Assembly (NCBI GenBank): GCA_041650935.1
Contig: JBAZKH010000004.1
Span: forward strand, 69,040-133,039
Reading direction: 5' to 3'
DNA from: Candidatus Omnitrophota bacterium
Lineage (GTDB): Bacteria > Omnitrophota > Gorgyraeia > 2-01-FULL-45-10
DNA length: 64,000 nucleotides
The notes beneath the pieces are model-generated. The model was not told the DNA's origin. It ran no database searches and saw nothing but the letters and a program-made list of their open reading frames with translations. The stretch's first letter is position 1. Every line of letters starts with the position of its first letter. Position numbers and translations under genes: made by a program. This document shows, in pieces, positions 1 to 64,000 of the stretch.

Positions 1-597
1 CTGCTTAACCGGGATGAGCTTAAGGCGGTCATAGGGCACGAAATGAGCCATATAAAGAACAGGGACGTCCTGACGATAACGCTCCTTTCGGTGATACCGA
101 TAATCCTATACAGGATCGCATGGCAGTTTCTCTTCTACGGGGATAGACGCGACAGGGGTCAGTCGAACGCGATGCTGGTGGGTCTTGCGGCATTCATCTT
201 CTATTTCCTTACGAACATGCTCGTCCTTTATGCTTCGAGGATACGTGAATATTTTGCCGATAAAGGGTCGATAGATCTTGGGAACAAGCCTTCACAGCTT
301 GCCTCGGCATTATATAAGCTCGTTTATGGCTCGGCAAGACTGCCCAAGGAAGCGATCAAAGACGTCGAAGGGATGAAGGCTTTCTTTGCGAATGACCCGT
401 CGAGGGCGCTTGCGGAACTTAAGAGCCTGAAGGACCTGGACCTGGACAGGAGCGGCACAATCTCCGACAGCGAACTCATGAGCCTGCAGAATAAGACCGT
501 CCGGTTAGGTTTCGGCGACAGGTTGATGGAACTGTTGAGCACGCATCCGAATATGCTGAAGCGCATAAAACGTTTAAGCGAGTGGGAGAAGAGGTAA
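1..597 (+). CDS. M48-family zinc metalloprotease (HtpX-like), C-terminal part; 5' end lies outside the window
   Basis: The frame is open from base 1. There is an HEMSH (HExxH) zinc motif near the start of the fragment, followed by hydrophobic helices. The C-terminal region is soluble. Confidence 0.6.
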   Translation: MLNRDELKAVIGHEMSHIKNRDVLTITLLSVIPIILYRIAWQFLFYGDRRDRGQSNAMLVGLAAFIFYFLTNMLVLYASRIREYFADKGSIDLGNKPSQLASALYKLVYGSARLPKEAIKDVEGMKAFFANDPSRALAELKSLKDLDLDRSGTISDSELMSLQNKTVRLGFGDRLMELLSTHPNMLKRIKRLSEWEKR

Positions 598-856
598 GTT
601 TTTCGTTTCCACCCCGGGGTGGAAATAGTTACCGCAGGAGCGAGAGAAGTTTTTACGGTTCATAGTGAAAATGTGACGTGGCGATGTAGTGAGCTAAGGC
701 GTTAAAATTTTTTATGGCTTGGTCCGCTATAGCAGGACTCAAGCGGCATAAAAAATTTTACCCGAGCGAGGTTTGCCGCTGGAAGCAAACCGAGCGTCCT
801 AAGCGAACTACATCGACACATCACATTCGACTGATACGAAAAATTTCGGAGTAATA
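598..856 (+). promoter_or_regulatory. Conserved structured leader element, copy A. It has the palindrome TTTCCACCCCGGGGTGGAAA, several internal hairpins and an RBS, and runs directly into the ATG at 857
   Basis: It aligns with the 4800-5035 block. Both share the 5' palindrome, the internal word GTGAAAATGTGACGTGGCGATGTAGTGAG (one variant in copy B) and the 3' word CATCGACA.ATC.CATT..ACTGATACGAAAAATTTCGGAGT. Hairpin positions are kept with compensatory sequence changes. Confidence 0.5.
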
Positions 857-1849
857 ATGATATTTAATTTTGAAGCGACGGGAATAGGTTCGGTCCCGTT
901 CAAGGATCCCCGCGCGGCCTGCGAGATAATATTAGACAACTTCCCGGTCATTCCGTTCTGGCCGCAGCTTGCGCGCGGCGGGTATCGCGAAAACATGTAC
1001 GTCCAGTATTCGGAGCGGCTGCCCGGCCTCGTTCTCGATGAAAAAAACAGGAAGATACATATAGATACCGCGAAAGCTCCCGCCGGCATAGAAGCCGTTT
1101 ATACAAAATATCTCGAAAATGATGTGGAGTTCTTCAAAATATCCGAAGATTACGCGCGCGGCCTTTACGAGTTTTTAAGTAACGCTAAAAATTTGCCGGG
1201 GACGGTAAAGTTCCTGAAAGGGCAGATCACGGGGCCTATAAGTTACGGCCTTTTTCTCACCGACCAGGATAAGAGGTCGATACTTTACGATAAGGATCTC
1301 TTCGAGGTCCTGACGAAGGTCCTGGTTATGAAGGCAAAGTGGCAGATACGGAAACTGAAAGCTCTCCGCCCGGATGTTATTATGTTTATAGATGAGCCGT
1401 CGCTGGTTTCGCTTGGCTCGAGCTATGTAAATATAAATCCGGCGATCGCCTTTGAAAGGCTCGACGAGCTGGTGAAGGCCATAAAGGACGAAGGCGCGCT
1501 CTGCGGCCTGCATTGCTGCGGCAATACCGATTGGCCGGCTCTACTGGCGAGAGATATTGACATTATAAATTTTGACGCTTATAATTTTATGAAGGAATTC
1601 TTATTATACGGCGATGAGTTTAAAAGTTTTTTGCGAAGAGGCGCCGGTGTTGCATGGGGCGTGGTGCCCACCTCCGAAGAGATAGTGAAACAGACGCCCG
1701 CGGGCCTTGCGCAAAGGTTGAATGGGGTGAGCGGCTCGTCACTGGTCACGCCGAGTTGCGGGGTGGGGACATTGAGCGAGGATATCGCGCTGAAAGTCTT
1801 CAGGACGACGAAAGAGGTTTCGCGGTTATTGCGTTCAGCGGGAAGTTGA
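857..1849 (+). CDS. MetE-like (cobalamin-independent methionine synthase C-terminal domain / UroD-MetE superfamily) zinc-dependent methyltransferase-like protein
   Basis: 330 aa. It has an IDEP motif, an HCCGN (His/Cys) motif and a C-terminal TPSCGVG, which resemble the His-Cys-Glu-Cys zinc site of MetE C-domains. The ATG follows leader copy A with GGAG 7 nt upstream. Confidence 0.4.
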   Translation: MIFNFEATGIGSVPFKDPRAACEIILDNFPVIPFWPQLARGGYRENMYVQYSERLPGLVLDEKNRKIHIDTAKAPAGIEAVYTKYLENDVEFFKISEDYARGLYEFLSNAKNLPGTVKFLKGQITGPISYGLFLTDQDKRSILYDKDLFEVLTKVLVMKAKWQIRKLKALRPDVIMFIDEPSLVSLGSSYVNINPAIAFERLDELVKAIKDEGALCGLHCCGNTDWPALLARDIDIINFDAYNFMKEFLLYGDEFKSFLRRGAGVAWGVVPTSEEIVKQTPAGLAQRLNGVSGSSLVTPSCGVGTLSEDIALKVFRTTKEVSRLLRSAGS

Positions 1850-1853
1850 GGCT

Positions 1854-2726
1854 ATGGAAGACAGGACTAAAAATTTTATAACGCTGGAAGATGATTTTAA
1901 GAAGGCCAAGGCCGTGATAATGCAGGTCCCTTACGACAAGACGACGACCTATATCCACGGTACCGCGCGCGGACCTGCCGCCATAATAGACGCCTCGAAG
2001 TATCTCGAGCTTTACGACGATGAGCTTAACCAGGAGACGTTCAAGATAGGTATCTACACCTCCCCGGCCATCGAAGTCGAAAAACTTCCATCGGAGGAGA
2101 TGGTGAAGCAGGTCTATCTCTCGACCATGGAGCTTTTAAAGGCGGGCAAATTTCCGATAATGCTGGGCGGGGAACATTCCGTTTCTATAGGCGCCGTGAA
2201 GGCCTTCAAGGAGATCTATCCCAATATATCGGTCCTCCATCTCGATGCGCATAACGACCTCAGGGACGAGTATTTCGGCTCCAAACTTAACCACGGCTGC
2301 GCGGCGCGCAGGATGAGCGAGATCTGCCCTGTGGTCCAGGTGGGCACCAGGAGCATGTCGAAGGAAGAGAAGGATTTTCTCACGGCCCAGCAGGACGGAA
2401 GGGTGAAGAATATGAGCGTTTACGATATACTGGATACTCCCATGTGGAAGGACAAGGCGACGAACAACCTGACCGAAAATGTGTATATCTCGATAGACCT
2501 CGATGTATTTGATCCGGGGCTTGTGCCCGCGGTAGGCACGCCGGAACCCGGCGGGCTGGGGTGGTACGAAGCGCTCGCTCTTCTTTGGGACGTTTCGAAG
2601 GACAGGAAGGTGGTCGGGTTCGATATCGTCGAGCTTTGTCCGATAAAGGGACAGATAGCGTCCGACTTTTTTGCGGCAAAACTGCTCTACAGGCTGCTGG
2701 GTTATATCTTCTCCGGGAAGAAGTAA
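1854..2726 (+). CDS. speB: Agmatinase / ureohydrolase (arginase family)
   Basis: Arginase-family signatures GGEHS, LDAHNDL and SIDLDVFDP are present. It lies next to the pyruvoyl arginine decarboxylase gene. Confidence 0.8.
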   Translation: MEDRTKNFITLEDDFKKAKAVIMQVPYDKTTTYIHGTARGPAAIIDASKYLELYDDELNQETFKIGIYTSPAIEVEKLPSEEMVKQVYLSTMELLKAGKFPIMLGGEHSVSIGAVKAFKEIYPNISVLHLDAHNDLRDEYFGSKLNHGCAARRMSEICPVVQVGTRSMSKEEKDFLTAQQDGRVKNMSVYDILDTPMWKDKATNNLTENVYISIDLDVFDPGLVPAVGTPEPGGLGWYEALALLWDVSKDRKVVGFDIVELCPIKGQIASDFFAAKLLYRLLGYIFSGKK

Positions 2727-2805
2727 GACGGTACGCGTGAGGAGCGATTGAGCAATTAGGCGATTCCAACGCGAGCGATAAAAAGCTAATGGAAAGGGTT
2801 TTTGT

Positions 2806-3375
2806 ATGCTGCTGGTTCCACGCAAAAATTTACTCGTTCCCAAAAAGATGTTCTTCACAAAGGGCGTCGGGGCCCACAAGGCCGAACTCAGGAGCTTTGA
2901 GCTGGCTCTGCGCGACGCAGGAATAGAAAAATGCAACCTCGTGCATGTCTCCAGCATTTTGCCGCCGGAATGCAAAGTTGTATCCCGGAACGAAGGCCTG
3001 AAAGAGTTATATGCCGGGATGATAACATACGCGGTAATGTCCAGATGCTCGGGTAATGAGCCGCACCGCCTGATCGCGGCCAGTATCGGATGTGCCGTCC
3101 CTGCCGATCCGCAGGCTTACGGGTATTTGAGCGAGCATCATGCGTTTGGGCAGAACGAAAAAGTTGCCGGCGACCTTGCCGAAGATCTTGCCGTGGAAAT
3201 GTTAGCCTCCACCCTCGGGCTCGAATTCGACGAAAATAAATCCTGGGATGAGAATAAGGCTATCTATCACCTGAGCGATAAGATAATCCGCACCTCGAAC
3301 ACGACCCAATCTGCGGTCATCGGCCCGGAGGGCAACTATTCGACCGTCGTGGCGGCGGCAGTCTTCCTGTTCTAA
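2806..3375 (+). CDS. pdaD: Pyruvoyl-dependent arginine decarboxylase
   Basis: It is about 170-190 aa. The N-terminal region FFTKGVG...AGI...[11 protein letters not shown] is typical of PdaD. An alternative start is at 2848. Confidence 0.75.
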
Positions 3376-3394
3376 AAAGTTATAATATTACTAT

Positions 3395-4516
3395 ATGGTT
3401 CGACGGATAATACTGCCGTTTAAGGTGGCCGAGCCCATCCTTGCCTGCGGGGCGGATCTTAAGGGCGCGTTTGCGTTTGCAAAAGGGAAAGAGGCGGTTC
3501 TTGTCGATGGTTTCGGCGATCTCGGCGCGCTCGACAATTTTACGAGATACGAAACGGCCGTTAAGGAATACCGTAAGAGGCTCCGGATAAATTTAAAGAT
3601 AGTAGCCTGCGATCTGCATCCGGGTTATCTCTCGACGCGTTTTGCCGAAAACTATACGCTATCTGCTAAACGCTATACGCTGCGTAAAATACAGCATCAT
3701 GAAGCGCACATAGCCTCCGCTATCACAGATAATAATATCGAAGGCCGCGTGATCGGCGTGGCTTTCGACGGCACAGGTTACGGTTCCGACGGCAATATCT
3801 GGGGCGGGGAGTTCTTCGCCGTTAGCCGATCGCCGTTAGCCGATCGTTTTGATTTTAAAAGAGTTGCGCATCTGGACTACATTCCGATGCCCGGCGGGGA
3901 GAGGGCTGTAAAGGAACCGTGGCGCATGGCGGTAAGTTACCTTTATCGCGCGTTCGGCCGGCGGCTTCCTGACATCGCGCAGCGGTGGCCTAAAAGAAGG
4001 CTGGCAATAATGCTCAAGATGATCGACGGTAAGATAAATTCACCGCTTACTTCGAGCGCGGGCCGGCTCTTCGATGCGGTCGGGAGCCTGGTCTTAAATA
4101 AAGATTCCGTATCGCGTGAGGCCGAACTGCCGGTGGAATTGGAGCGCATGGCGGATAAAGACGTGGAGAACGCCTATCGTTTACGGGGCCGTGAAATTCT
4201 AAATCCTTCCGGAATCATCAAAAAAGTAGTTGCGGATGTCGCGAAGGAAACAGGCGCGCCGGAGATAGCGGCAAAGTTTCATAATACTATAGCGGCGCTT
4301 GTATGTGAGACTTCATTAAAGTTGAGTAAGAAGCTTAAAACAAAACAGGTGGTTTTGAGCGGCGGGGTATTCCAGAATATATATCTCGTCGGGAGAATAA
4401 GGGATATGTTAACAGCGAACGGCCTGAGGGTTTATTTTCACGCGGCGCTTCCGACGAACGATTCCGGGATACCGATAGGGCAGATCGCGATAGCTAATTC
4501 CGTCGTTCGTCGTTAA
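3395..4516 (+). CDS. hypF: Carbamoyltransferase HypF, Kae1-like C-terminal domain only. No acylphosphatase, Zn-finger or YrdC domains are encoded
   Basis: It carries HypF C-domain motifs: VACDLHPGY, IQHHEAHIAS and a C-terminal LSGGVFQN. It is only 373 aa and is preceded directly by pdaD. Confidence 0.75.
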   Translation: MVRRIILPFKVAEPILACGADLKGAFAFAKGKEAVLVDGFGDLGALDNFTRYETAVKEYRKRLRINLKIVACDLHPGYLSTRFAENYTLSAKRYTLRKIQHHEAHIASAITDNNIEGRVIGVAFDGTGYGSDGNIWGGEFFAVSRSPLADRFDFKRVAHLDYIPMPGGERAVKEPWRMAVSYLYRAFGRRLPDIAQRWPKRRLAIMLKMIDGKINSPLTSSAGRLFDAVGSLVLNKDSVSREAELPVELERMADKDVENAYRLRGREILNPSGIIKKVVADVAKETGAPEIAAKFHNTIAALVCETSLKLSKKLKTKQVVLSGGVFQNIYLVGRIRDMLTANGLRVYFHAALPTNDSGIPIGQIAIANSVVRR

Positions 4517-4580
4517 TATTTCGTATATCGTTAAACGAACGACGATATACGAACGACTAACGACGCGACCGTAATCTAAG
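4517..4580 (+). promoter_or_regulatory. Inverted-repeat cluster (CGTCGTTCGTCGTTA / TAACGACG.AACGACG arms) between hypF' and hypC; possible attenuator or terminator
   Basis: Dyad symmetry is visible starting at the hypF' stop codon. An RBS AAGAGGGG follows at 4578. Confidence 0.3.
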
Positions 4581-4588
4581 AGGGGAAT

Positions 4589-4795
4589 ATGTGTCTGGGC
4601 ATACCGATGAAGGTTATAAAAATAGAAGGCGACGAGGGCATTGTCGAATCCGGGGGCCTCAAGAAGCGGGCGAGCTTTTCGCTGTTGAAAGACGTGCGGG
4701 CCGGGGATTACGTGCTTCTGCACGCGGGTTTCGCGATAGAGAAGATCAAGGATAGTGAAGCGCGAAAAACTCTCCGCGCAATAAGGAGCTTGTGA
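4589..4795 (+). CDS. hypC: Hydrogenase maturation chaperone HypC
   Basis: It starts MCLGIP, the hallmark N-terminal Cys2 of HypC. It is 68 aa. Confidence 0.9.
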   Translation: MCLGIPMKVIKIEGDEGIVESGGLKKRASFSLLKDVRAGDYVLLHAGFAIEKIKDSEARKTLRAIRSL

Positions 4796-4799
4796 GGTT

Positions 4800-5035
4800 C
4801 CCCGGCTTAACTATTTCCACCCCGGGGTGGAAATAGTTACCGTAGGAGCGAGGAAGTTTTACGTTTCCTGCTGTAAAAATGTGATGTGGCAATGTTGTGA
4901 GTAGGGCGTAAAAATTTCGAGGCAGCGTACGAGAAATTTTTCCGAGCGCAATTTTCACATGGTTGAAAATTGCGCGTCCCTACGAACTACATCGACATAT
5001 CGCATTTAACTGATACGAAAAATTTCGGAGTGAGT
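4800..5035 (+). promoter_or_regulatory. Conserved structured leader element, copy B (same family as 598-856), upstream of hypD
   Basis: It has the same palindrome TTTCCACCCCGGGGTGGAAA, a shared core, and a hairpin GCGCAATTTTC...GAAAATTGCGC at the position where copy A has GGTTTGC...GCAAACC. It ends CGGAGTGAGT before the ATG at 5036. Confidence 0.5.
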
Positions 5036-6118
5036 ATGAAGTATGTAGACGAATTCAGGGACAGGCGGCTCATCGATAAGATTAGCCGGCAGATACACAA
5101 TAACGTAGAGGCGGGCCGTACGTATACCTTTATGGAAGTCTGCGGCACGCACACGATGGCGATATTCCGGTTTGGCCTTCGCGGCCTGCTGCCGGCGAAT
5201 ATCAGGCTCATCTCGGGCCCCGGGTGCCCCGTATGCGTTACGCCAAACGAATTCATAGATAAAGCGATCGCGATCTCCCGCCGGCGCGACGTCATTATTG
5301 CTACATTCGGCGATATGCTCAAAGTTCCCGGTTCGCGTTCGAGCCTTGAAAAAGAGAAAGCGTCCGGCGCATCGATCAAAACGGTATATTCGAGCATCGA
5401 CGCGCTTGCTATGGCAAGACGGAATCCGGATAAAGAGGTTGTCTTCCTGGGAATCGGTTTCGAAACGACGTCACCGACGGTTGCGCAGTCGATCCTCATC
5501 GCGAAAAAGCAAAAGATAACCAACTACTCAGTGCTATGCGGCCATAAGACGATGCCGGTGGCGTTGAAGATACTGACGGGCCGGCGGAGCGCGCGCCTCG
5601 ACGGTTTTTTGCTGCCCGGCCATGTAAGCGCGGTGATAGGGGCAAGGGACTATGAATTCCTGGCAAAAGATGCCGGTAAGCGCTGTGTCATAACCGGTTT
5701 CGAGCCTCTGGATATATTGCAGGCGATATTTATGCTGCTTAAACAGGATCGCCCTGAAGTCGAGATACAGTATACGAGGATAATCAATAGGGATGGCAAT
5801 GCGCTGGCAAGGAGAGCTATAGACAACGTTTTCGAAAAATGCTCCTCGGTATGGCGCGGTATGGGACGGATCGCGGGGAGCGGTCTTAAGATAAGAAAAG
5901 GATTTGCGTCTTTCGATGCCGAAGCTAGGTTCAAGCCAAAGATAGCCCCTCCAAAAGAAAAGAAGGCTTGCATCTGCGGTGATGTCATTACGGGTGTAAA
6001 GACTCCTCTTGAATGCAAATTGTTCGCCAAGGCCTGTAATCCCGAGCATCCTGCCGGAGCATGCATGGTCTCGAGCGAAGGAACGTGCGCGGCATATCAT
6101 AAATACCGGCGTTCGTAG
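5036..6118 (+). CDS. hypD: Hydrogenase maturation factor HypD
   Basis: It starts MKYVDEFRD and contains the GPGCPVCV and GFETT motifs. The start was chosen at the ATG after the leader; the ORF track started earlier at 4970. Confidence 0.9.
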   Translation: MKYVDEFRDRRLIDKISRQIHNNVEAGRTYTFMEVCGTHTMAIFRFGLRGLLPANIRLISGPGCPVCVTPNEFIDKAIAISRRRDVIIATFGDMLKVPGSRSSLEKEKASGASIKTVYSSIDALAMARRNPDKEVVFLGIGFETTSPTVAQSILIAKKQKITNYSVLCGHKTMPVALKILTGRRSARLDGFLLPGHVSAVIGARDYEFLAKDAGKRCVITGFEPLDILQAIFMLLKQDRPEVEIQYTRIINRDGNALARRAIDNVFEKCSSVWRGMGRIAGSGLKIRKGFASFDAEARFKPKIAPPKEKKACICGDVITGVKTPLECKLFAKACNPEHPAGACMVSSEGTCAAYHKYRRS

Positions 6119-6125
6119 TTCGTTG

Positions 6126-6160
6126 CTCGTTGTTAGTTGTTAGTTGTTAGTTGTTAGTTG
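6126..6160. repeat. Tandem heptamer (GTTAGTT) x4-5 immediately upstream of the hypE RBS
   Basis: The sequence reads GTTGTTAGTTGTTAGTTGTTAGTTGTTAGTTGAGGTGG. Confidence 0.6.
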
Positions 6161-6171
6161 AGGTGGAAAAT

Positions 6172-7173
6172 ATGGATAGAATAACGCTTGCGCATGGGAG
6201 CGGCGGGACGGTGATGCATAAGCTCATCGACTCTATGATCATAAAAGAGCTTGGCAATCCGATACTGCGCCAGAAGAAAGATTCTGCCCTGCTCCGGGTG
6301 GGCAGGACGAAATTAGCCTTCACTACGGATTCGTATGTCGTCAGCCCGATATTCTTCCCCGGCGGTGACATCGGAAGCCTTGCCGTATACGGGACGGTCA
6401 ACGACCTCTCCGTATGCGGGGCGCGGGCGCTCTATCTATCGCTGGGCCTCATCATCGAAGAGGGCCTCGGAAAAGACGTGCTGGGGCGGATCGTGAGATC
6501 CGTTAAGATTGCCGCCAGGCGCGCCGGGGTCGATATCGTAACGGGCGATACGAAAGTCGTTGAACGCGGAAGCTGCGATAAAATTTTTATCAATACGAGC
6601 GGCGTGGGAGAGGTCTATTATGAAAAATTGTCGCTAGATTCGATAAAGGCCGGCGATGCCGTTATCGTAAGCGGCACGATAGGCGAACATGCTATAAGCA
6701 TATTATCGCAGCGCGAAGGTATAGAATTCGAATCCAGGGTGAGGACGGATTCAGCGCCTCTAGGCAGGCTCATTTACAAAGTACTCGCGGCGCCGGGGGC
6801 CGTCAGGTTTATGAGAGATCCTACCAGAGGCGGCGTTGCCACTACCTTAAACGAGATAACGGCTTCCGGGCGATTCGGGATATCGCTGGACGAGAGAGCT
6901 ATCCCTGTCGGCGCCGGCGTGCGGCAGGCATGCGAATTATTGGGATTCGACCCGCTATACCTTGCGTGCGAGGGGCGTTTTTTAATGGTTGCCGCAATGA
7001 AGGACGCGGGCAGGATACTCGGGATTATCCGTAAAGACACTGCCGGGAAAAGAGCGGCTATTATAGGTGCGGTAACAGCGGATTACAAAGGGAAGGTTTA
7101 CCTTAATACAGCGGCAGGCGGGAAGAGGTTGGTAGAGATGCTCCCGGGCGAACAATTGCCAAGGATATGTTAA
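6172..7173 (+). CDS. hypE: Hydrogenase maturation factor HypE (carbamoyl dehydratase)
   Basis: It starts MDRITLAHGSGG and ends with the C-terminal PRIC, the carbamoylated-cysteine hallmark of HypE. Confidence 0.9.
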   Translation: MDRITLAHGSGGTVMHKLIDSMIIKELGNPILRQKKDSALLRVGRTKLAFTTDSYVVSPIFFPGGDIGSLAVYGTVNDLSVCGARALYLSLGLIIEEGLGKDVLGRIVRSVKIAARRAGVDIVTGDTKVVERGSCDKIFINTSGVGEVYYEKLSLDSIKAGDAVIVSGTIGEHAISILSQREGIEFESRVRTDSAPLGRLIYKVLAAPGAVRFMRDPTRGGVATTLNEITASGRFGISLDERAIPVGAGVRQACELLGFDPLYLACEGRFLMVAAMKDAGRILGIIRKDTAGKRAAIIGAVTADYKGKVYLNTAAGGKRLVEMLPGEQLPRIC

Positions 7174-7245
7174 TGCTTTATATAAGTCAGAAAAGTAATG
7201 ATGAACCCTTGCGTTGTTGTATAACGCGTGATATACTCAAAAGAT

Positions 7246-8994
7246 ATGGCTGCGAATAAAGGTAGAAGATTGCTGGGAGAAGAGCTTGTCCGCGCGGGTA
7301 TCATAACGCAGGAACAGCTCGAGTTTGCCATTAAGGAGCAGCAAAAATCCGGTGACAAGCGAGAGCTCCTGGGAGAGATAATAGTAAGGGCCGGCCTGGC
7401 GGACGAGGCTACGCTCGTAAAATTCCTCGAGAAACATTTCGGGATTCCTTACGCGTATCTCGGCAGGCGGGAGGACATAAACCTTTCCGCCGTTAAAATG
7501 ATACCGGAGATGATGGCGCGTAACTTCAAGGCGATAGCGATTGACGTAAATGCCGTTAATAACAAACTTATCGTCGCGATGGCCAATCCTTTCGATATTG
7601 TGGCTGTGGATACGATCCGCGCGGCTACTGGTTACGAGATAGAGAAGCGTTTCAGCCAGGCTAAAGATATAGAAAATGCCATCGACAGGTCGTATCCCGA
7701 GCATGCGATGCAAAGGTCGGTGGATGAATTCGTGGAATTTAAAGAGGCCGAAGAGAAAGCGGCCGGCATTACAACTATCCCCGGCGTCTCCCGCGAAGGC
7801 ATAGAATCCGACGCCTTCAAGACCCCTGTCGTGCAGTTCGTAGACAGCATGCTCAAGGATGCCATACAAAAGAGAGCCAGCGATATACACGTCGAACCGC
7901 GCGAGAACGCGCTCAGCATACGTTACCGTATAGACGGTATTCTCGTAGAGATGCCCACCCCTCCCAAGAAGATGCAATCCGCTATAATTACGCGCCTGAA
8001 ACTGTTGTGCGGAATGAATATAGCTGAACAGCGCCTCCCGCAGGATGGGCGGTTCAACCTGGAGTTCAAAGGCAAGGCTATAGATATCAGGGTAGCGTCG
8101 AGCCCGATAGTGCACGGCGAAAAGATGGTCCTCAGGATATTGGATAGTACGGCGCTCTTTGTCAGGATGGAGGATCTTGGCATGACCGAGGATAATGTCA
8201 AAGAGTTCAAGTCTATCCTGAGGCAGTCTTATGGCCTGATACTGGTCACAGGCCCTACAGGATCAGGTAAGACGACTACGCTGTATTCGGCGCTAAGTTT
8301 TATCAATACGCCCGATAAAAATATCGTTACTATAGAGGATCCCGTCGAATACCAGCTGCAGGGGATAAACCAGATACAGACTAAACACCAGATAGGCCTC
8401 ACATTTTCCGCGGGACTCCGCACCGTCCTGCGCCAGGATCCCGACATAATAATGATAGGCGAGATCAGGGACCTTGAGACGCTGGAGAACGCGATAAAGG
8501 CTTCTCTTACCGGCCACCTTGTCCTGAGCACGATACATACCAACGATGCGCCGAGCGTGGTTACGCGGCTTGTTCACATGGGGCTCGAACCTTACCTTAT
8601 CGCGCCGTGCCTGAGCCTTGTAATAGCCCAGCGTCTTGCGCGTAAAATATGCAAGAGCTGCAAAATGGAGGTTCAGGTACCGGCCGAGGTGCTTGAACAG
8701 TTCGGTAAGCGGAATGACATAGACCTGAAGCATGTTAATTTCTTCCGCGGCAAAGGATGCGCGAAATGCGATTTCACCGGATACAAAGGCAGGACGGGGC
8801 TGTTCGAATTTTTTTCCATAACGAAGAGAATAAGGGACCTTATAATTGAGTCGGCGCCTGAAGATAAGCTGAAAAAAGCCGCGCAGGAGGAAGGCATGAA
8901 GACTATCTTCCAGCACGGTCTCGAAAAAGTGAACGAAGGCATAACGACTATAGAGGAAGTGCTGAGGGTTACAGTACTGGAAAAGGCGTCATAA
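7246..8994 (+). CDS. pilB: Type IV pilus assembly ATPase (GspE/PilB family)
   Basis: It has an N-terminal GSPII_E_N-like region, the Walker A motif GPTGSGKTTT, and a tetracysteine motif CKSC...CAKC. Confidence 0.85.
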   Translation: MAANKGRRLLGEELVRAGIITQEQLEFAIKEQQKSGDKRELLGEIIVRAGLADEATLVKFLEKHFGIPYAYLGRREDINLSAVKMIPEMMARNFKAIAIDVNAVNNKLIVAMANPFDIVAVDTIRAATGYEIEKRFSQAKDIENAIDRSYPEHAMQRSVDEFVEFKEAEEKAAGITTIPGVSREGIESDAFKTPVVQFVDSMLKDAIQKRASDIHVEPRENALSIRYRIDGILVEMPTPPKKMQSAIITRLKLLCGMNIAEQRLPQDGRFNLEFKGKAIDIRVASSPIVHGEKMVLRILDSTALFVRMEDLGMTEDNVKEFKSILRQSYGLILVTGPTGSGKTTTLYSALSFINTPDKNIVTIEDPVEYQLQGINQIQTKHQIGLTFSAGLRTVLRQDPDIIMIGEIRDLETLENAIKASLTGHLVLSTIHTNDAPSVVTRLVHMGLEPYLIAPCLSLVIAQRLARKICKSCKMEVQVPAEVLEQFGKRNDIDLKHVNFFRGKGCAKCDFTGYKGRTGLFEFFSITKRIRDLIIESAPEDKLKKAAQEEGMKTIFQHGLEKVNEGITTIEEVLRVTVLEKAS

Positions 8995-8995
8995 G

Positions 8996-10219
8996 ATGGC
9001 GCATTATAATTATATTGCGAAGGACAATTCCGGCAAGACGATAAAAGGGAAAGAATTCGCGATGTCCGAACGCGAGCTGGTAATGCGGCTTGCGCGCAAG
9101 AGCCTCACTATAATCTCCATAAAGCGCGTCGAAGAATCGGATATAATGGCGCGCTTGACCCATCGCAGGAAAAGCCTGAGCACCTTCGACCAGATGATCT
9201 TCTGTAAACAGCTTGCCACGCTCCTTAAAGGAGGCGTCCCCCTGGTTAAAGGCCTCGAGATAATTTCGGGTGAGACGGAAAATCCCACTATCCAGGTGGC
9301 TATTACGGAGGTGGGCCATTATATAAAGCAGGGTGATTCTTTTTCGTCGAGCCTTAAGAAGATGACGCACCTCTTTTCCCCTCTTTTCATCTCCGTAATC
9401 GAGGCAGGGGAGAAGGTCGGTGCGCTGGACACGATGTTGGAACGGCTGGCCAAATATCTCGCCGCCCAGGACAGGCTTGCGAAGAAGATAATCTCCGCAA
9501 TATCTTATCCTACGGCGGTCCTTATCTTCTTCATCTTCGCGATAGGCGTGATGACGCTATTCCTCGTCCCGAAATTTAAAAGCATGTACGCCTCGTTCCA
9601 CGCCCAATTACCGCCGTTTACTTTACTCATTTTCGGTATAAGTGATTTCATGATACGTTACATATTTTATATAGCCGGCGCCGTTATGCTGGCCGTTTTT
9701 TATATCAACAGGGTAGTTTTCAAGACACAGCGCGGCAAATATCTTTTCGATTCGTTTATTTTAAAGATACCGCTTTTCGGCCCTATCATGAAGAAGGCTT
9801 CCTTAAGCAAATTTACCAGGACTATGGCAACACTGCTCGAACAGGGTATCGCGGTGCCGGCGGCGCTGGACCTGGTGAAGAGGACCGCCGGGAACGCTGT
9901 CATAGAGGCGGCCAGCGTTAAAGTGTCTCAACTCATAGTGGACGGGGAGAAGATACCGGATGCTTTCAGGAAGGTGAATATATTTCCATCGCTCATCATC
10001 CAGATGGCGAGCATAGGGACGGAGTCGGGCAACCTGCCGGAACTCCTGGACAAGACCGCCGACTTTTATGAAGAAGAGGTCGATGTCTTTCTCGGTATCA
10101 TGTCGTCTCTTATAGAGCCCGTGCTGATAATAGTATTGGGGCTCATCCTGGCTATATTTATAGTGGCGTTATACCTGCCCATATTCAAGCTGAGCCAGGC
10201 TATGGGCCAGGGGATGTAG
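8996..10219 (+). CDS. pilC: Type IV pilus platform protein (GspF/PilC family)
   Basis: It is 407 aa with two GspF-type repeats and three TM segments. It lies directly after pilB. Confidence 0.85.
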   Translation: MAHYNYIAKDNSGKTIKGKEFAMSERELVMRLARKSLTIISIKRVEESDIMARLTHRRKSLSTFDQMIFCKQLATLLKGGVPLVKGLEIISGETENPTIQVAITEVGHYIKQGDSFSSSLKKMTHLFSPLFISVIEAGEKVGALDTMLERLAKYLAAQDRLAKKIISAISYPTAVLIFFIFAIGVMTLFLVPKFKSMYASFHAQLPPFTLLIFGISDFMIRYIFYIAGAVMLAVFYINRVVFKTQRGKYLFDSFILKIPLFGPIMKKASLSKFTRTMATLLEQGIAVPAALDLVKRTAGNAVIEAASVKVSQLIVDGEKIPDAFRKVNIFPSLIIQMASIGTESGNLPELLDKTADFYEEEVDVFLGIMSSLIEPVLIIVLGLILAIFIVALYLPIFKLSQAMGQGM

Positions 10220-10311
10220 AATTTTGTCAACATTTGTCAACCCAACATTTTATTTTTTTGCTTTCCCGTGTATATTGTGATATACTCATACATTGAAAAA
10301 AGGAGGGTCAG

Positions 10312-10686
10312 ATGCATCTTACCAAAAAGGGTTTTACGCTGATAGAACTAATAATAGTAGTCATAATAGTCGGTATACTTGCGGCAATAGCGGGACCTAT
10401 GATGAGCGGCAACGTGAAAAAAGCAAAGAGGACAGAAGCGATTGCGGCATGCGGCGCTATAAGAACCGCCGCCAGGTTATATATGGCCGAGAATAATAAC
10501 ACTGTGCCTACAAACTTGGCGGACGTAGTGCCTTCTTATTTGACTACTTCGGATTTGACCGGGCAATATTATGGGTCTAGTAATTATACTATATCAGGCG
10601 GATTAGTCAAAGCCGACGTTGGTACCGCCGGCGCCGGATGGGTGAATCTGAATATAGACACCAGCGGGATTTTGAAACAAGGATAA
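10312..10686 (+). CDS. Type IV pilin / pseudopilin, copy 1 (prepilin N-methylation signal KKG|FTLIELIIVV)
   Basis: It has a class III signal peptide with Gly at -1 and Glu at +5. There is a Ser/Thr/Tyr-rich C-terminal half. A strong RBS AAGGAGGG is upstream. Confidence 0.8.
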   Translation: MHLTKKGFTLIELIIVVIIVGILAAIAGPMMSGNVKKAKRTEAIAACGAIRTAARLYMAENNNTVPTNLADVVPSYLTTSDLTGQYYGSSNYTISGGLVKADVGTAGAGWVNLNIDTSGILKQG

Positions 10687-10711
10687 AGCCGGTCCATAGC
10701 TTTTTTAAAAT

Positions 10712-10744
10712 AGAGGCAAGATTTTTCTTGCCTCTATTTATTTT
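10712..10744 (+). terminator. Rho-independent terminator after pilin copy 1 (AGAGGCAAG-ATTTTTC-CTTGCCTCT followed by a T-run)
   Basis: It is a perfect 9-bp stem followed by TATTTATTTT. Confidence 0.7.
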
Positions 10745-10779
10745 ATGTACTATTATTATAGTAGAAAGCGAGGGGTATA

Positions 10780-11172
10780 ATGATGAGGATAGCGGCGATG
10801 TTTTGCACTAGGCGCGCTTTTACGCTGATAGAACTAATAATAGTAGTCATAATAGTCGGTATACTTGCGGCAATAGCGGGACCTATGATGAGCGGCAACG
10901 TGAAAAAAGCAAAGAGGACAGAAGCGATTGCGGCATGCGGCGCTATAAGAACCGCCGCCAGGTTATATATGGCCGAGAATAATAACACTGTGCCTACAAA
11001 CTTGGCGGACGTAGTGCCTTCTTATTTGACTACTTCGGATTTGACCGGGCAATATTATGGGTCTAGTAATTATACTATATCAGGCGGATTAGTCAAAGCC
11101 GACGTTGGTACCGCCGGCGCCGGATGGGTGAATCTGAATATAGACACCAGCGGGATTTTGAAACAAGGATAA
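10780..11172 (+). CDS. Type IV pilin, copy 2. The mature region is identical to copy 1, but the leader differs (…RRA|FTLIEL, Ala at -1)
   Basis: The segment 10817-11230 is identical to 10332-10745. The N-terminal 18 codons differ. Confidence 0.7.
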   Translation: MMRIAAMFCTRRAFTLIELIIVVIIVGILAAIAGPMMSGNVKKAKRTEAIAACGAIRTAARLYMAENNNTVPTNLADVVPSYLTTSDLTGQYYGSSNYTISGGLVKADVGTAGAGWVNLNIDTSGILKQG

Positions 11173-11196
11173 AGCCGGTCCATAGCTTTTTTAAAA

Positions 11197-11229
11197 TAGA
11201 GGCAAGATTTTTCTTGCCTCTATTTATTT
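11197..11229 (+). terminator. Rho-independent terminator after pilin copy 2 (duplicate of 10712-10744)
   Basis: It lies inside the duplicated block. Confidence 0.7.
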
Positions 11230-11253
11230 TAATATGGTATTGTTGCATTATAT

Positions 11254-12696
11254 ATGAAAAAAGTCTTACCTCTGGTCATCGTACTTACCTCAATTTGGGT
11301 CATAATGCTGATCCCTTTTCAAATATTAGGGCATGGTTTCATGCCTCCCGATGACGCTATGCGGCACTGCGCCAAGGTCATTTCCGGTAAGGATTGGGGC
11401 CAGATTCTCGTCCTTCGCGATGAGATAAAAATGGACAGTTACCCCGGTTGGCATGCTATCCTTGGATTTGTCCACAGGCTAACGGGCTGGGACCAGCATA
11501 GCCTGGTTTTGTTTTCCGTCACGTCTCTCGCCATCCTATTCTGTCTTATACCGGTATTCTTTTTGAAGTTCCCGGAGTCATGGCTTTTGTCGCTTTTTAC
11601 GATATCGATTTTGGAGCCGGGATGGATGATACGGATAGTCCTGGGCAGGCCTTTTATATTTACGATGGCGTCCCTTCTTATTATATTATTTATCTGGCCC
11701 AGGCTAAAAGATAAAGAAAGGCTTGGCATAAACATAGCGGTATTGGTTGGTATAACGGCTTTGTCGGTCTGGATCCACGCAAGCTGGTATTTTTTCATAC
11801 TTCTTGTCGCCGCATTTATACTTGCGCGCGAATATCGTGCCGCCGGGCTTATAGCTGTATCATCGCTTGCGGGAATATTTATAGGAGCATCGCTTACCGG
11901 TCACCCCGTTGTTTTTATCAAGCAGATGGTTACGCACTTCTTTCTTGTATCCGGCAGTTATGATGTAGAGCGCCAGCTTGTTGGGGAATTACGGCCGGCG
12001 ATAGGTAATTACGGCATAATTTTAACTGCGGCTGCTATGCTAGGTGCTCAGGCCTTGAGAGGCAAGCGGATTAGGGATAGCGTAGATAACCCCGTCTTTA
12101 TATTGGCCGCTTTAAGTTTTATTTTAGGGTTTCTTACCATACGGGTTTGGCTGGATTGGGGTATGGTTGCGTTTGCCGTATGGCTTGCGCTGGAATTTGA
12201 CAAATTTTTAAAGGATAAGCTGGATCCCTTTTCCTGGCAGCGGCTCAGGCTGGCTGTCATAGCTGCCATAATCCTGTTTTTATCCGTTACTGTCGATGTC
12301 GGAAGCCGCTGGAGCCTGACAAGGCCAATGGATTATGTTTCGAAAGAAGACCTTACGCAGGCAGAGTTCTTGCCGGGTTCTGGCGGAATTGTTTATAGCG
12401 ACAGCATGCTAATATTTTATCAGCTCTTCTATCGTAACCCGAAAGCCGATTGGCGTTATATGCTCGGTTTCGAATCGGCGTTTATGCTGCCCGGCGACCT
12501 TAAAATATTGAGGGAGATCCAGAAAAATTTCAGCAGGTCCAGAGATTTCGAACCCTGGGTCAAAAAGATGAGGCCGGAAGACAGGCTTATAGTTCGGGGT
12601 TCACCGGATAGTCAGCCCAAGATAGAAGGGCTCGAGTGGCATTATCTGGCCCTCAATATGTGGAGCGGCAGAAAGCCGAGAGATGCAAAGAGATAG
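11254..12696 (+). CDS. Polytopic integral membrane protein, possibly GT-C-like glycosyltransferase or polymerase; function unknown
   Basis: It is 480 aa with at least 10 predicted TM helices. The first loop contains PPDDAMRH. Confidence 0.4.
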   Translation: MKKVLPLVIVLTSIWVIMLIPFQILGHGFMPPDDAMRHCAKVISGKDWGQILVLRDEIKMDSYPGWHAILGFVHRLTGWDQHSLVLFSVTSLAILFCLIPVFFLKFPESWLLSLFTISILEPGWMIRIVLGRPFIFTMASLLIILFIWPRLKDKERLGINIAVLVGITALSVWIHASWYFFILLVAAFILAREYRAAGLIAVSSLAGIFIGASLTGHPVVFIKQMVTHFFLVSGSYDVERQLVGELRPAIGNYGIILTAAAMLGAQALRGKRIRDSVDNPVFILAALSFILGFLTIRVWLDWGMVAFAVWLALEFDKFLKDKLDPFSWQRLRLAVIAAIILFLSVTVDVGSRWSLTRPMDYVSKEDLTQAEFLPGSGGIVYSDSMLIFYQLFYRNPKADWRYMLGFESAFMLPGDLKILREIQKNFSRSRDFEPWVKKMRPEDRLIVRGSPDSQPKIEGLEWHYLALNMWSGRKPRDAKR

Positions 12697-14347
12697 TATA
12701 AAAGTAATACTGTCGGCGATCCTCTGTTTAATAGTCATTGCTTTTATCTTCAGTCTTTTCAAGAATATCCAGTATCCGCTTCTCTGGAACGATGAATCCG
12801 AAACAGCCATGTATGCAAAGCGGATCATGCAATACGGTTATCCGAAGATCCACGACGGCAAAAATATAGTGTGGTTGAGCGAGCTTCCCGATAAAGGGAT
12901 GGGCCTTGATAAGAGACGGGACTCGCCAGACGCGCTCGTGTGGGGGCAATACTACTTTGCCGCCATCGGAGAATTTTTTGCGGCCAAGACGGAAGATGTA
13001 TATCTTAAGACAGCTTTTTTAAGAATTCCATTCGCCGCTGCCGGTCTCGCCGGGCTATTCATTATGGCGATGTCGGTAATAAGACTATTCGGGAAGAGCG
13101 CAGTTGAAAAGCTGATCTTCCTGAACGCCTTCTTTCTATTCGCGCTCGCATCAGTTGCGCTCACTCTGCACTTAAGAGAGGTGCGCCATCCTGCGCTGGT
13201 GGTATTGTTATCGGCGGCGGCTTTTTCCATATACTTCGATTATCGTTTCTTCGATAAGATAAAGTCAGCAATATACTTCATCGGCCTCACCCTATGCCTA
13301 TTCCTTTTATATCATGTACTGCATGTCGTATTTTTTGTCTTCCTCGGTTCTATAGCTCTGTATGAATTTATAGCAATGCTTAGAGAAAGAAATATCAGAC
13401 GTTTTCTGGGTAATATTGCGCCCGTAATTACAGCCTTTGTCCTGGTTATGCCGTTCTTCATGTTATGCCAGACGTCGGCATTCGGAAAAGCATACAGGCT
13501 TTTATACGCCGCTTATATACCATCGTGGGCTGCGCAGGTTTCCGGCATCCTCAGCTTTTTCCGGCAGTATGAACTTCTATACGTCGTTCTTGCGGCCAGG
13601 GCGCTATTTATTTGCAGTTGGTTCTATTTTTCGCAACGCGGCCGGAGCTTCGAAAAACCCGTAAGGCAAAAGATGCAGGTTTCGAACTTCCTCACCCTTT
13701 TCTTTATAGTATATCTATCCATGATAGCCGTTTTCCCGCATGCCATAATCTTCGAGCGTTACTATATACTATTGATACCGGTGGCGGCTATCATATTATT
13801 GCTGGATATATTCGGCACTTTTGACTTATTCTCCGGCCTGGAGGCCGGAACGAGGCGTTATGTCAAATGGTTGTATGCCGCCTCTATTCTTGCTATATTA
13901 GTGGTGAATTCTCCGGACAGGATCGATCATATAAAGGGGCATGCCCATGAGCTCCTGCACCGCTACCGGGGGCCGCTCGATTTTGCGATACCGTTCATAA
14001 AGTCCAATTATAAGAATACGGCGGATCTGGTGATAGCGACAAACTACGAAGAGCTTGCCTATATGTATTATCTGGGGAGCAAAGTTATAGTTGGGTTCGT
14101 AGGGAATAATATAGAGGAAGACGCAAAGATGCGGCCGGATATCATAATATTCCGCAAGAGCCGGAGCCCGGCGTACCTGCCGGTATTTAAAAAGTTCATT
14201 GCCGGGGGCAGGTATGAGAGAGTGTCTTTCCCGGTCTTCGACTATTTCGTGAACAATATACCGGAACTTAAATCGCACCTTTACCTGACGCCCGATTGCG
14301 GAGAGCCCGATAAGTCTTTAGATCTTTTTATAAAAACCGATGCATGA
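12683..14347 (+). CDS. GT-C fold glycosyltransferase, ArnT/PMT-like (GT83/GT39 style)
   Basis: It is 554 aa and polytopic. The first periplasmic loop contains LWNDESETAMYAKRI, which resembles the ArnT/PMT DE-x-x-Y-A motif. Confidence 0.5.
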   Translation: MQRDSIKVILSAILCLIVIAFIFSLFKNIQYPLLWNDESETAMYAKRIMQYGYPKIHDGKNIVWLSELPDKGMGLDKRRDSPDALVWGQYYFAAIGEFFAAKTEDVYLKTAFLRIPFAAAGLAGLFIMAMSVIRLFGKSAVEKLIFLNAFFLFALASVALTLHLREVRHPALVVLLSAAAFSIYFDYRFFDKIKSAIYFIGLTLCLFLLYHVLHVVFFVFLGSIALYEFIAMLRERNIRRFLGNIAPVITAFVLVMPFFMLCQTSAFGKAYRLLYAAYIPSWAAQVSGILSFFRQYELLYVVLAARALFICSWFYFSQRGRSFEKPVRQKMQVSNFLTLFFIVYLSMIAVFPHAIIFERYYILLIPVAAIILLLDIFGTFDLFSGLEAGTRRYVKWLYAASILAILVVNSPDRIDHIKGHAHELLHRYRGPLDFAIPFIKSNYKNTADLVIATNYEELAYMYYLGSKVIVGFVGNNIEEDAKMRPDIIIFRKSRSPAYLPVFKKFIAGGRYERVSFPVFDYFVNNIPELKSHLYLTPDCGEPDKSLDLFIKTDA

Positions 14348-15296
14348 TAAAAGAAAATATTTAATAACCGGTGCTACCGGGTTTATAGGGTCCTGCCTGG
14401 CGCGCAGACTGGCCGCAGGCGGGACAGAGGTCCACATCATTACAAGAAGGCACGCAAGATTGTGGCGTATAAAGGATATCCTGCCTAAACTTGTCAACCA
14501 CATATCCGACCTGTCGGAGGAGAAGAGCCTGACGGCGATACTTAAGAAGACAAGGCCGGATATAATATATCACCTCGCGACTCACGGAGCTTATAGTCAT
14601 CAGAACGAGGCCGATAAAATAATACAGGCCAACATACTGGGAACGTGGAATTTGCTCAAGGCCGCATCTGCCGTCGAATACGAACTTTTCGTAAATACGG
14701 GAAGCTCTTCCGAATATGGGTTTAAGAAGTTTCCCATGAAAGAGACCGACCCTCTGGAGCCCGCAAGCTGCTACGCCGTCACTAAAAGCTCGCAGTCGCT
14801 ACTATGCGCTTATATGGCAAGGGAAGAGGGCAGGCCGATAGTGACTTTAAGGCCGTTTTCCGTATATGGACCTTATGAGGAGCCGAGCAGGTTTGTCCCG
14901 ACTCTTATGAGATCGCTATATTTTAAAGAGAAGATGAATCTCGTCTCTCCAAAGATCTCCCGGGATCATATATATGTGGACGACATGGTAGATGCCTATC
15001 TGGCGATAGCCAGGCTGAAAAAATACCACGGCGAGATATTCAATATCGGCACCGGGCGGCAATCTTCGATCAAAGATGTGGTCGAAGCGGCTGTGAAGGT
15101 GACGGGGAGGACCACAGATTTTGTATGGGGTGGTATGGAGCGCAGGGTCTGGGACACGAATAATTGGGTAGCCGATATCTCTAAAGCGAAAAAATTATTG
15201 AATTGGCGTCCCAAAGTAAATCTCGAAAAAGGCCTTGCTTTAACCTGGGAATGGTTTAAAACCAATCATGCTTATTATAAAGGAACCGCGGGGTAA
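14340..15296 (+). CDS. NAD-dependent sugar epimerase/dehydratase (extended SDR)
   Basis: It has the Rossmann motif TGATGFIGS and the catalytic YAVTK (YxxxK). Confidence 0.8.
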   Translation: MHDKRKYLITGATGFIGSCLARRLAAGGTEVHIITRRHARLWRIKDILPKLVNHISDLSEEKSLTAILKKTRPDIIYHLATHGAYSHQNEADKIIQANILGTWNLLKAASAVEYELFVNTGSSSEYGFKKFPMKETDPLEPASCYAVTKSSQSLLCAYMAREEGRPIVTLRPFSVYGPYEEPSRFVPTLMRSLYFKEKMNLVSPKISRDHIYVDDMVDAYLAIARLKKYHGEIFNIGTGRQSSIKDVVEAAVKVTGRTTDFVWGGMERRVWDTNNWVADISKAKKLLNWRPKVNLEKGLALTWEWFKTNHAYYKGTAG

Positions 15297-15301
15297 AATA
15301 C

Positions 15302-17173
15302 GTGAACTCCTCGAAGACGCCGTCGCTTCTCTCTTCCTTTCTCCTGGCAAGTTCGGCCACGTACTGTCTCTATATATTATTTTTCCAATATGCGGCGGTG
15401 ATCTGGTCGTTCAATATCGAAGTGCCGATCGGCGACTATACGCCATGGGTAAGATGGGCCGCGGTAGAAAAAAACGGTATCCAGATATATGTTCTTTACC
15501 TTTTTATGTTTTTAAATATAGGTCTTACCGTTTTAATGAATAACTTTTTTTCCAGGATCGATGGAAAGCTTGTTGCCAGGCTGCTTATTTTGGTATTTGC
15601 CGCAGTGTCGGTCTTTTTTTACAAATCTATCGGCTTCCATCTTCCAATGGCCGAGGCGACATCCGGATATACCTGCGTTTATTTCACAATAGCCATATTA
15701 CTGCTCCTGCTCCTTTTTTCCGCGTTGGCCGTAAAATACCCAAAGACTATAAATTGCCTGATAGCAGGGTTGCTTATCCCGGTATGCCTTATATCTACTC
15801 AGGAGATACGTTTCTATGATGCAGCCTACATATTTTCACCGGCCCTAAGGATACTGCATGGATTCAAACCGTTTGAGACATATTTCCAGTATGACTATCT
15901 CCTTTCATTGCTTGCGGCTGCCTGGATGAAGATGCATCTGGCTATTAATCTCTTCAAAGTCCCGCTGCAACTTTCGTATTATGGTTTGCTGTTGGGCATC
16001 TACCTATTTGCGCAAAAGTTCTTTTCCGATAAGCGTTATGCGCTTTATCTGTTGGTAAGTTTGGTAATCGTTAAGATATACGGGAATATCTATGATCCCA
16101 TAGCCATGGTGCAAGTTACGCCTTTGCGTCTAGATTTGTGGTTTATTGTACTGGTACTGGCATATTTTAAAGGCGCAAGCCACTGGCTTGTGGGGTTATC
16201 TCTCGGTTTTTTAGTAATAGTCCATCATAATTTTGGCATGATATATACAGCCTCCTACCTCTCCCTTATGGTGATACTATTTATTTTCGATGCGGCGGAA
16301 GAAAAAATCGGCGTAAAAAAGTTGATCCGAAAATATGCGCTGTCATATGCGCTCAATATTTCCATTCTGCTGGCATCGCTTTTTTGCTATGGTATTTTCT
16401 TTGGGCCGAAAGCCGGCAGCAGCTCGTTTAATTTTCAGAAGATAGGGCTTGGCTTCTTGCCCATAATGCGTAATTCTTTTTACTGGTACATAGCGGTTAT
16501 ACTTGGCCTGACTTTTCTGATGATAGCCAATAGCAGAAAGCATATTTCGCGGCGCGCCTTCGAGACAGGTATATTCCTTATTATGCTGGCCATCGGGAAT
16601 TCCCTATATTTTTTCGGTAGAAGCCATGAAAACAATATTATTAATATTGCCGCCGTATGGTTATTTTGTCTTTTTTTGATGTTTTGTTTGATGGATTTAC
16701 CGATATGGTCGAAAAGAACTTCTGTAGTAAAAAGAGCGATTGTTCCCGCAGCCGCATTGCTGGTTGTTCTTATCTTTGCGTATTGTTATTCGGGAAGGGC
16801 GATAGATAGGATTGCGCTTCAATATGCCAATCTCCGGAATGGGCATTTCGTTGATAAGGACGGCGATATAGATGTGGGTTGCTTAAAAAGATTGACCATG
16901 TCCGACAAGAGGGTGATATTCCTGACGGAAGCGGATTTTTATTATTATTACCGGGGCGGTTACATTCCGCAGGATTATTACGCTGCGATATATGCGCGGG
17001 TATTCAAAAAGAACACGGTTGATTATTTAAATTCAAGGCTGGCCGAAGGATATTACCTGGTTATCCCTAAAATGGGAAGTTACTTTTTTAAGGAATTGAG
17101 CGACATGCTTGAGTTCAAGAATAGGAAAGACGGCCCCGATTTTACCGTAATTTCTAATAATCCGATAGGATGA
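15302..17173 (+). CDS. Large polytopic membrane protein with a soluble C-terminal domain; function unknown (third GT-C-like candidate). The start codon is uncertain (GTG)
   Basis: It is 623 aa with many TM helices and a Tyr-rich C-terminal domain. Confidence 0.4.
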   Translation: MNSSKTPSLLSSFLLASSATYCLYILFFQYAAVIWSFNIEVPIGDYTPWVRWAAVEKNGIQIYVLYLFMFLNIGLTVLMNNFFSRIDGKLVARLLILVFAAVSVFFYKSIGFHLPMAEATSGYTCVYFTIAILLLLLLFSALAVKYPKTINCLIAGLLIPVCLISTQEIRFYDAAYIFSPALRILHGFKPFETYFQYDYLLSLLAAAWMKMHLAINLFKVPLQLSYYGLLLGIYLFAQKFFSDKRYALYLLVSLVIVKIYGNIYDPIAMVQVTPLRLDLWFIVLVLAYFKGASHWLVGLSLGFLVIVHHNFGMIYTASYLSLMVILFIFDAAEEKIGVKKLIRKYALSYALNISILLASLFCYGIFFGPKAGSSSFNFQKIGLGFLPIMRNSFYWYIAVILGLTFLMIANSRKHISRRAFETGIFLIMLAIGNSLYFFGRSHENNIINIAAVWLFCLFLMFCLMDLPIWSKRTSVVKRAIVPAAALLVVLIFAYCYSGRAIDRIALQYANLRNGHFVDKDGDIDVGCLKRLTMSDKRVIFLTEADFYYYYRGGYIPQDYYAAIYARVFKKNTVDYLNSRLAEGYYLVIPKMGSYFFKELSDMLEFKNRKDGPDFTVISNNPIG

Positions 17174-17181
17174 TGCCCAGC

Positions 17182-18096
17182 ATGAAACTTATCGACAATA
17201 GGTGCCCTATTTGCGGTTCTTGCGAAGACTATACGGTTATCTATAAAAGGAATTTCGAGATTGCCGATTTGAATAAGGATATATTTTCCGCCAGAAGGAT
17301 CCCCGACCGGGTACATTATCAAATCGTAAGGTGCAATAAGGATAAGCTGGTGAGATCGACTCCCGTCCTGGATGGACAGTTCGTTTACAGCCTATACCGC
17401 GAAAGTAAATTTACCTACGCGGAGGAGACGGGAAACCTGGCCGCGACCTACATAGGTATCCTTAGGCCGATTTTGGATAAATTGCCAAAAGACGCTAAAG
17501 TGCTGGAAATAGGATGCGGTAACGGTTTCGTATTGGCCGCGTTGTGCGCCATGGGATTTAATGATGTTTCCGGCATAGAACCAAGCGTCGACGCGGCCGC
17601 GAAGGCCGATGAGAAGATACGAAAGAATATTTTAACGGATATCCTCAAGCCGGATACTTTTAAAGCAAATACATTCGACCTGATATTTTTCTTTCAAACT
17701 TTCGACCATCTTCAGGATCCCAATGCATTCCTTAAAATATGCTATAATATTACGGTGCCGGGCGGATCGATAGTGACTGTTAACCACGATATCGATAGCC
17801 TGCAGGCTAAAATACTGAAAGAGAAGAGCCCTATAATTGACATAGCGCATCCCTTTTTTTACGGCGCGGATACTATCGGGGAGATATTCAAAAAAAATAG
17901 TTTTAATCCGGTCAGGGTATATTCTCCGTTGAGCACCGTTTCGATAAGACACCTGGTCCTGCTGGCGCCGATCCCGAAATTACTGAAAAAGAGACTGCTT
18001 GATTCAAAACCCGCGTTCTTACGGGCATTGCTCAATAAAAGTATGAGGACCCGGCTTGGCAATATATGCTTGATAGCGACGAAAAAGACCGCATGA
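17182..18096 (+). CDS. Class I SAM-dependent methyltransferase with an N-terminal Cys-rich motif (CPICGSC)
   Basis: It has the motif-I sequence VLEIGCGNGF. The ORF opens at 17170. Confidence 0.7.
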   Translation: MKLIDNRCPICGSCEDYTVIYKRNFEIADLNKDIFSARRIPDRVHYQIVRCNKDKLVRSTPVLDGQFVYSLYRESKFTYAEETGNLAATYIGILRPILDKLPKDAKVLEIGCGNGFVLAALCAMGFNDVSGIEPSVDAAAKADEKIRKNILTDILKPDTFKANTFDLIFFFQTFDHLQDPNAFLKICYNITVPGGSIVTVNHDIDSLQAKILKEKSPIIDIAHPFFYGADTIGEIFKKNSFNPVRVYSPLSTVSIRHLVLLAPIPKLLKKRLLDSKPAFLRALLNKSMRTRLGNICLIATKKTA

Positions 18097-18112
18097 AACA
18101 AGGACCGGCTAA

Positions 18113-18826
18113 ATGAAGCTTACCGCTGAACAAAAGAGTATTCGCCGCAGAATAATCGAAATAAGTTACGAAAAGCGCCTCTCTCACCTTGGGTCATGCC
18201 TGAGCGTTATAGACATAATCTCCGCGGTCTACCGGGTTAAGCGCGCGGACGAACGGTTTATCCTGTCGAATGGCCACGCAGGCATCGCCCTATATGCTAT
18301 TTTGGAAAAACACGGTTTTCTGCATCCTGCCGATATGAAAAAGCTCTCCGTGCATCCGGACAGGAACCCGGATATCGGTATCGATGTGTCGGCGGGAAGC
18401 CTGGGGCAAGGTCTGCCGATAGCCATCGGGATGGCATTGGCCGAAAGGCGGAAGAATGTTTATTGTGTAATCTCGGACGGTGAATGTTCCGAGGGGAGCA
18501 TATGGGAATCCCTGAGAATTGGATTGGAGAAGAAGATCGGTAATCTCAAGGTTATTATTAACGCGAATGGATGGGGCGCATATGACGCTATCTCCGCCTC
18601 TTTACTGATAAACAGGATCAGGGGTTTTGGTTACAAGGCCAAGTCTGCGGACGGGCATGATGTCAAAGGTTTGGAGCGATTATTAAAAACTAAGTCTGCC
18701 GACAGCCCTTTAGTCGTTTTTGCCGAGACAACGGTCGAGCAATTACCATTTTTAAAAGGGCAGGATGCTCATTATCATGTAATGACTGCGGCGGATTTCG
18801 AACTGGCTAAGGAAGTATTTGAATGA
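18113..18826 (+). CDS. Transketolase, N-terminal (ThDP-binding) subunit
   Basis: It contains LSHLGSCLS...ILSNGHAG and a GDG-type ThDP motif SDGECSEGS. Confidence 0.75.
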   Translation: MKLTAEQKSIRRRIIEISYEKRLSHLGSCLSVIDIISAVYRVKRADERFILSNGHAGIALYAILEKHGFLHPADMKKLSVHPDRNPDIGIDVSAGSLGQGLPIAIGMALAERRKNVYCVISDGECSEGSIWESLRIGLEKKIGNLKVIINANGWGAYDAISASLLINRIRGFGYKAKSADGHDVKGLERLLKTKSADSPLVVFAETTVEQLPFLKGQDAHYHVMTAADFELAKEVFE

Positions 18827-28518: not shown

Positions 28519-28565
28519 CTTTCCCGGCAAGATTCCTGGGGTACCACATGATCTTGCCGGGAAAG
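28519..28565 (+). promoter_or_regulatory. Perfect 15-bp inverted repeat (CTTTCCCGGCAAGAT ... ATCTTGCCGGGAAAG) forming an intra-operon hairpin
   Basis: It lies in the 114-nt gap between the nuoL-like and mrpB-like genes. The loop is 17 nt. Confidence 0.6.
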
Positions 28566-28601
28566 GGCAAATGGGGAAGAGTAGATAGTGGATAGAAGAA
28601 G

Positions 28602-29123
28602 ATGATAGAGATAGATCTCTTATTGATATTCATGATCATTGCCGCGCTCGTTGCGGTACAGGTGAAGGACCTGCTTTCGGCCGTGATCGCGGTCGGGGCC
28701 GTCGGTATAGGGCTGTCGCTGGGCTTTCTGGTATTGAAGGCCCCGGACCTGGCGATAATGCAGCTCGTTGTCGAGATCCTGAGCCTCATAATACTTATAC
28801 GCGCCACTATGCGCAAGGACCTGCCCTTCAGCATGTCGGGGAGGTGGATATCCAACACATCCGCCACCATAGCATTCCTGGCGCTCTTCTTTGTATTTGC
28901 CGCCAGGGCGCTAAAAGATGTGCCCGGTTTTGGTAACGCCGCGATGCGGATTTCGGGGCTTTATCTGACGGAGGCCCAGTCTCTCGGCGTGAATAATATA
29001 GTATCCGCCATAACGTTGAATTTCCGCGCCCTCGATACCCTTGGGGAAGCGACGGTACTCTTTGCCGCCATAGTGGGAGTCCTGGCCGTAGCGCGCAAGA
29101 TAGGGTATAAGAAGGAGAATTAA
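28602..29123 (+). CDS. MrpB N-terminal-domain-like membrane subunit (MbhD-like)
   Basis: It is 173 aa with 4-5 TM helices and an MnhB-type QLVVEILSLIILI segment. Confidence 0.7.
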   Translation: MIEIDLLLIFMIIAALVAVQVKDLLSAVIAVGAVGIGLSLGFLVLKAPDLAIMQLVVEILSLIILIRATMRKDLPFSMSGRWISNTSATIAFLALFFVFAARALKDVPGFGNAAMRISGLYLTEAQSLGVNNIVSAITLNFRALDTLGEATVLFAAIVGVLAVARKIGYKKEN

Positions 29124-29126
29124 GGA

Positions 29127-29534
29127 ATGATCGGACGTCAGGAGAAGGGGATGAGCCTCATAGTCAAGACCGTAACGAAGTTGACGGCCGGCTTTGTCCT
29201 GCTCTACGGCATATATGTGGCGCTCAACGGCCATCGCGCCCCCGGCGGCGGTTTTGCGGGAGGGGTCATAGCGGCGCTCGCTTTTATCCTTATCATGCTT
29301 GCTTTCGGTAAGGAGGTAGCGCTGAGGAGGCTGCGGAGCCAGACGTTGCGTGTCCTTATCGGCATAGGCGCGCTCGCCTTTTTGGTTATCGTTATAGCGG
29401 ATTTTTCCACGCGCGCCGTTTTTAACAACGAAATAATGATACCGATATGCGAAATGGCCGTAGTGGGGCTGGGGCTCTTCGCAATATTTACAGCGCTTGT
29501 CCTTTTGAGCAAAACGGACAAGGACGCGGAGTAG
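29127..29534 (+). CDS. MrpB C-terminal-domain-like membrane subunit (MbhE-like)
   Basis: It has the HRAPGGGFAGGVI motif (the PGGGF signature of MnhB). Confidence 0.7.
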   Translation: MIGRQEKGMSLIVKTVTKLTAGFVLLYGIYVALNGHRAPGGGFAGGVIAALAFILIMLAFGKEVALRRLRSQTLRVLIGIGALAFLVIVIADFSTRAVFNNEIMIPICEMAVVGLGLFAIFTALVLLSKTDKDAE

Positions 29535-29539
29535 GGATT

Positions 29540-29878
29540 ATGATCGAATACGTCTTGTGCCTTATATTATTTTCGATAGGCCTGTACTGTGTGGTCAGGA
29601 AGAGAAACCTGATAAAGATAATAATAGGTATAGGCATTATGGAATACGCGGCGAACCTTTTCTTCGTGCTTGCGGGATACCGCAAAGCGGGGCGTTCTCC
29701 GATATTTGCCGATAACCAGGCGGTCGGAAACATGGTAGACCCGTTTCCTCAGGCGATAGTCCTTACCGCTATAGTCATAGGGCTGGCGCTGACGCTTCTT
29801 CTGGTGGCCGTTGCCATAAAGATTTATGAAAAATACGGCACGTTCGATATAACGAAGATAAATAAACTCAGAGGCTGA
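29540..29878 (+). CDS. MrpC/NuoK-like subunit (MbhG-like)
   Basis: It is 112 aa with three TM helices. The start at MIEYV was chosen using the upstream GGAG. Confidence 0.7.
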   Translation: MIEYVLCLILFSIGLYCVVRKRNLIKIIIGIGIMEYAANLFFVLAGYRKAGRSPIFADNQAVGNMVDPFPQAIVLTAIVIGLALTLLLVAVAIKIYEKYGTFDITKINKLRG

Positions 29879-31377
29879 TGATGCAGTTGATACTCTATCT
29901 TATAGTAGTTCCGCTCGCGGCGGCTTTCCTTATCCCGGCTATCGGGAAACGGGTCAAGGGATCCCCGGCGGTAGCGGCTATTTGCGGAGCATTCTTTACA
30001 GCCGTCTTCTCTTATATAATAGCGGGCTCCGTCGTTACGCAAAAGATACTGGTGTGCAAAATGGGGACCTGGCCGCCGCCTGCAGGGATCAGCCTGGTCG
30101 TCGATTCTCTTTCTGCCTTTATACTTGTCACGGTGGATACGGTGGCGTTTCTCGCGGCGCTCTATAGCGGCCATTACATAAAAAAATATACCGATGACTG
30201 GAAATTCTACGCCCTATTCTCGATAATGCTCGCCGGCATAAACGGCGTTCTGGTTTCGAGCGACATGTTCAACCTGTACGTCTTCCTTGAGATAGCGGCG
30301 ATCGCCGGTTATTTTCTCGTTGCCTTCAGTGTGGAAGCGGCGGCTCTTGAAGCGGCGTTTAAATATGCCGTGATGGGCGCGATAGCATCCGTCTTCATAT
30401 TCCTGGGGATAGGCTTCCTCTACAGTTATGCATCGACGCTCAATATGGCGGGCCTCGCATCATTTATCGCGGCCAATAACCGTCCGGGGCTTCTGGTATT
30501 TGTAAGCGTCCTGTTCCTCGCGGGATTCGGCCTGAAGGCTGCGCTCGTTCCGTTTCATGCGTGGCTGCCTTATGCGCATTCGCAGGCGCCTGCGCCCATA
30601 TCGGCGATGCTATCCGGTGTCTCGATAAAGGTGCTGGGCATCTATGCGCTCGCGAGGATATTCTTTAACGTCTTCGGCCTGACCCCCGCCGTCTCATGGA
30701 TACTCATAACGCTGGCGGTTCTCTCTATGATCGCGGGCGGCATCCTGGCATTCGGCCAGACCGACATAAAACGCCTCTTCGCGTATTCGAGCATAAGCCA
30801 GATAGGTTATATAGCCCTTGGCCTCGGCATAGGCACCCCTCTTGCGATATTGGGCGCAATATTCCATCTATTCAACCACAGTATATCCAAATCGCTTCTC
30901 TTCCTGAATTCAGGTTCGATCGAAGAGATAACCGGCACAAGGGCGCTCGGCCGGATGTCGGGCGTCATTTACAGGGAGCCGGTCACCGGATATACGAATC
31001 TCGTGGCCGCGCTTTCGATATGCGGCATGCCGCCGTTAGCCGGTTTCTGGTCGAAGGTCATAATAATATTCGCGTGCATGCAGGCCGGGCACACCATGCT
31101 TGCTTTTGCCGCGGCGGGTGTAAGCGTGCTTACGTTGGCGTACTATTTTAAGGCGCTTTCACCGGCGCTATTCGGTAAAAGTGACGGTTCCTCCGCAAGG
31201 GTGCGGGTGGAGTGGCAGGCGGCGCTGCCGATGGTGATCCTGGCTATCCTGGCGCTTGCAGGTGCGCTGCTGATCATTCCGTCAACCGCAAATACGCCCA
31301 ATCTATTGTTGAGCGGCGCAGTCTCGGTCCTGACAGGCGGCAGGAATTATGCCATAGCGGTTATGGGGGCTATTTAG
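29878..31377 (+). CDS. MrpD/NuoM/NuoN-like antiporter subunit (MbhH-like)
   Basis: It is 499 aa and contains FHAWLPYAHSQAPAPISAMLSG. Confidence 0.8.
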   Translation: MMQLILYLIVVPLAAAFLIPAIGKRVKGSPAVAAICGAFFTAVFSYIIAGSVVTQKILVCKMGTWPPPAGISLVVDSLSAFILVTVDTVAFLAALYSGHYIKKYTDDWKFYALFSIMLAGINGVLVSSDMFNLYVFLEIAAIAGYFLVAFSVEAAALEAAFKYAVMGAIASVFIFLGIGFLYSYASTLNMAGLASFIAANNRPGLLVFVSVLFLAGFGLKAALVPFHAWLPYAHSQAPAPISAMLSGVSIKVLGIYALARIFFNVFGLTPAVSWILITLAVLSMIAGGILAFGQTDIKRLFAYSSISQIGYIALGLGIGTPLAILGAIFHLFNHSISKSLLFLNSGSIEEITGTRALGRMSGVIYREPVTGYTNLVAALSICGMPPLAGFWSKVIIIFACMQAGHTMLAFAAAGVSVLTLAYYFKALSPALFGKSDGSSARVRVEWQAALPMVILAILALAGALLIIPSTANTPNLLLSGAVSVLTGGRNYAIAVMGAI

Positions 31378-31905
31378 ATGTTATATAAAATAATTTTATT
31401 CTTAGTCTGGTTCGTTGTGTGGCTTTTTCTATCATGGCCTCCGACAGTATTATATGCGGTCACCGGGATATTCGTCGCGCTATTCGTTTCTATTGTCACG
31501 ATAGATACTTTTAATTCGCTGCATGCGGAGAAGGGAGTTGCTCCGGGCGCTCCGGGCTTCTCAGGTCTTTTCGTCAGGGTATTCTGGTTCGCCTGTTATG
31601 TCGCGGTATTTTTATGGAAGTGCCTGCTGGCAAATCTGGACGTAGCCTGGCGGGTCCTGCATCCGGACCTGCCTATAAGGCCCGGTACCTTAAGGCTGCG
31701 TACAAAATTGAAATCGGATATGGGCCTGACATTCCTGGCGAATTCGATAACGCTGACGCCCGGGACGACAACGATCGATATAGATAAGACAAACGGGTGT
31801 ATCTATGTCCATGTCCTGGCGCTTAAAGAGGGCCGGGAGGATCCGGCCAAAATGCAATTTGTGGTCGACAGGTTCGAGCGTATATTGGAAAGGATATTCG
31901 GGTAA
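31378..31905 (+). CDS. MrpE-like subunit (MbhA-like)
   Basis: It has the SITLTPGTTTID motif typical of MnhE. Confidence 0.7.
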   Translation: MLYKIILFLVWFVVWLFLSWPPTVLYAVTGIFVALFVSIVTIDTFNSLHAEKGVAPGAPGFSGLFVRVFWFACYVAVFLWKCLLANLDVAWRVLHPDLPIRPGTLRLRTKLKSDMGLTFLANSITLTPGTTTIDIDKTNGCIYVHVLALKEGREDPAKMQFVVDRFERILERIFG

Positions 31906-31911
31906 GGGCCT

Positions 31912-32271
31912 ATGAGAAGGATCAAATGGCTGGGCGGTGCGATTGCGATAGCCATCCTGGCGGGGATGATAGTATTCCTGCCTGTGCCGTCCATGCTTAG
32001 ATGGCAATCCGGTTTCCTCAGCCGGGCATTTTTATGCCTGCTGATTTCGGCTGTGCTCTGCCTCTTCCGGATATTCAGAGGGCCGAGCGCGCCGGACAGG
32101 GCGGTCGCCGTCGATATGCTCGGTATACTCATAGTCGGTTTTTGTGCCGTGCTTAGCATGCCGACGGGCAGGGACTGGTATATCGATATCGGCATCGCAT
32201 GGGCTCTGCAGAGCTTTATCGGGATAATGGCTTTATCGAAATATCTCGATGGGAAGGACTTCGATGAATGA
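31912..32271 (+). CDS. MrpF-like subunit (MbhB-like)
   Basis: It has the RIFRGPSAPDRAVAVDMLG motif typical of MnhF. Confidence 0.7.
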   Translation: MRRIKWLGGAIAIAILAGMIVFLPVPSMLRWQSGFLSRAFLCLLISAVLCLFRIFRGPSAPDRAVAVDMLGILIVGFCAVLSMPTGRDWYIDIGIAWALQSFIGIMALSKYLDGKDFDE

Positions 32272-32593
32272 GACCATAGGCGGCGCGCTCGTCATAGCAG
32301 GAATAGTATTCGACTTTCTCGGCTGCCTCGGCCTTGTGAGGTTCCCGGATGTATATACTCGCCTCCAGGCGTCGGCGAAGTGTGTGACGCTGGGAACGTG
32401 CGGCATACTTTTCGGTTTGTTCCTGGTGAAAGGTTTTTCGGCGACCGGCATAAAGGCGCTCCTGTGCCTCGTATTTATCATATTGACCGCGCCGGTATCC
32501 GCCCATGCGCTTGCGCGGGGCGCTTACAGGTCGGGCGTTAAGCCGTGGGAGAAGACGGTGATCGACCAGTACGGCGAAAACTCTCTTAAGTAA
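32264..32593 (+). CDS. MrpG-like subunit (MbhC-like)
   Basis: It has the GLVRFPDVYTRLQASAK motif typical of MnhG. It overlaps mrpF by 8 nt. Confidence 0.7.
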   Translation: MNETIGGALVIAGIVFDFLGCLGLVRFPDVYTRLQASAKCVTLGTCGILFGLFLVKGFSATGIKALLCLVFIILTAPVSAHALARGAYRSGVKPWEKTVIDQYGENSLK

Positions 32594-32622
32594 CGTCACA
32601 TAACCAAGAGGAGAATCTCTTT

Positions 32623-33216
32623 ATGGAGATCAGCGAGATAAAACTCAAGGCTATCGAGATGGCAGATAAGGTTTTTGAAATACTGGACCTGATAGAAGAC
32701 GGGTTCATGAAGAATAAGATGGAGTTCCTGACCGTGGCTATGCAGGAAGAGGGCGAGATCAACAAAGCGGAGAAGATGGTGACCGAAAATATAGCGGTAC
32801 TCTCCAGGTCCGGCGCCGACAAAAAAACACTCTCATCCCTGGCGCAGACTGCTGAAATGCTCGAGCGCATGGGGGACGAGGCGACCGGGCTCATAGAAAG
32901 GATCGAGGTCAAGGTGAACGAGAAACTGCGCTTCAGCGAAGAAGCGGTCAGGGAGTTCGGCGAAACCTACCGCCTGATGAAGGATTCCGTGCAGATGCTA
33001 AGAGAATTTTTGCGCACGGATGCCCCTGCGCTTAAGAAAAAGATCATAGATAACGGTTTCCGGGTGAAGGAGCTTGTCGAGAACCATAGGAAAGCGCATG
33101 CCGACAGGCTCGTCCAGGGCCAGTGCACTCCGATGAGCGCCAATATGTATTTCGATATGCTCGACTTCACCGGCAATCTCGCGCGCCATTCATCTAATAT
33201 AGTCAAGTTAGGATGA
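32623..33216 (+). CDS. PhoU-like / DUF47-like helical regulatory protein embedded in the hydrogenase operon
   Basis: It is 197 aa and helical, with PhoU-like LERMGDEA and MYFDMLDFTGNLARHSSNI segments. Confidence 0.5.
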   Translation: MEISEIKLKAIEMADKVFEILDLIEDGFMKNKMEFLTVAMQEEGEINKAEKMVTENIAVLSRSGADKKTLSSLAQTAEMLERMGDEATGLIERIEVKVNEKLRFSEEAVREFGETYRLMKDSVQMLREFLRTDAPALKKKIIDNGFRVKELVENHRKAHADRLVQGQCTPMSANMYFDMLDFTGNLARHSSNIVKLG

Positions 33217-33220
33217 AAAT

Positions 33221-33841
33221 ATGAGATTACCCAAGATAAGGGAATTGATGGAAGCGATAACGGCTCTGGTAAAAGGGCCGTATACCACGCGCTTCCCGTT
33301 CGCGCCGCATGAACCGGCAAAGAGGTTCCGCGGCAAGCCGGAGTATTCGGATGCGGGCTGTATCGCGTGTGCTGCGTGCGCGCTCGTCTGCCCGGCGAGG
33401 GCGATAGAGGTTAAGGACGTCGCGGCGAAGGGGAGAGCTACGAGGAAGATGGTGCTCCATCTCGACGAGTGCCATTACTGCGGCCAGTGCAGTGCCCTGT
33501 GCACGACGCGCGATGATGATCCGCCCGGCATCCGGCATACGGCAAAATTCGACCTGGCGGGATTCGACAGGCGCGAAATGGTTTCGACGACGGAGGAGAA
33601 AGAGCTTGCGTTGTGCGAAGCGTGCGGCGATGTCATTACCGCCAAGGCGCATCTCGACTGGCTCGCCAGGCGGCTCGGCCCGCTCGCATTCTCCAACCCG
33701 ACACTCTTTTTATCCTCGCTTAAAGATATGGGTTTTGCCGAAAACATCGCGTTTACCGCGCGCGACTATGCGCTGCGCAGCGACCGGATAAAGGTGTTGT
33801 GCGCGAAGTGCAGGCGAAAGGCAACGCTTGAAAAATATTAG
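33221..33841 (+). CDS. 2x[4Fe-4S] subunit (NuoI/EchF/MbhN-like)
   Basis: It has two cluster motifs, CIACAACALVCP and CHYCGQCSALC. Confidence 0.8.
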   Translation: MRLPKIRELMEAITALVKGPYTTRFPFAPHEPAKRFRGKPEYSDAGCIACAACALVCPARAIEVKDVAAKGRATRKMVLHLDECHYCGQCSALCTTRDDDPPGIRHTAKFDLAGFDRREMVSTTEEKELALCEACGDVITAKAHLDWLARRLGPLAFSNPTLFLSSLKDMGFAENIAFTARDYALRSDRIKVLCAKCRRKATLEKY

Positions 33842-34328
33842 CGGCTCTCCCGCGCAGGATCTGAAATCCGCTATCCGGGATAAGCTCAAGGGCAAGATCG
33901 CGATAGCGGGAATAGGGAACATCATCCGCGGCGACGACGGCCTGGGCCCGAAATTTATCGAGGTCATGAGGTCGAAATCGACCATGTCCGGGCTCTTCGA
34001 TTGCGGCACGGCGCCGGAAAATTATATTATCCCGATACTCTCTACGTCCTGCGATACGGTGGTGCTCGTGGATGCCGCGGACATGGGTATCGAGGCCGGC
34101 GGTATACGGATATTCGATCTCGAGGAGATCTCGAACGTCAGTTTCTCGACGCATAACCCGTCCCCGAGGTTATTTACGGATCTTCTTAAAACAGGCAAAG
34201 ATGACCTTTATATATTCGTAGTTTCCATACAACCGAAGACGACCGTCCTCGGCGCGCCCATAAGCGAAGAGGTTCTCCGTGGCATCAATATCCTGGCGGA
34301 TCTTTTTTTGGAAGCTCTTAATGGCTGA
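33828..34328 (+). CDS. hycI: Hydrogenase maturation endopeptidase (HycI/HybD family). It has a non-ATG (TTG) start
   Basis: It has the IAGIGNIIRGDDGLGP motif. It is 166 aa and overlaps the nuoI-like stop. Confidence 0.8.
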   Translation: MKNISGSPAQDLKSAIRDKLKGKIAIAGIGNIIRGDDGLGPKFIEVMRSKSTMSGLFDCGTAPENYIIPILSTSCDTVVLVDAADMGIEAGGIRIFDLEEISNVSFSTHNPSPRLFTDLLKTGKDDLYIFVVSIQPKTTVLGAPISEEVLRGINILADLFLEALNG

Positions 34329-35760
34329 CACCATCATCGATAATATCGCGTCCTGCCCTGCGCCCGCCGAGCTATTCGGCGCGATCGTAAATTCTCCTTA
34401 TCCATTCTTTCTGGATAGCTCTCTTTATGACAAAAGACTCGGCCGCCGCTCTTTTTTAGGATGCGAACCGTTCCTTCTCTTTAAGAGCAAGGGCGATTCT
34501 ATTCACCTGGAATGGGAGGACGGAAAAAAGGAGTCTTTTAAGCGCAATCCTTTCGCGGCCCTGAGGGATATTTTTAAAAGATATGCCCGCGGCGGCAGCG
34601 CTAAAGAGCTGCCGTTTACGTCGGGCGGGGTCGGTTACTTTTCTTATGATATGAAAGATTTTGTGGAGGCGCTTCCCGATCGAGCCTCCGACGACCTCGG
34701 GCTGCCGGATTGCGCCATGGGATTTTACGACACGGTCGTCATATATGACCATCTTAAGAATACGGCGCATATAGCGAGCTCCGGCCTTCCCTATGGCGGG
34801 GCCAGGGCTCACCGCAGGCGCGCCGGCCGTATGGAAGGATTGAAAGACAGGATAAGGGATGGCATAAGGACCGCAAAAGAGGATCGTGGGGGAGGCTTAA
34901 ACCTATACTGCGATCGATCTGCGGTTTGCGCAAGGGCAGATCTGCCGAAGTCTAACATCTCAAAATCCGGCTATATCGAGGCGGTTAAAAAGGCAAAGGA
35001 ATATATAAAGAAGGGCGATATATACCAGGTAAATCTTTCCCAGCGGTTCGAAAGCGATATCTTCATCGAACCGTCGGACCTCTATCTGAAATTAAGGGCT
35101 GTCAGTCCCGCGCCGTTTGCCGCTTATCTCGGATTTGGCGATTTTGCGGTGCTGAGTTCGTCACCGGAGAGGTTCCTGCTTAAAAAGGGGCGGTATATCG
35201 AGACCAGGCCGATAAAAGGGACAAGGCCCCGCGGCCGGACCGCTAAAAGTGATCTTGCGCTGGAGGGTGAGTTGAAACATAGCGTCAAGGATAACGCCGA
35301 ACATGTAATGATAGTCGATCTTGAGCGGAATGACCTGGGGCGGATATGCGATTATGGGAGCGTGAAATTGCGTGAGCCGCCTGTTGTAGAAAAATACACG
35401 AACGTCTCCCATCTCGTGTCCACCGTCTCCGGTAAACTTAAAAAAGACGTGGATGCGATAGATTGTCTCCTGGCGGCTTTCCCGGGCGGTTCTATAACAG
35501 GTGCGCCGAAGGTAAGGTCTATGGAGATAATAGAAGAGCTCGAACCGGTCAAGCGCTCGGTCTACACGGGCGCCGCCGGGTACATATCTTTCGACGGTAA
35601 TATGGATACATCGGTCGTCATAAGGACGCTCGTGGTAAAAGGGCGGCGGGCCTATTTTTCGGTCGGCGGCGGGATAGTCGCGGATTCGGATCCTGAGTTG
35701 GAATACCAGGAAACGCTGGATAAGGCGGCGGGCATTATGGAGGCTCTCGGGGAGATATGA
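34321..35760 (+). CDS. pabB: Chorismate-utilising enzyme, aminodeoxychorismate synthase component I-like
   Basis: It contains PERFL...PIKGT and GGSITGAPKVRSMEIIEELE...YTGAAGY. It is followed by an ADC-lyase-like gene. Confidence 0.7.
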   Translation: MADTIIDNIASCPAPAELFGAIVNSPYPFFLDSSLYDKRLGRRSFLGCEPFLLFKSKGDSIHLEWEDGKKESFKRNPFAALRDIFKRYARGGSAKELPFTSGGVGYFSYDMKDFVEALPDRASDDLGLPDCAMGFYDTVVIYDHLKNTAHIASSGLPYGGARAHRRRAGRMEGLKDRIRDGIRTAKEDRGGGLNLYCDRSAVCARADLPKSNISKSGYIEAVKKAKEYIKKGDIYQVNLSQRFESDIFIEPSDLYLKLRAVSPAPFAAYLGFGDFAVLSSSPERFLLKKGRYIETRPIKGTRPRGRTAKSDLALEGELKHSVKDNAEHVMIVDLERNDLGRICDYGSVKLREPPVVEKYTNVSHLVSTVSGKLKKDVDAIDCLLAAFPGGSITGAPKVRSMEIIEELEPVKRSVYTGAAGYISFDGNMDTSVVIRTLVVKGRRAYFSVGGGIVADSDPELEYQETLDKAAGIMEALGEI

Positions 35761-36635
35761 AAGTCTGGATAAACGGCAGGTGCTTATGCCCTGCGGACGC
35801 TAAGATCGCGGTATACGACAGAGGTTTTCTCTACGGAGACGGCCTCTTCGAAACGATGCGGAGCTTTAACGGGAAGGTCTTCAAACTCGATGAGCATCTT
35901 TCGCGGCTATGGCGATCAGCCAGGGTTTTAAGGATAAAGGTACCGTATCCGAAGAAGAGGCTTAAGGCAGCCGTCTGCAGGACCCTGGATGCGGCAGGTC
36001 TTAAAGACGCGTATATACGCCTTATGGTGACAAGGGGCGGGGGCATATTTACATTTCGCCCCGGCTCTTTACGCGCCGCGCCCAGCGTAGTTATAATTGT
36101 AAAAAAATTCGGGCCTTATCCGGCCCGGCTCTATTCATCCGGTATCAGCGCGAAGATTTCGGGAATAAAGCAGGATGAATCCTCTCCGCTCGCGGGCATA
36201 AAGAGCCTCAATTTCCTAAAGTATATACTCGCAAGGATCGATGCCAGGGAAAGCGGATTCGACGACGCGATACTTCTGAATACCAAGGGTAACGTCGCAG
36301 AAGCGGCTACAAGTAATATATTCCTGGTCAGGCGCGGCAGGCTTATTACGCCTTCTTTGATGAGCGGAGCGCTGCCGGGGATAACGAGAGATGCCGTTAT
36401 ACGTATGGCGAAGAAGATGAGGATATCCGTCAAAGAGAGGGTGGTCTTCCGCAGGGAGCTATTTTCCGCCGACGAGATATTCTTTACCGGCTCTCTTGCC
36501 GGGATCCTGCCTGTCGCGAAGATAGGCGGGCATCCGGTCGGAAGAGGGAGGCCGGGTGAAGTTACGAGACTCCTTTACGAAAAGTGGGAAGAGGCCGCTT
36601 TATCGAAGTCGAATATTCGCAAAAAAATAAAGTAG
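35757..36635 (+). CDS. pabC: Class IV aminotransferase (aminodeoxychorismate lyase-like)
   Basis: It starts …YDRGFLYGDGLFET and is 292 aa. Confidence 0.7.
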   Translation: MKVWINGRCLCPADAKIAVYDRGFLYGDGLFETMRSFNGKVFKLDEHLSRLWRSARVLRIKVPYPKKRLKAAVCRTLDAAGLKDAYIRLMVTRGGGIFTFRPGSLRAAPSVVIIVKKFGPYPARLYSSGISAKISGIKQDESSPLAGIKSLNFLKYILARIDARESGFDDAILLNTKGNVAEAATSNIFLVRRGRLITPSLMSGALPGITRDAVIRMAKKMRISVKERVVFRRELFSADEIFFTGSLAGILPVAKIGGHPVGRGRPGEVTRLLYEKWEEAALSKSNIRKKIK

Positions 36636-36667
36636 CCCGTCCCCATTTTTTTCATGTATAATTAATT

Positions 36668-37321
36668 ATGAACTCGAAACGGTACGGAATCGTATACGAA
36701 GACGATTACCTGATAGTGGTCGATAAAGCGCCGGGGGTTTTGGTCATTCCCACCCCAAAGAAAGAGACTAATACGCTGACAGACCTGCTGAATAACGAGT
36801 TGGACAGCCGCGGCGTGGAGGTAAATGCTTATCCGTGCCACAGGATCGACCGCGAAACTTCCGGGCTCATCGTATACTCGAAAGGTAAGAAGGCCCAGCA
36901 GCTTCTGATGGACGAGTTCAAGAACCGGCGGGTCAGCAAGCGCTATATAGCGGTAGTCCAGGGGACGGTCAGGCAGGATTCCGGCACGATAGATAGCGAT
37001 ATATTCAGCAGGAACAAAAACCGGTACGAAAAAGCCGTTACAAGATACCGGGTCCTTAAGCGCGCGGGGAGTTTGAGCGTACTGGAGGCGGAACCGGTTA
37101 CGGGCAGGACGAACCAGATACGTATTCACCTTAAAAAGATCGGCCATCCTATCGTCGGAGAGAGCGTCTATGCCTTCAGGAAGGATTTCAAGGTGAGATT
37201 CAAGAGGGTCGCTTTGCATGCCGCGGCCATAGAATTCAAACATCCCGTTACGGGGCGGGCGATGAAGTTCACATCGCCTTTGCCGGGGGATATAGAAGAG
37301 CTTATTAACAGAAAGGAATAA
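36668..37321 (+). CDS. RluA-family pseudouridine synthase
   Basis: It has the catalytic motif HRIDRETSGL. Confidence 0.8.
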   Translation: MNSKRYGIVYEDDYLIVVDKAPGVLVIPTPKKETNTLTDLLNNELDSRGVEVNAYPCHRIDRETSGLIVYSKGKKAQQLLMDEFKNRRVSKRYIAVVQGTVRQDSGTIDSDIFSRNKNRYEKAVTRYRVLKRAGSLSVLEAEPVTGRTNQIRIHLKKIGHPIVGESVYAFRKDFKVRFKRVALHAAAIEFKHPVTGRAMKFTSPLPGDIEELINRKE

Positions 37322-37323
37322 CG

Positions 37324-37800
37324 ATGGCGAAAGGCCCTACGCATTTGACGCCGGAAGGTTATGAGAAATTAAGGAAGGAGCTTGAGCGTCTGAAGACGGT
37401 TAAGCGCCGGGAACTTTCTAAAGCCATAGGCGAGGCCAGGGCGCACGGCGACATAAGCGAAAACGCCGAATATGATTCCGCTAAAGAAGCCCAGGGCCTG
37501 AACGAAAAGAAGATAGCGGAGCTCGAGGCAAAGCTGGTCACCGCGCGGATACTGGATAGCTCGGAGATGTCGACGGACGAGGTCCTGATAGGCGCGACCG
37601 TTAAGCTCAAAGACATGGATAGCGGCGAAGAGTTTGCGTATTCCATAGTTGCGGAAGAGGAAGCCGACTTTGCGCAGAATAAGATTTCCATACAATCTCC
37701 TGTAGGGGAGGGGCTCATGAACCACAAGAAAGGCGATGTGGTCGAGATACAGGTGCCGCGCGGCATACTGCGGTATAAAATTTTGGGTATTTCAAGATAG
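37324..37800 (+). CDS. greA: Transcription elongation factor GreA
   Basis: It is 158 aa. The N-terminal coiled coil has the acidic DISENAEYD motif, and there is a C-terminal FKBP-like domain. Confidence 0.9.
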   Translation: MAKGPTHLTPEGYEKLRKELERLKTVKRRELSKAIGEARAHGDISENAEYDSAKEAQGLNEKKIAELEAKLVTARILDSSEMSTDEVLIGATVKLKDMDSGEEFAYSIVAEEEADFAQNKISIQSPVGEGLMNHKKGDVVEIQVPRGILRYKILGISR

Positions 37801-37803
37801 GAA

Positions 37804-39081
37804 GTGCCTATGCAAAACCTGGAGAGGCGGTTCGATATTACCCGGCGCTCGATGCGCAGGATAATCAGGTCCTTCCACTCGGATATGGATAAGGGTTTGT
37901 CCGGCGGGCGGAGTTCGCTTAAGATGATACCGACGTATGTTGAGATGCCGACGGGCAGGGAACGCGGCCGGTACATAGCGCTTGACCTGGGCGGGACGAA
38001 CTTCAGGGTGCTCGAACTCTTGCTGAAAGGCGGCCGTAAAGCCGGCCGTCCCCGGATCATGAAGTTTGCGCTTGAGCGGAGGCACATAAAAGGCGATGCC
38101 GGGATATTCTTCGGTTTTATAGCGGAGAGCGTGAAGAAATTCCTGAAGAGATATCGCCTCCCGGCCGGCAAGGTGCTTTATTTAGGATTTACTTTTTCAT
38201 TTCCCATCCGGCAGACCGGTATCGCAAGCGGCCTTTTGATGTGCTGGACGAAAGACTTTGCCGTCAAGGGGGTGGTGGATAGAGACGTTGTAGGGTTGAT
38301 GAACGCGGCCTTCGCCGGGCGCGGGGTCAGGAACATAAATATCTCCGCCCTGGTGAATGATACTGTGGGAACGCTCGCGGCCAAGAGCTATGAGGATCCG
38401 GCATGCGATATAGGGGTTATAATAGGGACGGGAACGAATGCCTGCTATCCCGAGAAACTCTCTGCCATAAAAAAATGGCGCGGGTCCGGGACGCAGAGCG
38501 GGCGCATGATAATAAATATCGAATGGGGTAATTTCAATAAGCTTGCGATGACTTCTTACGACAGGCGGCTGGATGCAGAATCCGATAATCCGGGCCGGCA
38601 GATATTGGAGAAGATGGTCTCCGGGATGTATCTCGGCCGCATCGCGAGGCTCGTTCTTAAAGAGATGGGTATAGGGCTTGCCCGGTTTGAAACCGAACAT
38701 ATATCCCTTGTCGAGGCGGATACCACAAGCGGCCTTAAGCGGACGGCGGTTCTTTTATCCGGCCTTGGCCTGCCGGGATCTTCGATCGAAGAGAGGCGCG
38801 CAGTCAGAAGGGTATGCGCGATGGTATCCCGCCGCGCCGCGCGCATAAGCGCATCCTGTATAGCGGCCATACTCATCAGGCTGGACCCGCGCATATCAAG
38901 GGCGCATACCGTGGCCATAGACGGTTCCGTATTCGAAAAACATCCGACGTTCGCAAAAGAGATGAGAACGGCCCTTAAAGATATATTCGCCGGCAAGGCA
39001 TACCGCATAAAGTTGGCCCTTGCCAAAGACGGCTCGGGCAAAGGCGCGGCAATAATAGCGGCCGTAGCGGCCAATAGATGA
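37804..39081 (+). CDS. Hexokinase-family sugar kinase (eukaryote-type)
   Basis: It carries the hexokinase signature LDLGGTNFRV and is 425 aa. Confidence 0.8.
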   Translation: MPMQNLERRFDITRRSMRRIIRSFHSDMDKGLSGGRSSLKMIPTYVEMPTGRERGRYIALDLGGTNFRVLELLLKGGRKAGRPRIMKFALERRHIKGDAGIFFGFIAESVKKFLKRYRLPAGKVLYLGFTFSFPIRQTGIASGLLMCWTKDFAVKGVVDRDVVGLMNAAFAGRGVRNINISALVNDTVGTLAAKSYEDPACDIGVIIGTGTNACYPEKLSAIKKWRGSGTQSGRMIINIEWGNFNKLAMTSYDRRLDAESDNPGRQILEKMVSGMYLGRIARLVLKEMGIGLARFETEHISLVEADTTSGLKRTAVLLSGLGLPGSSIEERRAVRRVCAMVSRRAARISASCIAAILIRLDPRISRAHTVAIDGSVFEKHPTFAKEMRTALKDIFAGKAYRIKLALAKDGSGKGAAIIAAVAANR

Positions 39082-40568
39082 TTTCGAGATGGCGTTTTGG
39101 GATATTCCTCGTCATAGCGTTATTTATCTTCCTTCTTATAGTAAGATGGCAGGACCAGCCCCTATTCCTCGATAGTTATTACCATGCCGCATGCATGGCC
39201 GGCTTTAAGGATGCCGGCGGCATCGTTTTGCATGATTTTTGGGAATATGCGCCTGCGGGCCGCCCACATCTATATCCACCCGTCTTCCATATCATCCTTT
39301 TAGGGCTTAGCAAGCTGGGCCTGCCGGCGTTATTTATCTTAAGACTCGTGTCGGCCGCTGCATATCCGATATTTCTGTTCGTCATTTCGTGGGTTGTAGC
39401 AAGGCTCTATGACGATAAACGCGCCTTCTTTACGGTACTGGCGGCCTCTATGCCGTACACATTCTTTCTCAATGCGATGATCGCTATACCGTCGACATTG
39501 GCACTTATGCTGTTTATACTGCTGTTTTATGCGCTAGAGACGCGGAAGGTCCTGTGCGGCGCGCTTTTATTAGGATTGGCGTTCTATACTCATGCGGCTA
39601 TCCCATGGATAGCGATCGCGACGCTAGTCTTTTATGCTCTTTTAAGGAGGGCATACCTTAAGCATGTATTTTCCATAGCATTGGGCGGGCTTATACTGGC
39701 GGGCCCATGGTTATTTTACGTCTCCGGCAAACGGGACTACCTCGTCGCGGTCAGCAGCTATATAAACGGTTACTTCGAAGCGAACATCCTATTCTATCTC
39801 TTTGCCGCCGCCGGTATAATCATGGTTTTTCGGCATAAGGGGCGCAGTCTCTTCTACCTGGCGATGGCCGCCGGGATGATTCCTATGGTAAAGGATTACA
39901 GTTTTCGTTTCTTGTGCGCCGAGGGCCTGTTGCCGATAATATTTTTAGCCGGGATCGGTCTGGATGAAATATATTCCAGGCTCTGCGCGTTCATGATAGG
40001 GCGGCGGGCCAAAGAGATCGTTTACTCCGTTCTCCTGCCCTGGCTCATCTTCTTTCTTGTAGTATTCTGGCCGAAATCCTCCGTCGATAGATTTACGAAT
40101 TACGACGGGCGGAAAGGAACCGCTCTCGAACTATCGATCTATTTCAGGAAAGGCATGGAAGAGCTCTTCGATATCATCAACGCAAATAGCCGCCGCGACG
40201 ATATCGTCTTCTGCAACTATAGTCATGTCGGAGGCATCTTCTATGTATTTACCGGCCGGGCGAGCTCCGTCGGTATGCTTAATGAGGTAAAACCCATATA
40301 TAATTCCGATCCAGCGATTCCCGCGGCGCTTGTAATATGGATCAAGAACCCGGAAGGCCTGTTTGAGCCGCAGTTGAGCGCGCTTATTGACAGGCTGGGG
40401 CTCATAAAGATAAAGGAAACAGAATTTGCCTATATATACCGGAATCCGGTTATTATGGCGCATAAGCAGATAGCCCGGCCGGTCATTCCCGCTTCATGGG
40501 CGCTATTGATACTCTTTATATGGGTAAGCGCAGTTTTTGTTTGCATAACAAGGCCCAATCGAATATAA
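39078..40568 (+). CDS. Polytopic integral membrane protein of unknown function
   Basis: It is 496 aa with at least 10 TM helices. Confidence 0.4.
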   Translation: MISRWRFGIFLVIALFIFLLIVRWQDQPLFLDSYYHAACMAGFKDAGGIVLHDFWEYAPAGRPHLYPPVFHIILLGLSKLGLPALFILRLVSAAAYPIFLFVISWVVARLYDDKRAFFTVLAASMPYTFFLNAMIAIPSTLALMLFILLFYALETRKVLCGALLLGLAFYTHAAIPWIAIATLVFYALLRRAYLKHVFSIALGGLILAGPWLFYVSGKRDYLVAVSSYINGYFEANILFYLFAAAGIIMVFRHKGRSLFYLAMAAGMIPMVKDYSFRFLCAEGLLPIIFLAGIGLDEIYSRLCAFMIGRRAKEIVYSVLLPWLIFFLVVFWPKSSVDRFTNYDGRKGTALELSIYFRKGMEELFDIINANSRRDDIVFCNYSHVGGIFYVFTGRASSVGMLNEVKPIYNSDPAIPAALVIWIKNPEGLFEPQLSALIDRLGLIKIKETEFAYIYRNPVIMAHKQIARPVIPASWALLILFIWVSAVFVCITRPNRI

Positions 40569-40582
40569 TTACCTTATAGCCT

Positions 40583-41584
40583 ATGACAAAGCAGAAGACC
40601 ACAAAGCCCCGGGATAGTAAGGAAGATATAAGAGGCTTGGTTCTCCAGGAGTTAAAGGAGAACCCCTACCGTAAATTCAACATCGCCTTTTCTCTTATGA
40701 CCGTCATACCGTTCCTCACATTCTTCTATATCCTCGTAAGCACATCTTCGCTGGATGTTCTCGCGGGCCAGGCGGGCGGGATACTATTTGTCTGCCTTGT
40801 AATGGCCATCTGCGGTTTCAGCGTGGGTTACATAGTGATCAGTAATATACTGAAGCGTCTCTTCCTATATGCCGCCAAATTGAAGCATAGCGACCAGCTT
40901 AAATCGACGATGGTTGCGTCGGTTTCCCATGAGCTAAAAAACCCGCTCACCATCATAAAGATTAATCTCGATACCCTGGCGGATGGGTTGATCGGCAGTG
41001 TAACCATGGCCCAGCGTGAGGTGATCGAGCTCTGCCTTAAAGTGACCGACAGGATGACGCACCTCATAACCGACCTCCTCGATATCCATAAGATAGAGGC
41101 GGGCATGATCGACATGAAGAGGGAGCAGTGCGATCTGGCAAAATTACTCAAATCCCAGGCGAGCGAATTCGGGCCGGTCGTCGGAAAAAAAGGCATAAAG
41201 CTGGTTACGGAGTTCCTCGATATGGATCTGATGGTATGGGCCGACGGCAGGAAGCTTACGCAGGTTATAAACAACCTCCTGAGCAATGCCGTAAAACATA
41301 CGCCCGATGGGCAGTCGGTAACGATAACGGCGTATCCTATAGAGCGTTTTATACGGTTTGAAGTTGCGGATAACGGCCCGGGTATCCCACCCGATAAGCT
41401 CGAAAAGATATTTGATAAGTTCGAAATACTCGACTCCTCCAGGGATGGCACCGGCCTCGGGCTCTCCATAGCAAAAGATATCGTGGAACTTCACAGGGGA
41501 AGGATATGGGTCGAGAGCCTCCCCGGCAAAGGCAGTACATTCGTAGTTGTCCTGCCCCGTGATCTCAGGCGCACGACCAGGTGA
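40583..41584 (+). CDS. Membrane-bound sensor histidine kinase
   Basis: It has the H-box SHELKNPLT and the N/G boxes NAVKHT...DNGPGIP...GTGLGLSIAK. Confidence 0.8.
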   Translation: MTKQKTTKPRDSKEDIRGLVLQELKENPYRKFNIAFSLMTVIPFLTFFYILVSTSSLDVLAGQAGGILFVCLVMAICGFSVGYIVISNILKRLFLYAAKLKHSDQLKSTMVASVSHELKNPLTIIKINLDTLADGLIGSVTMAQREVIELCLKVTDRMTHLITDLLDIHKIEAGMIDMKREQCDLAKLLKSQASEFGPVVGKKGIKLVTEFLDMDLMVWADGRKLTQVINNLLSNAVKHTPDGQSVTITAYPIERFIRFEVADNGPGIPPDKLEKIFDKFEILDSSRDGTGLGLSIAKDIVELHRGRIWVESLPGKGSTFVVVLPRDLRRTTR

Positions 41585-42519
41585 TGCCCGCTAAAAAAAT
41601 ACAGATACTGAATTTCGATAATAGCGTTGCCAAACAGAAAACCCTCCTGTCAAGATACAGACCCGCCCTTATCGATATGACCGGACCGTCCTCCGACGCG
41701 AGATTCTGGATCAGCCGCAGGGCGAAAGCGCTGGTCGAAAAAGAGATCCAGCGTCTGGATAAAAGGGCTGTCACGTTCCTGGGGTCGGGGGATTTCCATC
41801 ACATAAGCTCATTATTGATAAACCGGTTCGAGGAGCCGGTAACTGTGATCAGTTTCGATTTTCATCCCGATTGGGACATTATCTTCCCGTCCCTTACTTG
41901 CGGCTCATGGATAACCCATATCCTGAGGAAGAATAATATCCCCAAGGTAATTTTGCTGGGTACCGCCGGCGGCGACATTTCGACTTTCTATATCCAGACA
42001 GGCAATCTCGATTCCCTTGAAAATGACCGCGTGGAGGTATATCCCTACGCGCATCCACCGACGAGGGTCTTTGCCAAAAGGATACCTTCCAATATCTCTA
42101 TCAGGCCGGAGAGAGGGATGGTCTCCGGAAGGATACATTGGTCAGGGCTTAAAGATATGGACCTGGACAGCTTTATGCGCAACCTCGTCAGCCGCATACC
42201 TACCGAGAAGGTCTACGTCTCCATCGACAAAGACTGCCTGAGAAAAGAGTACGCGTTGACGAATTGGGAAGAGGGCAAACTCTCGCTCGAAGAACTCATA
42301 TCGATGCTTAAGGCGATCAAAGAGAATAGGGATATAGCAGGCCTCGACATCACGGGTGATTATTCCGATATTAGTATAAATAAGCCGTTTAAAAATCTCA
42401 TCTCCTTGTGGGACCATCCCCGGTCCATCGCAGCTATGGAGATGGGCGAGGAGGCCATAACGGCCGTGAACGAGGATACCAATCTTAAGATATTGGCGGC
42501 ATTGGAAGGAGCTGCGTAA
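41581..42519 (+). CDS. Divergent arginase-fold (ureohydrolase-like) protein
   Basis: GSGDFHH, DFHPDWD and SIDKDCL align with the binuclear-Mn ligand motifs GGDHS / DAHxD / SxDxD of the arginase family. Confidence 0.4.
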   Translation: MMPAKKIQILNFDNSVAKQKTLLSRYRPALIDMTGPSSDARFWISRRAKALVEKEIQRLDKRAVTFLGSGDFHHISSLLINRFEEPVTVISFDFHPDWDIIFPSLTCGSWITHILRKNNIPKVILLGTAGGDISTFYIQTGNLDSLENDRVEVYPYAHPPTRVFAKRIPSNISIRPERGMVSGRIHWSGLKDMDLDSFMRNLVSRIPTEKVYVSIDKDCLRKEYALTNWEEGKLSLEELISMLKAIKENRDIAGLDITGDYSDISINKPFKNLISLWDHPRSIAAMEMGEEAITAVNEDTNLKILAALEGAA

Positions 42520-42521
42520 CG

Positions 42522-43265
42522 TTGAATATCGTCCTGATAGGTACGTTAGCAAGCATCGCCGCCGGCTCGGCCACAATACTGGGGGCGTTCCCGGTCTTCT
42601 TCATACGAAAAGTTTCCGATAAGCTCCTGGATACACTGATGGGATTTGCCGCCGGAGTTATGCTGTCCGTGACATTCTTCGGCCTGATTACCCCGGCAAT
42701 CAAAACGGGTGGTATATGGAAGACTTCATTCGGGATATTGCTGGGCGCGCTCTTTCTTATAATAATGGAGAAGGCTATCCCGCATGTCCACAGAGTGACA
42801 GGAATGAAAGGGCCGCATGTCCATCTGGGCAAACTCTGGCTCTTTATACTGGCGATAACGATCCATAATTTTCCGGAAGGGTTGACCGTAGGCGTCGGAT
42901 TTGCCGGCGGTAATTACAATACAGGGTTTGTCCTTGCCGTCGGCATAGGTATCCAGAATATAGTGGAAGGGCTGGCCGTAGCGGTCTCGTTCTTCAGGGC
43001 TACGAATAAGCTGATGAAAGCCTTCCTGGTTGCGTCTTTCACCTGTGTCGTAGAGCCGGTAGGCGGATTCCTGGGTATTTCCATACTTTCCATCGCAAAA
43101 CCCCTGATACCATATGGCATGGCGTTTGCCGCGGGCGCGATGCTCTTTGTCACCGTCGAAGAGCTTATACCCGAGACGCATTCCCGCGGCAATGTGCGGG
43201 AATCTACTATCGGTATAATACTCGGGGCTGTGGTAATGATGCTTCTCGAAAACCTCTTTGTGTAG
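42522..43265 (+). CDS. ZIP-family metal transporter (ZupT-like), TTG start
   Basis: It has HNFPEGLTVG and HN..EGLAV-type signatures and about 8 TM helices. Confidence 0.8.
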   Translation: MNIVLIGTLASIAAGSATILGAFPVFFIRKVSDKLLDTLMGFAAGVMLSVTFFGLITPAIKTGGIWKTSFGILLGALFLIIMEKAIPHVHRVTGMKGPHVHLGKLWLFILAITIHNFPEGLTVGVGFAGGNYNTGFVLAVGIGIQNIVEGLAVAVSFFRATNKLMKAFLVASFTCVVEPVGGFLGISILSIAKPLIPYGMAFAAGAMLFVTVEELIPETHSRGNVRESTIGIILGAVVMMLLENLFV

Positions 43266-43283
43266 TGGTATAATAAGGTATAG

Positions 43284-44633
43284 ATGGATAATACTATCAT
43301 TGCGTCCCTTATTGGCGTAGCAGGCACGATCATTGCTGCTATAATAGCTGTTGTTGTCAGACGGCGAAAAAAGCCAAACCTCCAGCTGGTCGACGCAGTT
43401 GTTTTAGTACCCTCCAAAATCGCTCAAACTTCCGCCAAGCCGGATCGTCTTGAATACCATACCATAGAACCCAAGTTACATTTTCCATATAGGACCGATG
43501 CTTTGGGAAAAGGGCACTTTTTCCCGATAGTAGATTTGAAGTTTGTTAACTCGGGCGACGGCGTGGCATTCCTCAAACGCATGCAGGTCGATGTATCCGG
43601 GATGACTGTGGATCCAACGCCGATCCTTGAGTTCGGTATCGAATCGGATGTGGATGGGAATTTAGTGATTAAGGTTAAAAATTGCGGTTGGGGGCCGGCT
43701 CTATCCGTGAAGCTGAATAACCTGCAGCATGAAGGGCTGAGAAAGCATCTGTCTTTGAATGGACGTGAATACCTCTGGGAAGGGGAGATACCGCCCGAAG
43801 GGACCATCGCTATCAAATTTCCTTGTTCATCTATCATGGGAGATAGCGAGGCAGAGGTGCGGGAGCCCGGCGGTTATATCGTTTACAGGGATTTGCTGAA
43901 TAATGAATATGGCCGGACTATCCGATATGAATCTTATATATTTGAGGAATATCGCGTAAAAATAAAGGACCGCAGGTTCAGGATAGAACGTCATGATTAT
44001 GCAAACGCGAAAAAGGTTTCCTGCAGACACACCGTGATGCTTCCCGCCGCGCCGAAGCAATACAGTAAGACCTACAATATATCGATGGAGGTAGGAGCGA
44101 ACGAAACGGAGCGTTTCCAGGTGATTCTTGCGGCGGAGAAGTCGGCAACGTTTACGGTATCTTTTATAATTCATTACAACGATAACCGGGCGGTCCAAAC
44201 CACGCCGCTGAAGCTGCGGGTCTGGAATCCCAACAGTCTATGGTATTACAATTATTTGAAAGAGCCGGCGCTGGGTAAGGATACGCTCGAAAAGCTTTGC
44301 CTGGACGGTTCGGAGATAATACCGGATGAAAATAATAAGGATGAAAAGAATGACTTCGAAAATTCGGAATCGGCAGCCTGGGCGTTCAATGACATAGCAT
44401 GGGTACTGATAGATCAGGAGATAAACGTGGCTGAAGGATTAAGGCTTGCGGATAAAGCCCTGGTCATGAAGGCTGACGAACCGTTTATTCTCGATACGAT
44501 CGGATGGGGATATTACAGGATGCGGCATTATAACAAAGCCATGGATTTTTTTGAAAGGGCTATCCGGAAAGCCCCTGAAGATAAGTTGATTAAGGAGCAC
44601 TTCAAGATCGTATCTTCCATAATTAAGAAATAG
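43284..44633 (+). CDS. Membrane-anchored protein with a C-terminal TPR-like region; unknown function
   Basis: It has an N-terminal TM helix followed by RRRKK, then a beta-rich middle and a TPR-like tail. Confidence 0.4.
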   Translation: MDNTIIASLIGVAGTIIAAIIAVVVRRRKKPNLQLVDAVVLVPSKIAQTSAKPDRLEYHTIEPKLHFPYRTDALGKGHFFPIVDLKFVNSGDGVAFLKRMQVDVSGMTVDPTPILEFGIESDVDGNLVIKVKNCGWGPALSVKLNNLQHEGLRKHLSLNGREYLWEGEIPPEGTIAIKFPCSSIMGDSEAEVREPGGYIVYRDLLNNEYGRTIRYESYIFEEYRVKIKDRRFRIERHDYANAKKVSCRHTVMLPAAPKQYSKTYNISMEVGANETERFQVILAAEKSATFTVSFIIHYNDNRAVQTTPLKLRVWNPNSLWYYNYLKEPALGKDTLEKLCLDGSEIIPDENNKDEKNDFENSESAAWAFNDIAWVLIDQEINVAEGLRLADKALVMKADEPFILDTIGWGYYRMRHYNKAMDFFERAIRKAPEDKLIKEHFKIVSSIIKK

Positions 44634-44657
44634 CATAAAACGTAAAAGGGGAAAAGA

Positions 44658-45623
44658 ATGAGTACGCGGAGCGCAAACGCCGAGAATCCCTTACTGGATA
44701 AACTTCAAGATGCCCTGAATTCTATGTTTATAAGAGGCCGGGTGAATCGCTTTGAGCCGTCCATCGTGACACAGGTCGAAACATTCTTGCGGCCTAAAGT
44801 GGGAGAGACTGCAAAAGATGTGGCAAATATCCTATCCAATACAGAATGGTACATAGCTTCCCGCCCGGATCAAATCGATTGCAATTTTGCGCTGGCGCTG
44901 GAGTATCAAGAGGGAGTTTTTTTTGGGACCAAAGGCGAGGTGTGGTTCCCGCTGCACGTGGCTGCCAATGAACAGCGGCATTTATTTGCCCTGCTTATAG
45001 CGGCCTGTGACAAGAAACAGATACCAAGGGAGATCACCGCTGCTCTTATAATTCACGCATGCGATGAGTTTGCGTTACCGGGCGAAAAGGAAGGATGGAA
45101 ATGCTATTATACCGGCTGGGCCCTGGAAAGGTTCGCGCAGTACGACAAAGCCGCAGAATTTTATGAGCGTGCCTTATGCATGAATCCTCGGAATACGGAT
45201 GCTTTTATATACAAGGCATGTTGTCTCGGTTTTATTTGTCGACACGCGGAAGCAGTAAAAATTTGCGAGAAAGTACTTAATAGCGGCGGGAAAAGTTTGC
45301 GGGCTTATTTCTACAAAGGCTTTTCTTTGTCCCGGCTGGGCGTTCACGCGGAAGCAGTTACTTGTTTTGATCGTATACTGCAGGCAGATAAGAGCGACAA
45401 AGATGTATGGTATAATAGGGGGGTATCGTTAGGAGGAATGGGGCGTCACGAAGCGGCGGCGCAGAGCTATTCCGAAGCGTTAAAGCTTAACGGGAACGAT
45501 AAAAGTGCCTGGTATAATAAAGGGCTTGAGCTGCAATCGTTGGGCAGGCATCCTGAAGCTCTTGTCTGTTTTCAAAAGGCGGCTAGCCTTGGCCACGAAA
45601 AAGCAGGCATGCGTCTCTTATAG
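44658..45623 (+). CDS. TPR-repeat protein
   Basis: It has several 34-aa repeats with the W/Y-N-x-G pattern. Confidence 0.7.
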   Translation: MSTRSANAENPLLDKLQDALNSMFIRGRVNRFEPSIVTQVETFLRPKVGETAKDVANILSNTEWYIASRPDQIDCNFALALEYQEGVFFGTKGEVWFPLHVAANEQRHLFALLIAACDKKQIPREITAALIIHACDEFALPGEKEGWKCYYTGWALERFAQYDKAAEFYERALCMNPRNTDAFIYKACCLGFICRHAEAVKICEKVLNSGGKSLRAYFYKGFSLSRLGVHAEAVTCFDRILQADKSDKDVWYNRGVSLGGMGRHEAAAQSYSEALKLNGNDKSAWYNKGLELQSLGRHPEALVCFQKAASLGHEKAGMRLL

Positions 45624-45646
45624 CCGGGCCAAAGGCTCTAAAAAAT

Positions 45647-47275
45647 ATGGAGAGAACGATAGGCAATAACCAGTACAATGTAGGCTACATATGCACAACA
45701 CTGCAGTGTGAAGCCGGGAGGCCGGATAAGATTGCGTTACGGCTGATTAGCCCGGATCTAACCTCAATAAATTACAGTTTCAGTGATTTAGACGGCCAGT
45801 CAAATAAATTCGCCAATGTCCTGCAATCGTTAGGCCTGTCCAAAGGGGACGTCATCTTTACCCTCCTTCCCAAAATGCCGGAGCATTTCTTCGTCTTATT
45901 AGGCGCGCTTAAACTGCAATTGATAGCCAGTCCTTTATTCGCAAATTTCGGCGCGGAAGCGATACTCGACCGGATGGGGGATGCGCACGCCAAAATACTG
46001 GTTACCAAGAATAGTTTTTTAAAGAAGATCGACAGGATAAAGCGGCAATTGCCCAGCCTGAAATATATAATAGTGGTCGATAGCAAGCTTCATATCTCAT
46101 CAAATGTCTTAAGTTACGCTGTTTTAATGCAAGAGGCGGCCGGTATTTTCAAAACCCCCGTAACGGGCATGGATGTGCCGTCGATCCTGCATTATACTTC
46201 AGGCTCGACGGGAAAACCAAAAGGCGTTCTGCATATACATAAAGCGATAACGACCATTAACCAGACAACAAAAGAGATATTGGATCTTAAAGAGGACGAT
46301 AAGTATTGGTGCACGGCTGACCAGGGATGGGTGACGGGCACTTCTTATGGCATGATAGGCCCGTGGAGCTGTGGAGTCACTCAAATACATTTTAGCGGAC
46401 AGTATGATCCGGCGGCATGGCTTGCGATACTGGAAAAAGAGAGTATTACCGTTTGGTATACGGCGCCCACCGCGTTGCGTATGCTCATGAAAGAGAACGC
46501 TTCGCTGTTCGGGAAATTCAATCTGAATAAATTAAGGCATATTTACAGTGTCGGCGAGCCGCTGAATCCCGAAATTATACAGTGGTCACGTAAGGTATTG
46601 GCTAAAGACGTTCACGATACGTGGTTTATGACGGAAACCGGATCCATCATGATAGCTAACCGTCCCGGCTTTGGCATCAAGCCGGGCTCTATGGGAAAAC
46701 CGATTGCGGGTGTGCATGCGGCAATTATAACCGATAACGGCCGGACGGCTAAAGACGGCCAATGCGGCAATCTTTGTTTAAAAGCGCCCTGGCCTTCCAT
46801 GTTTTTAGCATATCTCAATAACAAACAAGCCTATGAGCAAAAGTTTAAAGACGGCTACTATTATTCCGGCGACGTTGCCTTTAAGGATAAAGAGGGATAT
46901 TACTGGTTTACCGGCAGGAAGGATGACATCATCAATACGGCCGGTCATCTTGTGGGCCCATTCGAAGTAGAGAGCGCTCTGTTGGAAATCGCGGAGATCA
47001 AAGAAGCCGCGGTGATCGGCGCGCCGGACGAAACGCTCTTTGAAAAAGTCGTAGCTTTTATTAAGATGAAGCCGGGTTTTAAATACAATAAAGACCTGGA
47101 GCTGAAGATCAGGGTCTATATCGCGAATAAAGTATCCACCATTGCCGTCCCGCAGGATATAATCGTGGTCGAGAATATACCAAAAACTAAAAGCGGCAAG
47201 ATAATGAGAAGGATGCTGAAGGCGCAATATATGGGCCGTGAAGCAGGCGACCTTTCTACTTTGGAGGATTTTTAA
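45647..47275 (+). CDS. ANL-superfamily adenylating enzyme (acyl/aminoacyl-AMP ligase, DltA-like role)
   Basis: It has the AMP-binding motif YTSGSTGKPKGV and C-terminal GKIMRR. Confidence 0.8.
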   Translation: MERTIGNNQYNVGYICTTLQCEAGRPDKIALRLISPDLTSINYSFSDLDGQSNKFANVLQSLGLSKGDVIFTLLPKMPEHFFVLLGALKLQLIASPLFANFGAEAILDRMGDAHAKILVTKNSFLKKIDRIKRQLPSLKYIIVVDSKLHISSNVLSYAVLMQEAAGIFKTPVTGMDVPSILHYTSGSTGKPKGVLHIHKAITTINQTTKEILDLKEDDKYWCTADQGWVTGTSYGMIGPWSCGVTQIHFSGQYDPAAWLAILEKESITVWYTAPTALRMLMKENASLFGKFNLNKLRHIYSVGEPLNPEIIQWSRKVLAKDVHDTWFMTETGSIMIANRPGFGIKPGSMGKPIAGVHAAIITDNGRTAKDGQCGNLCLKAPWPSMFLAYLNNKQAYEQKFKDGYYYSGDVAFKDKEGYYWFTGRKDDIINTAGHLVGPFEVESALLEIAEIKEAAVIGAPDETLFEKVVAFIKMKPGFKYNKDLELKIRVYIANKVSTIAVPQDIIVVENIPKTKSGKIMRRMLKAQYMGREAGDLSTLEDF

Positions 47276-47276
47276 A

Positions 47277-47510
47277 ATGGATGTAATCAATAAATTGAAC
47301 GGTGTGTTCCGGGAGGTTTTCGACGATAACAGCATAGAGATAAGGCCCGAAATGACGGCGAATGACGTAGACGGCTGGGATTCTTTTTCGCATGTCACGC
47401 TCATAGTCGCAATTGAAACCAGGTTCAATATCAAATTCACCCGGAAAGAACTGCTTACATTTAAAAATGTGGGCGATCTTATTAAAGGTATAGAACAGAA
47501 GATAGTTTAA
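47277..47510 (+). CDS. Acyl/aminoacyl carrier protein (DltC-like)
   Basis: It is 78 aa, with a phosphopantetheine-attachment-like GWDSFSHV motif. Confidence 0.65.
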   Translation: MDVINKLNGVFREVFDDNSIEIRPEMTANDVDGWDSFSHVTLIVAIETRFNIKFTRKELLTFKNVGDLIKGIEQKIV

Positions 47511-47537
47511 GTCTGGTCAATAAGACGCGGGGAAAGT

Positions 47538-49040
47538 ATGGCCTTCGATTCTTATAAATACTTAATATTCCTGCCCTTGGTATTTGGTATATTCTACTTT
47601 TCACCGGACAGATTCCGCTGGCAGATCCTTCTATTGGCAAGTTTATTGTTTTATGCCTTTGTGCAGGCGCCATATCTGATCCTTGTATTGCTTGCCGTCA
47701 TAGCGGTTACCTATTTTTGCGGAATCCTGATCGAGAAGAGCAAGGTGCCGTCTCGCCGGAGATTGTTGTTCTGGGCCGGCATACTGGCAAACGTGCTTAT
47801 CCTGGGGTACCTTAAGTATGTGCCGTTCTTGGTCGACAACCTTAATCTGCTATTCCGTTTCTTATCTTTGGATATTTCGCTGGCACAAAGGCCGGGACTT
47901 GTTTTTGTCGGAGTCTCCTTTTACGTATTTCAGGCCATCTCTTACCTGGCCGATGTTTATCTGGAGACCGCTAAAGCCGAAAGGCACCCCGGCTATTTTG
48001 CCGTTTATATCGGTTTCTTCCCGAAACTGCTGCTTGGTCCTATCGAAAGGTGCGGGGACCTGATACACCAATTCCGCAAAAAATACGAATTCAATTATGA
48101 TAATATGCGCGTCGGGCTTTTAATGTGCGGGTGGGGGCTCTTCAAAAAATTGGTTATTGCGGATCAACTGCGTATATACATAGATAGTGTCTATGGTAAT
48201 GTATATGCGTGCACAGGGCCTCTTTTGATCATTGCGACCTATTTTTACGCCATACAGATTTACGCCGATTTTTCCGGGTATACCGATATCGCGATAGGGT
48301 CGGCCAAAATCTTCAATATAAATCTTACGCGGAATTTTAATGCCCCATACCTGGCTACGTCCATAGCGGATTTCTGGCGCCGCTGGCATGTCACATTTTA
48401 TCGCTGGCTGCTCGATTATATTTTTAGGCCTCTACAGATGGAATTCAGGACGATGAGAAATTGGGGTACGTTACTGGCGCTTTTTATCACATTATTAGTT
48501 TCGGGAATATGGCACGGCGCGGAATGGCATTTTATTGCCTGGGGTATATTATTCGGCCTTTACCTGGGCGCCGCCGTCTTTTACAAGCCGTTACAAAAAA
48601 AGATTTATTTAAAATTAGGGCTGGAAAAGACAGGAATTCAAAAAATATGGCAGACGTTAGTAACGTTTAACATGGTTTGCCTTGCCTGGATATTCTTCAG
48701 GGCGGAAAGCTGCAAAGAAGCTTTTTATGTGATCACGCATTTGCATACCGGCGTCAGGCAGTTATTGACGGGTGCGATGAGCAATATCACCATGTTCCAC
48801 AATCTGAAGCATTTGCTGCTGCCCATTACCCTTAATGACCCGGTAATGTTTTTGGGTTATCTGGCCGCCGCAGCTATTATCGTATTTGAACACGTGATAT
48901 GCCGGAAATATGGAGATTTTTCCGGGTGGATACTGGGAAAATCAAAATTGTTCCGATGGCTGGCGTACATAACCCTGGTGCTGGCAATCGTTAATTTCGG
49001 TAAAACCAGCGAAGTCCCATTTGTATATTTTAGTTTTTGA
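47538..49040 (+). CDS. MBOAT-family membrane-bound O-acyltransferase (DltB/AlgI-like)
   Basis: It has the typical N-terminus FDSYKYLIFLP..., the conserved FWRRWHVTFYRWLLDY His motif, and is 500 aa. Confidence 0.85.
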   Translation: MAFDSYKYLIFLPLVFGIFYFSPDRFRWQILLLASLLFYAFVQAPYLILVLLAVIAVTYFCGILIEKSKVPSRRRLLFWAGILANVLILGYLKYVPFLVDNLNLLFRFLSLDISLAQRPGLVFVGVSFYVFQAISYLADVYLETAKAERHPGYFAVYIGFFPKLLLGPIERCGDLIHQFRKKYEFNYDNMRVGLLMCGWGLFKKLVIADQLRIYIDSVYGNVYACTGPLLIIATYFYAIQIYADFSGYTDIAIGSAKIFNINLTRNFNAPYLATSIADFWRRWHVTFYRWLLDYIFRPLQMEFRTMRNWGTLLALFITLLVSGIWHGAEWHFIAWGILFGLYLGAAVFYKPLQKKIYLKLGLEKTGIQKIWQTLVTFNMVCLAWIFFRAESCKEAFYVITHLHTGVRQLLTGAMSNITMFHNLKHLLLPITLNDPVMFLGYLAAAAIIVFEHVICRKYGDFSGWILGKSKLFRWLAYITLVLAIVNFGKTSEVPFVYFSF

Positions 49041-49058
49041 AGATTCGGAAGCTATGCT

Positions 49059-50027
49059 ATGAAAACGATGCTTGGTAAAATATCGGTCTTATTGGTCATA
49101 GTCGTGTTTTTAGAGATCGGTTTGACGATTTTTTTGAAAACTCCCGGTGAAATAAAAGAATTAAACGAATGCTTGAAACGTAAAGCCGATGTTATTTATT
49201 TTGGCGACAGCACTATATCGAATTCGGCAAAAGATGACAGCGATAAACGATCGATCGTCTCGATGCTCCAGGATCAGTTGCCTCAGCTTAAAATTTGCTG
49301 CATCCAGGGAAGTTCTTATAATATGGATGTATATCTCTCGTTCTGCAGATATATCCTGAAGCAGAAATACCGGCCTAAGGTGCTTATTATACCTATCAAT
49401 ATGCGGTCATTCTCTCCCGAATGGGACATGAGGCCGGAGTATCAATTCGAAAAACTGAAAGTATTTTTAGACGGCAGTATTTTTTTAAAAATTTTATACA
49501 GGCCGTTATCGGTGTTAAAATGCAACTTATACGGGGTCAGGCAGGATCAGTTTAAAAATACGCCGGTTTTTAATGGAGATATGCCGGTGGGGCGGGTAAA
49601 GGATTTTGAGCAAAGTATCTATGGGGGTTGCAAAGACTATTCCGCTGCCGGCGCCAGAAAAGTATTTTTATACCTGTATATGTATTCTTTGAAAGAGCGG
49701 CACAGGAAGATACAGTCTATGCTTGGCATTGCAAAAATAATGAAACAGAGCGGTACGAAGGTTATATTTTATATAACCCCCATCGATTATGAAACAGGCG
49801 AAAAATATTTGCCTGCGCAATTTTTGAAAAGGCTGGATTCTAATACGCGGTTGATAGCTTCGCTGCTGTCAATCGAGGGCGTAGATCTTTTGGATATTTC
49901 GAAAGGTCTGGGGGCGGCATCGTTCAATTACCCTTTTCCGTGTATAAGCGAACATATGAACGAAAGCGGAAGAAGATATGTTGCGCAAAGACTGGCGGAT
50001 GAAATAGAAAAAATCTCATGTTTTTGA
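49059..50027 (+). CDS. SGNH/GDSL-like membrane-anchored protein (DltD/AlgJ-like candidate)
   Basis: It has an N-terminal TM helix and a block-I-like YFGDSTISN motif. Confidence 0.55.
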   Translation: MKTMLGKISVLLVIVVFLEIGLTIFLKTPGEIKELNECLKRKADVIYFGDSTISNSAKDDSDKRSIVSMLQDQLPQLKICCIQGSSYNMDVYLSFCRYILKQKYRPKVLIIPINMRSFSPEWDMRPEYQFEKLKVFLDGSIFLKILYRPLSVLKCNLYGVRQDQFKNTPVFNGDMPVGRVKDFEQSIYGGCKDYSAAGARKVFLYLYMYSLKERHRKIQSMLGIAKIMKQSGTKVIFYITPIDYETGEKYLPAQFLKRLDSNTRLIASLLSIEGVDLLDISKGLGAASFNYPFPCISEHMNESGRRYVAQRLADEIEKISCF

Positions 50028-50214
50028 TTCTCAAGCGGTACAGGTTGAATATCATTGCTACCAGTATGTAAAAGAGTATAATATTAGCCGGGTGACTCAC
50101 AAAGGAGGCCCTTTGATGAGACAGGGCAAAGCTATAAGCAGGCAAATATTGAACCCAGGGATTCTGCGGTAATTCAACAGATCCCGGGTTTTTGTTTTTA
50201 AAGAGGGTTTAAAA

Positions 50215-50841
50215 ATGGAAGATAAAACCAGGGAAGAACTTAACGAAAAGATGCGGCTATTACAAAAGAGGATAGCGGAGCTTGAGAAATTCAGAATTTT
50301 GTTCGAATCGTCACGGGACGCGATTATGATTACGGAGCCGCCCTTATGGAGATTCACATCCTGCAATCCAGCGGCTGTTCGATTATTCGGCGCTAAGGAT
50401 GAGGTGGAATTTATTTCTAAAGGACCGGCGGAGGCATCGCCGGAATTCCAGCCGGATGGGGCTAGTTCTTCCGATAAGTCAAAAAGGATGATCCAAAAGG
50501 CGATGGATGAAGGAGTGAATTTTTTCGAATGGACGCATAGACGATTTGACGAAAGCGAGTTTTTCGCAACCGTCCTTTTAACCAGGGTTGAAATCGAAAA
50601 AGGTAAACCTTTTTTGCAGGCGACCGTGCGCGATATTACCGAGCTTAAGCGTATTGAGAAAGAGCTTAAAGCGGCCCATACCGAGCTGGAGAATAAGGTT
50701 CAGGAAAGGACCAGGGAATTGCGGGAGAGGGTCGAGGAACTGGAGCGTTTCAGAAAAGCAACTATCGAGCGTGAATTCAGGATGAAGGAATTGCGCCAGG
50801 AGATAGAGCGGTTAAAAAATAAAACGGGCAAAAATGGATAA
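50215..50841 (+). CDS. Stand-alone PAS domain protein with coiled-coil ends
   Basis: The PAS core is FESSRDAIMITEP...FTSCNPAAVRLFG. There is no kinase domain. Confidence 0.6.
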   Translation: MEDKTREELNEKMRLLQKRIAELEKFRILFESSRDAIMITEPPLWRFTSCNPAAVRLFGAKDEVEFISKGPAEASPEFQPDGASSSDKSKRMIQKAMDEGVNFFEWTHRRFDESEFFATVLLTRVEIEKGKPFLQATVRDITELKRIEKELKAAHTELENKVQERTRELRERVEELERFRKATIEREFRMKELRQEIERLKNKTGKNG

Positions 50842-52558
50842 TAATATTAACCAATCATCGATTATAAGAAAAACCTCATTAAAGAAAAAAATGTATTTTT
50901 TTGTCATGATTTATATGGCTGCGATAGTATCCATTGCGTTCTTGGCAAAATTCGGAATGGATAATTTGTCGGCTTTGAGGGCTTATGTGGGAGGTAACAC
51001 GCTATGGGCAAGCGCGCAGAAAGACGCATCCTATAATATATCGCAATACATTTTTACCCGCGATGAAAAAAACTATCAGGAATTCCGTAGATTACTTAAT
51101 ATCCCTTTAGGCGATAAAAAGGTCCGGCTGGAGTTAGATAAGCCAAAGCCCAATCTGGATATTGTCGCCCAGGGTTCTCTGGAAGGGCTTAATTCTCCTA
51201 AAGATATAAAGCGCGCGGCAGATTTCTTCAGGCGATTTCGTAAGACTTACTATATGGATAGAGTCGTAAAAATTTGGGTAGAAGGGGATTCCCTTATCGC
51301 GGAACTGGAAAAGGCGGGTTCCGAGTTACATCTCCTATATCCTTCTCCCGGGGCTTCTTCAGAAAAATCATATCTGGAGTCGGTGGAACGAATTCGTAAC
51401 CGCATTGAAATAATTAATGAAAAATTGCACATTGTAGAAAATAATTTTTCTTATACCCTGGGCGAGGCTTCCCGCTGGGCGACAAACGTTTTCGCAAGAA
51501 TTATGTTTTTAGGCGTCCTTATTATCATTTTGTTCGGGTTGCTGGGAGTGTATTTTATTGTAAGGGATATCGTCAGGCGTCTCGAGGCGCTTGTCCTGGT
51601 ATCGAAGAAGGTAGGCGCGGGAGATTTTTCTGTCAGGGCGAATACCTCGGTGGGAGACGAGATCGGCAGTCTTGCCGATTCTTTTAATCATATGACGGAT
51701 AGCCTGGATAAATCCAATAAAGAGGTACTAAAAAAGACCGAAGACCTGGAGGGGGAGCGGCAAAATCTGGAACAGAGAGTGAAGGAAAGAACCGCGGAGT
51801 TGACCAAGAGTCAGACGGCAATGCTTTATATGGTCGAGGACTTAAATAATCAGGCGAAGGAATTAAAGGATGCGCAGGACAGGATTATCCGTTCTGAGAA
51901 AATGGCAGTGGTCGGACAACTTGCTTCCAGCGTAGCGCATGAGCTCAGGAATCCTTTGGGCGTAATGAAAAATGCCGTCTATTATCTGAATATGCTGGGA
52001 CTGGGAAAGGATAATTCCGATATCAAAGAAAACCTGGAGATTATTTCCAAAGAGATAGATAATTCAGACAAGGTAATCAGCGATCTCTTGGAATTTAGCC
52101 GTATTAAACAGCCGGCTTTAAGATCGGAAGATATAAATCTAATTATTAAAGAGGCGTTAAATAGAGTAAAAGCGTCTGCCGGTATAGAGGTGGTTACGGA
52201 GTTGAGTAAAGATCTGCCGCAGGTGCGGGTGGATGCCCTGCAGATGCAGCAGGTCTTTTACAATTTAGCTCAAAATGCGATACAGGCGATGGAGAAGGGA
52301 GGGGGGTTAACCGTCTCGTCATGCGTGACACATGACAAAAATATTGCCATTGTTTTCAAGGATACCGGTTGCGGTATTCCAAAGGAAAATTTACGGAAGA
52401 TATTTGAGCCGCTTTTTTCTACAAAGATAAAAGGCACGGGCCTGGGCCTTTCGGTAGTTGCCTCATTAGTGGAAGGTCATGGCGGTAAGTTAGAAGTAGA
52501 GAGTGAGATAGGCAAGGGGAGTCTCTTTACGGTGAAATTGCCGGTTAAAATGGAGTAA
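50834..52558 (+). CDS. Sensor histidine kinase with periplasmic domain, HAMP, coiled coil, HisKA and HATPase
   Basis: It has two TM helices, a HAMP domain, the H-box SVAHELRNPLG, and GTGLGLSVV. Confidence 0.8.
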   Translation: MDNNINQSSIIRKTSLKKKMYFFVMIYMAAIVSIAFLAKFGMDNLSALRAYVGGNTLWASAQKDASYNISQYIFTRDEKNYQEFRRLLNIPLGDKKVRLELDKPKPNLDIVAQGSLEGLNSPKDIKRAADFFRRFRKTYYMDRVVKIWVEGDSLIAELEKAGSELHLLYPSPGASSEKSYLESVERIRNRIEIINEKLHIVENNFSYTLGEASRWATNVFARIMFLGVLIIILFGLLGVYFIVRDIVRRLEALVLVSKKVGAGDFSVRANTSVGDEIGSLADSFNHMTDSLDKSNKEVLKKTEDLEGERQNLEQRVKERTAELTKSQTAMLYMVEDLNNQAKELKDAQDRIIRSEKMAVVGQLASSVAHELRNPLGVMKNAVYYLNMLGLGKDNSDIKENLEIISKEIDNSDKVISDLLEFSRIKQPALRSEDINLIIKEALNRVKASAGIEVVTELSKDLPQVRVDALQMQQVFYNLAQNAIQAMEKGGGLTVSSCVTHDKNIAIVFKDTGCGIPKENLRKIFEPLFSTKIKGTGLGLSVVASLVEGHGGKLEVESEIGKGSLFTVKLPVKME

Positions 52559-52561
52559 AAA

Positions 52562-53302
52562 ATGCCAAACCAAACAAGTGTATTAATTGTGGATGATGAT
52601 GCTAACTTTTGTAATACCCTGGCCAAGGTTTTAAAAAAGAAGGGTTACATTACCACTACTGCGGAAAATGGCCAGCGCGCTGTTGATCTGGTTAAAGAAA
52701 GGTCGTTTGACGCAATACTTATGGATGTTAAAATGCCGGTAATGGACGGCGTGGAAGCGTATAAAAAAATAAGGCAAATTCGTAAATCCGAAGTTGTAAT
52801 TTTCATGACAGCGTTTTCTATCGAGGATTTAATTAAAGAAACGGTAAGGGACGGGGCTTACGCTATGGTAAAGAAGCCTTTTGATATCGATACTGTGGTA
52901 AATATGATTGAAAAATCCAAAAAGGGTGTTTTGCTGGCCATAGTTGACGACGACCCGAACGCGGGAAAGGCGATGAAGAGCGTCCTGGAAAGAAAAGGTT
53001 ACAGCATAACCACTTGCCTGACCGGTGAGGAGGCAATCGCTCTGGCTAAAGACCGTCCGCGCGATATATTTTTTATTGATATGAAGCTTCCGGTTTTAAA
53101 TGGGCTTGAGACATATCTAAAAATCCGCAAAGTAAACCCTGAGGCGGTGGTAGTGATGATGACCGGCTATCGGCAGGAGATGGAAGAGATGGTAAAGCAG
53201 GCAATGGAAAAAGGCGCCTATTCTTGTCTTTATAAGCCGTTCAATATGGATGAGGCGATTAAGATAATCGAGGAAATATTCGATAAGAAAAATCCGAAAT
53301 GA
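52562..53302 (+). CDS. Response regulator with two tandem receiver domains
   Basis: It has two REC-like blocks (VLIVDDD...DVKMP and LAIVDDD...DMKLP). Confidence 0.8.
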   Translation: MPNQTSVLIVDDDANFCNTLAKVLKKKGYITTTAENGQRAVDLVKERSFDAILMDVKMPVMDGVEAYKKIRQIRKSEVVIFMTAFSIEDLIKETVRDGAYAMVKKPFDIDTVVNMIEKSKKGVLLAIVDDDPNAGKAMKSVLERKGYSITTCLTGEEAIALAKDRPRDIFFIDMKLPVLNGLETYLKIRKVNPEAVVVMMTGYRQEMEEMVKQAMEKGAYSCLYKPFNMDEAIKIIEEIFDKKNPK

Positions 53303-54447
53303 ATATACTTATAATAGATGATGACCCTGACGCCCGCAGGACTCTAGGCAAAATCCTGAATGCCAAAGGTTTTGAAATCGAGGAAGCCGGCACCGGCGCG
53401 GAAGCAATACGTTCCTGCGGTGGAAAATTCTTTAATCTTGCCCTCATCGATGTGCGGCTTCCGGATACAAGCGGATTGGAAGTGCTTAAAGCCGTGCACG
53501 GTATTAACGAAGATACCATAGCTATAATGATGACCGGTTATGCCTCCCTGGATTCTTCCATCGAGGCTATGAACAAAGGGGCGTATTCCTACATAACCAA
53601 GCCGGTGAATATGGACGCGGTCCTGGTAGTCATAGAGAAGGGTCTTGAAAAACAGCGGTTGTCGATGGAGAATAAACGCCTGATGCAGGAGCTTAAAGCG
53701 GCCAATGAAAAACTAAAAGAACTGGATAAACGTAAATCCGCCTTTGTGGCAAATGTTTCCCATGAATTCAAAAATCCTTTAGCGGTGATCAAAGAGGATG
53801 TAGGTATAATTATCGACGGACTTGCGGGAGATACGAGCCCTGAACAGAAGAAATTTCTTTCTGCCGCCAAAAGGAATGTCGAGCGGCTGATAAGGCTTGT
53901 CACGGATTTGCTGGATATTTCTAAGATTGAGGCGGGCAAGATGGAAATGCGCATGGAAAATTTCGACGTGATTGTTTTAATAAACGAGATACTGGCTAAT
54001 TATAAAAGAGAACTGGAAAAAAAAGATATTTCTCTTAAGCAGGATATCCAAAAGGATGCGGGCGCAGTCTGGGCTGACCGGGATAAGATAAGCGAAGTAG
54101 TGATCAATCTTCTTAATAATGCTGTAAAATATACCCCTTCGGGCGGAGAGGTCGGTATAAAACTTATCGGCAATGAGAATGAGGTATGTTTTGAAGTTTC
54201 CGACACCGGTCCGGGTATACCCGAAGAGTATAAAGATAAGATTTTCGACAAGTTTGAACGTATTACTGCAGAGAAGATAGAGGGCACCGGACTTGGTTTG
54301 CCGATAGCAAAAGATATCGTCGAGTTACATAAGGGCCGGATCAGGGTGGAGAGTCCGGCATGGAAAGACTTGCCTGCCGGAAGGCAGGGAAGCAGATTTA
54401 TCTTTGTCCTGCCCAGGGATCTTAAGAAGCGAGAATACGTAAAATAA
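53299..54447 (+). CDS. Hybrid receiver-histidine kinase (REC + HisKA + HATPase)
   Basis: It has the REC block ILIIDDD...DVRLPD, the H-box SHEFKNPLA, and GTGLGLPIAK. Confidence 0.8.
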   Translation: MNILIIDDDPDARRTLGKILNAKGFEIEEAGTGAEAIRSCGGKFFNLALIDVRLPDTSGLEVLKAVHGINEDTIAIMMTGYASLDSSIEAMNKGAYSYITKPVNMDAVLVVIEKGLEKQRLSMENKRLMQELKAANEKLKELDKRKSAFVANVSHEFKNPLAVIKEDVGIIIDGLAGDTSPEQKKFLSAAKRNVERLIRLVTDLLDISKIEAGKMEMRMENFDVIVLINEILANYKRELEKKDISLKQDIQKDAGAVWADRDKISEVVINLLNNAVKYTPSGGEVGIKLIGNENEVCFEVSDTGPGIPEEYKDKIFDKFERITAEKIEGTGLGLPIAKDIVELHKGRIRVESPAWKDLPAGRQGSRFIFVLPRDLKKREYVK

Positions 54448-54480
54448 TCTAGATTTTTGTACCGTTTGGGGAATTAACCT

Positions 54481-54909
54481 TCAAAGTGTCCTCAAATCTG
54501 AAATTAAACCTGTCCCCGCAAGCGCTTCTTTCTGACTATCTACAGTTATTACATCAAGTATAGATTTATCGGTTAATAAGCATCTTTCTTTATAGCTGCT
54601 CCATTGGTAATCCAACGGATCTTCTACTAAATTTGCCCTCACCGGGTTACACTCAATATAAGTTGCGCAGTTTATTAAATAACGACCCTTTATTATAGGT
54701 TTACTTTTAAATCTACCTTGCCATAGATGTCCAACCTTTTCGTATTTTGCGTTAAAATAAGCGGTATAACCGCGATTTACCCAATGCATACATTTAGACA
54801 TTCCATGCACGTCTTTTGGTTCTATTAGCAAATGCACATGGTTTGGCATGAGACAATAGGCATACAGAGCAACGGAATATTTTTTTAACGCTTTCTTCAA
54901 CATTCTCAA
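54481..54909 (-). mobile_element. IS200/IS605-family (Y1 HUH) transposase / REP-associated tyrosine transposase-like, N-terminally truncated
   Basis: It has the YCLMPNHVHLL HUH motif, HLWQGRF and a TYIECNP Tyr region. The in-frame upstream sequence retains …IIFNNDDDFRNYL, but a stop occurs before any start and the usual N-terminal ~30 aa are absent. Confidence 0.65.
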
Positions 54910-55153
54910 ATAGTTACGGAAATCATCGTCGTTATTGAAAATAATTTGTTTAATCTTAAAGAACGGGACGCTTTACATCGTGAAATCGCAAACGGTACAA
55001 AGACAACATTTTATGAAGAAGGTGTACATAAAAACATTCGGATGGGCGATGGTGTAAGTGGCGCGTGACGATTTTGGGGATAATAAAGAGGGTAACTGAC
55101 TATCCTGCCGAGAGTTATAAAAAGTAGAGTGTAATTTCAAAGAGTGAATTTAT

Positions 55154-55182
55154 AGTTGACATCTTCTTGATAGATGTCAACT
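55154..55182 (+). promoter_or_regulatory. 11-bp inverted repeat (AGTTGACATCT-N7-AGATGTCAACT), candidate operator upstream of the ATPase gene
   Basis: It is a perfect dyad lying just 5' of the predicted promoter. Confidence 0.5.
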
Positions 55183-55196
55183 TTGGTTTTAAAGAC

Positions 55197-55225
55197 TTGA
55201 CAATTTAACTAAAATGGTATATACT
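55197..55225 (+). promoter_or_regulatory. Sigma70-like promoter TTGACA-17-TATACT
   Basis: It gives a canonical hexamer pattern with 17-nt spacing, about 35 nt before the start at 55261. Confidence 0.5.
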
Positions 55226-55260
55226 CCTAATTAGTCATACCAATATGGAGGACTATCCAA

Positions 55261-56424
55261 GTGAAGAATATAACAAGAATGCTTGATATGAAGCTGCCTG
55301 ATAAACAGTCCGCTTTTTTATGGGGAGCCAGAAAAACAGGTAAGAGCACATACCTGAGAGAAAAGTTTCCGGATAGTATTGTATATGATTTTTTGAAAAC
55401 CGACGTATTTTTTGAGTTGTCAAAAAACCCATCGCTTTTAAGGGAGCAGTTGCTGTCGAAAGAAGCGGCAGAGCTTAAAAAGCCCATAATACTGGATGAA
55501 GTGCAAAAAGTACCTCAGTTACTTGACGAAGTGCATTGGCTTATAGAAAACAAGGGCTTGAGGTTTGTGCTTTGCGGTTCAAGCGCAAGAAAACTTAAGA
55601 AAGGGCACGCAAATCTATTGGGCGGCAGAGCGTGGCGGTATGAATTATTCCCGCTTGTTAGCCATGAAACAGGAAAGATTGATTTGCTGCATGTCCTAAA
55701 TCACGGTATGATACCTCCTCATTATTTACAGAATGACGAAGATTGTAAAAAATCATTGGCGGCATATGTGCAGGATTATTTACGGGAAGAAGTGTTTGCG
55801 GAAGGGTTAACGCGCAATATTCCCGCGTTCTCAAGATTTTTTGACGCTTTTGGATATTCCCATGGGGAAATGACAAATTATTGCAATATAGCCCGTGAAT
55901 GCGGCGTTGATTCAAAGACAGTTAAGGAATACTATCAGATACTTATAGATACGCTCTTGGCTGTTAGGGTAGAGCCCTATAAGAAGAGGCAATCGCGCCA
56001 GGTTATAACGAAGGCATCTAAGTATTACATGTTTGATGTCGGAGTCGCGGGTTTTCTAACCAAAAGGCACATAGCCGAACAAAAGGGCGAGGAATTCGGA
56101 AAGGCATTCGAACATTTCTTGCTTATGGAGATAATTGCTTACAAGTCTTACGCAGGTAAGGATTTTTCTGTAAACTTCTGGAGAACAAAATCGGGGATTG
56201 AGGTCGATTTCGTGCTGGGTAAGGGTGAAGTGGCAATAGAGATAAAAGGGTCAAGCCATGTTAATAAAAGAGATATATACGGGTTGAATGCTTTCACTGA
56301 AGCATTTTCGCCAAAGAAAAGCATTCTTGTCTGTAACGAAAAAGAAAAAAGAATACATGGTAAGATAGCGATAATTCCATGGGAAGTATTTTTGCATGAA
56401 CTATGGGCCGGAAAGATATTGTAA
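55261..56424 (+). CDS. AAA_14/DUF4143-family ATPase (GTG start)
   Basis: It has the Walker A motif GARKTGKST, a Walker B ILDEVQ and a C-terminal DUF4143-like region. It is 387 aa. Confidence 0.75.
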   Translation: MKNITRMLDMKLPDKQSAFLWGARKTGKSTYLREKFPDSIVYDFLKTDVFFELSKNPSLLREQLLSKEAAELKKPIILDEVQKVPQLLDEVHWLIENKGLRFVLCGSSARKLKKGHANLLGGRAWRYELFPLVSHETGKIDLLHVLNHGMIPPHYLQNDEDCKKSLAAYVQDYLREEVFAEGLTRNIPAFSRFFDAFGYSHGEMTNYCNIARECGVDSKTVKEYYQILIDTLLAVRVEPYKKRQSRQVITKASKYYMFDVGVAGFLTKRHIAEQKGEEFGKAFEHFLLMEIIAYKSYAGKDFSVNFWRTKSGIEVDFVLGKGEVAIEIKGSSHVNKRDIYGLNAFTEAFSPKKSILVCNEKEKRIHGKIAIIPWEVFLHELWAGKIL

Positions 56425-56581
56425 GATGGTGGCAGTTGCGCTGCGCATTTTAGTTTCAATCGCTGCCATACTCGTTCCTTTGGTTTTTCTTTTTAAAGGA
56501 ATATTTGGCTCTTTTATATTTACTTTCTCTACACCCCTGATCTGGCAGTTTGGTTTTTTGGGAAAACCAATCAGTTCGTTA

Positions 56582-56712
56582 GCAAGTAGCTGACGTTTAA
56601 ACGTCAGCTACCCTGTGGATAACTACGAATAGAGGATGAAATGGTTGAAAGTGAGCGAAAAGGAGCCAAAAATCCGAAGAAGCCAAGTGTATTTTTGCGA
56701 ACCTTCGGATGA
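56582..56712 (+). repeat. Repeat unit Z, copy 1. It contains the 26-bp perfect palindrome GTAGCTGACGTTTAAACGTCAGCTAC (56586-56611)
   Basis: It is 118 bp and identical to 58550-58667, apart from one mismatch. Confidence 0.8.
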
Positions 56713-56953
56713 CCGCTGGTTACAGTGGCTCGGGATGGTATTGGAGGTACTAAAGAGGATAAGTGCTTTGGAATAAATGGGTTATATAATCCCCTCAATA
56801 TCCTCACTAGTAAACTCTGTTCCGTAATTATTATCATACAAAAGTCATTAATTATGGTAAATCGTTAGGTAAGGGTAGCTTAACAATATGTCGCAAAAAG
56901 TATGCGCTTTTTGCGACACTATATTTTTATTGACGCTAAGTCGATTTATGGTA

Positions 56954-57013
56954 AAATGTCCATTAATAGAAAATGTCTACTAAATAGTGGACATTTAGAA
57001 GAGATGGACATTT
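56954..57013 (+). promoter_or_regulatory. Inverted repeats AAATGTCCAT / ATGGACATTT (x2-3) upstream of AbiEi-like gene 1; candidate autoregulatory operator
   Basis: AAATGTCCATT, AAATGTCTA, GTGGACATTT and ATGGACATTT all fall within the 60 nt before the RBS GGGGG. Confidence 0.45.
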
Positions 57014-57032
57014 ATTAAAGGGGGTAACTATA

Positions 57033-57707
57033 ATGAAGATACTATTAGGCGATAAAGCCAACATAATCATACGCGCCATGATGTCTGCGCCCGATAGGAA
57101 ATGGGTTGCCAGAGACTTTGAGAAAGAATTCGGCGTAGGCCGCGCGCGCGCGGCAAAAGTACTGTCAGAATTGCGCGCCAAGGGGTTTGTTGGAGGTGTC
57201 CGGTCTGGCAGACTTGCGTATAGTATATTACAAAATAAAGAAGAACTTCTTGAGGAGTGGCTAAAAGTCTACAAGTTTGAGCTTAACGAAGCCCATCTTT
57301 ATTACTCAACTCGAGAGGATATTCTTCCGCGGCTGAAAGAATATTTTGCTGGTAAAAAGAATCCCAATAAATACGCCCTGACGCTTCACACCGGAGCGAA
57401 TCTGATTACCAGCTATGTAAATACACAGACGATATATTGTTATTTACCAGTAGAGGATTTTAAGAGCGCTTCGCTAGACTTGCGGCAGGCGCTTGATCTG
57501 AAGGAATTAAAAACGGGCGGTAATTTTTATTTAATAAACCCGTATTATAAGAGCGCCACATTTTTCAATACTCAGATAATCAAAGGCTACAATGCTGTTT
57601 CGGATCTTCAGCTTTATTTAGATCTCTACCATTTCCCTCAGAGAGGCCGGGATCACGCTGAGTATTTACTTAAAACATTAAAAGAGGAAGGAAAACCAAT
57701 TGCTTAA
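57033..57707 (+). CDS. AbiEi-like type IV antitoxin / transcriptional regulator (pair 1)
   Basis: It is 224 aa with an N-terminal wHTH-like region. It overlaps the downstream nucleotidyltransferase gene by 8 nt. Confidence 0.55.
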   Translation: MKILLGDKANIIIRAMMSAPDRKWVARDFEKEFGVGRARAAKVLSELRAKGFVGGVRSGRLAYSILQNKEELLEEWLKVYKFELNEAHLYYSTREDILPRLKEYFAGKKNPNKYALTLHTGANLITSYVNTQTIYCYLPVEDFKSASLDLRQALDLKELKTGGNFYLINPYYKSATFFNTQIIKGYNAVSDLQLYLDLYHFPQRGRDHAEYLLKTLKEEGKPIA

Positions 57708-58491
57708 AGAATTCCCTGGAGAAAAACTCCTAATCAAAGTCATAGATGATTTGGCTGATTTTCTGCCGTATCTTGTTCTTGTCGGCGGTTGGGTGCCGTA
57801 TATCTATGCCAGATACATGTGGAAAGACGTCCCGAATATGGCAGTGACTACTGGAGATATCGATTTCGGCGTCGGTGATCACGACTTTAGCGGCAAAGAC
57901 ACTGTAGCATCCCGCGTTTTACGGTTGGGGTACGGAGAACGCCACATTTCAATGGATCGGCCGTATCCATTCGTTCCGATTGTAAAAGATATGGCTGAGG
58001 GATCGAAAGCCGAGGTCGAATTTATCACCGATCCCAAGATTTCCCGGAAAGTCATCAATAAGATAGTGGGCCAAGAGATCAAGATTAATGAAATCCAGCA
58101 TTTCAGTTTATTGCTAGGTTCTGTCATGCCGGTAAAGATGAACGGTAGAAGCATCCAGATACCGACAGAATCGATGTTCGTATTTCATAAATTATTGACG
58201 TTCATTGATCGGGAAAATAAAGCAAAATTAGGAAAGGATCTGTATTACGTTTACTACATGCTCCGATTCAGCCCGACAAAGGCACAGCTTTTTGACGACA
58301 TGATTGGCCTTATTAAGAAACGTAAAGAAGGCAAACAGGTCAAAGAGAATCTCAAAGAGTATTTTGGCAGCGTTGACTCCAAAGGGCCTTTATTTGTCGA
58401 GCAGGAAAACGGCCCGGACTCTTATGTTGCGAATGTAAGAGAAGATGCGTTTGAGAAATTTAGCGGTATCCGGCAAAGAGTTGAAAAATGA
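57700..58491 (+). CDS. AbiEii/DUF1814-family nucleotidyltransferase toxin (pair 1)
   Basis: It has pol-beta NTase motifs VGGWVPYIY and TTGDIDFGV. It is 263 aa. Confidence 0.6.
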   Translation: MLKEFPGEKLLIKVIDDLADFLPYLVLVGGWVPYIYARYMWKDVPNMAVTTGDIDFGVGDHDFSGKDTVASRVLRLGYGERHISMDRPYPFVPIVKDMAEGSKAEVEFITDPKISRKVINKIVGQEIKINEIQHFSLLLGSVMPVKMNGRSIQIPTESMFVFHKLLTFIDRENKAKLGKDLYYVYYMLRFSPTKAQLFDDMIGLIKKRKEGKQVKENLKEYFGSVDSKGPLFVEQENGPDSYVANVREDAFEKFSGIRQRVEK

Positions 58492-58568
58492 AGACCTTTG
58501 CCATCGGGGATATCCACGGCGCCTACAAGGCATTGATGCAGTGTTTTGAGCAAGTAGCTGACGTTTAA
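58488..58568 (+). pseudogene. 5' fragment of a calcineurin-like metallophosphoesterase gene (MKTFAIGDIHGAYKAL…), cut off by repeat unit Z
   Basis: There is a GDIHG motif at residues 7-11. The ORF stops after 26 codons inside the palindrome. Confidence 0.4.
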
Positions 58569-58680
58569 ACGTCAGCTACCCTGTGGATAACTACGAATAG
58601 AGGATGAAATGGTTGAAAGTGAGCGAAAAGGAGCCAAAAATCCGAAGAAACCAAGTGTATTTTTGCGCACTTTTGGCTGG
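58550..58680 (+). repeat. Repeat unit Z, copy 2 (palindrome at 58554-58579), followed by module Y (CAGATGGCCGCGTTATAGGGGGACTATGGA, 58681-58710)
   Basis: See copy 1. Module Y recurs at 62019-62048. Confidence 0.8.
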
Positions 58681-58932
58681 CAGATGGCCGCGTTATAGGG
58701 GGACTATGGAAAAGATAGTCCAATCGTTAATCAAGCTGGAGTAAGTGTAGGCAAAAAAGCAGTTTTGAGTGACATGGTTATGTCACAAAAAGTATATAGT
58801 TTTCGCGACAGGTGCAGGTTTGAAATTATGCCCCAATGACCAGTATTTGTTTACAAAACAGCAGTATTACAAACTTTGACTTTTTTCGGTAAATACTTGA
58901 CAATGGTTTAAAACTGTGCTAAATTGACTACT

Positions 58933-59697
58933 ATGGATAGACAAAATAGAAGTATAATAAACAATTTGCTTAGAAGTTGGCCTAAGAATACCATTGCTGC
59001 TTCTGGTTGGCTTGACAAGCAAGGGGTGTATCGTCAATTAGCCGGAACATATGTTAAAAGCGGATGGATAGAACGAATAGGGCGGGGCGCTTTTAAGCGT
59101 GCCGGGGAAGACGTTGCCTGGAGCGGCGGGCTATATGCATTACAAACGCAATTAAATATGTCGGTCCATCCAGCGGGGAAAACCGCTATACAGCTACAGG
59201 GGAGCGCTCATTATCTTCCTGCAAACTTACAACAGGCAAAGATCGTTCTTTTTGGGACTAAGAACGAAAAGCTTCCCGCATGGTTTAAAAATTATAAATG
59301 GGAAGTTATCGTCCGTTATGTTATGACAGGCCTTTTTGGAAAAGATGTCGGATTGGGGCTTACGACACATAATTTTGGTGATTATGAGATCAAGATATCT
59401 TCGCCTGAAAGAGCGGCTATGGAATTATGCTATGATGTTCCTATCCATGAATCTTTTGGTGAACTGGATCAGATAATGTCCAGCCTTACAACGCTTCGTC
59501 CGCAGATGGTTCAAGAACTATTAGAAAAATGCGGCTCAGTTAAGGCGAAAAGACTGTTTATGTATTTAGCCGAGAAGCATAATCACGTGTGGGTGAAGAA
59601 ATTGAACCCTAAAAAAGTTGATTTTGGAACGGGGAAGAGATCTCTTTGCGATAATGGCCGCTATGATGGCAAATATAAAATAGTCGTCCCAAAGTAA
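58933..59697 (+). CDS. AbiEi-like antitoxin (pair 2)
   Basis: It is about 255 aa and precedes a DUF1814 NTase gene by 9 nt. A TTGACA-17-TAAATT promoter lies upstream at about 58881-58909. Confidence 0.5.
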   Translation: MDRQNRSIINNLLRSWPKNTIAASGWLDKQGVYRQLAGTYVKSGWIERIGRGAFKRAGEDVAWSGGLYALQTQLNMSVHPAGKTAIQLQGSAHYLPANLQQAKIVLFGTKNEKLPAWFKNYKWEVIVRYVMTGLFGKDVGLGLTTHNFGDYEIKISSPERAAMELCYDVPIHESFGELDQIMSSLTTLRPQMVQELLEKCGSVKAKRLFMYLAEKHNHVWVKKLNPKKVDFGTGKRSLCDNGRYDGKYKIVVPK

Positions 59698-59706
59698 CAG
59701 GAGATT

Positions 59707-60642
59707 ATGGATAAAAATTTATTTTATCAGCAAGCCGACCTTTTAATATCGATTCTTCCGCATATGACGAAAGATACCGATTTTGCCATTCATGGCGGAA
59801 CTGCGATCAATTTTTTTGTACGTGATATGCCGCGTCTTTCCGTTGATATCGATCTGACATATTTACGTCTTAGCTCTCGCGAAGAGACGATAAAAGCCAT
59901 CAGCGAGCAATTAAAGTCGATATCAAGTCGAATTTCTTCGAGTATGCCATCAGTACGGATAGAAGAGAAATCCGATTCGCTGAATGGGTCTACCGCAAAA
60001 CTTTTTGTAAAACGGGAAGGCGCGATCGTTAAGGTTGAGCCGAATCAGGTCATTCGCGGCTCCTTGTTCGGCTGTGAGGAAAGGGATATATGCAAGAGAG
60101 CCGAGGAAACTTTCGAGAAATTCGCAACTACCAAGACATTGGCATTTGCCGAACTTTACGGTTCCAAGATGTGCGCGGCCCTCGATAGACAGCACCCTCG
60201 GGATATTTTCGACATTATGTTGCTTCTCGAAAACGAAGGTATTACGGAACAAGTCCGCAAGTCATTCCTTGTTTATCTTATAAGTCATAATCGTCCGATT
60301 TCAGAGTTGTTGTCGCCGAATTTCAAAGACATGAAGCCGGTTTTTGAAAAGGAATTTGCGGGAATGGCTTCTTTTGAAGTGAAGTACGAAAAATTGCTCA
60401 GTGTTAGGAAAGCCCTGGTCGAAGAAATTAATAAACTAATAACCGACGAAGAGCGCGCATTTTTGATATCGTTTAAAGAAAAAGCGCCAAAGTGGGATCT
60501 TCTGGGCGTTAAAGGAGCTCAAGATATGCCGGCGGTTAAATGGAAATTGGCTAATCTCACAAAAATGGAAAATGATAAGCACGCTCAGGCGGTCAGCCAG
60601 TTAAAGAAAATTGTAAAAAAGAATCGATCGCAGGCCTATTAA
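59707..60642 (+). CDS. AbiEii/DUF1814-family nucleotidyltransferase toxin (pair 2)
   Basis: It has the motifs FAIHGGTAINFF and RLSVDIDLTY. It is 311 aa. Confidence 0.6.
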   Translation: MDKNLFYQQADLLISILPHMTKDTDFAIHGGTAINFFVRDMPRLSVDIDLTYLRLSSREETIKAISEQLKSISSRISSSMPSVRIEEKSDSLNGSTAKLFVKREGAIVKVEPNQVIRGSLFGCEERDICKRAEETFEKFATTKTLAFAELYGSKMCAALDRQHPRDIFDIMLLLENEGITEQVRKSFLVYLISHNRPISELLSPNFKDMKPVFEKEFAGMASFEVKYEKLLSVRKALVEEINKLITDEERAFLISFKEKAPKWDLLGVKGAQDMPAVKWKLANLTKMENDKHAQAVSQLKKIVKKNRSQAY

Positions 60643-60649
60643 GAATATC

Positions 60650-60877
60650 ATGAAAAAAGAAGCATTAAAGTTATGGATGAACCTGCCGGCAGATACAAGG
60701 CGTATGCTTTTGAGTAACGTCTGGTGCGGGGAGTGCCGGAAGCCGGTGACCATCGTTGATTATCATGCGGAATTACGTAGGGTCGTGGTACTCCAAGGGT
60801 TTTGTGGTACTTGCGGTCATAAGGTGGCCCGGGTCATTGATGATTGCGGTCCGGAACCAAAACAGAATTTAGAATAA
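60650..60877 (+). CDS. Small zinc-ribbon protein (CGEC…CGTCGH)
   Basis: It is 75 aa with two CxxC pairs. Confidence 0.4.
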   Translation: MKKEALKLWMNLPADTRRMLLSNVWCGECRKPVTIVDYHAELRRVVVLQGFCGTCGHKVARVIDDCGPEPKQNLE

Positions 60878-60894
60878 AGGATTATGTCGGAAAT

Positions 60895-61419
60895 ATGCGT
60901 AAAAGGGCACTTCCCATTATACATATTATTGGCCTCCCGGGCGCTGGGAAGACAACTCTCGCGCGAAGCTTGAGTAACGCATTAAAAATGCCGATACTTC
61001 GCATAGGTTACCACAGGGCACGATTTCCACAGACGCCCATTGGCGAGGCCGATGCATGGATAGCGCTATTTCGAGAATTGTCTCGACGCAGATGGAAGAA
61101 TTGTATACTCGAAACCACTGGATTAAATTCCCGAGAAGATTTTTTGAGAACGGCTTTACCTTTCGGTCAAATATTTACGATTAAGCTGGAAGCGTCGCGC
61201 AAAATTCTTTTCTCACGGATTCGCAAAAAGAAAAAGAGAGAGCGAGGCGGGCGGTGGTCTTATAACGCGGCATATCGAAATAAGTACGAATTTGTCCGGA
61301 AACTATCCAAGCAATTTCGCAAAATTCCCGCAGACTGCCATATTAATACCAATCGATTAACTAAGGCAGCAGTATATCAGCAGGCGCTAGAGGAAATAAA
61401 TTTCATGGTATCGATGTGA
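60895..61419 (+). CDS. Small P-loop NTPase / kinase-like protein
   Basis: It has the Walker A motif GLPGAGKTT near the N-terminus. It is about 175 aa and basic. Confidence 0.5.
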   Translation: MRKRALPIIHIIGLPGAGKTTLARSLSNALKMPILRIGYHRARFPQTPIGEADAWIALFRELSRRRWKNCILETTGLNSREDFLRTALPFGQIFTIKLEASRKILFSRIRKKKKRERGGRWSYNAAYRNKYEFVRKLSKQFRKIPADCHINTNRLTKAAVYQQALEEINFMVSM

Positions 61420-61544
61420 ATAAAAGATTGACTCATCAGAAACTTTTAGATTCCGTTTCTGGATGACGTATATAATAGTGTTTAGTGTTTATTGTGTAAT
61501 GAGTTACGAGAAGTAAGGGCAGGGGAACCGAACGTTAGTGAAAA

Positions 61545-61955
61545 TTGAAGAGGAGACATGCAATGATAAGAGCGATTAAATGTGCTATGGTTTTAGGAAT
61601 AATTAGCTGTTTATTTCTCGACATTGAAATTGCTGACGCAAAAAGAGGGATCCCTGCAGCGCCTACGCCTGTAATTTACAAAGGCATAAAGTTTATTGCA
61701 GTAGATTGGCCAAAACATGAAAATGTACTCGGGAGAGATAGCGATGTATGGTATGTTGAAGGATGGGATATTGAAAAAAATAAAAAAGTATGGGAAAAAG
61801 AAGCATATAGTATTGCTATAGATAAGTTTTTGGAATACGACGTTCAAATGGTTTTTATTACTTCCCTCGATATTGAAAACAGTAAACTAATAGTAACTAA
61901 TGAGCGTGGCAAAAAATATTACATCGAAATCCCGCTAAATATTTTGAAACAATAA
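61545..61955 (+). CDS. Small secreted protein / putative lipoprotein (lipobox GIISC)
   Basis: It has a signal peptide with L-G-I-I-S-C and is a Lys-rich, AT-rich gene. Confidence 0.4.
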   Translation: MKRRHAMIRAIKCAMVLGIISCLFLDIEIADAKRGIPAAPTPVIYKGIKFIAVDWPKHENVLGRDSDVWYVEGWDIEKNKKVWEKEAYSIAIDKFLEYDVQMVFITSLDIENSKLIVTNERGKKYYIEIPLNILKQ

Positions 61956-62265
61956 TATCGCACAACCTATTGGAATATAATGAGTAAGCATAGTGTGTAC
62001 ATAAAAACCTTCGGATGCCAGATGGCCGCGTTATAGGGGGACTATGGAGAGGATAGCGGAGGCGTTGGTGAGCATGGATTAGCAGAATATTAAGGCATAA
62101 AAAAGTAAGATATTTACTCTTGTCAATAACAATATTATAAGGTATACTTCTTATTAAGAACCGCCAGAATAGACATTACTTGTCTGAATTTGTATATATT
62201 TCAGGCAGGTATATTTTTTCACCTCTTATTTTAGAGGTTTACAAAGTAACACACGGAGCTATTAG

Positions 62266-64000
62266 ATGATAACCGCCAGATCTAATGGAATCCTAAGAAA
62301 TCGAAAGCCATTCAAGGTACTAGTATGCCTAGTAACCTTGGTGGCTTTTTTAGTTAATACGGTATCCTTTGATGTTGCCTGGGCCATCGGAACGCCCTCA
62401 GGGCTCCCTGGCGGTGGCTCTGATAGAGCCGATGGCCCAGGTTTTGTTAAAGGCTTAAATGTAGATACATTTACATTACCCGAATATTTGGGGTTGGTAA
62501 GGGATTCGTTTAAAGCAAAATCAGACAAAGTTGTTATTCATATTCAGGACGCCCACTGTAACTACGCTGCCCAGAAGAAAATAGCCGAGATCATCGAATA
62601 TCTCAACAAAGAGCATGCCATAGATACTGTTAATCTGGAAGGTGGCGCTAAAGACTACGACTTATCCGTCTTTACCAACATTTACGATAAAAATATCCGA
62701 GAAAAGACAGCCGATTATTTCGTAAGAGAAGGTTTGGTTAATGGTGCGGAATATTTCGCTATTAACAATCCTGAAAAAGCGACGCTTTGGGGCATAGAAG
62801 ATACGAAGTTATATATCGACAACTTAAGCGTTTATAGAGAATCGCTTAAACATAAGAACGAGGTTGATAAGCATCTCAACGCTCTTACTCATATTCTGGC
62901 TAACCTCAAAACCAAAATTTATTCGCAGGAACTCCTCGATCTTGATACCAAATACTCACAGTATAAAGCTGGCAGCATAGAATTCAAAGACTACCTGACG
63001 TATCTGATTCAGGCAGCAAAGCAAAAATTAATAGACATCAAAGCCTTTACCAGCATATATCTTTTGAGTCAAACACTGCAGGAAGAAGGCAATGTAGACT
63101 TCAGAAAGGCGAATAACGAACGGGATGATTTAATAGATAGATTGCAAAAGAAGTTGTCAAAAAAATCGCTCGAAGAGCTCGTATTAAAGACCGTAGAATT
63201 TAGATCTGAGAGAATATCGCAGAAAGACTTCTATGTCTATCTTACCAATAAAGCCGATCACGTGGGCATTGAATTAAAAGATTTTCCTGCTCTCCAGAAA
63301 TACATCGTTTATATCTCTATGTATAATGCTATCGACAAGACGAAGATAATGGAAGAGATAGAGGCTTTGGAGAACAAAGTAAAAGACGCGCTTTATCAGA
63401 ACGATAAACAGAAAGACCTAAACAAGCTATCAAAAAACCTCGCAATACTCAAAAACATATTCAATATTTCCCTTACCAAAGAAGACTATAAATACTATAT
63501 CGACAATGAACAATCCTTTAATGCGTCAAACTATGACTTCTTCATAAACAAAGAAGCGCCTCTTTATAAGATAACAGCACAACTCGACAGAGGCATAACC
63601 AATTTAGACCAATACCGAGAAAACGTAGCCAGGTTCTATGAATATTCATTCAAAAGAGATAGCGTATTTCTAAAGAATATAAAGTTCAACCCAAATCAAA
63701 AAATAGCCGTTGTAGTTACAGGCGGATTTCATACGGAAAATCTATGTGAAATATTCAAAAAACAAAACATATCATATATCTCAATCATGCCTGCCTTTAG
63801 TAATTGCGATGGCTACCAGTGTCCGTATTTTAGGTTGTTAAGAGGCGAAGTGACTCGAATCGGGAATATGATTCATGCCGCTATTGCTTCTTTACCATCA
63901 TCAACAATGGCAGTAGCCGCTTTATCTACCGCCTTAGGCCGAGAAGTATGGTCAGAAAGGAATATCGACGATTTTAAAGCGTGGGTGGGGTTGGAAGCAA
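62266..64000 (+). CDS. Large secreted or membrane-anchored protein of unknown function. It is 3'-truncated by the window end and is not in the supplied ORF track
   Basis: It has an ATG with GGAG 8 nt upstream and an N-terminal hydrophobic segment VLVCLVTLVAFLVNTV. The frame is open with no stop for more than 578 codons, through to base 64000. Confidence 0.55.
   Translation, partial: MITARSNGILRNRKPFKVLVCLVTLVAFLVNTVSFDVAWAIGTPSGLPGGGSDRADGPGFVKGLNVDTFTLPEYLGLVRDSFKAKSDKVVIHIQDAHCNYAAQKKIAEIIEYLNKEHAIDTVNLEGGAKDYDLSVFTNIYDKNIREKTADYFVREGLVNGAEYFAINNPEKATLWGIEDTKLYIDNLSVYRESLKHKNEVDKHLNALTHILANLKTKIYSQELLDLDTKYSQYKAGSIEFKDYLTYLIQAAKQKLIDIKAFTSIYLLSQTLQEEGNVDFRKANNERDDLIDRLQKKLSKKSLEELVLKTVEFRSERISQKDFYVYLTNKADHVGIELKDFPALQKYIVYISMYNAIDKTKIMEEIEALENKVKDALYQNDKQKDLNKLSKNLAILKNIFNISLTKEDYKYYIDNEQSFNASNYDFFINKEAPLYKITAQLDRGITNLDQYRENVARFYEYSFKRDSVFLKNIKFNPNQKIAVVVTGGFHTENLCEIFKKQNISYISIMPAFSNCDGYQCPYFRLLRGEVTRIGNMIHAAIASLPSSTMAVAALSTALGREVWSERNIDDFKAWVGLEA

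What the first reader, a model, noticed from the sequence alone, without database searches (positions are those of the whole stretch)
54448..64000. AT-rich island of cassette-like genes separated by mosaic palindromic repeats
Composition shifts sharply downstream of 54.4 kb, and promoters there become textbook TTGACA-17-TATACT. Gene units are:

- the RAYT/IS200-like transposase;
- the DUF4143 ATPase;
- AbiE pair 1;
- AbiE pair 2;
- a Zn-ribbon plus P-loop pair;
- a lipoprotein;
- a large secreted protein.

These units are separated by recurring non-coding modules:

- Module Z is a 118-bp unit present twice with one mismatch (56582-56699 and 58550-58667). It opens with the 26-bp perfect palindrome GTAGCTGACGTTTAAACGTCAGCTAC.
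- Module Y is the 30-mer CAGATGGCCGCGTTATAGGGGGACTATGGA at 58681 and 62019.
- Module X is GTGTACATAAAAAC.TTCGGATG at 55022 and 61995, with a weaker copy at 56689.

Each Z copy truncates a gene. It ends an ORF at 56593, and it cuts a metallophosphoesterase gene after 26 codons at 58568. Each Z copy also contains a conserved RBS plus mini-ORF (MVESERKGAKNPKKPSVFLRTFG…).

The pattern looks like site-specific insertion of gene cassettes next to a recombination site. The mechanism could be REP/RAYT-mediated, given the adjacent Y1 transposase, or an integron-like or dif-like process. No recombinase other than the truncated RAYT is in the window.
Basis: seen in the sequence. Interest (0 to 1): 0.6.

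Follow-up and report, generated by a model that had tools for sequence, protein, structure and literature searches.

The report
Gene-cassette array bounded by miaB-start repeats
In this Omnitrophota genome, several defence and toxin-antitoxin gene units are separated by degenerate copies of the start of the tRNA-modification gene miaB, two of them beside a REP-type palindrome, which looks like repeated insertion at one attachment site rather than a REP- or integron-driven system.

Summary
The repeats are real and sit at the stated coordinates. They are two unrelated things lying side by side.

1. **The 26-bp palindrome of Z is a REP element.** It is GTAG-headed and always intergenic. It occurs exactly in 75 metagenome contigs and 13 Candidatus Omnitrophota MAGs. 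In eight related loci, copies of it flank a 163-aa REP-associated tyrosine transposase.

Each copy has a left half and a right half, and the four modules are the four combinations L1/L2 × R1/R2. Recombination has therefore occurred at one conserved core.

In other Omnitrophota, the same modules form arrays directly upstream of intact miaB. Some of these arrays have no palindrome at all. Elsewhere a large serine recombinase abuts the same miaB codons.

Best reading: a tandem array of self-promoted cassettes, mostly defence or toxin-antitoxin genes, built at a miaB 5' attachment site. The recombinase is unidentified.

The REP/RAYT insertion mechanism and membership of the integron family are not supported. 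I classify it as a new variant of a known kind, of moderate interest.

The parts
54481..54909 (-). RAYT-like Y1 transposase pseudogene. Decayed, frameshifted N-terminal coding sequence continues to about 55005. It belongs to a different subfamily from the RAYT that the palindrome flanks elsewhere.
   Evidence: Pfam Y1_Tnp 2.5e-13, covering profile positions 31-119 only. NCBIfam REP_Tyr_transpos 67.9 bits, below the cut-off of 80. There is an upstream in-frame stop. It is 52% identical to complete 158-160-aa RAYTs in L071 and L079; GGAAACAGTTTCC hairpins flank the L071 gene, with close variants beside L079's.
55010..55142 (+). Module A. It is a miaB 5' fragment encoding MKKVYIKTFGWAMV*, with left half L1 and right half R1. 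It has no palindrome.
   Evidence: nhmmer 2.6e-27. The motif scan and anchor alignment place it with intact miaB genes. The orthologous copy in L022 has the palindrome immediately upstream.
55154..55225 (+). Terminator-like hairpin (55154-55182) followed by a promoter-like TTGACA-17-TATACT (55197-55225).
55261..56424 (+). Cassette 1 cargo: an AAA_14 + DUF4143 ATPase matching PADLOC candidate defence family PDC-S01.
   Evidence: It is 93-95% aa identical to the copies in L022 and L082, which sit in different arrays.
56396..56593 (+). 65-codon ORF ending in Z. It has no homologue, and coding status is unproven.
   Evidence: It is absent from L082, where PAL follows the DUF4143 stop codon by 18 nt.
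56581..56624 (+). REP copy 1: AGCAA, then the 26-bp palindrome (56586-56611), then the arm CCTGTGGATAACT.
   Evidence: As single-stranded DNA it folds at -13.1 kcal/mol, z-score -4.4.
56641..56808 (+). Module B. It is a miaB 5' fragment encoding MVESERKGAKNPKKPSVFLRTFG*, with left half L2 and right half R1.
56889..56957 (+). Terminator-like hairpin (56889-56918) followed by a promoter-like TTGACG-16-TAAAAT (56930-56957).
57033..58491 (+). Cassette 2 cargo: an AbiEi_2-like protein plus an NTP_transf_8 nucleotidyltransferase.
   Evidence: weak matches, but above Pfam cut-offs. There is no PADLOC hit.
58488..58568 (+). 26-codon fragment MKTFAIGDIHGAYKALMQCFEQVADV*. Its start overlaps the preceding stop codon (ATGA). 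It carries the GDxHG motif of calcineurin-like phosphoesterases and is cut off at the AGCAA-palindrome junction.
   Evidence: Read from the sequence. There is no Pfam hit because it is too short. No remainder of the gene was found in 54-70.6 kb.
58549..58592 (+). REP copy 2: AGCAA, then the 26-bp palindrome (58554-58579), then the arm CCTGTGGATAACT.
58609..58776 (+). Module C. It is a miaB 5' fragment encoding ..KPSVFLRTFGWQMAAL*, with left half L2 and right half R2 (which contains Y).
58897..58925 (+). Promoter-like TTGACA-17-TAAATT.
58924..60642 (+). Cassette 3 cargo, part 1: an AbiEi/AbiEii type IV toxin-antitoxin pair.
   Evidence: Pfam 3e-50 and 2.1e-33. PADLOC AbiEi 4e-85 and AbiEii 8e-114.
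60650..61955 (+). Cassette 3 cargo, part 2: a 75-aa Zn-ribbon-like ORF, a P-loop kinase-like protein and a 130-aa small secreted protein (61563-61955).
61985..62116 (+). Module D. It is a miaB 5' fragment encoding MSKHSVYIKTFGCQMAAL*, with left half L1 (X) and right half R2 (Y). It has no palindrome.
   Evidence: In L077 a palindrome plus a module precede a 69%-identical homologue of the next gene.
62120..64000 (+). Promoter-like TTGTCA-17-TATACT (62120-62148), then the start (62266) of a 3560-aa protein that runs off the window.
   Evidence: Its N-terminal ~950 aa belong to an Omnitrophota-wide protein family.

Best explanation
**Shown.** The window is from a Candidatus Omnitrophota genome. 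The 'modules' are two different things.

1. The 26-bp palindrome in Z is one copy of a REP family.
   - Its form is GTAG-N5-G TTTAAA C-N5'-CTAC, often with TGTGGATAAC arms.
   - It is dispersed in intergenic DNA of many Omnitrophota species.
   - In related genomes it flanks a conserved 163-aa REP-associated tyrosine transposase.
2. The remainder of Z, together with X and Y, are four co-directional degenerate copies of the start of miaB, the tRNA i6A37 methylthiotransferase gene.
   - In some relatives (L033, L059) a palindrome of this family lies directly upstream of the miaB ATG.
   - Each module has a left half L, running from the miaB ATG to the ..TFGCQM codons (types L1 and L2).
   - Each module has a right half R, a frameshifted look-alike of codons ~13-30 (types R1 and R2).
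   - A=L1+R1, B=L2+R1, C=L2+R2 and D=L1+R2.
   - Each module is followed by a promoter-like site and an unrelated gene unit, and A and B also by a terminator-like hairpin.

**Inferred.** The 5' end of miaB is an attachment site.
- Small circular cassettes carry a module-like site (L+R).
- They recombine with the chromosomal site at the conserved core TTCGG.TG.C.G.TGG.
- Each insertion leaves [old L + new R] upstream of the cargo.
- Each insertion also regenerates [new L + rest of miaB] downstream, which can be hit again.
- Repetition builds a tandem array of self-promoted cassettes, mostly defence or toxin-antitoxin genes. Older cassettes are pushed away from miaB.
- The recombinase is not in the window, so it acts in trans or has been lost. 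One candidate type is the large serine recombinase found abutting exactly these miaB codons in other Omnitrophota.
- The REP is a passenger of the miaB upstream region. At most it is a local hot spot for adjacent deletions.
For: **Organism and REP**
- The palindrome is exact in 75 metagenome contigs.
- It is exact in 39 stretches of 13 GTDB MAGs, all Omnitrophota.
- None of 113 non-redundant copies lies inside an ORF.
- Nine variants keep the palindrome through paired changes.
- In eight loci the order is PAL-variant, then a 163-aa RAYT, then exact PAL. One of these RAYTs, from L037, scores 121.5 bits on NCBIfam REP_Tyr_transpos, above the cut-off of 80.

**miaB identity**
- Intact genes in L033, L059, L082, L127 and L128 start ..(K)KV[YF]I[KR]TFGCQMN. 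In L033 and L059 that start follows the palindrome arm directly.
- The L082 gene and the 120 listed homologues carry PF00919+PF04055, and sources name many of them MiaB.

**Mosaic**
- Left 23 nt: A/D 22/23 and B/C 19/23.
- Right 50 nt: A/B 35/50 and C/D 41/50.
- Cross pairs score 20-23/50.

**Arrays ending at intact miaB**
- L059: PAL-frag-PMT_2-PAL'-miaB.
- L082: frag-DUF4143-PAL-frag-B12 rSAM-miaB-x-miaA.
- L022: FeoB-PAL-frag-DUF4143-small ORF-miaB.
- L127: four modules among GT, EF-P, DUF4917/TIR/GIY-YIG and AAA_15, then miaB.
- L128: two modules.
- The nine nhmmer modules in L022, L082, L127 and L128 and the 73-codon fragment in L059 are all upstream of miaB and co-directional with it.

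**Palindrome not required.** L127 and L128 have no PAL.

**Same L/R breakpoint.** After ..CA(G/A)ATG(G), the breakpoint is shared by at least three R families across genomes. This core is the best-conserved part of the module.

**Cassette recurrence.** The R1 half, terminator, promoter and DUF4143 recur at 85-89% nt identity in three arrays with different neighbours.

**Recombinase at the site.** L124 and L125/L126 carry Phage_rep_O + HTH_17 + a 547-aa large serine recombinase. Its stop codon lies in miaB's FGCQMN codons.

**Cargo.** PDC-S01, AbiE, NTP_transf_8, DUF4062 and TIR.

**Precedent.** dusA islands replace the 5' end of dusA and leave a remnant 5' end (PMC4482086).
Against: - No intact miaB is visible in the window or in the 6.6 kb beyond it. 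The array here is followed by a 3560-aa gene, so the prediction 'array ends at miaB' is untested for this genome.
- No recombinase lies in or next to any module array examined: the window, L004, L022, L066, L077, L082, L127 and L128.
- The serine-recombinase elements of L124 and L125 contain no R1/R2/R3-type half, and no clear displaced miaB start was found at their far end.
- The left half that follows the DUF4143 cassette differs among the three arrays. The simple model would have it travel with the cassette.
- The L059/L028 fragment ends at codon 73, not at about codon 12-30.
- The shared breakpoint could reflect common descent of the R families rather than repeated site-specific cutting.
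- No strain-level gain or loss of a cassette was seen. The two samples carrying this locus are identical.
- No free or viral form was found.
Confidence: 0.55

Rival explanations
1. Homologous recombination only. The modules are simply duplicated homology. RecA-dependent crossing-over between direct repeats loops out circles. Campbell-type re-integration, or gene conversion at any module or at miaB, shuffles and spreads the cassettes. No dedicated recombinase or defined core is involved.
For: - The blocks of exact identity look like conversion or crossover tracts: Z is 119 nt between B and C, X is 22/23 between A and D, and Y plus its flank is 37 nt between C and D.
- No recombinase lies in any array.
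- The left halves do not co-travel with cassettes.
- The L059 duplication spans 73 codons at 83-94% aa identity to the adjacent intact gene.
Against: - Identity between most module pairs is far below what RecA needs. Right halves of different type match at 20-23/50.
- At least three R families in different genomes break from miaB at the same position.
- R families remain recognisable between genomes whose MiaB proteins are only ~50-65% identical. This suggests selection or transfer rather than neutral remnants.
Confidence: 0.25
2. REP/RAYT-mediated mobilisation. The palindromes act like IS200/IS605 ends, and a RAYT moves the DNA between them as single strands.
For: - The palindrome is a bona fide REP with a cognate RAYT in relatives.
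- AGCAA|PAL is a recurrent junction abutting different, sometimes truncated, upstream sequence. Examples are the window phosphoesterase fragment and the L059 AbiEi truncation relative to L028.
- A RAYT pseudogene sits exactly where the L022 orthologue has the palindrome.
Against: - Module arrays exist without any palindrome (L127 and L128).
- Modules A and D lack it.
- Homology between modules extends ~135 nt on one side of the palindrome only.
- The window RAYT is a pseudogene of another subfamily with different hairpins.
- The L059 deletion ends 7 nt outside the palindrome at an ATA(A) microhomology.
- tnpAREP has no demonstrated cargo mobility (PMC8266576).
Confidence: 0.07
3. No mobility at all. 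An ancient local duplication and decay of the miaB 5' region produced the copies, and ordinary gene turnover acts between them. The modules are inert pseudogene scraps inherited vertically.
For: - All modules share indels and stops relative to miaB.
- No recombinase, circles or strain polymorphism were observed.
Against: - The full 2x2 mosaic of halves is present.
- The same DUF4143 unit sits in three arrays with different neighbours.
- Arrays of different content lie at the same site in several species.
- Module types are conserved across genomes with divergent MiaB proteins.
Confidence: 0.1
4. The module is a cis-regulatory leader (leader peptide or structured RNA) placed in front of many genes.
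For: - In every case the module lies upstream of, and co-directional with, the next gene.
- It contains an ATG-initiated short ORF.
Against: - There is no Rfam match.
- The consensus fold is -1.5 kcal/mol with no covariation in 8 copies.
- For modules A and B, a terminator-like hairpin and a separate promoter lie between the module and the gene.
- The short ORFs end at different places.
- Modules are confined to a few clustered loci within about 0.9 Mb surveyed.
Confidence: 0.03

Closest known systems
REP / RAYT systems ('REPtrons'; GTAG-tagged REPs; PMC3733652, PMC8266576)
   Same: - The palindrome is short and begins with GTAG.
- It is multi-copy and strictly intergenic.
- Sequence variants keep the stem.
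- Copies bracket a HUH Y1 RAYT gene that passes the NCBIfam equivalog cut-off.
- It is perfectly palindromic, like 'group 3' REPs.
   Different: - It is a perfect 26-bp palindrome, so GTAG is part of the stem (CTAC at the other end). REPs are described as having GTAG as an unpaired tag.
- The 26-mer is identical across at least 13 species.
- Copy number is modest: 13 exact copies in the best-covered MAG.
- The conserved TGTGGATAAC (DnaA-box-like) arms are not a described REP feature.
- In the window it is not next to its RAYT.
Genomic islands integrated in the 5' end of dusA (Farrugia et al. 2015, PMC4482086)
   Same: - The target is the 5' end of a tRNA-modification gene.
- The island supplies a new 5' end.
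- A remnant of the old 5' end is left at the far side.
- The cargo is accessory genes.
   Different: - dusA islands are large, carry their own tyrosine integrase and are single.
- Here the units are 1.5-3.5 kb, carry no integrase, are several in tandem, and the repeated remnant is ~130 nt.
SCC / SCCmec composite islands at the 3' end of rlmH (orfX), moved by Ccr large serine recombinases (own knowledge)
   Same: - Elements accumulate in tandem at one gene-end site that is regenerated by each insertion.
- Many units lack their own recombinase.
- The recombinase found at the miaB site in L124 is most similar to CcrB/CcrC among NCBIfam models.
   Different: - The Ccr match is far below the family cut-off (213 against 900 bits).
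- The target is a 5' end, not a 3' end.
- SCC direct repeats are ~15-20 bp, not ~130 nt.
- No recombinase is linked to the module arrays themselves.
Integron cassette arrays
   Same: - One-directional array of small gene units separated by a recurring recombination-site-like module.
- Toxin-antitoxin cargo.
- The recombinase is not inside the cassettes.
   Different: - There is no IntI.
- The modules do not fold like attC and have no R''/R' boxes.
- The module lies upstream of its cassette, and the cassettes bring their own promoters.
- The module is derived from a host gene.

Membership tests
REP/RAYT (REPtron) | Palindrome of 20-50 nt headed by a conserved tetranucleotide, usually GTAG (PMC8266576 introduction) | tested here: met
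   GTAG CTGACG TTTAAA CGTCAG CTAC is 26 nt. Nine variants all keep GTAG...CTAC and the stem.
REP/RAYT (REPtron) | Many copies, mostly intergenic | tested here: met
   There are 113 non-redundant exact copies, none inside an ORF. Of the copies with a gene on both sides, 69/96 lie between co-directional genes. MAG STD1_64 has 13 exact copies. The window has only 2.
REP/RAYT (REPtron) | A RAYT (HUH Y1) gene immediately flanked by the REPs | tested here: met
   This is met in L013, L016, L021, L037, L047, L049, L092 and L104. The L037 RAYT scores 121.5 bits on NCBIfam NF047646, above the cut-off of 80. It is not met inside the window, where the RAYT is a pseudogene of another subfamily without PAL flanks.
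REP/RAYT (REPtron) | The RAYT cleaves and joins its REP as single-stranded DNA | not testable with these tools
   This needs an in vitro cleavage and strand-transfer assay.
Integron | IntI tyrosine recombinase with attI next to the array | tested here: not met
   No recombinase domain appears in window 54.4-64 kb or in the gene tables of any array locus.
Integron | attC sites: imperfect hairpins with R''/L''-L'/R' boxes | tested here: not met
   Eight module copies give a consensus fold of -1.5 kcal/mol with no compensatory pair. No RYYYAAC...GTTRRRY pair is seen by reading the sequence.
Integron | Mostly promoterless cassettes expressed from Pc | tested here: not met
   The best promoter-like sites of the region sit in front of each unit. 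Two units are also preceded by terminator-like hairpins.
Islands integrated in the 5' end of a tRNA-modification gene (dusA type) | Displaced 5' remnant of the target gene at the distal side of the inserted DNA | tested here: met
   Modules A-D and their relatives are miaB 5' fragments.
Islands integrated in the 5' end of a tRNA-modification gene (dusA type) | Intact target gene at the proximal end | tested here: inconclusive
   This is met in L022, L059, L082, L127 and L128. It could not be seen for the window's genome, because sequence beyond window-equivalent 70.6 kb was not retrievable.
Islands integrated in the 5' end of a tRNA-modification gene (dusA type) | Element-encoded integrase adjacent to the att site | tested here: not met
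   It is absent from every module array. It is present only in the module-less elements of L124 and L125/L126.
SCC-type elements (Ccr recombinases) | CcrA/B or CcrC recombinase | tested here: not met
   The L124 recombinase scores 213 bits on CcrB and 187 bits on CcrC, against cut-offs of 900. It is a large serine recombinase but not a Ccr.
AbiE type IV toxin-antitoxin | AbiEi antitoxin plus AbiEii nucleotidyltransferase pair | tested here: met
   Pair 2: PADLOC 4e-85 and 8e-114. Pair 1 is met only at the Pfam level and weakly: AbiEi_2 4e-06 and NTP_transf_8 6e-07.

The most novel reading that the evidence does not exclude
Omnitrophota may possess an integron-like gene-capture platform built on a host gene. 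The ~130-nt miaB-start modules would play the part of attC/attI. Recombinase-less, self-promoted cassettes, mostly defence and toxin-antitoxin genes, would be inserted and shuffled at one conserved core. The enzyme would act in trans and could be of the large-serine-recombinase type seen abutting the same miaB codons. The system would be shared horizontally across genera of the phylum.
Probability: 0.2. Interest if true: 0.75.

Novelty: new variant of a known kind. Interest (0 to 1): 0.55.

Why it matters
- It identifies a recurrent hot spot for defence and toxin-antitoxin genes in Omnitrophota, a largely uncultured phylum. The hot spot is the 5' side of miaB.
- It gives a sequence signature for the hot spot: the ..TFGCQM-core module with R1/R2/R3 right halves. 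This signature can be used to find such arrays and their cargo in metagenomes.
- If a trans-acting recombinase is behind it, this would be a cassette system analogous to integrons or SCC but built from a housekeeping gene's start.
- It documents a REP/RAYT system in Omnitrophota whose 26-bp palindrome is invariant across at least 13 species and carries DnaA-box-like arms. That is unusual for REPs and is unexplained.
- I found no description of either feature.

Tried and rejected
1. **Modules as the 3' end of a small gene.** I first read the modules as the 3' end of a 46-aa ORF (MKWLKV...), because C and D differ conservatively in that frame. It has no homologue in 5.8 billion proteins and no Pfam or NCBIfam match. 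That frame turned out to be the diverged miaB codons 13-30 read after a frameshift.
2. **Integron attC or structured RNA.** There is no Rfam hit, no conserved fold and no tRNA.
3. **REP/RAYT as the cassette mover.** Rejected because arrays occur without the palindrome.
4. **Assembly artefact.** Rejected.
5. **X 23-mer in GTDB genomes.** No hits.
6. **Looking beyond the window for miaB or a recombinase.**
   - The full 3560-aa protein could not be recovered.
   - Five MiaB homologues with long contigs (P0125, P0126, P0127, P0162, P0170) proved to be other genomes. They did give useful comparison loci.
   - The giant-gene homologues in L117/L118 have no module.
   - The giant protein upstream of miaB in L125 is unrelated to the window's.
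7. **Free or phage form.** The palindrome, the R1 pattern, Y and the serine recombinase are all absent from IMG/VR.
8. **Remainder of the truncated phosphoesterase.** Not found.
9. **Serine-recombinase remnants in the window or in module loci.** None.

Full report
**1. Observation**

All three repeat modules are present where stated.
- Z is 119 nt with a single mismatch (56581-56699 and 58549-58667), and identity drops after that.
- The 26-bp perfect palindrome, the Y 30-mer and the X 23-mer each occur exactly twice in 64 kb. None is expected by chance.
- An ENA contig assembled at k=141 is 100% identical to the window over 43.3-64 kb. Two contigs from an independent run confirm the HK-RAYT-module A and lipoprotein-module D junctions. 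Each Z copy has unique flanks. This is not an assembly duplication.
- The listed genes are confirmed.
- GC is 0.406 in the island against 0.492 upstream, but the decline begins near 47-48 kb.
- The best promoter-like matches of the region lie in front of each gene unit. Two units are also preceded by terminator-like hairpins. The total number of promoter-like sites is no more than chance.

**2. The palindrome is a REP**

Distribution of GTAGCTGACGTTTAAACGTCAGCTAC:
- It has exact matches in 75 metagenome contigs, many per sample.
- It has exact matches in 39 stretches of 13 GTDB species-representative MAGs, every one Candidatus Omnitrophota.
- It has none in IMG/VR.
- None of 113 non-redundant copies lies inside an ORF. 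Most sit in tight gaps between co-directional genes.

Sequence features:
- The flanks have the consensus TYTGTGGATAACT. When this is present on both sides it makes a 52-bp perfect palindrome.
- Eight further variants (GTAGGGGAGG.., GTAGGGGACG.., GTAGCGGAGG.. and others) keep GTAG...CTAC, the TTTAAA centre and the stem through paired changes.

Link to a RAYT:
- In eight loci from different organisms, a conserved 163-aa protein with the HUH motif is preceded by a variant palindrome and followed immediately by the exact one.
- One of these proteins, from L037, passes the NCBIfam equivalog cut-off for REP-associated tyrosine transposase, at 121.5 bits against a cut-off of 80.
- This is the published 'REPtron' arrangement (PMC8266576; PMC3733652).

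The RAYT-like gene in the window is different.
- It is a frameshifted pseudogene.
- It is 33-37% identical to the PAL-flanked RAYTs and 52% identical to RAYTs in L071 and L079. GGAAACAGTTTCC hairpins flank the L071 gene, with close variants beside L079's.

**3. X, Y and the rest of Z are the start of miaB**

The counterparts read MKKVYIKTFGWAMV*, ..SVFLRTFGWQMAAL* and MSKHSVYIKTFGCQMAAL*.
- Intact genes start the same way directly after the palindrome arm in L033 (MNKNKPSVYLRTFGCQMNVRDSE..) and L059. They start the same way without a palindrome in L082, L127 and L128.
- The L082 gene and the 120 listed homologues carry UPF0004 + Radical_SAM, and sources name many of them MiaB.
- Downstream of it, SPOR-miaA-hflX is conserved, usually followed by hrcA-grpE-dnaK-dnaJ.
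- After the ..CQM codons the modules depart from miaB into frameshifted look-alikes of codons ~13-30. These end near the position of the 'EGY' codons.
- My initial idea that the modules were the tail of a 46-aa protein came from reading this part in its shifted frame. It has no support.

**4. Mosaic structure**

Anchored on TTCGG.TG, the modules fall into two left types and two right types.
- The 23 nt to the left group as A=D (22/23) and B=C (19/23, plus about 100 nt of Z upstream).
- The 50 nt to the right group as A=B (35/50) and C=D (41/50).
- All cross pairs score 20-23/50.

The four modules are therefore the four combinations of two left and two right halves. This requires exchange at or near the anchor. 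That anchor (TTCGG.TG.C.G.TGG) is the best-conserved stretch in an alignment of eight copies from six loci. The same alignment shows no conserved secondary structure.

**5. The same modules elsewhere**

A nucleotide profile of the module finds copies only in a few clustered places.

| Locus | Arrangement |
|---|---|
| L059 (with L028) | AbiEi/AbiEii - PAL - 73-codon miaB fragment - PMT_2 glycosyltransferase - PAL variant - intact miaB |
| L082 | partial module - DUF4143 - PAL - module - B12 radical SAM - miaB - x - miaA |
| L022 | FeoB - PAL - module - DUF4143 - small ORF - miaB start |
| L127 | four modules separating a glycosyltransferase, EF-P, DUF4917/TIR/GIY-YIG and an AAA_15/21 ATPase, then miaB; no palindrome in 19 kb |
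| L128 | two modules upstream of miaB; no palindrome |
| L004, L066 | two modules each |
| L077 | palindrome - module - a 69% homologue of the window's giant protein |
| L130 | neither module nor palindrome near miaB |

- In the loci with intact miaB, the modules and the L059 fragment are all upstream of miaB and co-directional with it.
- The right-half types recur between genomes whose MiaB proteins are only about 50-65% identical. Window A resembles L127:4178 and L128:3394. Window C and D resemble L128:5192.
- The DUF4143 unit, with its right half, hairpin and promoter, is 85-89% identical in nucleotides between the window, L022 and L082. Its neighbours differ in each, and homology stops at the stop codon.

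**6. A recombinase at the same codons**

- In L124 and L125/L126 (two species), a 3-kb element lies directly upstream of miaB. It encodes Phage_rep_O, an HTH_17 protein and a 547-aa large serine recombinase.
- The recombinase's last 12 codons overlap miaB's ..SVYI.TFGCQMN codons in another frame. Its stop codon is the TGA inside ATGAAC, at the module breakpoint.
- The two recombinases are 82% identical. Their nearest NCBIfam models are CcrB and CcrC, far below the cut-offs.
- These elements carry no R-type half, and I could not find a clear displaced miaB start at their far end. The link to the module arrays is one of position, not of demonstrated mechanism.

**7. Explanation**

The shown facts are these.
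- The identity of the REP.
- The miaB origin of the modules.
- The mosaic of halves.
- Arrays upstream of miaB in several species.
- The palindrome is not needed for arrays to exist.
- A recombinase-bearing element lies at the same codons elsewhere.

The inference is as follows. The miaB 5' end serves as an attachment site that each insertion regenerates, because the incoming DNA carries its own miaB-like left half. Repeated insertion therefore builds a tandem array of cassettes, each preceded by [previous left half + its own right half].

This works like islands in the 5' end of dusA (PMC4482086), and like tandem SCC elements at rlmH (my own knowledge). It resembles integrons only loosely.

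The enzyme is unknown. Homologous recombination between modules is the main rival and may well contribute: it can account for the 119-nt identity of Z, the Y block and the 73-codon duplicate in L059. REP/RAYT-driven insertion is unlikely for the reasons given above. However, the recurrent AGCAA|palindrome junction next to truncated genes suggests that the REP may promote adjacent deletions.

**8. Limits**

- I could not see what follows the 3560-aa gene in this genome.
- No strain polymorphism or circular form was observed.
- All comparison loci were reached through the palindrome or through MiaB, so the genome-wide distribution of the modules is not established.

**9. Novelty**

I found no paper describing a miaB-associated cassette hot spot or REP/RAYT elements in Omnitrophota. 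A 2026 preprint on complete Omnitrophota genomes mentions hypervariable mobile-cargo loci, but not miaB or palindromes. I rate this a new variant of known kinds: target-gene-end integration arrays, and REP/RAYT.

Noticed in passing
window 10332-10631 and 10818-11117: A 300-nt direct repeat, 100% identical with 486-nt spacing, lies in a ~1-kb gene-free gap. Each unit carries the perfect hairpin AAATAGAGGCAAGATTTTTCTTGCCTCTATTT (at 10708 and 11194). There is no Rfam match. It could be a duplicated small-RNA or terminator unit, or an assembly artefact.
   Followed up: partly
window 4808-4839 and 606-625: A 32-bp perfect palindrome TAACTATTTCCACCCCGGGGTGGAAATAGTTA. Its 20-bp core TTTCCACCCCGGGGTGGAAA recurs at 606. 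This is a second palindromic repeat family in the genome.
   Followed up: no
window 1-64000: Every ORF of 150 aa or more that tiles the window is on the + strand. The RAYT pseudogene is the only clear minus-strand gene.
   Followed up: no
window 56612-56624, 58580-58592; L049:5688-5739 and 217 PAL flanks: The REP arms have the consensus TYTGTGGATAACT. TGTGGATAA is the reverse complement of the consensus DnaA box TTATCCACA (from my own knowledge). Of the 113 copies, 21 have the arm on both sides. 41 of 103 arms are followed within 60 nt by an ORF start. The function is unknown.
   Followed up: partly
L079, L080, L083, L085, L087, L100, L102, L103, L108, L110, L111, L113, L114, L116: In MAG STD1_64 and others, the 26-bp palindrome is nested inside a larger ~95-bp palindromic repeat: AAAGGGGACGGTTCTATTTTTCTGTACTTT-PAL-TCTGTGGATAAAAAATAGAACCGTCCCCTTT. 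This is a REP inside a terminator-like hairpin that is itself repeated.
   Followed up: no
window 56581-56585, 58549-58553; L004, L025, L028, L039, L059, L082: The pentamer AGCAA lies immediately 5' of the palindrome in at least 8 loci with unrelated sequence further upstream. It also occurs in front of genes other than miaB, such as tmk and a GIY-YIG gene.
   Followed up: partly
window 61524-61539; L033, L025, L066: The motif GGAACCGAACGTTAGT, upstream of the small secreted-protein gene, recurs next to palindromes or modules in three other loci.
   Followed up: no
L124:7259-10004; L125:5215-8031; L126: A compact element encoding Phage_rep_O, HTH_17 and a 547-aa large serine recombinase. Its recombinase reading frame runs into the first codons of miaB, and the MiaB frame is open upstream through the recombinase's 3' end. 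The arrangement is conserved in two species.
   Followed up: partly
L127:4305-9892: DUF4917, TIR_2, GIY-YIG and an AAA_15/AAA_21 ATPase lie directly upstream of miaB and are interleaved with miaB-start modules. This is another defence-type island at the same site.
   Followed up: partly
window 62266-64000 (continues to about 72.9 kb in L001): A 3560-aa protein. Its N-terminal ~950 aa belong to a family with more than 200 Omnitrophota members of about 950 aa and no Pfam domain.
   Followed up: no
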